A stretch of DNA of 32,000 nucleotides from Flavobacterium capsici. Its GTDB lineage: Bacteria; Bacteroidota; Bacteroidia; Flavobacteriales; Flavobacteriaceae. The position numbers were made by a program, and so were the translations under genes. The DNA lies in the NCBI RefSeq assembly GCF_032098525.1, contig NZ_CP134890.1, positions 2,635,363 through 2,667,362 of the forward strand, in the 5' to 3' direction. This document shows positions 1 through 32,000 of this stretch, piece by piece. Each line of letters starts with the position of its first letter. Within the stretch, counting starts at the first letter, position 1. The notes beneath the pieces were generated by a model, which did not search any database, was not told the DNA's origin, and was given only the letters and a program-made list of their open reading frames with translations.

Positions 1-2
1 CT

Positions 3-215
3 TCTGTAGTTGGTGATTTTAACAACTGGAATCCAAAAGAAGGTGAATTGTCGAAATTAAAAAACGGTACTTTCAAAGGACTTTTTGAAGTTCCTAAAGA
101 TGCAACATATGAGTTTAAATATGTTGTTGATGGAAACTTTTTAAATGATCCTGAAGCAGATGGTTATGTATATAACGATTTTGCGGGTGCTGAAAACAGT
201 GTGGTTACTGTATAG
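3..215 (+). CDS. 3' end of a CDS truncated by the window edge; C-terminal glycogen/starch-binding (CBM48 / AMPK-beta-like early-set) domain
   Basis: Frame 3 is open from the window edge to TAG at 213-215. It reads SVVGDFNNWNPKEGELSKLKNGTFKGLFEVPKDATYEFKYVVDGNFLNDPEADGYVYNDFAGAENSVVTV. The GDFNNW...Y.FKY.VDG pattern is typical of CBM48-type domains. A strong terminator follows. It is absent from the ORF track because no start codon lies in the window. Confidence 0.5.
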   Translation, partial: SVVGDFNNWNPKEGELSKLKNGTFKGLFEVPKDATYEFKYVVDGNFLNDPEADGYVYNDFAGAENSVVTV

Positions 216-231
216 TTTTATTGGTTTTAGT

Positions 232-268
232 AAAAAACCCGCCATGTGTATACTTGGCGGGTTTTTTT
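232..268. terminator. Bidirectional rho-independent terminator between the partial CDS and thyA
   Basis: AAAAACCCGCCA (233-244) pairs with TGGCGGGTTTTT (255-266) across a 10-nt loop. An A-run and a T-run flank the stem, so it can terminate on either strand. Confidence 0.75.
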
Positions 269-1091
269 ATATTGCTACTTCACCTTTAATATGTGGATGT
301 GGATTGTAATCAACTAAAGTAAAATCTTCAAAAGTAAAGTCGAAAATGTTTTTTACTTCTGGGTTTAAAATCATTTTTGGTAACGGTCTAACTTCTCTGG
401 AAAGTTGTAATTCTACTTGTTCAAAATGATTGTTATAAATATGTGCATCACCAAAAGTATGAATGAATTCGCCAACTTGTAAATCACATACTTGTGCAAT
501 CATCATTGTGAACAAAGCATAGGATGCAATGTTGAAAGGAACGCCAAGAAAAATATCAGCACTACGTTGATACAATTGACACGATAATTTTCCATTGGCT
601 ACATAAAATTGAAAAAAAGCATGACATGGAGGCAAAGCCGCTTTTCCGTTAGCTACATTTTCTGCAAATGATTTTGATGTATCGGGTAAAACAGAAGGAT
701 TCCATGCAGAAACTAGCATTCTTCTACTGTTAGGATTATTTTTTAAAGTTTCTATTAGTTCCGTGATTTGGTCAATTTCTTCGCTATTCCAATTACGCCA
801 TTGATGACCATAAACTGGACCTAAATCTCCATTTTCATCTGCCCATTCGTCCCAAATTTTAACTCCGTTTTCTTTTAAATAGCTAATATTGGTTTCTCCT
901 TTTAAAAACCACAACAACTCATAAATAATTGATTTTAAATGCAATTTTTTAGTTGTTACCATTGGAAAACCTTCATTCAAGTCAAAACGCATTTGATAAC
1001 CAAAAACGCTTTTTGTTCCAGTTCCAGTTCTGTCTCCTTTTTGGCAACCGTTTTCTAAAACATGTTGCATTAAATCATGATATTGTTTCAT
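267..1091 (-). CDS. thyA: Thymidylate synthase (ThyA type)
   Basis: 274 aa. It starts [25 protein letters not shown] and contains the active-site motif [12 protein letters not shown] followed by [25 protein letters not shown]. Confidence 0.97.
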
Positions 1092-1116
1092 AAATAGTAT
1101 TGATTATTCATTTTAA

Positions 1117-1740
1117 TTATGATTCTCTTTTTGAAATTTCATCTCTAATTCTTGCCGCTTTTTCATAATCTTCATCTTGTACTGCTGATTCCAATAATGA
1201 ATGAAGTTCTGATAAACTTAATTTAGAATAACCTTCTTTTGGTTCATTTCCATCATCATCTAGTCCAAATGTTTCAGGACTTGATAAAACTCCTTCATCT
1301 TCGGTTTCGCCTTCTGATTCAGAAGGATTATTTAAATAAATTCCAGCTTTATCTAAAATATTTTTATAGGTAAAAATTGGAGCATTAAAACGTAACGCTA
1401 ATGCAATAGCATCAGATGTTCTAGCATCAATAATTTCTTCAATTTTATCTCTTTCGCAAATTATACTCGAGTAGAAAACGCCATCAACTAATTTATGAAT
1501 AATAACTTGTTTTACAACAATGTCAAAACGGTCGGCAAAACTTTTAAACAAATCGTGTGTTAAAGGTCTTGGAGGTTTTATTTCTTTTTCAAGTGCTATA
1601 GCAATTGATTGGGCTTCAAAAGCTCCAATTACAATAGGTAGTTTTCTTTCTCCGTCAACTTCATTCAAAATCAACGCATAAGCACCATTTTGGGTTTGAC
1701 TGTATGATATACCTTTTATGGTAAGTTTTACTAAACTCAT
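1117..1740 (-). CDS. Bifunctional nuclease (BFN/DUF151) family protein with C-terminal UVR motif
   Basis: 207 aa. The N-terminal part looks BFN-like (LPIVIGAFEAQSIAIALE...PRPLTHDL). An acidic linker follows, then a C-terminal UvrB/C-like motif (EDYEKAARIRDEI). Confidence 0.75.
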   Translation of the reverse strand: MSLVKLTIKGISYSQTQNGAYALILNEVDGERKLPIVIGAFEAQSIAIALEKEIKPPRPLTHDLFKSFADRFDIVVKQVIIHKLVDGVFYSSIICERDKIEEIIDARTSDAIALALRFNAPIFTYKNILDKAGIYLNNPSESEGETEDEGVLSSPETFGLDDDGNEPKEGYSKLSLSELHSLLESAVQDEDYEKAARIRDEISKRES

Positions 1741-1807
1741 TTTTATATATTGTGATAGAAAGGGAAATAATTCCCGAATTGCAAAGTAACGAAAAAGATT
1801 TGCTACT

Positions 1808-1844
1808 AAAAAAATAAGCTGCCCAAAAAAAATGGAACAGCTTA
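1808..1844 (-). terminator. Rho-independent terminator downstream of etfA (minus strand)
   Basis: On the minus strand, TAAGCTG pairs with CAGCTTA (1815-1821 with 1838-1844). The loop is 16 nt and a run of seven T follows (plus-strand A-run 1808-1814). The large loop lowers confidence. Confidence 0.5.
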
Positions 1845-1867
1845 CTCAGATTAAGGTTAGTTAATCG

Positions 1868-2836
1868 TTATGAATTTTGAGCTTTAAATTCTTTTAATTT
1901 TTGAGTTAATCTTGGTACAATATCGAAAGCATCACCAACAACGCCATAATCAGCGACTTTAAAAAATGGAGCTTCAGCATCAGAATTAATAACCACTTTT
2001 ACTTTAGAAGAGTTTATTCCGGCAATATGTTGAATTGCACCAGAAATACCTACAGCGATGTATAAATTTGTTGCTACAGGTTTTCCAGTTTGACCAACGT
2101 GCTCACTATGTGGACGCCATCCTAAATCAGAAACTGGTTTTGAGCAAGCGGTTGCTGCTCCAAGTACAGAAGCCAATTCTTCAATCATTCCCCAATTTTC
2201 AGGACCTTTTAATCCACGACCACCAGAAACAACGATATCTGCATCTGCAATAGTTACTTTTCCAGTTGTTCGATCAACAGATTCTACTTTTACGTTAAAG
2301 TCGGCATCATTTAGACTTGGTGAAAAATCTTCTTGACTTGTAGATGAAGCACTTTCAAAAACGCCATAAGAATTTTTGGCTAAGCCAAGAACTTTAACAT
2401 CCGATTCAATTTCTGTAATTGTAAATGCTTTGTTTGAAAAAGAATTTCTTTTTACTTGAAATGGAGATGTGCTAAGAGGTAAACCAACAACATTTGACGC
2501 AAAACCTGCATCTAAACCAACTGCAACAATTGGAGCTAAATATAAACTGTCTGTAGTTGATGAAAGCAAAATAACTTTTGCATTTTCTTTTTGAGCTGCT
2601 TGTTTTATAACATCAGCATAAGCTTTTGCGTTAAAGTTTTTTAACTTATCATTAGTTACTTTTAAAACTTTATCTACTCCATATTTAGACAATTCTGAAA
2701 CATCTCCAGCATTTACAGTAACTGCTGTTACACTTGTTCCTAATGATTCGGCTACCTTTTTTGCATAAGAAGCCAATTCAAAAGCTACTTTTTTGAATTT
2801 TCCTTCTACCGATTCTGCATATATTAATAATGACAT
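1868..2836 (-). CDS. etfA: Electron transfer flavoprotein, alpha subunit
   Basis: 322 aa. The C-terminal FAD-binding region reads VVSGGRG...YIAVGISGAIQHIAGI. It lies immediately downstream of etfB. Confidence 0.93.
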   Translation of the reverse strand: MSLLIYAESVEGKFKKVAFELASYAKKVAESLGTSVTAVTVNAGDVSELSKYGVDKVLKVTNDKLKNFNAKAYADVIKQAAQKENAKVILLSSTTDSLYLAPIVAVGLDAGFASNVVGLPLSTSPFQVKRNSFSNKAFTITEIESDVKVLGLAKNSYGVFESASSTSQEDFSPSLNDADFNVKVESVDRTTGKVTIADADIVVSGGRGLKGPENWGMIEELASVLGAATACSKPVSDLGWRPHSEHVGQTGKPVATNLYIAVGISGAIQHIAGINSSKVKVVINSDAEAPFFKVADYGVVGDAFDIVPRLTQKLKEFKAQNS

Positions 2837-2874
2837 TTTGTAAATTTTATGTGTTTAAATAAAGATTTTAAATA

Positions 2875-3621
2875 TTAGATAACTTTTGCTTCGTTGTGTA
2901 GTAAATTGATTAATTCATCTAAGTTATCTGGAGAAACTAATTTTACAGCCGATTTAGGTGCTGGTTTTTCAAATTTAACCGATTTAGTTTTATTGTCAGC
3001 GGCAACGGGTTCTAATACTGTTAAAACTTTTGTTCGAGCAGTCATGATTCCTCTCATGTTTGGGATACGTAAATCTTTTTCTTCTACTAATCCTTTTTGA
3101 CCACCAATTACCAATGGCAATGAAGTAGAAACAGTTTCTTTTCCTCCATCAATTTCTCTGATTGCTTTCGCCGAATTTCCATCAACTTTTAAATCGATAC
3201 AAGAGTTAACAAAATTTGCATCTAATAAAGAAGCCAACATTCCTGGGACCATTCCACCATTGTAGTCTAATGATTCTTTTCCGCAAATGATTAAATCATA
3301 ATTACCATTTTTTGCAACTTCTGCTAATTGTTTTGCAACAAAAAAACCATCGGTTGGAGTTGCATTTACACGAATAGCTTCATTTGCACCAATTGCTAAA
3401 GCTTTTCTAAGTGTAGGTTCAGTATCTGCACCACCAACATTTACAACAGTTACATTTGCGCTTTGTTGCTCTTGAAACCAAATTGCTCTTGTTAAACCAA
3501 ACTCATCATTTGGATTAATTACATATTGTACACCATTTGTGTCAAATTCAGTATCGCCGTTAACAAAATTGATTTTTGAAGTGGTATCCGGAACATGACT
3601 GATGCAAACTAATATTTTCAT
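2875..3621 (-). CDS. etfB: Electron transfer flavoprotein, beta subunit
   Basis: 248 aa. It starts MKILVCISHVPDTTSKI and contains DLIICGKESLDYNGG, both typical of EtfB. It is paired with etfA. Confidence 0.93.
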   Translation of the reverse strand: MKILVCISHVPDTTSKINFVNGDTEFDTNGVQYVINPNDEFGLTRAIWFQEQQSANVTVVNVGGADTEPTLRKALAIGANEAIRVNATPTDGFFVAKQLAEVAKNGNYDLIICGKESLDYNGGMVPGMLASLLDANFVNSCIDLKVDGNSAKAIREIDGGKETVSTSLPLVIGGQKGLVEEKDLRIPNMRGIMTARTKVLTVLEPVAADNKTKSVKFEKPAPKSAVKLVSPDNLDELINLLHNEAKVI

Positions 3622-3862
3622 TTTTTTTTGATTAAATTAAAATTTTCTGGACGTAAAAGTATAAAATATATTTCTAATTTTTATATGCATGCATAATATT
3701 TTTTTACATTTCAATCGATTTCGTAAGAAGTAAATGGGTTAATTGTTTTACAAACCATAAATTTCCTATTTTTTCAAAGCAATTATAATTGTGTTTGTAT
3801 TCTTTTATCATTTTTAATTTTTATTTTTGCCTTTCAATTTTTAAGGAAGAACATAATTATAT

Positions 3863-4840
3863 ATGAGAACGATACAATTTAGAGAAGCAATTGCTGAAGC
3901 GATGAGTGAAGAAATGCGTCGCGATGAATCAGTTTATTTAATGGGTGAAGAAGTTGCCGAATATAATGGTGCTTATAAAGCTTCAAAAGGAATGTTGGAC
4001 GAATTTGGTCCAAAAAGAGTTATTGATACACCAATTGCTGAACTTGGTTTTGCTGGAATTGCTGTTGGTTCAGCTATGAATGGAAATCGTCCGATTGTAG
4101 AATATATGACGTTCAACTTTTCATTGGTTGGTATCGACCAAATTATAAACAACGCTGCGAAAATGCGTCAAATGTCTGCGGGTCAATTCCCAATGCCAAT
4201 GGTTTTTCGTGGTCCAACGGCTTCTGCAGGACAATTAGGAGCAACACACTCACAAGCTTTCGAAAATTGGTTTGCTAACACACCAGGTTTAAAAGTTGTT
4301 GTGCCATCAACACCTTATGATGCTAAAGGTTTATTAAAGGCTGCCATTCGCGATAATGATCCAGTTATTTTTATGGAATCAGAACAAATGTATGGTGATA
4401 AAGGTGAAGTGCCTGATGGAGAATATATTTTGCCGTTAGGAGTTGCAGATATCAAAAGAGAAGGAACAGATGTTACTATAGTATCTTTTGGAAAAATAAT
4501 AAAGGAAGCGTTTATAGCTGCAGATGAATTGGAGAAAGAAGGCATTTCATGTGAAATAATCGATTTAAGAACTGTTCGTCCGATGGATTATGATGCAATT
4601 ATAAATTCTGTTAAAAAAACAAATAGATTAGTAGTTTTAGAAGAAGCTTGGCCTTTTGCGAGTGTTGCTTCTGAAATTACCTATATGGTTCAAGAACGTG
4701 CCTTTGATTATCTTGATGCACCAGTTCAAAGAATTACTACAGCTGATACGCCTGCGCCATATTCGCCAACACTTTTAAAAGAGTGGTTGCCTAACGCAGA
4801 AGATGTTATTAAAGCTGTGAAAAAAGTAACTTACAAATAA
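3863..4840 (+). CDS. pdhB: Pyruvate dehydrogenase (2-oxoacid dehydrogenase) E1 component, beta subunit
   Basis: 325 aa. It shows a transketolase-like pyrimidine-binding/C-terminal fold: REA...AMSEEMRRD..V.LMGEEV..Y.GAYK.S.G....FG..RV.DTPI.E.GF.G. Confidence 0.9.
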   Translation: MRTIQFREAIAEAMSEEMRRDESVYLMGEEVAEYNGAYKASKGMLDEFGPKRVIDTPIAELGFAGIAVGSAMNGNRPIVEYMTFNFSLVGIDQIINNAAKMRQMSAGQFPMPMVFRGPTASAGQLGATHSQAFENWFANTPGLKVVVPSTPYDAKGLLKAAIRDNDPVIFMESEQMYGDKGEVPDGEYILPLGVADIKREGTDVTIVSFGKIIKEAFIAADELEKEGISCEIIDLRTVRPMDYDAIINSVKKTNRLVVLEEAWPFASVASEITYMVQERAFDYLDAPVQRITTADTPAPYSPTLLKEWLPNAEDVIKAVKKVTYK

Positions 4841-4860
4841 TATAAATTTATCTATATTTG

Positions 4861-4897
4861 AAACTTCATTACACCAACCGTAATGAAGTTTTTTTTT
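4861..4897 (+). terminator. Rho-independent terminator of pdhB
   Basis: AAACTTCATTAC (4861-4872) pairs with GTAATGAAGTTT (4880-4891). A run of nine T follows. The ATG at 4883 lies inside this stem. Confidence 0.8.
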
Positions 4898-4900
4898 GCC

Positions 4901-7384
4901 ATGAAGAAATTATACTATCTATTCCTTTTTTTAATCGGTGTTTTTAATTTTATTTCAGCACAAACCAAAGTCAGTGGAAAAGTGGTTGATAATACGAATC
5001 AACCTATTCCTTACGCAAATATTGTTTTTAAAGGAAGTAATATTGGTGTAGTTTCTAATGAAGATGGAAAGTTTTATATTGAATCAGATCAAAATTATAA
5101 AACACTTCTTGTTTCTTTTGTTGGTTTTCCAACTAAAGAAGTTACTCTTCCAAAACAAATCAACTATAATTTTATTGTTACCTTAAGTGAAGGTCAAAAC
5201 TTGAAAGAAGTAGTTGTTTACGCTGGTAAAACATCAAAGAAAAACAATCCTGCGTTAGATATCTTGAGAAAAATTTGGGAAAGAAGAAGAAAAAATGGGT
5301 TGAAAATGTTCAAACAATACCAATACAGTAAGTATGAAAAAGTAGAGTTTGACATGAATACTATTGACAGTGCAATGATGAAAAGCAAGCTCTTCAAAGG
5401 TTTGGAATTTGTTTTCAAAAATGTGGATACTTCAAGAGTTACAGGAAAAACATATTTGCCAATTTTCATCAATGAATCACTTTCGGATGTTTATGGTGAT
5501 AATGTTGCAGGAAAAAGCAAAGAGATTTTGAAAGCTAATAAAAATTCAGGTTTAGGAAATGGTGATGGTGTAAACACATTTATTAAAGACTTATACAATG
5601 ACTTTGATATTTATGATAATTATCTGTATTTCTTTGATAAAAGTTTTACGAGTCCATTGTCTAGAACAGGAATTGACGTGTACAATTATGTTCTTGCCGA
5701 TACAGCTTTTATAGATAACAAATGGTGTTACAATATTGTTTTCTACCCAAGAAGAAAAGGTGAGTTGACTTTTAAAGGAGATTTTTGGGTAAATGATACC
5801 ACTTTTGCTATTAAGAAAATAAACATGGCAGTTACTAAAAGCGCCAATATTAACTGGGTAAAAGATATTTATGTTGAGCAAGAGTTTGAAGTTTTGAATG
5901 ACTCTATTTTTCTTCCAACACGTGATTACATGATGACCGATTTTGCTTTACGCAAAAAAGAGGAGTCAAAAGGTATTTATGGAAAACGTACTACTTTGTA
6001 TCAAGATTTTAAATTTGACCAAAAGAAGCCTGATAGTTTCTACAAAGAAGAAGTAAATTATATTGATAATTCTGTTTACAATAAAGATGATGATTTTTGG
6101 AGAGAAAATCGTTTTGAAAGACTCAATAAAGATGAAGAAGGAATTTATAAAATGCTTGACACATTAAAAACAGTCAAGAAATTCAAAAGAATGTATAATC
6201 TGGTTTCCATTTTAGGAAGTGGTTATATTGAAATGAATAATTTTGATTATGGACCAATTTTCTCCACTTTTGGATATAATGAAGTAGAAGGTGTTCGTCT
6301 TCGTGTTGGTGGAAGAACTTATTTTGGGCCAAATGATACATGGCGTTTACAAGGTTATACTGCTTATGGATTTGAAGATAATAAATTTAAATATGGTCTT
6401 TCAGGAAAATGGATGGTTGATAAAAAGAAGCGTTTAATACTTTCTGGAGGAAATAGGCGGGATGTAGAACAAATAGGCGCAAGTTTAACCACTACAAATG
6501 ATGTTCTAGGCAGGAGTTATGCTTCGTCAGGACTCTTTACCACAGGTTCTAATGGTAAGTTGACCAATATAAATTTATCTACTATTGCAGCAGAAATTGA
6601 ACCAGTTAAGAATTTAACATTCCAACTTGGGTTTTCGTATCGAACTTTAGAATCTGCATCTGAAACTTTTAGCTTAGATTATTATACAGACAATACATTA
6701 ACTGACATCAAAAGTGAAGTAAAGCAGTCAGAACTTAATTTCCAAATTGAGTTTACTCCTAAGCGTAAAACTATTGGTTATGGTGTTGAACGTAGAGAAG
6801 TAGATAGTCCATATAGTCGCTTTTTTGTAAATTATAGTTCAGGTTTTAAAGGATTATTTGATAGTGATTTTGACTATCAAAAGTTACAGCTTTATTATCG
6901 TCAACCTATTATAATTGGAGCTCTTGGTCATTCAAATTTAACTATGGAGTTAGGTAAAACTTTTGGGCAAATTCCATTAGGTTTGATGAGTGTTGTACCT
7001 GGTAACCAAACCTATTTTATTATTAAGAACACATTTAGTAACTTAAATTTCTATGAGTTTGTGACTGATGAGTATGCTACTTTTCAATGGGAACACAATT
7101 TTAATGGAAAGATTTTTGCTAGATTTCCTTATTTGAGAAAATTAAACCTTCGCGAAATTATTGGTCTTCGTGGTGTTTATGGAAAAATTTCAGATGAAAA
7201 TAGAGCAATTAATGCTTCTGGGTTAACTTATGTTGCTCCCGAAAAACCTTATTGGGAATACAGCGCAGGAATTGGAAATATTTTCAAAGTATTTCGAATA
7301 GATTTCGCTTGGCGTGCAAATTATAGAAATTTACCAGACACTAATAATTTTACAGTCAAAGGTTCATTTGGATTTTATTTTTAA
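4901..7384 (+). CDS. CarboxypepD_reg-like domain protein of the DUF5686 type (outer-membrane associated)
   Basis: The ORF track starts at 4883, but that ATG sits inside the pdhB terminator stem. The next in-frame ATG at 4901 gives the signal peptide MKKLYYLFLFLIGVFNFISAQ. The N-terminus (VSGKVVDNTNQPIPYANIVFKGSNIGVVSNEDGKFYI) is a CarboxypepD_reg signature. The family name is from memory. Confidence 0.7.
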   Translation: MKKLYYLFLFLIGVFNFISAQTKVSGKVVDNTNQPIPYANIVFKGSNIGVVSNEDGKFYIESDQNYKTLLVSFVGFPTKEVTLPKQINYNFIVTLSEGQNLKEVVVYAGKTSKKNNPALDILRKIWERRRKNGLKMFKQYQYSKYEKVEFDMNTIDSAMMKSKLFKGLEFVFKNVDTSRVTGKTYLPIFINESLSDVYGDNVAGKSKEILKANKNSGLGNGDGVNTFIKDLYNDFDIYDNYLYFFDKSFTSPLSRTGIDVYNYVLADTAFIDNKWCYNIVFYPRRKGELTFKGDFWVNDTTFAIKKINMAVTKSANINWVKDIYVEQEFEVLNDSIFLPTRDYMMTDFALRKKEESKGIYGKRTTLYQDFKFDQKKPDSFYKEEVNYIDNSVYNKDDDFWRENRFERLNKDEEGIYKMLDTLKTVKKFKRMYNLVSILGSGYIEMNNFDYGPIFSTFGYNEVEGVRLRVGGRTYFGPNDTWRLQGYTAYGFEDNKFKYGLSGKWMVDKKKRLILSGGNRRDVEQIGASLTTTNDVLGRSYASSGLFTTGSNGKLTNINLSTIAAEIEPVKNLTFQLGFSYRTLESASETFSLDYYTDNTLTDIKSEVKQSELNFQIEFTPKRKTIGYGVERREVDSPYSRFFVNYSSGFKGLFDSDFDYQKLQLYYRQPIIIGALGHSNLTMELGKTFGQIPLGLMSVVPGNQTYFIIKNTFSNLNFYEFVTDEYATFQWEHNFNGKIFARFPYLRKLNLREIIGLRGVYGKISDENRAINASGLTYVAPEKPYWEYSAGIGNIFKVFRIDFAWRANYRNLPDTNNFTVKGSFGFYF

Positions 7385-7977
7385 TGAAAATTGCATTAGA
7401 ATATTTAACATCTAAAGACAAAATTCTTGCTGAAATAATTGAAAATTTTGGAGACCCAATTATCCAAAAAAGAGAAGAAGGTTTTGCGTCAATGTGCCAT
7501 ATTATTTTAGAGCAACAGGTTTCTATTGCTTCAGCAAAAGCTTGTTATGAAAAAATTTCAAATCATTTTGGAAAAGTTACTCCAATATCTATCAACAATG
7601 CTACTGAAGATGAATTAAGAAAATGTGGAGTTTCAAGGCAAAAAATAATTTACCTCAAACATTTAGCAAAAAAAGTCATTGACAACCAAATCAATTTTGA
7701 ATCTTTTGCTTCAAAATCGGAAGACGAAATAAGAGCTGAGCTAATTAAATTAAAAGGCATTGGTAATTGGAGTATAGAAGTTTATCTAATGTTTTGTTTG
7801 CAAACTCCCGATATCATTCCACTTGGCGACATTGCCATCAAAAATACACTGAAAGAATTATATAACTGTAAAACTAAAGAGGAAATGGAAGTGATTTCAA
7901 ATTCTTGGAAACCTTACAGAACTTTGGCTTCCTTCATTGTTTGGCATTATTATCTAAAAAAGAGAAATAGAATTTAA
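7384..7977 (+). CDS. DNA-3-methyladenine glycosylase II-like (HhH-GPD superfamily, AlkA-like)
   Basis: 197 aa. It has a helix-hairpin-helix plus Gly/Pro loop (LIKLKGIGNWSIEVYLMF) and a downstream Asp (IPLGDIAIKN). Its start overlaps the upstream stop (TAATG). Confidence 0.8.
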   Translation: MKIALEYLTSKDKILAEIIENFGDPIIQKREEGFASMCHIILEQQVSIASAKACYEKISNHFGKVTPISINNATEDELRKCGVSRQKIIYLKHLAKKVIDNQINFESFASKSEDEIRAELIKLKGIGNWSIEVYLMFCLQTPDIIPLGDIAIKNTLKELYNCKTKEEMEVISNSWKPYRTLASFIVWHYYLKKRNRI

Positions 7978-9258
7978 TTTATTTTTAAATAACCATTTAT
8001 CAAATAGCCAATTTTTGTTTATTAAAATAAAGCAAAAAAGACATGTCAGCGAATATATAGCATTAAACCTAAATCCTGTATAAATATAAGCTGACATCAA
8101 AGTTTGTCCAATAAAGATTGACAAAACAACTAAAAACACCTTGTCAGATAAGTTTTCTATGTTAAACTTTTTAAACTGAAAAATCCTTTTAAACATCTGG
8201 ATGAATAATATAAGGTAAAATATTCTAAACACGATTGATAAATTTTCAAAAAAGCCTGGTTTTGGTTTTTCTGGAAATGGATTGAAATTAGATTTAATTT
8301 TTATTAAAATTATTTTTAATTTTTCGGTCATCGAAATACTGTTAATAAAATTTAGAGTTCCTTCTTTATAAAGTTTGCTTCGCTCCAAAACAGGGATTGT
8401 ATTAGGGATTATTTTTTTTTCAGTTTTTATATATTTTAAATTCATTTCTTCTTCAGCTAAATCGCCTTCTACATTAGTGAAGTCTGAAATTATTTTTTCG
8501 TTCCAGCCTTTCGAAAAAGTCGCTCCTTGAGAAGCTGTTAGGTAAAAACCTTGATTGAAAAGAGTTTGATTTCGAATTGGCCATAAAACAGATAATAAAA
8601 CAAATAGTAATCCATGCAAAATGCTTACTTTAAAGTTGTATTGTAGATTTATAAGACAATAAACACCCATAATGGATGCTACAAAAAATGCTGAAACAGG
8701 ATGACAAAGTATAATAATCGATGAAAGGATAGGAATATAAATCGAAAACCTTTTTTCTTTTTTCAGATTTAAAAACAAAATGGATAAAAACAAAATTAGC
8801 AGTGCACTTAAACTTTCTGAAAAAAAGGTTAAAGAATATTTTAAATACTGAGGTTCAATATACAATAATAATAGTGGACTTAAATAGAACCATTTTATTT
8901 TTAGTTTCTTTTTAAAATAAATTAAAATTGAAGTTAAAAATATAAACTCAAAAATTATTTTAATCAATAAAATAGAAAAAGGGTTTTGCGATAAATAAAA
9001 AAAAGTTGATAAAACTAACGGCCAAATAGGTGGTCGCCAAGTAGCACTTTCATTTGGAATGTTTGAAAAGTCATCAGAATAAGTATTGAATTCAAAGATA
9101 TTTTTAGCAATCATATAATAGTGACTTGGGTCACCTTTTTGATATATCTTTTCGCCTTCGTAGTCTGAAATAGATAGATTTGTATATAAAAAATACCCTT
9201 TAATAAGAAGGATTAGAAATAAAAAGATTGTAAAAAAAACAGACTTTTTAAGCTTCAT
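7954..9258 (-). CDS. Polytopic membrane protein, candidate GT-C-fold (ArnT/PMT-like) glycosyltransferase
   Basis: 434 aa with many hydrophobic segments. The first extracytoplasmic loop carries a D...Y...A.N motif (GDPSHYYMIAKNI) as in the ArnT/PMT families. It lies directly downstream of a GT2 gene. Its 3' end overlaps the convergent glycosylase gene by 24 nt. Confidence 0.5.
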   Translation of the reverse strand: MKLKKSVFFTIFLFLILLIKGYFLYTNLSISDYEGEKIYQKGDPSHYYMIAKNIFEFNTYSDDFSNIPNESATWRPPIWPLVLSTFFYLSQNPFSILLIKIIFEFIFLTSILIYFKKKLKIKWFYLSPLLLLYIEPQYLKYSLTFFSESLSALLILFLSILFLNLKKEKRFSIYIPILSSIIILCHPVSAFFVASIMGVYCLINLQYNFKVSILHGLLFVLLSVLWPIRNQTLFNQGFYLTASQGATFSKGWNEKIISDFTNVEGDLAEEEMNLKYIKTEKKIIPNTIPVLERSKLYKEGTLNFINSISMTEKLKIILIKIKSNFNPFPEKPKPGFFENLSIVFRIFYLILFIQMFKRIFQFKKFNIENLSDKVFLVVLSIFIGQTLMSAYIYTGFRFNAIYSLTCLFCFILINKNWLFDKWLFKNKLNSISLF

Positions 9259-9260
9259 AA

Positions 9261-9980
9261 TTATTTAAATACTTTATATTTTAATATGCAATAAATAGCT
9301 CTAAATCCATCTTTCCAACCTATTTTTTTCCCTTCTTCAAATGTTCTGCCATAATAACTTATGCCAACTTCATAAATTCTAATTTTGGGAATTTTTGAAA
9401 TTTTTGCAGTGACTTCAGGTTCAAAACCAAATCTTTTTTCTTTTAAATCTAATGATTTTATTATTTCAGCTCTAAACATTTTGTAACATGTTTCCATATC
9501 CGTTAGATTAAGGTTTGTCATCATGTTACTTAAAAAAGTCAAGAACTTATTTCCGATACTATGCCAAAAAAACAAAATCCTATGAGGATTACCACCCATA
9601 AATCTACTTCCGTAAACCACATCTGCAACACCGTCTAAAATAGGTTTTAGTAATATGTTATATTCATTTGGATCATATTCTAAATCTGCATCTTGAATGA
9701 TAATTATATCGCCGTTTGCATATTTAATTCCAGTGTGTAATGCAGCACCTTTGCCTAAATTTTTTTTATGCTCAACAAAATTTATATTTAAGACGGGGTT
9801 ACTTATGCGATAATTATTTACGGCAAAAGAAGTATTATCAGAACTAAAATCATTAACTATAATTATTTCTTTCTCTAAATCATTAATTAATGAAACAGTT
9901 TTAATTTTGTCTAATATTTCATGAATAGTGTTTCCTTCGTTATAAGCAGGAATGATAATCGAAAGTTTTTTAGGTTCCAT
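9261..9980 (-). CDS. Family 2 glycosyltransferase (polyprenyl-phosphate sugar synthase-like)
   Basis: 239 aa. It shows LSIIIPAYNE at the N-terminus, a DAD motif (IIQDADLEYDP), and the small soluble Dpm1/ArnC-like size. Confidence 0.85.
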   Translation of the reverse strand: MEPKKLSIIIPAYNEGNTIHEILDKIKTVSLINDLEKEIIIVNDFSSDNTSFAVNNYRISNPVLNINFVEHKKNLGKGAALHTGIKYANGDIIIIQDADLEYDPNEYNILLKPILDGVADVVYGSRFMGGNPHRILFFWHSIGNKFLTFLSNMMTNLNLTDMETCYKMFRAEIIKSLDLKEKRFGFEPEVTAKISKIPKIRIYEVGISYYGRTFEEGKKIGWKDGFRAIYCILKYKVFK

Positions 9981-10093
9981 TAATTAATAATTATTTCTCA
10001 AAAATAACTCTTTTGTTTTAGCATGCAATATTATTTATAAATTAAAGATAATGCATTTTCAAATGCCATTAATTCAATATTCCTCAAATTATA

Positions 10094-10126
10094 TTGTTTT
10101 TTTCTGTTAAAGTTTTGTTACTTTTG
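10094..10126 (+). promoter_or_regulatory. Candidate Bacteroidota-type promoter for hppA
   Basis: There is a perfect -7 box TACTTTTG (10119-10126, consensus TAnnTTTG). A TTG at 10094-10096 could be the -33 element with a 22-nt spacer. That TTG is the one the ORF track used as a start codon. Confidence 0.4.
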
Positions 10127-10159
10127 CACCCGATAAAATTTATAACCAAAATTATATTT

Positions 10160-12679
10160 ATGGAATCAATGATGATTTATGTGCCAATAGTTATGGCGTT
10201 GATTGGATTAGTTTTTATGGCTGTTAAAAGGTCTTGGGTTTTAAAACAAGATGCTGGTGATGGTAAGATGAAAGAAATCTCAGATTACATCTACGAAGGT
10301 GCATTGGCTTTCTTGAAAGCAGAATACAGATTATTGGCAGTTTTTGTTCTTATAGCAAGTGCTGTATTAGCTGGAATTACTTTCTTACCAGGTGTTAAAA
10401 CACATATGTTAATCGTAATTGCTTTTATTTTTGGTGCTATATTCTCGGCTTTGGCAGGAAATATGGGTATGAAAATAGCAACTAAAACTAACGTAAGAAC
10501 TACTCAAGCAGCTCGTACTAGTTTACCACAAGCTTTAAAAGTTTCTTTTGGTGGTGGAACAGTAATGGGATTAGGTGTTGCTGGACTTGCGGTTTTAGGA
10601 TTAACTACTTTCTTTATAATTTTCTTTCATGTATTTATGGGTGGAGTTTGGACAGATACTGAAGGAATGACTGTTGTTCTTGAAACTCTTGCAGGTTTTT
10701 CTCTTGGAGCAGAATCAATCGCATTGTTTGCGCGTGTTGGTGGTGGTATTTATACAAAAGCTGCTGACGTAGGTGCCGATTTAGTTGGTAAAGTTGAAGC
10801 TGGTATTCCAGAAGATGATCCAAGAAATCCTGCTACAATTGCTGACAATGTTGGTGACAATGTTGGAGACGTTGCTGGAATGGGTGCCGATTTGTTTGGT
10901 TCTTATGTAGCAACTGTACTTGCAGCTATGGTTTTGGGTAACTATGTTATCAAAGATATGGGCGGAAAAATTGAAGACGCTTTTGGAGGAATTGGTCCAA
11001 TTTTATTGCCAATGGCAATTGCTGGTTTCGGAATTTTATTTTCTATTATAGGTACAATGCTAGTTAAAATTTCTAGCGATGATGCTAAAGAAAAACAAGT
11101 TCAAGGTGCATTAAACGTTGGTAACTGGGTTTCTATTATCCTAACAGCTATTTCTTGTTTCTTCTTAGTACAATATTTATTGCCTGCAACAATGACTATG
11201 GAATTCTATGGTGAAGGCGCACAACAAATTTCTTCAATGAGAGTGTTTTATGCAACTATCGTAGGTTTAGTAGTTGGTGGTGTTATTTCATCGGTTACAG
11301 AATATTACACAGGTTTAGGAACAAAACCAGTTTTGGCTATCGTACAAAAATCTTCTACTGGTGCAGGAACTAACGTTATTGCTGGTTTAGCAACAGGTAT
11401 GATTTCTACGTTCCCAACCGTATTATTATTTGCTGGTGCAATTTGGGCTTCTTATGCATTTGCTGGTTTCTATGGTGTGGCTTTAGCAGCTTCTGCTATG
11501 ATGGCTACAACGGCTATGCAATTAGCTATCGATGCTTTCGGACCAATCTCTGATAACGCTGGAGGAATTGCTGAAATGAGCGAATTACCAAAAGAAGTTC
11601 GTACGCGTACCGATATTTTAGATTCAGTAGGTAATACTACTGCTGCTACTGGTAAAGGTTTTGCTATTGCTTCTGCAGCGCTTACTTCGTTAGCATTATT
11701 TGCTGCTTATGTAACCTTTACAGGAATTGATGGAATCAATATTTTCAAAGCTCCAGTTTTAGCCATGTTATTTATTGGTGGTATGATTCCAGTTGTATTC
11801 TCTGCTCTTGCAATGAATTCAGTTGGTAAAGCAGCAATGGATATGGTATATGAAGTGCGTCGTCAGTTCAAAGAAATTCCAGGTATTATGGAAGGAACTG
11901 GAAAACCTCAATATGGTAAATGTGTTGAAATTTCTACTAAAGCAGCTTTACGCGAAATGATGTTGCCAGGAGTTTTAACTATTGGTTTCCCAATTGCTAT
12001 TGTTCTTTTAGGCAAATTAGTATATGCAGATAACAACCAGTTAATCGCTGAAATGTTAGGTGGATATATGGCTGGAGTTACCGTTTCAGGTGTACTTTGG
12101 GCTGTGTTCCAAAACAATGCTGGTGGTGCTTGGGATAACGCTAAAAAATCATTCGAAGCTGGTGTAGAAATCAATGGTGAAATGACATATAAAGGTTCAG
12201 ATGCTCACAAAGCAGCGGTAACTGGAGATACAGTTGGTGATCCATTTAAAGATACTTCTGGTCCATCGATGAACATCTTAATCAAATTAACTTGTTTAAT
12301 TGGTTTAGTAATCGCTCCAATCTTGGGTGCTGGTCATTCTGATGCTGCAATGGCTTCTTGTTGTGTGGCAAACGAAAAATGTGCTACCATGAGCAAAGAA
12401 GAATGTGCCAAAATGGGATGTACTGAAATGACCGTTTGTAACTCTATGTCAAAAGAAGAGTGTATGGAAAAAGGATGTACAAGCACAACTTGTAAATTCA
12501 TGAATCCTGAAGCTGCAATGATGGTTAAAGAAGTTTCTAAAGAAGTAAAAATTGAAAAAACTAACGAAAACGGAAAAGTTACTGCTAAAGTAACCACTGT
12601 TATCGATGGCAAAGAAGAAGTTCAAAACTTTGAAGGAACTGAAGAAGAAGTTCAAGCAAAAATTGATGCTTTAAAATAA
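10160..12679 (+). CDS. hppA: Membrane-bound pyrophosphate-energised cation pump (M-PPase), K+-dependent type, with a non-canonical C-terminal extension
   Basis: It carries the signature ADNVGDNVGDVAGMGADLFGSY and a multi-TM core. The GNTTAATGKGFAI motif has Ala at the position that marks K+-dependent enzymes. I place the start at ATG 10160 (MESMMIYVP...), downstream of the candidate promoter, rather than at TTG 10094. Confidence 0.92.
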   Translation: MESMMIYVPIVMALIGLVFMAVKRSWVLKQDAGDGKMKEISDYIYEGALAFLKAEYRLLAVFVLIASAVLAGITFLPGVKTHMLIVIAFIFGAIFSALAGNMGMKIATKTNVRTTQAARTSLPQALKVSFGGGTVMGLGVAGLAVLGLTTFFIIFFHVFMGGVWTDTEGMTVVLETLAGFSLGAESIALFARVGGGIYTKAADVGADLVGKVEAGIPEDDPRNPATIADNVGDNVGDVAGMGADLFGSYVATVLAAMVLGNYVIKDMGGKIEDAFGGIGPILLPMAIAGFGILFSIIGTMLVKISSDDAKEKQVQGALNVGNWVSIILTAISCFFLVQYLLPATMTMEFYGEGAQQISSMRVFYATIVGLVVGGVISSVTEYYTGLGTKPVLAIVQKSSTGAGTNVIAGLATGMISTFPTVLLFAGAIWASYAFAGFYGVALAASAMMATTAMQLAIDAFGPISDNAGGIAEMSELPKEVRTRTDILDSVGNTTAATGKGFAIASAALTSLALFAAYVTFTGIDGINIFKAPVLAMLFIGGMIPVVFSALAMNSVGKAAMDMVYEVRRQFKEIPGIMEGTGKPQYGKCVEISTKAALREMMLPGVLTIGFPIAIVLLGKLVYADNNQLIAEMLGGYMAGVTVSGVLWAVFQNNAGGAWDNAKKSFEAGVEINGEMTYKGSDAHKAAVTGDTVGDPFKDTSGPSMNILIKLTCLIGLVIAPILGAGHSDAAMASCCVANEKCATMSKEECAKMGCTEMTVCNSMSKEECMEKGCTSTTCKFMNPEAAMMVKEVSKEVKIEKTNENGKVTAKVTTVIDGKEEVQNFEGTEEEVQAKIDALK

Positions 12680-12705
12680 AATATAAGTTCTTTTTCAAGA
12701 ATATA

Positions 12706-12733
12706 AAAGCTCCGCAAATGCGGAGCTTTTTTT
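12706..12733 (+). terminator. Rho-independent terminator of hppA
   Basis: AAAGCTCCGC pairs with GCGGAGCTTT across a 4-nt loop. A run of seven T follows. Confidence 0.85.
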
Positions 12734-12789
12734 ATGATAAATCAATCTAATAGCTAAATAGTAGACATTTATAATTAAATAGTTCCTAT

Positions 12790-13104
12790 TCATTAGTCAA
12801 GCTTACATATTTACAATAGAAGAGTTCGGTTTCATAGTTAAAGGTTAGACATTTATAGTTGAATGTCCCACTTTCATTAGTGAAGATTAGATATTTATTA
12901 ATGAATATTACAAATTCATATATGAAACCCAGACATTCATTAGTGAATCCTACAAGTTTTTCTTTGAATATTACAAATTCATTAGTGAATCCTACAAATT
13001 CATTTATAAATGTCACGCATTCATAATTGAATCCTACACATTTATCTATGAATATTACAAGTTCATTTATGAAACCTACAGATTCATTAATCAATCTAAA
13101 ATTT
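12790..13104. repeat. Tandem array of 15 degenerate repeats in strict 21-nt register
   Basis: Units start at 12790, 12811, 12832, ... 13084 with no indels. The consensus is roughly TCATTAnTGAAtcCTACAaAT. TGAA is conserved at unit positions 8-11 and AT at positions 20-21. Confidence 0.9.
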
Positions 13105-13118
13105 TAGCATTAAAAACT

Positions 13119-13709
13119 CTAAACGTGTTTTCCTTTTTCCCAACCCGTTTTTCCTAAGTAGTGTTCGGCACTTTCAATTGCGCCTTGTTCTATAGTGGTT
13201 CCCATAGAATCATTCCAACGGTTGAGGTAGCCAAAAAGCGAAATAACACCTAGCATTTCTACAATTTCGCCTTCGTTCCAATATTTGTAAAGTTCTGATT
13301 TAATGTTTTCATCTACGTTGTTTGGAATTACTGAAGCAGCCAAAGCAAAGTTCAAAGCAGCACGTTCAGCTTCAGAAAAAGCAGGATGTGATGCATATTC
13401 CCAAATATTATCCAGTTGTTCTTGGTCGGCGCCGTAGCGTTCCGCAGCACGAATGGTATGCGCTTGACAATACCTGCAACCAGCGGCATTACTAGAAACC
13501 CAACCAATCATGCGTTTCAATGCTGAGGTAACACGTCCTTGGTTTTCCATCACGGCTTTATTTAAATTAATAAACGCTTTGGAAATCGCAGGACGATGTT
13601 GCATCGTCAATACTGAATTGGGACAAAAACCTAAGGTTTCGTTGAAAAATGCAGCGAGTTCTTGGGTTTCTTTATCGTGTTCTGGCGAAAGTGGTTTAAC
13701 TAATGGCAT
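13119..13709 (-). CDS. Carboxymuconolactone decarboxylase / AhpD-like peroxidase-related protein
   Basis: 196 aa with the AhpD-family CxxC core (AAGCRYCQAHT). Confidence 0.85.
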   Translation of the reverse strand: MPLVKPLSPEHDKETQELAAFFNETLGFCPNSVLTMQHRPAISKAFINLNKAVMENQGRVTSALKRMIGWVSSNAAGCRYCQAHTIRAAERYGADQEQLDNIWEYASHPAFSEAERAALNFALAASVIPNNVDENIKSELYKYWNEGEIVEMLGVISLFGYLNRWNDSMGTTIEQGAIESAEHYLGKTGWEKGKHV

Positions 13710-13723
13710 GGCTATAAATTAAA

Positions 13724-13749
13724 AAGTCATTACTTTTTGGTAATGACTT
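13724..13749 (-). terminator. Hairpin downstream of the deoxynucleoside kinase gene (possible terminator)
   Basis: AAGTCATTAC pairs with GTAATGACTT across a 6-nt loop. On the minus strand it is followed by TTTTAATTT. Confidence 0.5.
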
Positions 13750-13768
13750 GTGGTTTTTGTTTTATTTA

Positions 13769-14383
13769 CTAAAATAATCCGTTTATTTCGGCGTCAATTC
13801 TATTGATAACCGTTCCTAAATCTTCTTGACTATTCACGAAATCAATATCATCAACATCGATAATTAATAATTTCCCTTTGTCATAGGAATGTATCCAGGC
13901 TTCATAGCGTTCGTTCAAACGACTCAGATAGTCAATTGAAATGGTATTTTCATACTCACGACCACGTTTATGAATTTGCCCAACTAAATTTGGGATAGAA
14001 CTTCTTAAATAAATCAATAAATCAGGTGGACCAACAAGGTTTTCCATCAAATCAAACAATGATGAATAGTTTTGAAAATCACGATTGGTCATCAATCCCA
14101 TTGCATGAAGGTTTGGTGCAAAAATATGCGCATCTTCATAGATGGTTCTGTCCTGAATAATGTTTTTACCGCTTTCGCGTATTTGTAGTATCTGACGAAA
14201 ACGACTGTTCAAGAAATAAATTTGCAAATTGAAACTCCAACGTTCCATTTGGTGATAAAAATCATCTAAATAAGGATTGTCAACCACATCTTCAAAATGT
14301 GGTTCCCATTTAAAATGTTTTGCTAATGACCTTGTGAGAGTGGTTTTTCCTGCGCCTATGTTTCCTGCAATCGCTATATGCAT
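13769..14383 (-). CDS. Deoxynucleoside kinase (dAK/dGK/dCK family)
   Basis: 204 aa. It has the P-loop IAIAGNIGAGKTTL, the motif QDRTIYED, and an R-rich lid (IHKRGREYE). Confidence 0.9.
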   Translation of the reverse strand: MHIAIAGNIGAGKTTLTRSLAKHFKWEPHFEDVVDNPYLDDFYHQMERWSFNLQIYFLNSRFRQILQIRESGKNIIQDRTIYEDAHIFAPNLHAMGLMTNRDFQNYSSLFDLMENLVGPPDLLIYLRSSIPNLVGQIHKRGREYENTISIDYLSRLNERYEAWIHSYDKGKLLIIDVDDIDFVNSQEDLGTVINRIDAEINGLF

Positions 14384-15171
14384 TATGGTAGTTTTATTTT
14401 ATAGTTTTTAATTTGTTGGTCGGTAAAAATAGCTAAATTTTGGTCTTTATAATAGAAACTTTGAAAGGAGTTCTCAACAATTTCTATTTCAATTATTGAT
14501 TTTTTAGCATAATTCAATAAATATAATTTATGATTTACTGAAAAAAGAATTCTTTCGTTATCAATGATTTGAATTTTATCGTAGGCAGGAACCGTGCAAT
14601 GCAAATTAGTTTTTCCAAAAATGTCAATGGAGTAAAAGTGATTCAAATCATCAATCCAATAAAAATTATTGTAGTCAGATTGTGTGTTTTTTATTGTTCC
14701 TTGAAACGGAATAGGAAATTCTGTAAATGCAATTTTTTTGTAATCAAACAATCCTATTTTTTGATTGATGGAATTGTAGAACCAAAGTTGATTTCTTGCC
14801 GATAAACCGGTATTTGAAATAACGGTTGAATTGTTTATTGAAGAAAAATTTATTTTTTGTATTTCGTTTAATTGATTATCAAGAAGTAGAACTGTGTTGA
14901 ATTGTTCATAGAAAAGCACTATTTGTAGTGGATTGATTATGTCAACAGAAGAAATTTTGCCCAAGGCTACATTTTTATATTGCCACAATTGCGATTTAGA
15001 TTTTTTGTAAAATACATTGTCTTTTATAAAATAAAAATCACCCAATGTATCAAACCCAACATAGGTATTACAAACTATCTTATTTGAACCCATAAGAGTA
15101 GTGCTAAGTTTTTGAGAAAACCCAATAGTACTTAGTAACAATACTAAAAAAAAAGTGATTTTTTTAATCAT
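14383..15171 (-). CDS. Hypothetical secreted protein
   Basis: 262 aa with an N-terminal signal peptide (MIKKITFFLVLLLSTIGFSQ). I recognise no family. Its stop overlaps the kinase start by 1 nt. Confidence 0.6.
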   Translation of the reverse strand: MIKKITFFLVLLLSTIGFSQKLSTTLMGSNKIVCNTYVGFDTLGDFYFIKDNVFYKKSKSQLWQYKNVALGKISSVDIINPLQIVLFYEQFNTVLLLDNQLNEIQKINFSSINNSTVISNTGLSARNQLWFYNSINQKIGLFDYKKIAFTEFPIPFQGTIKNTQSDYNNFYWIDDLNHFYSIDIFGKTNLHCTVPAYDKIQIIDNERILFSVNHKLYLLNYAKKSIIEIEIVENSFQSFYYKDQNLAIFTDQQIKNYKIKLP

Positions 15172-15291
15172 ACTGCTAATTTACATTAAACCTTTTGAAA
15201 AAGAAATGGTCAAAAATATTTTTTAACAATATATTGGTAACACTTTGCCGATTCTTTCGTCATATTTGTTATTCTAAATAAAACCAAACAC

Positions 15292-16194
15292 ATGAAAAAT
15301 TTAGCATTACTTATTTTCTCTTTATTTTCTCTGATATCATTTGCTCAGAAAGATTTTCAAGGTATGGCAGTGTACGAATCAAAAACTAGTACATCTGATT
15401 TTAAATCAAGAATGGAAGGCAACAAAGAGATAACTCCTGAGATGCAAAAAATGATAGAAGAACGTATGAAGAAAATGTTTGAAAAAACATTTATACTAAA
15501 TTTTGACAAATCAGCTTCAATTTATAAAGAGGAAGAAAAACTTGATGCTCCAAATCAAGGTGGCGGTATGCGATTTATGTCTTCTATGATGGGCGGTGGC
15601 GGAACCTATTATAAAAATGTAAAAGAAAAAACATATACCGTTGATAAAGAATTTATGGGCAAGGAATTTTTGGTTAAAGATTCATTGCCACAGTTAAATT
15701 GGAAAATGGAAGCTGAAACAAGAGTTATTGGAGGTTATAATTGTTTCAAAGCTACAGCTGTAGTTCCTGCAAGTAAATCGGATTTCAGAAATTTTAGAAT
15801 GAAAAATAGAGGCGAAAAGAAAGAAGGAGAGAAAAAAGAAGAAACTGCTAAAGAAGAAAAAGAAGGAGAAAAGAAAACAAACTTCTTAGAAGAATTAGAT
15901 ATGCCTAAAGAAATCACTATCACTGCTTGGTATACGCCAGAAATTCCAGTTAATCAAGGACCAGAAAGCTATTGGGGATTACCAGGTTTGATACTGGAAG
16001 TAAATGATGGAAAGACCGTTATTCTTTGTTCTAAAATTGTATTGAATTCTAAAGAAAAAGTAGAAATAAAAGCACCTAAGAACGGAAAAGTAGTAACCCA
16101 AAAAGAGTATGACGAAACCGTAATGAAGAAAATGGAAGAAATGAGTGAGATGAATAATGGAAGAGGCGGATTTCAAATGAGAATGAGCAGGTAA
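15292..16194 (+). CDS. GLPGLI family protein
   Basis: 300 aa with a signal peptide and the eponymous motif YWGLPGLILEV. It also has a Lys/Glu-rich low-complexity insert (NRGEKKEGEKKEETAKEEKEGEKK). Confidence 0.85.
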   Translation: MKNLALLIFSLFSLISFAQKDFQGMAVYESKTSTSDFKSRMEGNKEITPEMQKMIEERMKKMFEKTFILNFDKSASIYKEEEKLDAPNQGGGMRFMSSMMGGGGTYYKNVKEKTYTVDKEFMGKEFLVKDSLPQLNWKMEAETRVIGGYNCFKATAVVPASKSDFRNFRMKNRGEKKEGEKKEETAKEEKEGEKKTNFLEELDMPKEITITAWYTPEIPVNQGPESYWGLPGLILEVNDGKTVILCSKIVLNSKEKVEIKAPKNGKVVTQKEYDETVMKKMEEMSEMNNGRGGFQMRMSR

Positions 16195-16217
16195 TATTGT
16201 TATAGTATAAAAATTAT

Positions 16218-18950
16218 ATGAAAAAAATTATTTTAGTACTGATAACTTTAGTTTCGGTAAGCTCTTTTTCTCAAAATGTCCGTTTTGAAGGAATCATACA
16301 AGACACCAATAAACAGCCATTAGAAATGGCAAACATTATGGCATTGAATCAGGCAACAAAAGCAATGGATGCCTATGCTATTACAAACGATAAAGGAAAA
16401 TTTGTTTTGAATCTTAAAGCTAATTCAACCTATACCGTTAAATTGAGTTATCTAGGTATGCAAAACAAAGAGATAACTGTCAACACATTAAGTGAAAATA
16501 TTTCTCAAAATATCACTATGGAAAGTGGTGGAATTGATCTTGAAGGAGTAGAAATTGTTCGTGAAATGCCAGTTTCAATAAAAGGTGATACTATTGTTTA
16601 CAATGCAGATTCTTTTAAAAATGGAACCGAAAGAAAACTAGAAGATGTACTGAAAAAATTGCCTGGTGTTGAAGTTAATGCTGATGGTGAAGTAGAAGTT
16701 GAAGGGAAAAAAGTTTCAAAGTTGATGGTTGAAGGAAAAGATTTCTTTGATGGCGATACAAAACTTGGTGTAAAAAACATTCCAGCTGATGCGATTGATA
16801 AAGTTCAGGTATTGAGAAATTATAATGAGAATTCTATCTTAAAAGGAGTGGAAAACAATCAGGATAATTTGGCTATGAATATCAAACTAAAAGATGGAAA
16901 GAAAAACTTTTGGTTTGGTGATGTTACTGCTGGTGGCGGAATGGATGATGAAAACAAATTTGACCGTTTTATAATCAACCCGAAGCTTTTTTATTATAAT
17001 CCAAAATACAGCATCAACTTAATCACAAATTTTAATAATATTGGTGAGTTGCCGCTAACTATTCAAGATTATTTTAAATTCACAGGCGGATTTAGAAGCA
17101 TGATGTCTAAAGGCGGTTCTAGTTTTAATGTGCTTAGTAATGATTTAGGATTAGCTGTTCTAAGAAACAATAGAGCTAAAGAAATTGACACTAAATTTGG
17201 AGCTACAAATTTTTCATATAATCCATCAAAAAAATGGACTTTGAGTGGTTTTGGTATTCTTTCTTCTTCAATTACAGATGTTGAAACAGTTACAAACACC
17301 AATTATTTAAAGCCAAATTCCACCGAAGTTGCTTCAACAGAAAACAGAAATCAAATAGCACATCAAGATAGCAATTTGGGATTAGTAAAGTTAAGTTCTC
17401 TTTATAAACCAAATGCTAATTTTCAAATGGATTATGATATTTTGAGTAAGTTTTCTAAGCAAGATGAAAATAATTCATTGTTAAGAGAAGTCATTGATGA
17501 AGATAATAATACTAGCACAGAAAATATTTTAAGCAATAAAAAGCAGAACCCATTTACGATCAATCAAAACTTAAGTTTTTATTATACGCCGAGTTCAAAA
17601 CATGTTTTTGCTTTTGAGTCACAACATTTGTATCAGGAAGAAGATCCATTTTACAATGCCAATTTACAATCCCTACCATTTAATTTGTCGGGATATATAT
17701 CAGGACAAAACAGAAACAATATTAATCAAGACCGTTTTGTAAAGACTAATAAATTGGACACAAAATTGGATTATTACTATATGATTACACCAAAAAGCAA
17801 TATTAATGTTACTTTAGGTAATACGTATTCGTATCAAAGTTTCAATTCAAGAATTTTCCAAATATTAGACAACGAAGATGTAAATAATTTGGATGATGCT
17901 GAAAACACTAATGATGTTAATTATAAATTTGATGATGCTTTTCTTGGTTTGCATTATAAAATATTAACAGGTAAGTTTACATTGACGCCAGGATTTAGTA
18001 TTCATAATTATTCTTTAAATAATACACAATTAGGAAGCAGTTATAAGCAAAATTTTGGTAGAATATTGCCAGACTTCTTAGCTATTTATCAAATTAAGAA
18101 AGCTGAATCGTTAACTTATAATTTTTCATACAATAATAACTTTACCGACATTAATCGTTTAGCTGAAGGATTTGTGTTAAATAATTACAATAGCTTAACG
18201 AAAGGAAACAGAACGATTGAAAATTCAATTCAACAATCACATTCGTTGCGTTATTTTAAATATAATATGTTCAATTTTGAAAATATTTCTGCATTTATCA
18301 ATTACAACAAAACGGTTGATGCTGTTAAGAATAGAGCTTTGTTTAACAATGTAAACCAAATATCTTCTCCAATTAATTCTGCCTTTGCTGACGAAAGTAT
18401 TTCTGGTAATTTACGTTATGGACGTTCATTCTTTAAATATTATAAAGCTTCAATTAGTGCAACACTAAATTGGTCAAAGTTCAACAATATTCAGGTTGAC
18501 AGAGTAACTTTCCAAGATGTTTTAGTAACCAATGAAAGTTTTACGCAAAATTATAATGTTAGTGCTTCTACAAATTTCAAAAACTTTCCTAATTTAGAAT
18601 TAGGTTATGGATATTCGGTAAATCAGTATCCAAATGACACTTTTTATACTGATAGACCAAACGCTAAGCTAGAATACTTTTTCTTAAAAAGCTTTTCTTT
18701 TGTTAGTGAATACGAATATTATCATTATTACAACAAAGACAAAACCGTTGAGAATGAATATGATTTTTTATCGGCAAGCTTGATTTTCCAAAAAACAAAA
18801 GACAGTCATTTTGAGTATAAAGTAAGTGTAACCAATTTATTGAACACAAAAGCTTTAAAAGACAATAGTTTTTCGCAGTTTTCAACCAGTGATTCGCAAT
18901 ATACGATTCAACCACGATACTTAATATTTACTTTGAAATATAATTTATAA
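16218..18950 (+). CDS. Large outer-membrane beta-barrel protein (CarboxypepD_reg + plug-like region, TonB-dependent-receptor-like)
   Basis: 910 aa with a signal peptide. It has a CarboxypepD_reg N-terminus (RFEGIIQDTNKQPLEMANI) and a plug-like segment (GDTIVYNADSF...LEDVLKKLPGVEV). The C-terminus is rich in aromatic residues and ends ...TLKYNL. Confidence 0.8.
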   Translation: MKKIILVLITLVSVSSFSQNVRFEGIIQDTNKQPLEMANIMALNQATKAMDAYAITNDKGKFVLNLKANSTYTVKLSYLGMQNKEITVNTLSENISQNITMESGGIDLEGVEIVREMPVSIKGDTIVYNADSFKNGTERKLEDVLKKLPGVEVNADGEVEVEGKKVSKLMVEGKDFFDGDTKLGVKNIPADAIDKVQVLRNYNENSILKGVENNQDNLAMNIKLKDGKKNFWFGDVTAGGGMDDENKFDRFIINPKLFYYNPKYSINLITNFNNIGELPLTIQDYFKFTGGFRSMMSKGGSSFNVLSNDLGLAVLRNNRAKEIDTKFGATNFSYNPSKKWTLSGFGILSSSITDVETVTNTNYLKPNSTEVASTENRNQIAHQDSNLGLVKLSSLYKPNANFQMDYDILSKFSKQDENNSLLREVIDEDNNTSTENILSNKKQNPFTINQNLSFYYTPSSKHVFAFESQHLYQEEDPFYNANLQSLPFNLSGYISGQNRNNINQDRFVKTNKLDTKLDYYYMITPKSNINVTLGNTYSYQSFNSRIFQILDNEDVNNLDDAENTNDVNYKFDDAFLGLHYKILTGKFTLTPGFSIHNYSLNNTQLGSSYKQNFGRILPDFLAIYQIKKAESLTYNFSYNNNFTDINRLAEGFVLNNYNSLTKGNRTIENSIQQSHSLRYFKYNMFNFENISAFINYNKTVDAVKNRALFNNVNQISSPINSAFADESISGNLRYGRSFFKYYKASISATLNWSKFNNIQVDRVTFQDVLVTNESFTQNYNVSASTNFKNFPNLELGYGYSVNQYPNDTFYTDRPNAKLEYFFLKSFSFVSEYEYYHYYNKDKTVENEYDFLSASLIFQKTKDSHFEYKVSVTNLLNTKALKDNSFSQFSTSDSQYTIQPRYLIFTLKYNL

Positions 18951-18953
18951 AAT

Positions 18954-18984
18954 AAAAAACCACGCTTAATAGCGTGGTTTTTTT
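18954..18984. terminator. Bidirectional rho-independent terminator between the receptor gene and metK
   Basis: AAAAAACCACGCT pairs with AGCGTGGTTTTTT across a 4-nt loop. An A-run and a T-run flank the stem. Confidence 0.85.
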
Positions 18985-19004
18985 ATAATTAACTATTTGG
19001 TCTT

Positions 19005-20255
19005 TTATAATCCAAAAGCTGTTTTTATTTTGTCTACAAAATCTAATTTTTCCCAAGTAAATAACTCAACTATTACAGTTTTTGGCGCACCATTTGGTAA
19101 TTGGAACGTTTTAGAAACCGTTTCAGGTTTTCTTCCCATATGTCCATAAGCAGCAGTTTCACTATAAATTGGGTTTCTTAATTTTAAACGTTGCTCAATA
19201 AAATATGGACGCATATCAAAAATAGTTTCAACAACTTTAGAAATTTCACCATCAGTCATATTCACTTTTGCAGTTCCATATGTATTTACGTTGATAGAAG
19301 TTGGTTTAGCTACACCAATAGCGTACGAAACTTGAACTAAAATTTCATCACACAATCCAGCAGCAACTAAATTTTTAGCAATATGACGTGTAGCATAAGC
19401 TGCAGAACGGTCAACTTTACTAGGATCTTTTCCAGAAAAAGCACCACCACCATGAGCACCTTTTCCACCATAAGTATCAACAATAATTTTTCTTCCTGTT
19501 AAACCTGTATCACCATGCGGTCCACCAATCACAAATTTCCCAGTTGGATTGATATGATATGTAATATCATCATTAAATAAATGTGCATATTGAGGATATT
19601 TTGCTTTAACTCTTGGAATCAAAATTGACACTAAATCACTTTTGATTTTAGCTAACATAGTTGGTTCATCAGCAAAATCATCATGTTGAGTAGAAATTAC
19701 AATAGCATCAATTCTAACAGGTTTGTTATCGTCAGAATACTCTAGAGTTACTTGCGATTTTGCGTCTGGGCGCAGGTATTTAATTTCGTTATTTTCTCTT
19801 CTGATAGCGGCTAATTCAATCAATAATGCATGCGATAAATCTAACGCCAAAGGCATGTAATTTTCGGTTTCATTTGTAGCATATCCAAACATCATTCCTT
19901 GATCGCCAGCGCCTTGTTCTTCTTTGCTTGCTCTGTCAACACCTTGATTAATATCTGCAGATTGTTCGTGAATTGCTGAAAGTACTCCACAAGAATCTGC
20001 TTCAAACATGTATTCACTTTTTGTATAACCAATTTTGCGAATAACTTCTCTCGCAATTTGTTGAACATCAAGATAAGTAGTTGATTTTACTTCACCAGCT
20101 AAAATTACTTGACCAGTAGTTACTAAAGTTTCACAAGCCACTTTTGAATCAGCATCAAACGCTAAAAAATTATCAATTAATGCATCACTAATTTGATCAG
20201 CAACTTTATCAGGATGTCCTTCACTAACTGACTCCGACGTAAATAAATAAGCCAT
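19005..20255 (-). CDS. metK: S-adenosylmethionine synthetase
   Basis: 416 aa. Signatures: [25 protein letters not shown] and [19 protein letters not shown]. Confidence 0.97.
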
Positions 20256-20295
20256 AAATAACTATATTTTTAGTTTAATATTATTGTTAAATGAA

Positions 20296-20406
20296 GAAAA
20301 AAGTGGATTGCCAACAAAGCTAAAGGAGAGTTTCTGCTTTAGCATTTTTTAACGAGGTTGCAATCAGTTCAAATTTCTCCTCTTTATTTTTTCGATTGCA
20401 AATGTA
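20296..20406 (-). promoter_or_regulatory. Structured 5' leader of metK with mutually exclusive helices and a T-run (candidate riboswitch/attenuator, class unassigned)
   Basis: All reads are on the minus strand. A -7-like box TACATTTG lies at 20399-20406. Segment A is TGCAATC (20394-20400), segment B is GATTGCAAC (20357-20365) and segment C is GTTGGCAATC (within 20303-20315). A:B and B:C pairings are mutually exclusive. B:C is followed by CAC and then TTTTTT. A nested hairpin GCTAAAG/CTTTAGC lies at 20319-20343. Confidence 0.4.
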
Positions 20407-20587
20407 TAAAGACTATTTAGAATAAGAAAAACAATTTTACTTTTTTTATTTTATTTATGAAATTTTCAAAAATCTAAATACGTAGTATTTAAATATATAT
20501 AATCAACTTTTAAATGTTAAATTTTCATTTTTTGTTTGGTCAATTAAAAAATAGTTCAGAAGTTTGCCTCAGTAAAAATAAAGAAAA

Positions 20588-20656
20588 ATGAATTTCACAA
20601 TGTGCCATATGTGTCGTATGATGTCGGAAACCTCCGCAGAGAACACTATTGCATAA
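20588..20656 (+). CDS. Candidate leader peptide 1 (Met/Cys-rich), MNFTMCHMCRMMSETSAENTIA
   Basis: 22 codons, of which 5 are ATG and 2 are Cys. The start context is A-rich (AAAGAAAAATG). The 3' part duplicates both arms of the downstream terminator. Confidence 0.6.
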   Translation: MNFTMCHMCRMMSETSAENTIA

Positions 20657-20682
20657 TTTTAAATTCTTAAAATATATTCAAT

Positions 20683-20712
20683 GAAACCTCTGCCAACAGC
20701 AGAGGTTTTTTT
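20683..20712 (+). terminator. Attenuator terminator 1
   Basis: GAAACCTCTGC (20683-20693) pairs with GCAGAGGTTTT (20699-20709) across a 5-nt loop. The T-run is seven T long. Confidence 0.85.
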
Positions 20713-20743
20713 ATTTAATTCAAATTTAAAAAAACAACAAAAA

Positions 20744-20842
20744 ATGAAAGTAACAGCAAAGAATATGATGATGTCAAACATGATGATGCACATGATGTGT
20801 TGTCGTATGGACATATGCTGTTACCAAAAGCGGAAGACTTAA
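20744..20842 (+). CDS. Candidate leader peptide 2 (Met/Cys-rich), MKVTAKNMMMSNMMMHMMCCRMDICCYQKRKT
   Basis: 32 codons, of which 10 are ATG and 4 are Cys. The start context is A-rich. The last 17 nt before the stop mimic the 3' arm of the downstream terminator. Confidence 0.7.
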   Translation: MKVTAKNMMMSNMMMHMMCCRMDICCYQKRKT

Positions 20843-20863
20843 TCGTAGTTATATCTATATTCT

Positions 20864-20901
20864 AAAGTCCTTTTGGTAAGCCATCCAAAAGGACTTTTTT
20901 T
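20864..20901 (+). terminator. Attenuator terminator 2
   Basis: AAAGTCCTTTTGG (20864-20876) pairs with CCAAAAGGACTTT (20885-20897) across an 8-nt loop. The T-run is seven T long. It ends 50 nt upstream of the metY ATG. Confidence 0.88.
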
Positions 20902-20950
20902 ATTTCTAAATTTTTTAAATCAATTATAAATAATCTAAAAATTCTAAATC

Positions 20951-22243
20951 ATGAGCACACAAAAATTCGCAACAAACGCGTTGCACGCAGGACACGATGT
21001 TACAAAAAATGCAGGAACTAGAGCAGTTCCTATTTACCAAACATCATCGTATGTTTTTAATAACTCAAACCATGCAGCCAATCTTTTTGGTTTAGCAGAA
21101 GCTGGTTTCATTTACACACGTTTGAACAATCCAACCAATGACATTCTTGAACAACGTTTAGCTGCGCTTGAAGGCGGAATTGGAGCGGTTGTAACAGCAT
21201 CGGGAACTTCGGCAATTGCTACAACATTTTTAACTTTACTAAAAGCAGGCGATCACATTGTAGCTTCCAATAGTTTATACGGCGGAACATACAATTTGTT
21301 AAAAGTTACACTACCAAGATTAGGAATCACAACTACTTTTGTTGATCCTTCAAATCCTGAAAATTTCACAAAAGCGACACAAGAAAATACCAGAGCTTTT
21401 TTTGTAGAAAGTTTGGGTAATCCAAAATTAGATGTTTTGGATTTAGAAGCTATTTCGAAAGAAGCAAAAGCTTTCAAAGTTCCTTTTATTGTTGACAATA
21501 CGGTAGCAACACCTTATTTATTAAACCCAATAAAATATGGTGTAGACATTGTAATTCATTCACTTACAAAATACATTACTGGAAACGGAACATCGCTAGG
21601 TGGAGTTATTATCGATGCTGGAAATTTTGATTGGAGCAATGGAAAATTTCCTGAATTCACAGAACCATCAGCAGGCTATCACGGATTGAAATATTATGAA
21701 GCACTTGGCGCAGCATCTTTTATTGCCAAAGTAAGAATTGAAGGATTACGCGATTTTGGTGCAGCATTAAGTCCGTTTAATGCTTTTCAAACCATTCAAG
21801 GATTGGAAACATTAGAAATCAGGATTAAAAAACACAGCGAAAATGCTTTGATTTTGGCAAAATGGTTAGAGGAACAAGAAGAAGTAGCTTGGGTTAATTA
21901 TCCTGGATTAGAATCTTCAAAATATAAATCAATTGCTGATAAATATTTGCCAAATGGTAAAAGCGGAATCGTAACATTTGGACTAAAAGATGGATTTGAA
22001 GCTGCAAAAAAAGTTGCAGATGAAACGAAACTATTTTCTCTTTTAGCCAACATTGGAGATACAAAATCATTAATCATTCATCCGGCGAGTACAACTCATC
22101 AACAGTTATCTGATTCTGAACAAGTGTCAACTGGCGTTACAAAAGATTTAATTCGTCTTTCAGTTGGTCTTGAAGATATTGATGATTTAAAAGCAGATTT
22201 AAGAGAAGTTTTTTCAAAAATTAAAACCCCACAAATAGTATAA
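20951..22243 (+). CDS. metY: O-acetylhomoserine sulfhydrylase (aminocarboxypropyltransferase), PLP-dependent
   Basis: 430 aa of the Cys/Met-metabolism PLP family. It has YTRLNNPT and the PLP-lysine region HSLTKYITGNG. The C-terminus reads HPASTTH..L. Confidence 0.92.
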   Translation: MSTQKFATNALHAGHDVTKNAGTRAVPIYQTSSYVFNNSNHAANLFGLAEAGFIYTRLNNPTNDILEQRLAALEGGIGAVVTASGTSAIATTFLTLLKAGDHIVASNSLYGGTYNLLKVTLPRLGITTTFVDPSNPENFTKATQENTRAFFVESLGNPKLDVLDLEAISKEAKAFKVPFIVDNTVATPYLLNPIKYGVDIVIHSLTKYITGNGTSLGGVIIDAGNFDWSNGKFPEFTEPSAGYHGLKYYEALGAASFIAKVRIEGLRDFGAALSPFNAFQTIQGLETLEIRIKKHSENALILAKWLEEQEEVAWVNYPGLESSKYKSIADKYLPNGKSGIVTFGLKDGFEAAKKVADETKLFSLLANIGDTKSLIIHPASTTHQQLSDSEQVSTGVTKDLIRLSVGLEDIDDLKADLREVFSKIKTPQIV

Positions 22244-22244
22244 A

Positions 22245-22703
22245 ATGAGCACAAAAATTGTAAATGTTTTAGGTTACGCAAAAGGTAATAATCAGTTTGT
22301 TGTCAAAGCACAAAACTTTGATGTTAGAATTAGTAAAAATGATCAATTTCCAGAATTGGAAGGTCCAAGTCCAATAGAATATATTTTGGCAGGTTATGCA
22401 GGTTGCATAAATGCTGTTGGGAAATTAGTTGCAAAAGAGCAAGGAATAACTTTAAAATCAATTCAAGTAGAAATTACTGGAACCTTGAGTTTAGATAAAT
22501 ATCAGGGAAAAATAAGCAATGAAAGAGCAGGTTTCAGTTCTATTGAAGTGATTGTAAAACCTACTGCAGATGCAACATTAGAGGAATTGAAAGAATGGTT
22601 GATAGAATTGGAAAAACGTTGTCCAGTACATGATAATTTAATCAACAAAACACCAGTTCATGTAACTTTATTCAAAGAATTTCAGGCTATTGATGCTGCA
22701 TAA
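22245..22703 (+). CDS. OsmC/Ohr-family protein
   Basis: 152 aa. Two cysteines sit in the usual OsmC positions (YAGCINAV and KRCPVHDNL). It begins 1 nt after the metY stop. Confidence 0.8.
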   Translation: MSTKIVNVLGYAKGNNQFVVKAQNFDVRISKNDQFPELEGPSPIEYILAGYAGCINAVGKLVAKEQGITLKSIQVEITGTLSLDKYQGKISNERAGFSSIEVIVKPTADATLEELKEWLIELEKRCPVHDNLINKTPVHVTLFKEFQAIDAA

Positions 22704-22742
22704 TTTATATAAAACATTGGTTATGTTTTTTGTTTGTTCGAA

Positions 22743-22777
22743 CTGTCTTCAATTGTGAAGTTGAAGGCAGTTTTTTT
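22743..22777 (+). terminator. Intra-cluster rho-independent terminator between the OsmC-like gene and metX
   Basis: CTGTCTTCAA (22743-22752) pairs with TTGAAGGCAG (22761-22770), giving 10 bp including one G-U pair. A run of seven T follows. Confidence 0.65.
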
Positions 22778-22805
22778 AAAAAAACTTCCAAAAAAAAGAT
22801 GCAAA

Positions 22806-23804
22806 ATGAAAAAATTAGAAAAAATAGACTTGTATAATTTTGAATTAGAAAACGGAAAACAATCTGTTTATATTCCATTGTTTTACCAAGTTTTTGGGCA
22901 GCCAATTGGAGATGCGCCAGTAGTTGTTGTAAATCATGCATTAACAGGAAATTCAAATGTTTCAGGAGAAAATGGTTGGTGGAATGATTTAATTGGTGAA
23001 AATAAAACGATTAACACTAATCGATTCACAGTTATTGCATTTAACATACCTGGAAATGGTTTTGATGGTATTGATAAAAATTTAATTTCAAATTATCAAG
23101 ATTTTACAATTAGAGATGTGGCAAACATTTTTTGGGAAGGTTTATTTTTTTTAAACATAAAAGATGTTTTTAGTTTAATTGGTGGAAGTCTTGGTGGTGC
23201 AATTGCATGGGAAATGACTGTTATTCAACCTGAAAAAATTCAAAATCTTATACCGATAGCTACAGATTGGAAGGCTACAGATTGGGTTATAGCAAATGTT
23301 TTGATTCAAGACCAAATTCTAAATAATTCAAAAAATCCAATTATGGATGCTCGACTTCATGCCATGCTTTTATATAGAACGCCGCAATCTATTAATCAGC
23401 GTTTTTTGAGACAGAAAACAGATAATTTTTCAAAATATCAAATAGAAAACTGGCTTCAAAACCATGGAATAAAACTCAAAAATCGATTTCAATTGTCGGC
23501 TTATAAATTGATGAATCACTTATTGAAAACTAATGATATTACTCGCAATAGAAATAGTTTTTTGGAATTATCTAAAAATATAAAAGCAAATATTCATATC
23601 GTTTCTGTCGATTCAGATTATTTTTTTATTGCCGATGAAAACCGTGAAACTTATTTTCAATTGAAAAATAATAATAATGTTTACTATCATGAAATAAAAT
23701 CTGTTCATGGACATGATGCTTTTCTGATTGAGTTTGAACAATTAGTCGAAATTTTAGAACCTATTTTTTATAAAAAAACAAAACAAATTTATGTCACCAC
23801 TTAA
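22806..23804 (+). CDS. metX: Homoserine O-acetyltransferase
   Basis: Alpha/beta-hydrolase fold with nucleophile elbow IGGSLGG and C-terminal HGHDAFLIE. I place the start at ATG 22806 (MKKLEKIDLY...). The track's TTG start at 22734 would read through the terminator hairpin. Confidence 0.88.
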   Translation: MKKLEKIDLYNFELENGKQSVYIPLFYQVFGQPIGDAPVVVVNHALTGNSNVSGENGWWNDLIGENKTINTNRFTVIAFNIPGNGFDGIDKNLISNYQDFTIRDVANIFWEGLFFLNIKDVFSLIGGSLGGAIAWEMTVIQPEKIQNLIPIATDWKATDWVIANVLIQDQILNNSKNPIMDARLHAMLLYRTPQSINQRFLRQKTDNFSKYQIENWLQNHGIKLKNRFQLSAYKLMNHLLKTNDITRNRNSFLELSKNIKANIHIVSVDSDYFFIADENRETYFQLKNNNNVYYHEIKSVHGHDAFLIEFEQLVEILEPIFYKKTKQIYVTT

Positions 23805-24891
23805 AATAAATATAATACTTTTTGGTATTGGAAACGTTGGTAGCACTTTGATTAATCAAGTTCTTGAGAGTCAAAAATTTTTTCTTGAAAAGAGAAACAT
23901 AGAACTTAGATTTCCAATAATAACCAATTCAACTTTAGCTTTTTTTGAAAAAGATGGAATTAAAAATCAATGGGAAGCTAATTTTGTTAACGCTGCCATT
24001 CCTTTTAAAATTGAAGATATAATTGAATACATTCAAGAACAACAATTAGAAAATTTAATTGCAGTTGATGCGACAGCTAGCAATGATTTTGTTAAAAATT
24101 ATATTCCTTTAATTCAAAATGGTTTTAACATTGTAGCGGCTAATAAAAAAGCAAATACTTTGCATTTTGATTTTTACAATGAATTGAGAAGAAATCTCAA
24201 AAAGTTTGATAAATCATTTTTGTATGAAACCAATGTTGGAGCAGGTTTGCCAGTAATTCAAACGATAAATGATTTGCATTTTTCAGGTGAGAAAATAACT
24301 AAAATAAGAGGTGTTTTTTCGGGTTCTTTGAGTTATATTTTCAATAGATTTTCTAATGAAGATACTTCTTTTTCTAAAATTCTTGATGCTGCCGAAAAAA
24401 ATGGATTAACAGAACCCGATTCTCGTGAAGATTTAGCTGGAAAAGATGTTGCTCGAAAACTACTTATTTTAGCTAGAGAAATAGGGAAAGAATTCGAACT
24501 TTCTGATGTTAGAGTTTCATCTCTTTTACTGCCTAACTTGAATGAAACCCATTCAAAAGCAGAGTATTCAGTGAATAAGCAATTATTTGATAAACCGTTT
24601 CATATTGCAAAAGTTGCTCAAGAAGAAAACCACGTTTTAAAATATGTTGGAGATTTTGATGTGAAAAAAAATATTTTGGAAGTCAAATTGGTTTCAATTC
24701 CAAAAAGCTCACCAATCGGTCAACTGAAAGGAGCAGATAATTTGATAGAAATTTATACTGAATCTTATGGTGAAATTCCCATTGTAATTCAAGGCGCTGG
24801 AGCTGGAAGAAAAGTTACAGCACGTGGAGTTTTAACCGATGTTTTAAAAATTGCTGAGAAAATAAAAATTCAAGAAGCTGTTTGGGCTTAA
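23791..24891 (+). CDS. hom: Homoserine dehydrogenase
   Basis: 366 aa. It has the N-terminal Rossmann motif LFGIGNVGSTL, and YETNVGAGLPVI plus FSGSLSYIFN as in the dehydrogenase domain of ThrA/MetL. It overlaps metX by 14 nt. Confidence 0.88.
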   Translation: MSPLKINIILFGIGNVGSTLINQVLESQKFFLEKRNIELRFPIITNSTLAFFEKDGIKNQWEANFVNAAIPFKIEDIIEYIQEQQLENLIAVDATASNDFVKNYIPLIQNGFNIVAANKKANTLHFDFYNELRRNLKKFDKSFLYETNVGAGLPVIQTINDLHFSGEKITKIRGVFSGSLSYIFNRFSNEDTSFSKILDAAEKNGLTEPDSREDLAGKDVARKLLILAREIGKEFELSDVRVSSLLLPNLNETHSKAEYSVNKQLFDKPFHIAKVAQEENHVLKYVGDFDVKKNILEVKLVSIPKSSPIGQLKGADNLIEIYTESYGEIPIVIQGAGAGRKVTARGVLTDVLKIAEKIKIQEAVWA

Positions 24892-24916
24892 AATTTTAAC
24901 TAACCCTTGACTACGA

Positions 24917-24957
24917 AAACCCTAAGACGAACTATATCGTTGTAGGGTTTTTATTTT
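24917..24957 (+). terminator. Rho-independent terminator after hom
   Basis: AAACCCTAAGACGA pairs with TCGTTGTAGGGTTT, with one internal mismatch and one G-U pair. TTTTTATTTT follows. Confidence 0.7.
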
Positions 24958-25020
24958 CTAAAACTGTTGCAAATTAAAATTCTATGCCTTTACTTTGCAC
25001 CGTTCATAAACATAATGATT

Positions 25021-25119
25021 GTTATCACGAAAGCTGGAGAGATTAGACTCTATGAAAGCTTAGCAACCCTACACTTGTAGAAGGTGCTACATTCTATTCG
25101 CCTTGGCGAAACAGATAAC
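25021..25119 (+). promoter_or_regulatory. SAM-I (S-box) riboswitch
   Basis: P1 pairs GTTATC (25021-25026) with GATAAC (25114-25119). The P2/kink-turn region is GCTGGAGAGATTAGACTCTATGAAAGC. The core strings TTAGCAACC and GGTGCTACATTC are present. P3 is CTAC-ACTT-GTAG and P4 is TTCGC-CTTG-GCGAA. The order and spacing match the S-box consensus (..AUC.AGAG.GG.GGAGGGA..GGCCC.AUGAA.CC.GCAACC...GGUGCUAA.UCC...AGAU.A). Confidence 0.85.
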
Positions 25120-25177
25120 CCGAAGAAATACTTTCCAGTTTCTGATAACAATTAATTTATAAAACGTTATTAGAAAA

Positions 25178-26167
25178 ATGTCAAAAATTCAAGAAGCAAT
25201 TCAAGAAAGAATACTCGTTCTCGACGGAGCAATGGGAACTATGCTGCAACGTAATAATTTCTCAGAAGAGGATTTTAGAGGCGAAAGATTCAAAGATTTT
25301 CCACATCCATTAAAAGGAAATAATGATTTGCTTTCCATTACACAACCTGAAGCTGTAAAGCAAGTGCATCGCCTGTATTTTCAAGCAGGTGCAGATATTG
25401 TTGAAACCAATACTTTTTCAGGAACAACTATAGGTATGGCCGATTATCATATGGAAGATTTAGTGTATGAACTAAATTTTCAATCAGCAAAAATTGCTCG
25501 AGAAGTTGCCGATGAATTTACAGATAGACCACGTTTTGTGGCTGGTTCCATTGGACCAACAAACAGAACAGCTTCTATGTCGCCAGATGTTAATGATCCT
25601 GGATTTCGTGCTGTAACTTTTGATGATTTACGAATTGCATACAAACAGCAAATTGAAGCTTTAATTGATGGCGGATGTGATGTTTTATTGGTAGAAACCA
25701 TTTTCGATACATTAAATGCAAAAGCAGCACTTTTTGCTATTGAAGAAGTAAAAGAAGAACGAAATATTGATGTCCCGGTAATGGTTTCAGGAACAATCAC
25801 GGATGCTTCAGGAAGAACACTTTCTGGACAAACGGTTGAAGCTTTCTTAATTTCGATTTCACATATTCCGTTGTTGAGTATCGGATTTAATTGTGCTTTA
25901 GGTGCCGACCAATTGAAACCGTATTTAAAGCGATTGGCAATGAATACACAACTCAATATTTCGGTGCATCCAAATGCAGGTTTACCTAATGCTTTTGGTC
26001 AGTATGATCAAACTCCTGAAGAAATGCAGGCATTGGTTAAAGAATACCTTCAAGATAATTTAATAAATATTATTGGCGGTTGTTGTGGAACAACTCCAGA
26101 ACACATTAAAGAAATTGCTGAAGTTGCAAAAGATTTTAAACCAAGACAAATTTTAGAAACGATATAA
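25178..26167 (+). CDS. metH: Methionine synthase, separate homocysteine-binding (S-methyltransferase) module
   Basis: 329 aa. It starts [13 protein letters not shown] and ends with the Zn-ligand motif [11 protein letters not shown]. Its stop overlaps the next start (TAATG). Confidence 0.9.
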
Positions 26168-28827
26168 TGGCGCAAGCAAAATACTTAAAATTATCAGGTC
26201 TTGAACCTTTAATAATAACTCCTGAAACCAATTTTGTAAATGTTGGTGAAAGAACCAATGTAACAGGTTCGCGAAAATTTCTTCGTTTAATCAAAGAAGA
26301 AAAATTTGAAGAAGCATTGGATATTGCAAGAAATCAAGTTGAAGGTGGCGCGCAAATTATTGATGTAAATATGGACGAAGGAATGCTTGATGGAGTAGAA
26401 GCAATGACTAAATTCTTAAATCTGATAGCTGCTGAACCAGATATTGCTCGTGTTCCGGTGATGATTGATAGCTCTAAATGGGAAATTATTGAAGCGGGTT
26501 TAAAAGTCATCCAAGGAAAAGGAGTTGTAAATTCTATTTCTTTAAAAGAAGGAAAAGAAGCTTTCATTCATCATGCAAAATTAATCAAACGCTATGGTGC
26601 AGCAGTAATTGTTATGGCTTTTGACGAAAATGGTCAAGCGGATACTTATGAAAGACGCATCGAAATTTGCAAAAGAAGTTATGATATTTTGGTAAATGAA
26701 GTTCATTTTCCAGCCGAAGATATCATTTTTGATCCTAATATTTTTCCGGTTGCAACTGGAATGGATGAACATAAATTAAACGCCTTGGATTTTTTCAGAG
26801 CAACCAAATGGATTCGAGAAAATTTACCTTATGCACATGTTTCTGGTGGTGTGAGCAATGTTTCATTCTCTTTTCGTGGCAACGACAAAGTGCGTGAAGC
26901 AATGCATTCTGCATTTTTATATCATGCCATTCAAAATGGTATGACAATGGGAATTGTAAACCCTGAAATGTTGGAGATTTATGATGAAATTGATAAAAAC
27001 TTACTCGAACATGTGGAAGATGTTTTGCTAAATAGAAGAGAAGATGCAACAGAACGATTACTAGATTTAGCAGAAAGTTTTAAAGGTGATTTTAAGTCAA
27101 ATGAAAAAGCTATTGCGGAATGGAGAAATGAAGATGTACAATCTCGTTTAACGCATTCGTTAGTAAAAGGAATTGATGAATTCATCGAAATTGATGTAGA
27201 AGAAGCGAGACAACAGGTTGCTCGACCTATAGAAGTTATCGAAAATCATCTGATGAATGGAATGAATGTAGTCGGTGATTTGTTTGGTTCAGGAAAAATG
27301 TTTTTGCCACAAGTAGTGAAATCGGCTCGTGTGATGAAAAAAGCAGTAGCATATTTGTTACCATTTATTGAAGCTCAAAAAGACGGAAAATCTTCTTCTG
27401 CAGGAAAAGTGTTGATGGCAACCGTAAAAGGTGATGTTCATGATATTGGTAAAAATATTGTATCAGTGGTATTGGCTTGTAATAACTTTGAAATTATTGA
27501 TTTAGGAGTTATGGTTCCGCCAGAAAAAATAATTGCTGCAGCGGTTGAACATAATGTTGATATTATAGGTTTAAGTGGTTTGATTACACCTTCGCTTGAT
27601 GAAATGGTTTATTTGGCAAAAGAATTAGATAAACTGAATATCAAAATCCCAGTAATGATTGGTGGTGCAACAACATCTCGTGCGCATACTGCGGTAAAAA
27701 TTGCCCCTGAATATGCTGCTTCAGTGGTTCATGTCAATGATGCTTCGCGTGCTGTTACCGTTGCGAGTAATTTACTTCAAGTAGAAACAAAAGATAAATA
27801 TTCGAAGAATATAAGAGAAGAATACGATACGCTAAGAGAACAATTTTTGAATAGAAGTCGCGAAAAGAATTATTTATCAATTGAAGAAGCTCGTAAAAAC
27901 AAATTAAAATTGGATTGGGAAAATTATAATCCAGTAAAGCCAAATTTTATTGGGACAAAAACTATTGATGTTGAACTTTCGGAATTGATTGATTTTATAG
28001 ATTGGACACCCTTTTTTCAGTCTTGGGAATTACACGGAAAATATCCTGCTATTCTAACCGATGAAATTGTGGGCGAACAAGCTACTAATCTATTTGCAGA
28101 TGCGGAAAAATTGTTGAATCAGATAGTTGATGAAAAATGGTTCGAAGCAAAAGGGATTCTAGGTATTTTTCCAGCAAATACTGTTAATGATGACGATATA
28201 GAACTCATTAATCAGAACTCAAAATTCTTGACTCTTCGTCAGCAATCACAAAAAACAGTTGGCGCGCCAAATATTGCGTTAGCGGATTTTATTGCTCCCA
28301 AAGATTCAGGAATTCAAGATTACATAGGTTGTTTTTGTGTTTCGACAGGATTTGGAGTTGAGGAAAAGGCAGCTGAATACAGAAAAGAATTGGATGATTA
28401 TAATTCCATTTTAATTCAAGCACTTGGTGATAGATTAGCTGAAGCTTTTGCTGAATATTTGCATCTAAAAGTTAGAAAAGAAATTTGGGGTTATGATTCG
28501 GATGAAAATCTTTCAAACGAAGAATTAATCAAAGAAAATTACAAAGGAATTCGTCCTGCGCCTGGTTATCCTGCATGTCCTGACCATTTGGAGAAACCTA
28601 CCATTTGGAAATTATTAAATGCGGAAGAAGAAATTGGTGTAAAACTAACCGAAAGCATGGCCATGTGGCCTGCATCATCCGTTTCGGGATATTATTTTGC
28701 TAATCCACAAAGTAAATATTTTGGACTAGGGAAAATAAAAATGGACCAAGTAGAAGATTACGCTAAAAGAAGAAATATAAGTATAGAAGAAGCTACAAAA
28801 TGGCTTAACCCAAATATTGCCGACTAA
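26167..28827 (+). CDS. metH: Methionine synthase, pterin-binding + cobalamin-binding + AdoMet-activation modules
   Basis: 886 aa. The pterin-binding region reads [14 protein letters not shown]. The B12 motifs are [19 protein letters not shown] and MIGGATTS. The C-terminal activation domain reads [12 protein letters not shown]. Confidence 0.93.
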
Positions 28828-28828
28828 T

Positions 28829-29785
28829 ATGAAAGTAACTCAACACATAGAAAATGCTAACGGAAAACCATTGTTTTCCTTTGAAATATTGCCGCCGTTA
28901 AAAGGACAAAACATTCAATCTATTTTTGATGGTATTGATCCGTTGATGGAGTTTAAGCCGCCATTTATTGATGTAACTTATCATCGAGAAGAATATGAAT
29001 TTAAAGAATTGCCAAACGGTTTGTTGCAAAAAAAGATTGTAAAAAAACGTCCGGGAACGGTTGGTATTTGTGCTGGAATTCAAAACAAATATGATGTAGA
29101 TGCTATTCCGCATATTTTGTGTGGTGGTTTTACTAAAGAAGACACTGAGAATTTATTAATTGATTTGGATTTTCTTGGAATTGATAATGTTGTTGCGCTT
29201 AGAGGAGATGCATTGAAAAATGAAACGTATTTTAAACCCGAAAAAGAAGGAAACGAATTTGCATCCGATTTGGTGTTGCAAATTTCTAATTTGAATAAAG
29301 GAATTTATTTGGATGAAGATTTAAAAAACTCGGCGGAAACTAATTTTTGTATTGGAATTGCTGGTTATCCTGAAAAACATATGGAAGCTCCGAGCATGGA
29401 TAGCGACATTCATTTTTTGAAACAAAAGATAAAAAATGGTGCCGATTATATTATTACTCAAATGTTTTTTGACAATAAAAAATTCTTTGATTTTGTAGAT
29501 AAATGTAGAAAATCGGGGATTACTATTCCTATTATTCCGGGATTGAAACCTATTGCAACTAAGAAACAATTGAATTTGATTCCGCATCGGTTTAAGGTTG
29601 ATTTGCCAGATGATTTGATTATGGCAGTGGTGAAAGCAAAAGATAATGATGCGGTGAAACAAATTGGGATTGAATGGTGTATTGAACAAAGCAAAGAGTT
29701 GATAGAAGCTGGAATTCCGTGTTTGCATTATTACTCGATGGGTAAAGCGGACAATATTAAAGCAATTGCTAAGGAAATCTTTTAG
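28829..29785 (+). CDS. metF: 5,10-methylenetetrahydrofolate reductase
   Basis: MTHFR family: FSFEILPP...DVTYH... and ITQMFFD. I prefer ATG 28829 (MKVTQHIE), 2 nt after the metH stop, over the track's TTG at 28817. Confidence 0.9.
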   Translation: MKVTQHIENANGKPLFSFEILPPLKGQNIQSIFDGIDPLMEFKPPFIDVTYHREEYEFKELPNGLLQKKIVKKRPGTVGICAGIQNKYDVDAIPHILCGGFTKEDTENLLIDLDFLGIDNVVALRGDALKNETYFKPEKEGNEFASDLVLQISNLNKGIYLDEDLKNSAETNFCIGIAGYPEKHMEAPSMDSDIHFLKQKIKNGADYIITQMFFDNKKFFDFVDKCRKSGITIPIIPGLKPIATKKQLNLIPHRFKVDLPDDLIMAVVKAKDNDAVKQIGIEWCIEQSKELIEAGIPCLHYYSMGKADNIKAIAKEIF

Positions 29786-29797
29786 TAGTTAGATTGC

Positions 29798-29995
29798 GAG
29801 ACTGTATAGATTGAACAGGTTTTGATGTATATGCTTTGCGTTACGATGTTGTTGTTTTAGGATACTTTATAGATGCTTTGAGTTACTTTATAGATTGTTT
29901 TGGAGACGATGTAGATACTTTGAGTGACGATATAGATGGATTGAGAGACGATGTAGATGGATTGTGATACTCTGTAAATATTCTGTGATACTTTA
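29798..29995. repeat. Tandem array of about 9-10 degenerate repeats in strict 21-nt register
   Basis: Units start at 29798, 29819, 29840, 29861, 29882, 29903, 29924, 29945 and 29966, plus a partial unit at 29987, with no indels. The consensus is roughly GAGACGATGTAGATgctTTGa. A degenerate extra unit at 29777 overlaps the metF stop. Confidence 0.85.
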
Positions 29996-30093
29996 TTTTT
30001 TTGAACAAGGCGTTTACTAATTAGCCCTGATGGAAGCAAGCTACCGTGTAGCGCGGACAGCAGGAAAAGGGATTATTATATTGCCCAAGCGGA

Positions 30094-30122
30094 TTGCTCC
30101 TTAAAATATTCTGTTATATTTG
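30094..30122 (+). promoter_or_regulatory. Candidate Bacteroidota-type promoter for the downstream acyloxyacyl-hydrolase-like gene
   Basis: TTG at 30094-30096, an 18-nt spacer, then a perfect TAnnTTTG box TATATTTG (30115-30122). It ends 20 nt upstream of the ATG. Confidence 0.45.
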
Positions 30123-30141
30123 CGATGCTTAAATTTTTGGG

Positions 30142-31233
30142 ATGCGACAATTTTATTTGTTTATTTTTCTTTGTGGAATAGTGGGGTTTTCTCAGAAAAA
30201 CACTTCTTATTCTTTAGATGTTTCGTTTTTGAGAGGTAATACTTTGCCGCATACTGAGGATATGTATCATTTGGTAAATGGTCATCCTGATGGTGTTTTG
30301 GTGAGTTTTTTGCAGAAAACTAATGGTTCAAAAGAGTGGCATAGAGCGTATAATTACCCGGATTTTGGGGGTTATTTTTTGTATCAAGATTTTCAAAGTG
30401 AACCTTTGGGGAAAAATTATGCTGTTGGTGCGATGTATAATTTTTACTTTCTTAATCGTAAATTACAATTTAAGATTTCGCAAGGTGTAGCGGTGACTAC
30501 AAATCCGTATGACAAGGTGAATAATAGCAAGAATAAGGCTTTTGGGAGTAGAATTATGGATAATACCAACTTTGGGTTGAGTTATGATAATCAGCATCTT
30601 TTTGGTGGGAAAATAGGTTTTCATGCTGGGCTTCTTTTTACGCATTATTCGAATGGAAGGGTAAAATCGCCTAACAGCGGAATTAATACTTATTTGTTGA
30701 ATGTTGGTGTGAATTATAATTTTGAGAAAGATTTTGTTCGACAAGTTGATACTACAACGGTAAAAAAATCATACAAAGAGCCTATTCGATATAATTTTGT
30801 ATTTAGAACTGGTGTTAATGAAAGTCCTATTATTGGCAGTGGACAATATCCTTTTTATCATATTGGTTTTTATGCGGATAAGCGAATCAACAGAAAATCG
30901 GCTTTGCAACTGGGAACTGAAATTTTCTTAACCCAGTCGATGAAAGAATATATTCGTTACTTCTCGATTGGCTATCCTGAAATGAATCTTGACCCAAACA
31001 CGGATTATAAGCGAATTGGTGTTTTTGTTGGGCATGAATTATTGATTAATAAAATTTCTCTCGAAGCGCAATTGGGTTATTATGTGTATCAGCCATTCAA
31101 GAAAGATATTGCAGTTTATGATAGAGTAGGGATGAAATATTATTTTAGCGATAAAGTTTTTGGTGGATTTACGATAAAAACGCATATGTTTTTAGCTGAA
31201 GCATTGGAATTTGGAATTGGTTACAGAATTTAA
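30142..31233 (+). CDS. Outer-membrane acyloxyacyl hydrolase-like (PagL-type lipid A deacylase-like) protein
   Basis: 363 aa with a signal peptide (MRQFYLFIFLCGIVGFSQ). It is beta-barrel-like with alternating aromatic strands and contains HYSNGR, resembling the His-Ser region of lipid A deacylases. The family call is from memory and tentative. Confidence 0.5.
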   Translation: MRQFYLFIFLCGIVGFSQKNTSYSLDVSFLRGNTLPHTEDMYHLVNGHPDGVLVSFLQKTNGSKEWHRAYNYPDFGGYFLYQDFQSEPLGKNYAVGAMYNFYFLNRKLQFKISQGVAVTTNPYDKVNNSKNKAFGSRIMDNTNFGLSYDNQHLFGGKIGFHAGLLFTHYSNGRVKSPNSGINTYLLNVGVNYNFEKDFVRQVDTTTVKKSYKEPIRYNFVFRTGVNESPIIGSGQYPFYHIGFYADKRINRKSALQLGTEIFLTQSMKEYIRYFSIGYPEMNLDPNTDYKRIGVFVGHELLINKISLEAQLGYYVYQPFKKDIAVYDRVGMKYYFSDKVFGGFTIKTHMFLAEALEFGIGYRI

Positions 31234-31243
31234 AACAGGAAGC

Positions 31244-31993
31244 ATGAAAAAAATAGTATCAATATTTCTTTTAGTAGTTATTTTCAATTCTTGTGAAAAA
31301 CCAGGCGAATGTATTGAAAGTTCTGGACCGACAGTTTTTAAAGAAATACCTGTTGAGGCGTTTAAAAATTTGAAGATTTATCGTGGAATTGAGGTTCTAA
31401 TTACTGAAGGACCAATTTATAAAGTGGAGATAGAAGCTGGAGAAAATTTTATAGACAACATTGAAGTAAAGCAAAATGGAGATCAATTGGTTTTTAGAGA
31501 TAATACCAGTTGCAATTGGGTTAGAGAATATGGTCAAACAAAAATCCATGTTACAACGCCAACATTGGAAAATGTTTATTCAAAATCTGATAGAAATATA
31601 AGTTCAACTAATGTTTTGACATTTCCGATTTTGAGATTGATAGCTTTAGATAAGGAAGGTGATGGTGAAAAAGGAGCAGGAACTGGTGATTTTCACATTG
31701 AAGTTAATAATTATCAATTGGTGATTCAAAACAATAATGTATCGCGATATTATGTTTCAGGTCAAACAGATGAAGCTTTACTTGATTTTTATTTTGGAGA
31801 TGGACGTATAGAAGCTCAAAATTTAATTGCACAAAACATTAAAGTCTTTCATCGTGGTTCAAACGATATGATTGTAACCCCAATTCAAAGTATAGAAGGA
31901 GTTTTAAACAGCACAGGTGATTTAAGATTGACTACAACACCACCAATTGTAAATGTTCAAGAACTCTATCAAGGAAGAGTTATTTATCCTTAA
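31244..31993 (+). CDS. Lipoprotein with DUF2807 / head GIN-like beta-helical domain
   Basis: I place the start at ATG 31244, giving the lipobox signal MKKIVSIFLLVVIFNSC. Repeated beta-strand segments resemble DUF2807 proteins (VEIEAGENFIDNIEVKQNGDQLVF, YYVSGQTDEALLDF). The track's upstream start at 31211 overlaps the preceding gene. Confidence 0.55.
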   Translation: MKKIVSIFLLVVIFNSCEKPGECIESSGPTVFKEIPVEAFKNLKIYRGIEVLITEGPIYKVEIEAGENFIDNIEVKQNGDQLVFRDNTSCNWVREYGQTKIHVTTPTLENVYSKSDRNISSTNVLTFPILRLIALDKEGDGEKGAGTGDFHIEVNNYQLVIQNNNVSRYYVSGQTDEALLDFYFGDGRIEAQNLIAQNIKVFHRGSNDMIVTPIQSIEGVLNSTGDLRLTTTPPIVNVQELYQGRVIYP

Positions 31994-32000
31994 ATTATTT

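Follow-up and report, generated by a model that had tools for sequence, protein, structure and literature searches.

A 21-bp tandem array between convergent genes

The window, by which we mean the whole stretch of 32,000 nucleotides analysed here, belongs to a 3.07-Mb Flavobacterium chromosome. Two genes converge at the locus of interest. On the left is hppA, encoding an H+-translocating pyrophosphatase (10094–12679, plus strand; Pfam H_PPase, PF03030), and on the right is a CMD/AhpD-like peroxidase-related gene, hereafter CMD (13119–13709, minus strand; PF02627). A bidirectional intrinsic terminator hairpin that serves hppA, AAAAGCTCCGC-AAAT-GCGGAGCTTTT, lies at 12705–12730 and scores on both strands. 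The remaining intergenic space is filled by a tandem array, A1 (12748–13104). Only 14–17 bp separate it from the terminator on one side and the CMD stop codon on the other, with 14 bp between the last unit and that stop codon. The array is thus intergenic, as described in an earlier note made from the sequence alone, which had placed it between the hppA terminator and the stop of the AhpD-like gene. No terminator is found between the CMD stop (13119) and A1. As the hairpin (12730–12705) is the first terminator downstream of CMD, the array probably lies within the CMD 3′ UTR and is probably transcribed as part of it. The terminator, A1 with its parts and the second array introduced below carry no strand assignment.

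Printed in a 21-nt register, A1 consists of 17 head-to-tail units without a single indel. The earlier note had recognised 15 indel-free units at 12790–13104. These are confirmed, but the count was understated, since two additional degenerate units are located upstream, at 12748 and 12769. The units are contiguous and unique spacers are absent, so that the array is indeed not CRISPR-like. A column profile across the 17 units showed that T1, A10, A11 and T21 are invariant, while A3, T4 and T8 are kept in 16/17 units and columns 5–7, 13–14 and 19 are freely variable. Mean pairwise identity among units is 0.61. The conservation profile is symmetric about the palindrome ATTCA-N4-TGAAT: the pairs T21/A11 and T1/A10 are invariant, A3/T8 is kept in 16/17 units and C2/G9 is half-conserved. 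The unit pattern had 11 matches inside the array, where about three were expected across the whole window, and the window total of 13 was reached by no shuffle. For a three-unit pattern, five matches were found against none expected.

Tandem Repeats Finder (TRF) reported periods of 21, 42, 63 and 84 for A1. Self-match of the array rose from 0.60 at lag 21 to 0.66 at lag 42 and 0.70 at lag 84, and was below 0.42 at all lags under 100 that are not multiples of 21. The array therefore has a higher-order structure of 42/84 bp, and the stronger self-match at lag 42 than at lag 21 bears out the proposal that GAATCC and GAATAT units partly alternate. Homogeneity differs along the array, with degenerate edges and a homogeneous core. 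Units 1–7 on the hppA side (12748–12894; register print and strain comparison) form a degenerate, older edge, in which column 9 is A instead of G in three of seven units (12748, 12769 and 12832). The homogeneous, active core with the 42/84-bp higher-order repeats spans 12895–13083 (TRF, column profile and strain comparison), and here GAATATTACA alternates with GAATCCTACA.

A second array of the same period had been reported 17 kb away. We recovered it both with TRF and with a lag scan as A2, which spans 29798–30007, starts 12 bp past the metF stop and contains ten units. Its unit, GAGACGATGTAGATGGATTGA (consensus GAtACtaTaTAGATg.tTTg.), is unrelated in sequence to that of A1.

Unit loss and accelerated divergence between two strains

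We compared the window with a sister strain over 20.6 kb at 98.5% identity, so that all divergence values below refer to two strains. In the sister strain, A1 has 16 units instead of 17, and the gap measures exactly 21 bp. The missing unit corresponds to 12979–12999 of the window, in the most homogeneous part of the array. The version with one unit fewer was present in four independent Logan assemblies, and A1 is genuine sequence rather than an assembly artefact.

Over the 20.6 kb, the strains differ by two gaps and 281 mismatches. One gap is the clean loss of an A1 unit, the other a 3-bp, non-unit gap in hppA. At this ratio, the approximately 100 non-consensus cells of A1 predict fewer than one register-breaking indel. 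Since non-unit indels are rare at this locus, an intact register is expected without selection. The argument that exact phase despite divergence implies selection on periodicity is consequently not upheld; turnover by whole units suffices.

A1 is the fastest-evolving stretch of its 20-kb neighbourhood. Divergence between the strains is 5.95% in A1, compared with 0.74% in other intergenic DNA, an eightfold difference, and 3.55% at third codon positions. The change is unevenly distributed, with 10.8% in the CMD-proximal half (~12927–13104) and 1.7% in the hppA-proximal half (to ~12926). Most differences fall in the core (12895–13083) or in the terminal unit (13084–13104). One unit carries six clustered changes that turn it into the neighbouring unit type, which looks like conversion. 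Of the 20 differences in A1, six lie in the seven 'conserved' columns, where 6.7 are expected, and purifying selection on these columns is not visible in 20 differences between two strains.

A1 has no coding signature

A unit of 21 nt equals seven codons, and the earlier note had suggested that the array could encode a heptad-repeat peptide. The minus-strand frame 12786–13094 is open, as had been stated. The ORF listing gives it as 102 amino acids from a TTG start with E-F-V-G-F-T-N heptads, and we judge it a mechanical ORF rather than a gene. It shares its frame with CMD, with three stops between them. Two plus-strand frames across A1 are also largely open, and a gene caller predicted a 43-aa ORF inside A2. 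Despite these open frames, translation of the minus-strand ORF or of a plus-strand frame as a heptad-repeat micro-protein is extremely improbable. Variability of the A1 units by column modulo 3 is flat (36/35/28, p = 0.56), whereas 82% of the mismatches in real coding sequence between the strains are at third positions. The sister strain does not keep the TTG start, and nearly all changes in A1 are non-synonymous, whichever open frame is read.

Database searches agreed with this. The minus-strand ORF had no homologue among 5.8 billion protein clusters and was not called in the gene table of the genome collection, and neither it nor the plus-strand frame matched Pfam. The plus frame had 21 weak matches among 1.84 billion representatives; the ten that we looked up were singleton clusters from unrelated repeat arrays, for example in Calothrix and Nostoc. 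Moreover, a related degenerate array, A3 (see below), has stops in all six frames. We therefore reject a heptad-peptide gene.

A1-type units at non-syntenic loci

Units resembling those of A1 were found at two further loci. One is an array on a second Flavobacterium contig (L003, JAYVNT01), located elsewhere than A1, whose unit agrees with that of A1 at 20/21 bases; this contig is from a MAG that may or may not belong to the species of the window's organism. An array in a further Flavobacterium species (L005, JBPTTL01) has a related unit (14/21 bases). The three loci are non-syntenic, as the arrays lie between hppA and CMD in the window, at DUF7935/UvrD in L003 and at a GT4 glycosyltransferase in L005. 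The L003 and L005 arrays conserve the columns that A1 conserves, and this extends to units on which the search pattern placed no constraint. In addition, the left-edge units of A1 resemble those of the L005 array (22 bp at 91%). Given the fast divergence of A1, a 20/21 match to L003 would imply recent transfer, relocation of a whole array or constraint on the unit.

The CMD locus lacks A1 in relatives with a CMD protein at 88–93% identity, and the array is thus missing from sister species. Likewise, no A2 follows metF in a relative whose protein identity is 92%. As a separate observation, intergenic regions of Flavobacterium contain 7-bp × 4 repeats, including one immediately past the CMD stop codon in a relative.

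The scattered loci raise the question of whether A1 could be a minisatellite embedded in a MITE, or a derivative of such a mobile or dispersed element, with its loci reflecting transposition or horizontal transfer. Three non-syntenic locations, the 20/21 unit identity with L003 and the left-edge units in common with L005 are consistent with such an origin, for which BrickBuilt is a precedent in Bacteroidota (PMC4596501). Nevertheless, we consider it very unlikely. The three arrays have no leader, tail or terminal inverted repeats in common, and A1 is only 14–17 bp away from the terminator and from the stop codon. One A1-type locus per genome, rather than many, was recovered by the genome-collection scan, and 52 kb of the window's genome contain one. 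A1 had no match in plasmid (PLSDB), phage or viral-contig collections, and we reject a plasmid, phage or viral origin on this basis. Searching a metagenome collection with a relaxed three-unit pattern yielded no secure new member of the family among the matches listed. These were generic 21-bp repeats of every kind, many of them probably coding, and three (L130, L091 and L061) were only loosely A1-like.

Possible roles of the array as RNA

Because A1 is probably part of the CMD 3′ UTR, it might act as RNA, by offering an RNA-binding protein or sRNA a series of binding sites, as a platform or sponge, or by influencing mRNA stability. This would fit the lack of a terminator between the CMD stop and A1, as well as the position of other arrays: A2 and the L005 array start right past the upstream stop codon and the L003 array starts ~95 nt past it. 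Both strands also fold better than shuffled sequences (z = −5.3 and −7.1). However, such an excess is expected for units that contain an inverted repeat, and the folded stretch takes in the terminator, so that the z-scores are uninformative. The hairpin itself argues against conservation of structure. Three of its pairs are invariant or nearly so and hence uninformative, while the two variable pairs are often mismatched, being non-Watson-Crick in 10/17 and 8/17 units of the window, 6/10 and 7/10 units of L003, and 16/16 and 13/16 units of L005. No compensatory double changes occur in the hairpin pairs among the units of these three arrays, and without covariation we reject a conserved hairpin.

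No Rfam family was found in A1 at the gathering threshold. At E ≤ 1, a single chance-level match appeared at 12849–12950, to the eukaryotic miRNA family MIR4372 (24.8 bits against a gathering score of 100, E-value of 0.064). The remaining sub-threshold matches sit on the terminator hairpin or extend from it. In the absence of a credible Rfam match inside A1, we reject a known RNA family. Finally, the family's orientation relative to the upstream gene is opposite in the window to that in L003 and L005, and the sequence turns over rapidly. Together, these observations make an RNA-level role doubtful.

A probable hypervariable minisatellite

We propose that A1 is probably a hypervariable minisatellite (VNTR) that is lineage-specific and non-coding and occupies the intergenic 3′ zone where two housekeeping genes converge. 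The properties of such repeats are all found here, namely tandem 21-bp units, a copy-number difference of a whole unit and no constraint from a gene product. We infer that the array evolves neutrally through slippage or unequal exchange. It would grow, shrink and homogenise by whole units, with slipped-strand mispairing, unequal exchange and conversion between units or 42/84-bp blocks as the proposed processes. Whole-unit turnover would preserve the 21-bp register in spite of point mutations, which would build up mainly at the edges, where this turnover would not operate. The anatomy of A1 would then need no sequence-specific product or binding function. As a single locus, A1 would be ordinary. 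It may serve as a marker for strain typing, and it is a potential trap for gene callers and assemblers.

A period shared by unrelated arrays

One observation is not explained by the minisatellite account. In an unbiased lag scan (lags 8–60) of 166 kb of unselected Flavobacterium DNA, four strong periodic arrays were detected, and all four had a period of 21. Three of them (A1, A2 and A3) lie in 52 kb of the window's genome and the fourth, the L015 array, in a relative. In a background set, only 6/68 arrays had this period. The units of the four arrays show no kinship in sequence, as their best circular alignments are at chance (p > 0.3), and we reject a common origin. That the same 21-bp period occurs in sequence-unrelated arrays counts against the minisatellite account, because neutral slippage predicts no single period.

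The shared period is one of the points in favour of A1 as a DNA-level architectural or binding element, in which the palindromes would recur in phase at intervals of two helical turns. A protein acting as a dimer or oligomer could occupy a single helical face, or the DNA could be intrinsically curved, and the array might form a barrier or topological element between convergent transcription units, with a function resembling that of the enterobacterial REP/BIME elements. The identical period in all four unrelated arrays would be consistent with this, and so would the palindromic core of A1 with its symmetric conservation. The conserved columns, identical in the L003 and L005 arrays, point in the same direction. 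The setting would fit as well, since three of the four period-21 arrays abut a bidirectional terminator and two of the four lie between convergent genes. A3 carries a GAAG-N7-CTTC core that is analogous to the A1 palindrome.

Conversely, a binding element would not be expected to be the fastest-evolving stretch of its neighbourhood, with differences that do not avoid the conserved columns, nor to be absent in sister species. Informal inspection of the consensus units of A2 and the L015 array revealed no palindrome. Outside A1, the window has four one-mismatch matches to the palindrome, with about five expected. As ATTCA-N4-TGAAT is thus not enriched beyond the array within the window, we reject a regulon operator. 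Helical phasing would also permit a period of 22 bp, yet all arrays have exactly 21. A phased role at the DNA level gains no direct support from these sequence comparisons, and we regard it as unlikely, with the minisatellite remaining our preferred reading of A1.

More tentatively, the four arrays may point beyond the single locus. Some Flavobacterium lineages could possess a class of sequence-unrelated, intergenic, strictly 21-bp arrays with 42/84-bp higher-order repeats, at roughly one per 15–20 kb in the window's genome, although we think this unlikely at present. If such a class exists, it would call for a period-specific generator or selective filter rather than generic slippage. Candidates would include a DNA-binding protein, architectural or oligomerising, that recognises two-turn phasing, a slippage quantum of replication or repair, and a templated repeat-adding activity. 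The 20/21 unit at the non-syntenic L003 locus would then reflect movement of a whole array or constraint on the unit. Confirmation by a whole-genome census would point to an unrecognised constraint on the formation or retention of repeats in Flavobacteriia and extend the excess of heptamer repeats known from these and other bacteria to a higher-order level. Whether helix phasing or the slippage machinery shapes bacterial satellites would become directly testable.

Comparison with known repeat systems

The REP/BIME elements of enterobacteria are palindromic repeats that follow gene 3′ ends, frequently in convergent intergenic regions beside terminators. REP elements are dispersed in hundreds of copies with alternating orientation, and bind gyrase or IHF. 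A1 resembles them in having palindrome-containing repeats at gene 3′ ends, between convergent genes and near a terminator. It differs in its directly repeated tandem units and low-copy family, and it is not known to be bound by a protein.

Plasmid iterons and centromere-like arrays have periods of ~17–22 bp or 43 bp and expose their sites to a cognate protein on a single side of the helix. As in these systems, A1 consists of direct repeats phased at about two helical turns. Unlike them, it is chromosomal, located between hppA and CMD with no rep or par gene nearby, and has no similarity to plasmid or phage records. Typical iterons have many fewer copies and turn over much more slowly. Considering its hppA and CMD neighbours and the lack of a match in PLSDB or phages, we reject a plasmid iteron or centromere array.

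Heptanucleotide arrays are another candidate relative, as 21 = 3 × 7. Arrays of TAACTGA and other heptamers occur in Beggiatoaceae, cyanobacteria and Flavobacteriia (PMC4679880), and Flavobacterium psychrophilum has 7-bp VNTRs (PMC4501049). Like A1, heptanucleotide arrays such as the cyanobacterial STRR are intergenic, lineage-specific and sporadic, are also found in Flavobacteriia, and are not shared by close relatives at the orthologous intergenic position. A1 retains no residual 7-nt periodicity, however: self-match is ≤0.42 at every lag below 21, and circular shifts of the consensus by 7 and 14 are at background. Its unit is therefore a true 21-mer, and the absence of a lag-7 or lag-14 signal leads us to reject a diverged heptamer array (7 × 3) or STRR/LSSR.

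BrickBuilt of Porphyromonas gingivalis is a 23-nt minisatellite inside a MITE, with leader and tail modules of up to ~300 nt, terminal inverted repeats and 19 copies per genome (PMC4596501). Both it and A1 are spacerless, intergenic tandem repeats of ~20 nt in a Bacteroidota host. Both have imperfect units with conserved and non-conserved positions and sometimes give rise to spurious ORF calls, and the size of BrickBuilt arrays, from 1 to ~23 repeat copies (PMC4596501), is a further likeness. The A1 unit differs in length, at 21 rather than 23 nt. A1 lacks the leader, tail and terminal inverted repeats, as the flanks in the window, L003 and L005 share only degenerate edge units, and the genome searches yielded one A1-type copy per genome.

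Non-coding satellites that form dispersed families are reported to be rare in prokaryotes (PMC6749651). Compared with bacterial VNTRs, A1 stands out by its marked 42/84-bp higher-order structure, by a period common to sequence-unrelated arrays of the same genome, and by near-identical units at the non-syntenic L003 locus with related ones in a further species. In other respects, A1 matches the bacterial intergenic minisatellites or VNTRs used in MLVA typing (PMC6749651): its units of tens of bases are arranged head to tail, intergenic and productless, copy number differs by whole units between close strains, and degenerate edges enclose a homogenised core.

Architecture and setting of the 21-bp array

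The window is a segment of a Flavobacterium chromosome that matches record CP134878.1 (GCA_032095375.1), where window position x becomes x + 1,070,411; its closest relatives at the protein level carry the name Flavobacterium. The array under study, A1 (12748-13104), lies between hppA (10094-12679, plus strand) and a convergent CMD/AhpD-like gene (13119-13709, minus strand; PF02627), whose stop codon is 14 bp from the last unit. The earlier note had counted fifteen 21-bp units; a register print (12706-13167) shows all of these plus two degenerate units upstream, bringing the array to 17. The strict 21-nt register that it described holds across all 17 units with zero indels. In a column profile, four positions (T1, A10, A11 and T21) never change, A3, T4 and T8 are kept in 16 of the 17 units, and variation is free at columns 5-7, 13-14 and 19. 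Pairs of units have a mean identity of 0.61. Self-match climbs from 0.60 at lag 21 through 0.66 at lag 42 to 0.70 at lag 84, and never rises above 0.42 at lags under 100 that are not multiples of 21; the repetition far exceeds chance. A1 therefore has a 42/84-bp higher-order structure, in which GAATAT and GAATCC units alternate, as had been noticed from the sequence. Units 1-7 on the left are degenerate and units 8-16 homogeneous. The unit includes a palindrome, ATTCA-N4-TGAAT, about which conservation is symmetric.

The hairpin terminator of hppA (12705-12730) scores on both strands. Because no terminator was found between the CMD stop codon and A1, the array is probably transcribed as part of the CMD 3' UTR, judging from sequence features. 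The hppA C-terminus itself (about 12320-12679, plus strand) has an unusual extension, Cys-rich (CCVANEKCATMSKEECAKMGCTEMTVCNSMSKEECMEKGCTSTTCKF) and then with a Lys/Glu-rich tail.

A1 is neither a gene nor a known RNA

The earlier note had offered a heptad-repeat peptide as one reading of the array, based on an open minus-strand frame (12786-13094, 102 aa, TTG start). Two plus-strand frames are also open across A1. All three are open simply because the repeat motif has no stops in them, and the collection's gene caller places no gene there. Non-consensus counts by column modulo 3 are flat (36/35/28, p = 0.56); in real coding sequence, 204 of 249 mismatches between the window and its sister strain fall on third codon positions. 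The TTG start is missing in the sister strain, and almost every change that this strain shows within A1 is non-synonymous, whichever open frame is read. The minus-strand ORF has no relatives among 5.8 billion protein clusters, and neither frame tested (this ORF and a plus-strand frame) matches Pfam. Querying 1.84 billion representatives with the plus-strand frame, in a search without a word index, returned 21 weak matches; the fourteen retrieved are ORFs spanning other 21-nt arrays, and each of the ten that were checked forms a singleton cluster, with Calothrix and Nostoc among the sources. On these grounds we reject A1 as a gene.

A known RNA or structured hairpin was likewise rejected, since A1 has no credible Rfam family match and shows no compensatory changes. 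One match inside A1, to the eukaryotic miRNA family MIR4372, is at chance level (24.8 bits; gathering score 100). All remaining sub-threshold matches sit on the terminator or extend from it. Three palindrome pairs hardly vary, if at all, and are therefore uninformative; the other two do vary and, in the window as in the related arrays L003 and L005, frequently mismatch without any compensating change. The good folding z-scores of A1 are expected, as its unit carries an inverted repeat, and would be for any such unit.

Turnover between strains

Four Logan assemblies represent a sister strain (CMD protein 97% identical; DNA 98.5% identical over 20.6 kb). All have exactly one A1 unit fewer, the missing one being window unit 12979-12999. 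Mismatch rates between the strains are 0.74% in other intergenic DNA, 3.55% at third codon positions and 5.95% across A1, where the CMD-proximal half reaches 10.8% and the hppA-proximal half 1.7%. Six clustered changes turn one unit into a neighbouring unit type, which looks like conversion. Six of the 20 strain differences in A1 fall in the seven 'conserved' columns, in line with chance. Among relatives with an 88-93% identical CMD protein, either no array follows the CMD gene or its neighbours differ.

Preservation of phase had been taken to argue for selection on periodicity. Over 20.6 kb the strains are separated by just two gaps, one being the 21-bp unit and the other a gap of 3 bp in hppA; the latter, the sole non-array indel, sits in the C-terminal extension. 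From the strain gap and mismatch rates we infer that the roughly 100 non-consensus cells of A1 predict fewer than one register-breaking indel. With indels so rare, the register would stay intact without selection on periodicity. Protein binding along one face of the DNA is a candidate reading of the array, against which its fast turnover speaks.

A1-type units at other loci

Scanning one genome per species with a strict two-unit pattern recovered true A1-type arrays in two other Flavobacterium genomes. One, of about 10 units, follows a DUF7935 gene and adjoins UvrD (contig L003, 3945-4155); the other, of about 15 units, directly follows the stop codon of a GT4 glycosyltransferase (contig L005, 55-378). 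A single base of 21 separates the most frequent L003 unit from window unit 12937, and the L005 and window consensuses match at 14 of 21 bases. All three arrays agree on which columns are conserved and which vary; the CC/AT dimorphism of columns 13-14 is common to the window and L003, and the left-edge units of the window array resemble those of L005 (22 bp at 91%). Outside the arrays the three loci share no similarity. These scan results and the lack of shared flanks indicate a low-copy, sporadic and non-syntenic family. Plasmid, phage and viral-contig collections gave no match. That near-identical units recur on another Flavobacterium contig, at a non-syntenic locus, is a genuine unexplained feature; recent transfer, array relocation or constraint on the unit may each account for it.

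The left edge of the L003 array (3945-3975) holds an inverted unit (TTGTAGGATTCAATGA), which together with the first direct units makes an inverted repeat; the window array has no equivalent. A metagenome contig (L061, about 314-1700; 34% G+C) carries about 65 units of a loosely A1-like 21-bp satellite, TCATCAyTCAATACAACATAT, in which occasional 5-6-bp insertions shift the register.

A period of 21 bp shared by unrelated arrays

We scanned 51.7 kb of this genome (the window joined to its flanks L159 and L160) and six unselected Flavobacterium loci, 166 kb together, for 105-bp windows that reach a self-match of 0.55 or more, testing all lags between 8 and 60. Strong signals came from four arrays only, all with period 21. 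A1 is one of them. Another is the second window array that the earlier note had reported, A2 (29798-30007), whose start lies 12 bp beyond the metF stop codon. A3 (L159 19169-19399; CP134878.1 about 1,062,104-1,062,334), some 8 kb to the left of where the window begins, has 11 units without an indel (consensus tAACcTc.a..a..AAGtTAA); it is very degenerate (pairwise identity 0.51), still in register, and has stops in all six frames. It shares the layout of A1, with the bidirectional terminator of an accD-like gene (Carboxyl_trans) on one side and a convergent FtsX/MacB gene on the other. The fourth array (13 units, TGCAGAGAAAGCAACATTGAG) is in L015 (11835-12107), from a Flavobacterium relative with a 91% identical CMD protein. 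It has 42/84-bp higher-order repeats and lies within the CMD-hppA interval, adjoining a bidirectional terminator (12113-12140), between two small genes without a Pfam match.

The four consensus units show no relationship to one another (p > 0.3 for the best circular alignments), and internal 7-nt periodicity is absent from all four arrays. In 697 kb of mixed metagenome contigs, a background biased, if at all, towards period 21, this period occurs in only 6 of the 68 other arrays. It is therefore unlikely that four arrays share it by chance (roughly 10^-3 to 10^-4 by our estimate), and the exact period common to unrelated arrays is a genuine unexplained feature.

The only non-21 periodic signal in the 51.7 kb is a 12-bp repeat within hppA (10831-10870, plus strand; TTGGTGACAATG x 2.7), which encodes the conserved DNVGDNVGD motif. 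A 43-aa ORF predicted inside A2 by a public collection's gene caller (29836-29967, plus strand; TTG start, heptads DDVDTLS/DDIDGLR) was found in this genome only and is probably a spurious call. Just 3' of A2, a G+C-rich element (30019-30071, plus strand) is a sub-threshold match to Flavo-1 RNA (RF01705), at 33.2 bits where the gathering score is 42 (E = 2.6e-5, with 500 bp searched); the other arrays have no such neighbour. Two different SAM riboswitch classes occur in the window within 5 kb, SAM-I (25019-25121, plus strand) upstream of the S-methyltransferase/metH/metF operon and SAM-II (20329-20388, minus strand) upstream of metK (19005-20255, minus strand); both are also in L015.

Comparison with known repeat systems

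Short 7-bp repeats of about four copies are common in these Flavobacterium loci (L150:10614-10642; L012:1308-1335; L159:18172-18202; L156:6604-6634, 13517-13549 and 13678-13705), and no other short period with four copies was seen there. Their heptamers differ and most are intergenic, with two of the L156 repeats inside a called EPSP-synthase gene. In one relative, (TTGAATA)4 directly follows the CMD stop codon, the site of the window's 21-bp array. These repeats fit the 7-bp VNTRs of F. psychrophilum (PMC4501049) and the heptamer arrays reported in Flavobacteriia and cyanobacteria (PMC4679880), the latter source citing Mrázek's proposal of heptamer-biased polymerase slippage.

Tests of A1 as an iteron array or a heptamer repeat failed, as did the CRISPR-array test, in agreement with the view that it is not CRISPR-like. 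A1 does not fit a REP/BIME element either. Every plain-VNTR test was passed. The best explanation, with moderate confidence, is that A1 is a lineage-specific, hypervariable, non-coding minisatellite; slippage, exchange and conversion of whole units would maintain it. Among described elements, BrickBuilt of Porphyromonas gingivalis comes closest: a 23-nt intergenic minisatellite inside a MITE that has leader and tail modules and occurs 19 times per genome (PMC4596501). Although A1 failed the defining leader, tail and terminal-inverted-repeat test, and has so far not shown the multi-copy trait, it resembles BrickBuilt in phylum, scale and intergenic habit.

Follow-up and report, generated by a model that had tools for sequence, protein, structure and literature searches.

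Two methionine- and cysteine-codon-rich leader units as putative ribosome-mediated attenuators in series upstream of metY in Flavobacterium capsici

What controls the metY operon of Flavobacterium capsici? Methionine genes are usually governed by SAM riboswitches, Met T-boxes or MetJ/MetR-type proteins. The SAM riboswitches of this genome reside on metK and metH only, with none in the metY leader. A sequence-only reading of the window (the whole stretch of 32,000 nucleotides under analysis) proposed that two tandem leader ORFs act here as ribosome-stalling attenuators that respond to methionine and cysteine. The outcomes of the Rfam, conservation and folding analyses support this proposal. The metY leader is probably a pair of ribosome-mediated transcription attenuators in series, sensing the charging of Met- and Cys-tRNA.

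The four ORFs of the operon lie end to end or overlap, spanning 20951-24891 of the + strand (Table 1). Their earlier identification as metY, an OsmC-like gene, metX and hom agrees with the NCBIfam matches. MetY-type enzymes use sulfide and carry the annotation of bifunctional OAH/OAS sulfhydrylases. The products of metY-osmC-metX-hom yield homocysteine through direct sulfhydrylation and, via MetY, perhaps cysteine as well. The whole leader measures 360 nt. sORF1 begins at least 22 nt 3′ of a promoter-like motif, sORF2 follows approximately 30 nt past T1, and the metY start is located 53 nt past T2. The coordinates and strings first reported for the sORFs, terminators, arm copies and stop codon were all correct on rechecking, as were the codon counts of both sORFs.

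The GAAGTTTG element of the putative promoter resembles the TAnnTTTG −7 box of the Bacteroidetes sigma-A promoter consensus. Almost all of the Flavobacterium loci compared have the motif pair at the same spacing from the sORF1 ATG, and several of them contain perfect TACATTTG or TATATTTG boxes. A sigma-70 promoter scan of the region returned matches no more numerous than in shuffles; as this is expected for Bacteroidetes, the scan is uninformative. It appears from the motif that transcription would begin about 15 nt 5′ of sORF1, with a 5′ UTR of about 12-18 nt. An A-rich stretch precedes sORF1, and its start codon is kept across loci.

Table 1. Features of the metY leader, the operon and the neighbouring riboswitches, numbered by position in the window.
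Feature	Positions	Strand	Description
SAM-II riboswitch	20329-20388	-	on metK (Rfam)
Putative Bacteroidetes-type promoter	20535-20566	+	TTTG (20535-20538), 20-nt spacer, GAAGTTTG (20559-20566)
sORF1, leader peptide 1	20588-20656	+	encodes MNFTMCHMCRMMSETSAENTIA; 5 ATG and 2 Cys codons of 22
sORF1 regulatory codons	20600-20623	+	ATG TGC CAT ATG TGT CGT ATG ATG
Helix P1, unit 1	20603-20653	+	UGCCAUA (20603-20609):UAUUGCA (20647-20653), RNAalifold
Antiterminator strand 1 (predicted)	20636-20641	+	GCAGAG:CUCUGC (20688-20693, T1 5′ arm)
Intrinsic terminator T1	20683-20712	+	stem 20683-20693/20699-20709, T7 at 20706-20712; -14.2 kcal/mol
sORF2, leader peptide 2	20744-20842	+	encodes MKVTAKNMMMSNMMMHMMCCRMDICCYQKRKT; 10 ATG and 4 Cys codons of 32
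Helix P1, unit 2	20750-20824	+	GUAACAGC (20750-20757):GCUGUUAC (20817-20824), RNAalifold
sORF2 Met/Cys codon run	20765-20809	+	pattern MMM..MMM.MMCC.M
Antiterminator strand 2 (predicted)	20821-20840	+	UUACCAAAAG (20821-20830):CUUUUGGUAA (20870-20879); GACUU (20836-20840):AAGUC (20865-20869)
Intrinsic terminator T2	20864-20901	+	5′ arm 20864-20876, loop UAAGCCAU 20877-20884, 3′ arm 20885-20897, T run to 20901
metY	20951-22243	+	TIGR01326, 638 bits (NCBIfam)
OsmC-like gene	22245-22703	+	ORF between metY and metX
metX	22734-23804	+	MetX model (NCBIfam)
Homoserine dehydrogenase (hom)	23791-24891	+	homoserine dehydrogenase model (NCBIfam)
SAM-I riboswitch	25019-25121		on metH (Rfam)

The density of Met and Cys codons was initially held to be beyond chance in both sORFs. 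Under a chance model built on the trinucleotide frequencies of the window, where ATG, TGT and TGC together account for 4.7%, this is borne out for sORF2, with 13 Met/Cys codons among 31 non-start codons (p = 4.5e-10). For sORF1 the value is weak when taken alone (p = 3e-4). When every ATG-ORF of 15-60 codons in the window is ranked by Met/Cys richness (209 in all), sORF2 comes first and sORF1 joint second, so sORF1 by itself fails multiple testing. It is credible nonetheless as it is conserved in about 65 of 80 related genomes.

These comparisons used the 80 closest metY loci from species-level Flavobacterium genomes. In the MetY homologue search all of the matches listed had at least 87% identity, and the organisms named among the 350 relatives listed for the OsmC-like protein were all Flavobacterium or an unclassified Bacteroidota MAG. 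sORF2 and T2 are present directly upstream of metY in 80 of the 80 loci, sORF1 and T1 in approximately 65 (62 by the first scan and three more by motif). The gap between stop codon and terminator is 19-38 nt. The regulatory residues of sORF1 are Met5, Cys6, Met8, Cys9, Met11 and Met12, and the run has the consensus C-N-M-C-(R/C)-M-M across loci, while sORF2 has a median of six internal Met and four Cys codons. The two units have only the ATG/TGT core in common; their P1 helices, tails and terminators differ. F. johnsoniae carries a single-unit version with an sORF of 26 codons (MKTIAK.NMMCC.MMQMCIP.CCCQK), and in some genomes the leader module has been duplicated along with a second copy of metY.

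The alignments point to selection on the reading frame. All 319 gap runs within the Met/Cys runs are multiples of three (112/112 in sORF1 and 207/207 in sORF2), and gaps elsewhere in the leader are of any length. ATG occurs 707 times in frame versus 20 times out of frame, and Cys is encoded by both TGT (306) and TGC (185). Frameshifts in the sORF1 tail are compensated, with the ORF staying open and ending at a fixed place.

Each sORF was noted at the outset to be followed by a strong hairpin and a run of T, and both terminators are indeed conserved. T1 is paired in 98.9% of cells, with compensatory changes in 3 of 10 pairs; T2, at -17.6 kcal/mol, is paired in 99.5%, with compensatory changes in 4 of 12 (U-A 42 / C-G 21). 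A terminator scan placed both on the + strand only and among the strongest in 20 kb. A 53-aa ORF that starts at 20681, inside T1, lacks conservation and is an artefact of taking the first ATG as the start. The leader folding z-scores are -4.6 and -4.4, and T1, T2 and both P1 helices covary, with none of 500 shuffles as good.

The P1 helices enclose the regulatory codons. In unit 1, P1 (91% of cells paired; compensatory changes in 3 of 7 pairs) surrounds the Met/Cys codons and the antiterminator strand, and a small inner hairpin (UG.YGG:CCGCA) also lies inside it. That hairpin reaches 95% pairing with zero covariation, and overlaps the GCA of the antiterminator strand. In unit 2, P1 spans the entire Met/Cys run and shows compensatory changes in 6 of 7 pairs (e.g., C-G 27 / U-A 26), again with 0/500 shuffles as good. 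It overlaps the extended antiterminator in UUAC only, within its 3′ strand, and this overlap makes the helix a candidate anti-antiterminator or pause hairpin.

Copies of terminator-arm strings within both sORF tails formed the basis for the proposed antiterminators. In sORF2, CCAAAAG (20824-20830) and GACTT (20836-20840) are genuine copies of the T2 3′ arm (20885-20896), and the stop codon TAA (20840-20842) overlaps the end of GACTT. The 7 + 5 bp pairing drawn from them is better represented as UUACCAAAAG:CUUUUGGUAA, which takes in part of the conserved T2 loop and shares bases with helix P1; this duplex has -16.2 kcal/mol and is paired in 92% of cells. Of the two copies described in sORF1, GCAGAG, which repeats the T1 string at 20699-20704, is conserved across loci, whereas GAAACCTC (20627-20634), which repeats 20683-20690, is specific to this genome.

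The evidence on these antiterminators is mixed. They are paired in 90-92% of cells and present in consensus folds that lack the terminator 3′ arm, the unit-1 pairing appearing once the 3′ arm of T1 is removed. The unit-1 antiterminator is absent from the truncated MFE in 18 of 62 loci. The sequence-only reading looked to related genomes for conserved sORFs, Met/Cys runs and terminators with covarying arms, all of which were found in Flavobacterium, and for compensatory changes in the antiterminators. The latter are absent from the orthologue alignment columns (the 7-bp and 10-bp pairings of unit 2 and the 7-bp pairing of unit 1), where both strands are near-invariant. Thirteen sequences carry a U to C change in the T2 arm that the 3′ arm compensates and the sORF2 tail leaves unmatched. 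Cognate duplexes of tail and arm reach -12 to -13 kcal/mol versus -7 for shuffled tails, and cognate duplexes are the stronger in unit 2 (-13.19 vs -12.23 for non-cognate pairs; permutation p<2e-4). Tail and both terminator arms shift together in four divergent unit-1 variants: locus L045 and the leader paralogues of L068 and L056 have changes in the GCAGAG strand that are joined by changes in both arms of T1, and the cognate pairing ranks best in every row of a 4x4 matrix. A UUCC:GGAA variant of antiterminator 2 occurs in L041, L046, L047 and L058 and in the paralogues.

Folding with and without masked sORF tails gave the switch that was expected of it. T1 and T2 are more stable than their own antiterminators, and every full-length MFE contains the terminator. 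Thus, equilibrium folding of full-length leaders cannot tell the states apart, and any switching must be kinetic. Even without a ribosome the antiterminator is predicted to form, so the trp-type step whereby no translation means termination is not evident in the model.

The geometry of the ribosome was explored with a masking model in which the A-site codon and 12 nt beyond it are covered, the footprint size being an assumption. In this model, the antiterminator stays free with the A site no further along than Met12 of sORF1 and, for the full antiterminator, Met22 of sORF2 (20807-20809). Across the unit-2 loci, 695 of 825 Met/Cys codons fall at or before the equivalent of this boundary. The last Met of unit 1 is offset from the boundary by -1 or 0 codons in 36 of 44 loci; in unit 2 the offset is +2 to +4 codons in 57 of 79, with Cys codons following the last Met. 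Only 0-13 nt separate the strand from the stop codon, and a ribosome at the stop masks the strand in the model, in keeping with the earlier suggestion that a ribosome finishing the peptide would hide the antiterminator.

The following mechanism may be proposed. Both sORFs would be translated, P1 may take part in the switch, and stalling would make read-through responsive to Met/Cys supply. In each unit a ribosome would translate the short ORF, with its dense central run of AUG and UGY codons. With plentiful Met- and Cys-tRNA, it would reach the stop codon and, given the 0-13 nt spacing, cover the antiterminator strand (GCAGAG in unit 1; UUACCAAAAG in unit 2). This would permit T1 or T2 to form and the polymerase would stop. 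When charged tRNA is scarce, the ribosome would stall in the Met/Cys run with its front edge just short of the antiterminator strand, which would then be free to pair with the emerging 5′ arm of the terminator, and the polymerase would read through. Transcription of the operon would require passage of both gates. Alongside, the SAM riboswitches of metK and metH would sense the downstream product. As runs of AUG, UGU and CAU can pair mutually, part of the codon bias could also serve RNA structure.

That structure could be the whole story is very unlikely. On such an account the leader would be a translation-independent switch that binds a ligand or protein (an undescribed SAM, Met or Hcy riboswitch, or the target of a regulator), with the ORFs as by-products of its folding. 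Unit 1 is very highly conserved at the nucleotide level (CCGCAGAG and GGAAA are near-invariant across loci), P1 covaries like the closing stem of a riboswitch, and the AUG/UGU runs are paired in the MFE fold. The structure also outlives the Met codons where those of sORF1 have decayed, namely in F. psychrophilum and the paralogous leaders. Yet the gaps confined to multiples of three, the in-frame ATG codons and the compensated frameshifts are unexpected for an untranslated aptamer, and the sequence between the Met runs is free to vary but holds its phase. The consensus fold has no multi-stem junction and no unpaired conserved core beyond the hairpins. Rfam families do not match either: as the sequence-only reading anticipated, a scan of 20400-20950 for known riboswitches gave nothing above threshold, SAM-II and SAM-I being detected on the neighbouring genes only. 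A permissive scan of 20250-21000 returned sub-threshold, terminator-like matches in the leader (Phe_leader, 24 bits vs 55; STnc370, 27.6 vs 54) and no T-box, and gathering-level scans of eight related loci gave no matches in the leader.

Less probable still is the view that the sORF peptides, as metal or redox micropeptides, or the terminated RNAs, as trans-acting sRNAs, are products in their own right that merely lie beside metY. An F. psychrophilum transcript, Rfp20, is catalogued as an independent transcript, a putative sRNA and 'possible cis-regulatory element' (Guerin et al. 2021, PMC9723704), and attenuator RNAs and leader peptides, once released, are reported to act in trans in Sinorhizobium. 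sORF2 has a conserved C-terminus (YQKRKT), but this is what the antiterminator strand encodes. Loci split 33 to 29 over the frame in which the sORF1 tail, with its GCAGAG motif, is read, so its peptide sequence is not conserved. Furthermore, the module is adjacent to metY in 80/80 loci and has been co-duplicated with the second metY, and a role in trans would add to attenuation rather than replace it. A third alternative is unlikely, though the strongest of the three: that Met alone is sensed, the Cys codons reflecting RNA pairing (UGU with AUG) or drift, and unit 1 being a decaying duplicate of little function. The terminal TGC TGT of sORF2 (20816-20821) does sit in helix P1 and is not kept as Cys, while unit 1 has been lost from about 15 of the 80 loci and some lineages show decay of its Met codons. 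Against this, 80 loci conserve the CC(C) block that immediately follows the Met run, using both TGT and TGC, and the block lies inside the stall window that leaves the antiterminator free; the paralogous sORF2′ contains more Cys than Met. A sulfur/Cys signal is also physiologically sensible, given the sulfide use and OAH/OAS annotation of MetY-type enzymes.

Ribosome-mediated attenuation has well-known precedents in the trp, his, leu, thr, ilvGMEDA and pheA leaders of E. coli and Salmonella. The metY leader shares with them a 5′ short ORF rich in codons for the pathway product, an intrinsic terminator ahead of the first structural gene, and a terminator 5′ arm with a predicted alternative partner in the last part of the leader ORF. 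The stop codon is likewise placed such that a terminating ribosome masks that strand, with the regulatory codons about 12 nt upstream of it. It differs in its AUG and UGY codons, in having two full units in series, and, in the model, in having no clear 1:2 structure to force termination when untranslated. Its host phylum, the Bacteroidetes, also lacks Shine–Dalgarno-led initiation, unlike the hosts of the classical attenuators. Since Met is the initiator amino acid, its starvation would also affect loading of the leader. A 2004 study by Vitreschak et al. reportedly predicted that the Pasteurellales thrA leader contains Met codons, and to our knowledge no Met-specific attenuator of a met operon has been described. 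SAM riboswitches (SAM-I, and SAM-II with its long loop) and Met T-boxes share the pathway and premature termination in the 5′ leader. In the metY leader, it is a translating ribosome that would read the signal rather than an aptamer or tRNA-binding RNA, and no covariance model matches.

In Actinobacteria, leader sORFs with Cys runs control sulfur amino-acid genes and are cysteine-responsive (Seliverstov 2005, PMC1262725; Canestrari et al., bioRxiv 10.1101/834739). Those sORFs are leaderless, without conserved intrinsic terminators or Met codons, and Rho-dependent termination has been proposed for them (PMC1262725). Unlike the mycobacterial polycysteine sORFs, the metY leader has a short A-rich 5′ UTR, is dominated by Met and carries strong terminators with antiterminators. 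In F. psychrophilum, leader-peptide attenuators have been reported for ilvE (three in tandem), hisG, aromatic genes and trp, the last being the Bacteroidetes trp leader of Rfam (PMC9723704). These cases demonstrate that leader-peptide attenuation is in use in the genus, and they share with the metY leader the A-rich start region, short ORF, strong terminator and tandem repetition.

The claim of an undescribed element requires some qualification. No account of a Met leader-peptide attenuator turned up in full-text literature searches, while the transcript alone has been catalogued: Rfp20 contains sORF1, its Met/Cys leader peptides going unrecognised in that report (PMC9723704). The sequence evidence places the metY leader as a real, and apparently not previously described, Met/Cys member of the classical leader-peptide attenuator class. 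Rfp20 rises from log2 4-6 to 8.7-11.3 on nutrient-diluted agar, with metY rising too (PMC9723704). As this is a 30-100-fold variation with medium, promoter-level control or transcript stability also operates and could explain part of the regulation.

A more speculative possibility, to which we lend limited credence, is that the attenuator departs from trp logic, with read-through as the default and termination as the active outcome. Such a design is conceivable because Met limitation strikes both initiation (fMet-tRNA) and elongation. The antiterminator would form upon stalling at AUG/UGY codons or upon failed initiation, and termination would need a completed peptide. With two gates that differ in their ratio of Met to Cys codons, the response to sulfur amino-acid status would be steep and have two inputs, complementing SAM sensing at metK and metH. 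Terminated leaders of the Rfp20 type might additionally act in trans.

If the tandem attenuator is confirmed, a single genus would split its methionine regulon between SAM sensing (metK, metH) and tRNA charging (metY-metX-hom). The leader raises the question of how attenuation works with an amino acid that is also needed for leader initiation. A function is proposed for Rfp20, a transcript of the fish pathogen F. psychrophilum, and the compact module is suitable for Rfam and for annotation pipelines. In the genetically tractable F. johnsoniae, with its single unit, the prediction would be directly testable.

Control of the metY operon by methionine and cysteine through two leader-peptide attenuators in series is proposed from the sequence. 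Each unit consists of a short open reading frame (sORF1 or sORF2) and a terminator (T1 or T2). If Met-tRNA and Cys-tRNA are abundant, translation would proceed to the stop codon, where the ribosome would mask the antiterminator strand, the sORF tail that pairs with the 5′ arm of the terminator. The terminator would then form and transcription would stop at T1 or T2. When charged tRNA is scarce, the ribosome would stall within the Met/Cys run, the antiterminator would form first and the polymerase would enter metY-osmC-metX-hom. As the terminators are more stable than the antiterminators, this switch must be kinetic. The coordinates and strings of the sequence-only reading, in which the tandem attenuators were first suggested, were exact throughout when rechecked on the window sequence.

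Features of the metY locus of Flavobacterium capsici, with positions within the window
Feature	Position	Strand	Remarks
910-aa ORF	16218-18950	+	adjoins metK; no NCBIfam match at E<=0.001
metK	19005-20255	-
SAM-II long-loop riboswitch	20329-20388	-	64 bits; precedes metK
Promoter-like motif, putative	TTTG 20535-20538; GAAGTTTG 20559-20566	+	20-nt spacer; upstream of sORF1
sORF1	20588-20656	+	MNFTMCHMCRMMSETSAENTIA
Antiterminator, unit 1, predicted	20636-41:20688-93		GCAGAG:CUCUGC
Terminator T1	20683-20709	+	then T7
sORF2	20744-20842	+	MKVTAKNMMMSNMMMHMMCCRMDICCYQKRKT
Antiterminator, unit 2, predicted	20824-30:20870-76		CCAAAAG:CUUUUGG
Terminator T2	20864-20897	+	then T run
metY	start 20951	+	divergent from metK
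OsmC-like gene, metX, homoserine dehydrogenase			3′ of metY
SAM-I riboswitch	25019-25121	+	73 bits; 3′ of homoserine dehydrogenase, precedes split metH
metH, first ORF	25178-26167	+	homocysteine-binding domain, 329 aa; stop overlaps start of second ORF
metH, second ORF	26167-28827	+	remainder, 886 aa

The trinucleotides ATG, TGT and TGC make up 4.7% of those in the window, which has 32% G+C. Against this background, sORF2 is the most extreme outlier among 209 small ORFs of the window, with 13 Met/Cys codons among its 31 non-start codons (p=4.5e-10). The enrichment of sORF1 (6 of 21 codons, p=3e-4) fails multiple testing when taken alone. The folding z-scores of the leader segments against shuffles are -4.6 and -4.4. 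T1 and T2 lie ahead of a gene, not behind one, and are among the strongest terminator-like sites within 20 kb, on the + strand only. A 53-codon ORF (20681-20842, + strand; MKPLPTAEVFLF...), which extends sORF2 from an in-frame ATG in T1, was rejected as an artefact of first-ATG ORF calling, its extension being unconserved.

The comparison set drew on the 80 metY loci closest to that of the window, with each species represented by a single genome, from Flavobacterium or from Flavobacterium-like MAGs that are unclassified or mis-binned; MetY of the window is 93% identical to that of F. aquatile and its relatives. The sORFs and their Met/Cys runs had been expected to be kept in relatives, and they are: all 80 loci have a Met/Cys-rich sORF2 with T2 after it, and about 65 have sORF1 with T1 (62 by the first scan and 3 by motif). 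Unit 2 occurs alone in approximately 15 of the 80, mostly in the F. johnsoniae group. In consensus, the sORF1 peptide reads M.(F/L)T(I/M)CNMC(R/C)MM... (medians of 3 internal Met and 2 Cys codons) and the sORF2 peptide M..IAKNMMM..MMMHMMCC...CYQKRKT (medians of 6 internal Met and 4 Cys codons), with MKTIAKRNMMCCKMMQMCIP.CCCQK as the sORF2 peptide of the F. johnsoniae group.

Individual loci show further variation. In the F. johnsoniae group, an ORF of about 61 codons (MRTLNSIALEYLLRND...) accounts for the 270-300 nt spacer between T2 and metY (2739-2922 in locus L053 of the set; same position in L048, L051, L057 and others). In F. terrisoli (L027, about 1961-2795), unit 1 (sORF MRFTMCHMCRMMSETSAE and T1) lies ~990 nt upstream of metY, with ~700 nt inserted between the two units. 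MAG contigs named Candidatus Nitrotoga, Bifidobacterium breve and Variovorax paradoxus (L010, L011, L018) hold Flavobacterium-type metY loci with both leaders and a MetY 91-92% identical; these contigs are probably mis-binned.

That the sORFs are read as codons is indicated by four independent signs in the sequence. All gaps within the aligned Met/Cys runs have lengths divisible by three (unit 2, 207/207; unit 1, 112/112), with spacer gaps in the same alignments being of any length. ATG occurs 707 times in frame versus 20 times out of frame, and both Cys codons are in use (TGT 306, TGC 185). Finally, the invariant RNA GCAGAG of the sORF1 tail falls in either of two reading frames (33 loci with ..PQR.. 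versus 29 with ..SAE..); 1-nt indels on both sides of it restore the frame, and the ORF ends 12-13 nt on in 50/62 loci. What is conserved is therefore the RNA sequence in the tail, the codons in the run and the position of the stop. A nearly invariant, A-rich stretch lies directly 5′ of both sORF ATGs in the alignments, which fits the Shine–Dalgarno-independent initiation of Bacteroidetes.

RNAalifold resolves each unit into its terminator and a long-range helix, P1, enclosing the Met/Cys run. T2 is paired in 99.5% of cells, with compensatory changes in 4/12 pairs, and T1 in 98.9%, with changes in 3/10. In P1, such changes affect 6/7 pairs in unit 2 (C-G 27 / U-A 26) and 3/7 in unit 1, where 91% of cells are paired. 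For the terminator and P1 of either unit, slid controls were much worse and 0/500 shuffles were as good; since the loci share ancestry, such shuffle and permutation figures overstate independence. P1 may function as a pause or synchronising hairpin, or as a partial anti-antiterminator.

The evidence for the antiterminators is mixed. In consensus folds lacking the terminator 3′ arm, the 5′ arm pairs with the sORF tail in both units. A longer form of the unit 2 pairing, UUACCAAAAG:CUUUUGGUAA, is possible; it draws on three nucleotides at the start of the T2 loop, which is strongly conserved, and overlaps P1 on its 3′ strand. The compensatory changes that the sequence-only reading named as a check were found in T1 and T2 and not in the antiterminator columns of the orthologue alignments, which are 90-92% paired with nearly invariant strands. 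A U to C change in the T2 arm of 13 sequences is compensated in the 3′ arm, with the sORF2 tail unchanged. Tail/arm duplexes of unit 2 average -13.2 kcal/mol for cognate versus -12.2 for non-cognate pairs (permutation p<2e-4 without kinship correction), and about -7 kcal/mol for shuffled tails. The GGAAA-loop sequences (n=4) have UUCC in place of UUACC in the tail.

Most telling are divergent versions of unit 1, found in L045 and ahead of an additional metY paralogue carried by L068 and L056. Their terminator arms (GCUUCUC/GAGAGGC, GCCUCCC/GGGAGGC and GCUUCCCG/CGGGAGGC) are matched by their own tails (GAGAA, AGGGAG and UGCGGG, respectively). In a 4x4 duplex matrix of unit 1 variants, the cognate pair is best in every row (-10.6, -6.9, -12.6 and -13.7 kcal/mol).

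This second paralogue is found in F. taihuense and F. maritimum (L068, 5693-6035 and 6128-7288; L056, 6590-6900 and about 7015 onward); in L068, the two metY copies share 87% identity. A separate, diverged pair of leader sORFs and terminators accompanies it, of which the first sORF has lost most Met codons and the second is richer in Cys than Met.

Ribosome position was modelled with an assumed footprint that masks all RNA as far as 12 nt beyond the codon in the A site, the free RNA being folded to the terminator loop. In unit 1 of the window, every A-site position as far as Met12, which ends the regulatory codons, permits the antiterminator, and no later codon does. The unit 2 antiterminator stays complete to Met22 and has disappeared by codon 27 (Tyr). 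Pairing of the tail, and its masking by a ribosome that completes the peptide, had been anticipated in the sequence-only reading. Across the loci, the offset of the modelled boundary relative to the last Met is -1 or 0 codons in 36/44 unit 1 cases and +2 to +4 codons in 57/79 unit 2 cases, in which that Met is followed by a CC(C) block. In unit 2, 695/825 Met/Cys codons fall at or before the boundary. In the sORF2 of the window, the final Cys pair lies past it, within P1, and is unconserved as Cys. The stop codon is 0-13 nt past the antiterminator strand; thus, a terminating ribosome would cover the strand.

The printed sequence of Rfp20, an F. psychrophilum transcript catalogued as a putative sRNA (Guerin et al. 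2021, PMC9723704), contains sORF1 (ATGAAAATTACAATATGCAATATATGTCGTATGGCC...CCGCAGAG...). On the array, Rfp20 reaches log2 4-6 in broth and full-strength agar cultures, against 8.7-11.3 on agar diluted to 0.5x and 0.2x, with metY in the same samples moving from about 4-7 to 8.1-9.5 (PMC9723704). The leader is therefore transcribed and nutrient-responsive. As the amount of leader RNA itself shifts, there must also be an input from control at the promoter or from the stability of the transcript. In one species subgroup (L008, L009, L018, L030, L046, L047, L055, L076), one or two TAGAAAA-N-TTTCTA palindromes flank or overlap a promoter-like TAnnTTTG box, at a distance of 20-90 nt ahead of the sORF1 ATG. 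These could be a transcription-factor operator, which would fit the strong medium-dependence of Rfp20. In F. psychrophilum sORF1 (L058, about 2660-2775), ATA replaces the ATG of relatives (MKITICNICRMASENSAEYRIASF...) and the stop is displaced, with CCGCAGAG and the terminator kept; this first unit may be decaying or re-purposed.

No Rfam family match was found in the leader, in the window or related loci, as expected of an element other than a known riboswitch. Nor was a Met leader-peptide attenuator found in the full-text literature searched, most subscription journals being outside its scope, and within that literature the element may be called undescribed. Met codons were reportedly predicted in the thrA leader of Pasteurellales by Vitreschak et al. 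in 2004. Among the nearest published items is a remark on F. psychrophilum metY in PMC9723704, a paper that also describes attenuation by leader peptides in that species, at ilvE (three in tandem), hisG, aromatic genes and trp. Also near are the Cys-run leaders of Actinobacteria (PMC1262725; 10.1101/834739), which are without terminators and Met codons, whereas the Flavobacterium metY leader has both. The leader is filed as a ribosome-mediated attenuator, a well-known class, in which the Met/Cys specificity, tandem order and Bacteroidota host would be new.

The trp attenuator terminates without translation, whereas here the modelled antiterminator forms even without a ribosome, P1 competing only partly. 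Speculatively, read-through without a completed leader would be sensible where the amino acid sensed also serves initiation. Related loci share the arrangement of SAM riboswitches and leader peptides seen in the window. With SAM-II on metK and SAM-I on metH, the methionine regulon here would thus be divided between SAM riboswitches and leader peptides.

Follow-up and report, generated by a model that had tools for sequence, protein, structure and literature searches.

The spacer downstream of metF in the window (the whole 32-kb stretch of DNA that was analysed) contains a tandem array of ten 21-nt units. Arrays of 21-nt period fall into at least four families of unrelated sequence, to one of which this metF array belongs; it is probably an old, non-coding 21-bp minisatellite, i.e., a tandem array of the VNTR type. 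The array and its surroundings comprise the following features.

28829–29785, plus strand: metF (methylenetetrahydrofolate reductase; Pfam PF02219, E 1e-67; public call from the ATG at 28829)
29777–29797, no strand: degenerate leading unit, in register, covering the last metF codons and the TAG stop (direct reading)
29798–30007, no strand: metF array, ten 21-nt units (TRF, register layout, simulations)
29996–30002, plus strand: distal T-run of the array, seven residues
30019–30071, plus strand: Flavo-1-like RNA/DNA motif (Rfam RF01705; 33.2 bits, gathering threshold 42; E 2.6e-5 locally)
30115–30122, plus strand: TATATTTG, consensus match to the -7 promoter box of Bacteroidota; PagL ATG (30142) 20 nt downstream

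Layout and surroundings of the metF array

A 21-nt register laid from 29798 accommodated ten units, head to tail and with 0 indels, up to 30007, in line with the first-pass annotation, which had described a real array in a 21-nt register free of indels. TRF reported period 21 at 29868–29959 (4.4 copies, 73% matches) and period 42 at 29824–29959. Lag-21 self-identity peaked at 0.72 in 105-nt windows, compared to a mean of 0.51 and a top value of 0.56 for the maxima of 100 first-order Markov simulations of the whole 32-kb window, taken over all lags from 5 to 69. Only two places in the window exceeded a lag-21 identity of 0.55, the metF array and 12748–13132; the earlier statement that two arrays in the window share one period was thereby borne out, both being of 21 nt.

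Read in the GAC register from 29800 onwards, the units have the consensus (G/T)AC-GAT-RTA-GAT-nnn-TTG-nGn, and the T(G/A)TAGAT core noticed before was recovered, with T8, T10 and T14 present in 10/10 units. The units are about 60–70% alike; the best-kept ones lie in the middle (29903–29965), both ends are degenerate, and the strand is composed of 24% G and 8% C. As the units abut without spacers, the repeat-spacer layout of a CRISPR is absent.

The array fills most of the 356-nt spacer between the metF stop at 29785 and the PagL-like start at 30142, beginning 12 nt past the stop. metF is the last gene of a met operon led by a SAM riboswitch (25019–25121). The earlier readings of its stop codon (TAG, 29783–29785) and of the T-run at the distal end of the array proved correct. 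A scan for hairpins followed by a T-run found no terminator in 29786–30141, which also agrees with the earlier remark that none separates metF from the array; because no hairpin precedes it, the T-run at 29996–30002 is not a canonical intrinsic terminator. A read-through extension of metF was rejected, as the metF-phase frame has a TAG and a TGA in every unit.

The Flavo-1-like motif is a neighbour of the array and not a part of it, as in an alignment it was kept upstream of PagL in species without the array. It adjoins the array both in the window and in the related species L020. A link between the two elements was rejected: at the locus L111 the nearest Flavo-1 is 1.6 kb off, and L003 and L033 have Flavo-1 without an array. 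The Bacteroidota -7 promoter consensus is TAnnTTTG. The box TATATTTG before PagL is invariant in an alignment of four species and shows a predicted promoter of PagL's own, downstream of the metF array; within the array units only near-matches to TAnnTTTG were observed.

The metF array itself has no RNA structure (fold z = +0.33), and 29798–30007 gave no match in Rfam 15 even at E up to 10, the nearest being the Flavo-1 motif. No inverted repeat of at least 10 nt was detected in 29700–30150, so that neither terminal repeats of the BrickBuilt type nor palindromic units of the REP/BIME type are present. The flanking genes, metF and the PagL-like gene, give no plasmid iteron context; BLAST found no plasmid or phage match for this array or for the two other 21-nt arrays of the genome (arrays 1 and 3, below), and a scan of viral contigs with the unit pattern returned 5 single chance matches only. 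What was found are the properties of a minisatellite: imperfect head-to-tail units within 10–100 bp, located outside genes.

Homologous and unrelated 21-nt arrays

The same unit family (GACGATRTAGATnnnTTG) was present at the same metF–PagL spacer in one of 80 related species, L020, where the array lies in the orthologous metF–Flavo-1–PagL spacer. A further homologue (L111/L126) was located on a metagenomic contig, about 20 nt past a maltokinase-like gene, and has the orientation of the window array with respect to its flanking genes; in L126 it comprises 12 units without indels. Unit-profile comparisons of the window array with L020 and with L111/L126 gave P < 0.001 each. In the other 79 species the metF spacer, ending at PagL or at another neighbour, has no array and is often just 30–240 nt long. 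The gain or loss of the metF array therefore may be recent. Searches with an nhmmer profile of the array found no second copy of the unit family in 51 kb of this genome, and matched L020 only in 1.6 Mb of relatives. The family is small and is found at at least two unrelated loci in different Flavobacterium genomes.

Four-fold sites of metF are near saturation between the species (44% identity), yet the unit consensus was retained, which suggests constraint or transfer and counts against the minisatellite reading. The window and L126 aligned with 63% identity in register and with 60–62% when shifted by whole units; only the penultimate "GTAAAT" unit appears position-specific in this alignment. 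A collinear mobile module or MITE was rejected, as the in-register gain is marginal and terminal inverted repeats are lacking, and the flanks beyond the array are not common to the window, L126 and L020. Independent assemblies gave identical sequences for the homologues in L020 and L126, but were drawn from the same populations. The closest relatives of the window strain are about 91% identical in protein sequence; no conspecific genome was found in the collections.

The second place of high lag-21 identity in the window is array 1.

12762–13097, no strand: array 1, sixteen 21-nt units with higher-order periods of 42 and 84 nt

Its unit has dyad symmetry (ATTCA-N4-TGAAT), and no indels occur over the 16 units. 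The array had been assigned to the 3' end of a plus-strand operon, which is not simply the case: on one side it is bounded by the stop codon (13119) of a CMD-family gene on the minus strand, on the other by the hairpin terminator (12705–12730) that comes after the plus-strand H+-PPase gene. A TGTAG/TATAG core, proposed earlier as common to arrays 1 and 2 (the latter being the metF array), was rejected, since the unit profiles, compared in every rotation and on either strand, were no more alike than column shuffles (P = 0.95). A HMMER search with the array-1 ORF returned 20 weak matches (best E 2.5e-9). The eight that were read are heptad or 14-residue repeat ORFs, and the one whose position was determined overlaps a tandem array of period 21. 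The matches do not make up a protein family with a defined fold.

A period-blind scan of a 10-kb extension revealed array 3 in the same genome, 8 kb left of the window (L178, 19169–19399), which is again of 21 nt with dyad-symmetric units. Convergent genes flank both array 1 and array 3, and each of the two is enclosed by a stop codon on one side and a hairpin terminator on the other. Array 4 follows metF of another species (L181, 19777–19997), past a terminator-like hairpin and T-run; its 10.5 units are 88% identical and free of indels. Its version in L189 has 7.5 units, exactly 63 nt or three units fewer, and identical immediate flanks, the two contigs being 96% identical over 10 kb; these unit counts rest on metagenome assemblies, which can collapse repeats. 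Array 4 is young and behaves as a VNTR. The unit profiles of arrays 1 to 4 are mutually unrelated. A constant position at the 3' end, as put forward in the first-pass annotation, did not hold, as the relation to the transcript end differs array by array: one array lies after a terminator hairpin, two lie before it, and the metF array has none.

A census covering 1.6 Mb of Flavobacterium DNA, in which no period was preset, found period 21 six times and any other period of at least 15 nt once; heptamers dominated the short periods, with 32 heptamer arrays. Three arrays of period 21 fall in 51 kb of this genome, compared to one homologue, one unrelated family and one REP-like array in about 1.5 Mb from other species. 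Further 21-nt arrays, which the earlier suggestion of a genome-wide element class presupposed in the genome or its relatives, thus exist (array 3, L020, L111/L126 and L181). Of that suggestion the recurrence of period 21 across arrays stands; a single sequence family does not, and such arrays are rare outside this genome.

Origin of the metF array and rival explanations

In this Flavobacterium lineage such arrays would arise in intergenic DNA beside gene 3' ends and would gain and lose whole units by slipped-strand mispairing or unequal recombination, so that the 21-nt register is kept. Once the units had become too diverged to misalign, an array would freeze and then decay by point substitution. 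The metF array, with its dissimilar units and degenerate ends, would represent this frozen, decayed stage. We infer that it is without a dedicated function and has a history of growth followed by decay. Against neutral decay, units have diverged by 30–40% without one indel (ten units here, 12 in L126, 16 in array 1), and this conservation of the register exceeds what simple neutral decay predicts. Slippage alone does not account for four unrelated units sharing exactly 21 nt, and a codon-like substitution signal on the minus frame, described below, stands against the minisatellite reading.

The array had been described as open on the minus strand only, which was wrong, as three frames are open over it.

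29857–30039, minus strand: ORF of SQSIYIV heptads, 60 codons, TTG start; not supported as a gene
29836–29967, plus strand: ORF of DDVDxLR heptads, 43 codons, TTG start; publicly called; not supported as a gene
29883–30008, minus strand: second minus-strand ORF, an open frame

The first of these could encode a heptad-repeat protein of about 60 aa, (V-S-Q-S-I-Y-I)n, present or recent, whose four hydrophobic and then three polar residues suggest a putative beta-rich repeat peptide convergent with metF. Its pN/pS (0.48 in the window, 0.50 in L126) was the lowest of the six frames in both and fell below column-order shuffles (P = 0.003 and P = 0.013, respectively); the most variable columns in the conserved half-unit (1, 4, 7 and 10) are the wobble positions of this frame. 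Serine is encoded by AGC, AGT, TCC, TCT and TCA (both AGY and TCN) and isoleucine by ATC, ATT and ATA, the frame is open over at least 60 codons in the window, and both the seven-codon period and the lack of indels fit coding. Nevertheless, we consider such a protein very unlikely. There is no ATG, and the single TTG start lies inside the Flavo-1 element; the frame contains 7 stops in L020 and 5 stops, with no start, in L126, and the "IY" DNA core is kept beyond these stops. Codon-usage log-odds of the minus frame were -0.43, -0.80 and -1.42, compared to a 5th percentile of +0.13 for real genes, below which the scores of all six frames fell. No frame had fewer stops than column composition predicts. 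The ORF is not publicly called, and neither it nor the plus-strand ORF had a homologue in 5.8 billion protein clusters, a search with sufficient power for the minus frame, as a relative like the L126 minus-frame sequence would score E ~3e-5; no Pfam or NCBIfam family was above cut-off for the array ORFs. The publicly called 43-aa plus-strand peptide would form D-D-V-D-x-L-R heptads with V/L at a/d, an acidic coiled coil of the Lpp type. Its frame is open in all three homologous arrays (34–57 codons), has the top codon-usage score of the six, and varies its leucine codons across units (TTG, CTG, CTA, TTA); weak matches to Lpp-type models were seen (E 0.06 and 0.01, far under cut-offs), and real genes that turned up by chance in a metagenome scan use this DNA word to encode DD[VI]DxL. 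With a pN/pS of 1.0–1.4, no ATG in the window or L126, a TTG start that is the heptad's own leucine codon at a position that is not conserved, and a radical D/Y alternation at heptad position 1, a genuine peptide is nonetheless extremely improbable.

Among the non-coding alternatives, a phased cis-acting DNA element would act by cooperative protein binding or intrinsic curvature on gene-end topology or on the promoter of PagL, some 110 nt further on. As 21 bp are two helical turns, the conserved core (AC-N2-T-N-TAGAT ... TTG) would face the same side of the helix in every unit. Such phasing is consistent with a period common to four unrelated unit families, with the absence of phase-breaking indels, with an 11–12-bp conserved core beside a variable spacer, and with the dyad-symmetric units of arrays 1 and 3, which resemble dimer-binding sites; BrickBuilt minisatellites carry promoter activity (PMC4596501). 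In a rough wedge model, the metF array gave a modest signal, lying at the 3.5th percentile of end-to-end/contour among 189-bp windows of 51 kb, whereas arrays 1 and 3 were no curvature outliers (6th–28th percentile). We regard a phased element as unlikely, however, as each of the unrelated families would need its own binding protein, the metF array is without any dyad symmetry, and arrays 1 and 3, between convergent genes, have no promoter to act on; a tuned architecture also fits poorly with 79 of 80 related species lacking the array and with a sister array that varies by three units. The array could alternatively act as metF 3' UTR RNA, an unstructured G-rich, C-poor tract titrating a single-strand RNA-binding protein or modulating the 3' end or PagL read-through. 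Its start 12 nt past the metF stop with no terminator between, the L126 homologue about 20 nt past the stop of another gene in the same orientation, the location of arrays 1 and 3 between stop codon and hairpin terminator, and the closing T-run would all agree with such a role. It is still highly doubtful: the tract has neither RNA structure nor an Rfam family, the young L181 array lies past a terminator-like hairpin and T-run and hence outside the metF transcript, a matching orientation at two independent loci is a 1-in-2 event, and nearly all relatives with the same operon have no array.

Comparison with known repeats and significance

A decayed minisatellite, the reading we prefer, resembles the intergenic minisatellites or VNTR loci used in MLVA (PMC6749651) in its imperfect head-to-tail 10–100-bp units and intergenic site, and further in whole-unit change between strains (here the sister array in L181 and L189) and patchy presence among species. 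It differs from VNTR loci in that the metF array is old and degenerate and its exact period recurs in unrelated arrays of one lineage. Dispersed non-coding families of long repeats are rare in prokaryotes and were reported for Leptospira interrogans and Methanocella conradii only (PMC6749651); here, one unit family occurs at unrelated loci in different species. A literature search on 21-bp arrays in Flavobacterium turned up only general background and BrickBuilt, a non-coding, minisatellite-bearing MITE of Porphyromonas gingivalis, also of the Bacteroidota (PMC4596501). BrickBuilt is alike in its imperfect, directly adjoining units of similar length (about 20 nt; 23 nt in BrickBuilt), in its strictly intergenic location close to gene ends, in its half-conserved, half-variable unit, and in the spurious ORFs sometimes called by annotation. 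However, each genome carries 19 BrickBuilt copies, all of one unit family, with a conserved leader and tail that have inverted repeats at their termini. Here, neither inverted repeats nor shared flanks were found, the units differ among the three arrays in 51 kb, and the period is 21 nt rather than 23 nt.

Heptamer repeats are predominant and attributed to polymerase slippage, according to a summary in PMC4679880. Heptanucleotide repeats, i.e., the cyanobacterial STRR and the TAACTGA repeats of Beggiatoaceae, Cyanobacteria and Bacteroidetes (PMC4679880), co-occur with 21-nt arrays, and 21 equals 3 x 7; in L021 a heptamer array occupies the same site 3' of metF. The 21-nt units differ in having no 7-nt sub-periodicity (lag-7 identity 0.25, equal to background), and descent from heptanucleotide arrays is thus not shown; with no leftover 7- or 14-nt periodicity, we consider it unsupported. 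On a cyanobacterium-like contig (L192), heptamer arrays were found together with a 21-nt array, a coupling which hints that the phenomenon may cross phyla.

MIRU elements are likewise minisatellites between operon genes, oriented with transcription, whose unit length keeps a frame open. Their units are 40–100 bp long and their ORFs overlap the flanking stop and start codons, whereas no frame joins metF to PagL and the metF-phase frame has two stops per unit. The iterons of plasmid origins are direct repeats of about 17–22 bp, two helical turns apart and usually in 3–7 units. The metF array is similar in repeat length and spacing, but has ten units and housekeeping flanks, with no rep gene and no AT-rich unwinding region.

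By itself, the metF array is ordinary decaying repetitive DNA, which warns annotators off the spurious 43-aa call. Less ordinary is that at least four unrelated units share an exact 21-nt period, none of them with indels, and that three such arrays lie in 51 kb. Candidates for the origin of period 21 are two turns of the helix, three of the 7-nt slippage steps that dominate short repeats, or seven codons. A dedicated process or constraint by which the lineage generates and maintains arrays of 21-bp period at gene ends, irrespective of unit sequence, is rather unlikely in our estimate; by extrapolation from 3 arrays in 51 kb, a genome would then possibly have more than 100. Such a process could be caused by period-setting slippage or recombination tied to a 7-nt step, by selection for two-turn helical phasing with a topology or nucleoid function between genes, or by rapidly evolving heptad-repeat microproteins that stay hidden. 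Should the preference for this period apply across the genome, it would offer a handle on what sets the length of bacterial repeat units (slippage step, helical phase or codon frame) and would provide VNTR markers for the typing of Flavobacterium strains.

Extent and setting of the metF array

The metF array (array 2) lies in the spacer between metF and a PagL-like gene, directly 3' of a SAM-riboswitch-led operon encoding homocysteine methyltransferase, MetH and MetF. The window has a G+C content of 32%, and its position 1 corresponds to 1070412 in CP134878.1 (Flavobacterium sp., GCA_032095375.1, 3.07 Mb).

Features in the window
12762-13097: array 1, 16 units of 21 nt, with 42- and 84-nt higher order
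20329-20388, minus strand: SAM-II aptamer, 5' of metK
25019-25121, plus strand: SAM-I (S-box) aptamer, 5' of the metH-metF operon
29798-30007: metF array, ten 21-nt units, head-to-tail, zero indels in the alignment
30019-30071: Flavo-1-like motif, 3' of the metF array (33.2 bits, sub-threshold; gathering score 42)
30115-30122: TAnnTTTG box of a conserved block, TATATTTG, between the Flavo-1-like motif and PagL
30142: start of the PagL-like gene, downstream of the metF array

The first-pass annotation had described 21-nt units in register without indels, and direct alignment gave ten such units; TRF reported rows of period 21 and period 42 across 29824-29959. In 105-nt windows the lag-21 self-identity of the array peaked at 0.72. 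When the 32-kb window was simulated 100 times with a first-order Markov model, the maximum over lags 5-69 had a mean of 0.51 and was at most 0.56, which establishes the array as real. The T(G/A)TAGAT core of its units, the TAG stop of metF (29783-29785) and a T-run (29996-30002) were likewise found, and a terminator scan agreed that the interval between stop and array holds no terminator. Array 1 had been placed at the 3' end of a plus-strand operon, which is not simply so, as a CMD-family gene on the minus strand ends on one side of it and a hairpin terminator lies on the other; a motif said to be common to arrays 1 and 2 proved no better than chance in a profile comparison.

The longest metF ORF starts at 28817 with a TTG lying across the 3' end of metH; in the public call the start is ATG 28829 (318 aa). 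Two SAM riboswitch classes occur within 5 kb in the window.

With the Flavo-1-like motif and the conserved block preceding it, PagL has its own predicted promoter downstream of the array. The box is invariant in an alignment of the PagL upstream region from four species (A1) and lies 20 nt 5' of the PagL start. In the same alignment the Flavo-1-like region (30019-30122) has counterparts at L020 (11336-11455), L003 and L033, with flanks kept between species and a completely different central hairpin. In L020 (6214-6305), L028 and L041, reverse-strand copies precede the met operon.

Relatives and other tandem arrays

Around metF, 80 species-representative Flavobacteriaceae loci (1.44 Mb) were sampled. 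PagL fell inside the fetched stretch in 43, the window's own locus included, usually 30-240 nt from metF and without an array. Among the 80 loci, only L020, a Flavobacterium MAG, had a further 21-nt array in that spacer, and its unit profile matches that of the window in the same register and strand (P < 0.001). A single-unit pattern run against metagenomes returned 81 loci, mostly single chance matches; two of them (L093, L106) belong to the same population as L020. In L111/L126 (G+C 33%), a 12-unit array of almost identical unit lies about 20 nt 3' of a maltokinase-like gene that follows GlgE, and its orientation to the genes on either side matches that of the metF array. Different genomes thus carry the unit family, at two or more loci unrelated to one another. 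No terminal inverted repeats or common flanks were found for the metF array and its homologues, and aligning these arrays in register hardly improved on alignments shifted by whole units, so that a MITE-like vehicle is without evidence.

Extending the genome 10 kb leftward and scanning all lags revealed a third array, and further ones were found in other genomes.

Other 21-nt arrays
L178 19169-19399 (CP134878.1 1062104-1062334; about -8307 to -8077 of the window, i.e. ~8.1-8.3 kb to its left): third array, 11 units
L181 19777-19997: array 4, 10.5 units of GAGTGCTCTACATTTTTCTAT, 88% alike, no indels, after metF in another Flavobacterium
L189 10174-10331: array 4, 7.5 units
L192 5001-5255 (GCA_036919815.1 JBALCE010000081.1): 12 units of GATGAACCTCTGAGCTTTGTC, no indels

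Arrays 1 and 3 share one layout of hairpin terminator, array and gene stop. Array 1, with the dyad ATTCA-N4-TGAAT in each unit, is flanked by a perfect 12-bp hairpin terminator (12705-12730) and the CMD-gene stop (13119). The degenerate third array (unit wAACyTC-N6-GAAGtTAA, dyad AACyTC/GAAGtT) has a perfect 14-bp hairpin (19135-19163) as its terminator, and the stop on its other side belongs to an FtsX/MacB-like gene that converges on it; next to the array, L178 19406-19449 contains 2.2 copies of a 20-nt direct repeat, TGATTAACTCATTTTGAGAG. Array 4 begins in L181, a species ~90% identical to the window genome in protein sequence, ~80 nt past metF, right behind a terminator-like hairpin. Its units match at 88-90% in L181/L189, as in a young array. 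L181 and L189 are 96% identical over 10 kb, with identical immediate array flanks and a length difference of exactly 63 nt, and the difference in unit number is VNTR behaviour, with the caveat that both sequences are metagenome assemblies. The unit profiles of arrays 1 to 4 are mutually unrelated.

A period-blind census of 88 loci (1.6 Mb), counting regions by fundamental period, gave 32 regions of period 7, six of period 21, three of period 6 and one for each other period; all arrays of at least eight units had period 21. Heptanucleotide arrays, the dominant tandem repeat in the sampled Flavobacterium loci, are found chiefly in short spacers 5' of genes (L006 6771, L033 7205, L048 15093, L071 17002, L021 11091, L176 1837, L169 40-75), and AATTCAT-like heptamers recur across genomes. 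One lies in the window's own genome, ~7.1 kb left of the window; another follows metF in L021, and in L169/L173 one follows the CMD gene, where the window genome has array 1. As summarised in PMC4679880, heptamers are the most frequent short repeat and have been ascribed to polymerase slippage.

With the array-1 ORF as HMMER query, 20 weak matches were obtained, and the eight sequences read were heptad or 14-residue repeat ORFs. One located match overlies the L192 array, annotated as a 193-aa protein (P0126), near heptamer arrays of CCAATGC (8.7 copies) and ATTTGTC (5.6 copies). By its gene content the contig has a cyanobacterial look, and it shows the pairing of 7-nt and 21-nt arrays in what would be another phylum.

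Several further repeats and an insertion were observed at these loci. L060 (18494-18635) carries a REP-like array with a period of 21-22 nt, whose hairpin units (AACCCCAAATTTGACGTTCTAG) include indels, and L017 (11324-11648) a 42-nt AT-rich array within an insertion between metF and PagL; both are intergenic. MetH is 1028-1047 aa long in L181 (15504-18641), L183 (15453-18539) and L189 (5903-9046), and 886-900 aa elsewhere; between the B12-binding_2 and B12-binding domains the long forms match PF04480 (DUF559, Vsr-like endonuclease), possibly the mark of an endonuclease or intein-like module inserted there.

Coding, RNA and phased-DNA readings

A frame open on the minus strand alone had been reported; two further frames are also open, and the public gene caller picked a plus-strand ORF of 43 aa over the array (29836-29967). 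The same caller left uncalled the 102-aa minus ORF of array 1 and an ATG-started 108-aa ORF (SALHFSM heptads) crossing array 4. What speaks for coding comes from the minus frame (29857-30039, SQSIYIV heptads): its pN/pS was the lowest of the frames (0.48 in the window, 0.50 in L126; both below column-order shuffles, P 0.003 and 0.013), the variable unit columns 1, 4, 7 and 10 are its wobble positions, and both codon families are in use at its Ser position. Against this, no Pfam or NCBIfam family scored above cut-off for the ORFs of the array, and a search of 5.8 billion clusters yielded no protein homologue of either ORF; by local calibration, a relative as close as the L126 minus-frame sequence would have reached E ~3e-5. 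Codon-usage log-odds lay under the 5th percentile of 210-nt chunks taken from real genes in all six frames, no frame avoided stops beyond the column-composition expectation, and both ORFs start only with TTG. The minus frame has seven stops in L020, and five stops and no start in L126; units past its stops keep the conserved DNA core. The substitution signal might be left over from a coding origin, mark a true microprotein or come from three-base spacing within a DNA motif.

The plus strand of the metF array showed no excess structure (z = +0.33), no hairpin and no match to Rfam models; fold z-scores were -1.97 for array 1 alone and -3.44 for the third array. The metF array has no terminator, while a hairpin comes after arrays 1 and 3 and before array 4; this lack of a fixed relation argues against a common 3'-UTR function. 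A phased DNA element would fit a unit of 21 bp, or two helical turns, the acceptance of substitutions and not of indels, and the dyad-symmetric units of arrays 1 and 3. However, a rough wedge model gave the metF array a straightness at the 3.5th percentile, with the other arrays unremarkable, and the unrelated unit sequences and varying copy number do not favour a tuned protein-binding architecture.

Affinities of the array

The closest kind of element is the bacterial intergenic minisatellite or VNTR; MIRU, REP/BIME, CRISPR and iterons were rejected on the tested features. The closest named element in the phylum is BrickBuilt of P. gingivalis, in which 23-nt repeats lie in a MITE with leader, tail and terminal inverted repeats (PMC4596501), but these defining flanks are absent here. 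One survey detected non-coding satellite families that are dispersed and have long repeats in two of its species only (PMC6749651). On balance the metF array is best read as an old 21-bp minisatellite, most probably without a coding role. The proposed genome-wide element class stands in part. Further 21-nt arrays do occur in this genome and in related ones, with a unit number that varies between strains in one case, and the preference for a 21-nt period is statistically striking; however, the arrays do not belong to a single sequence family, and outside a few genomes they are rare.
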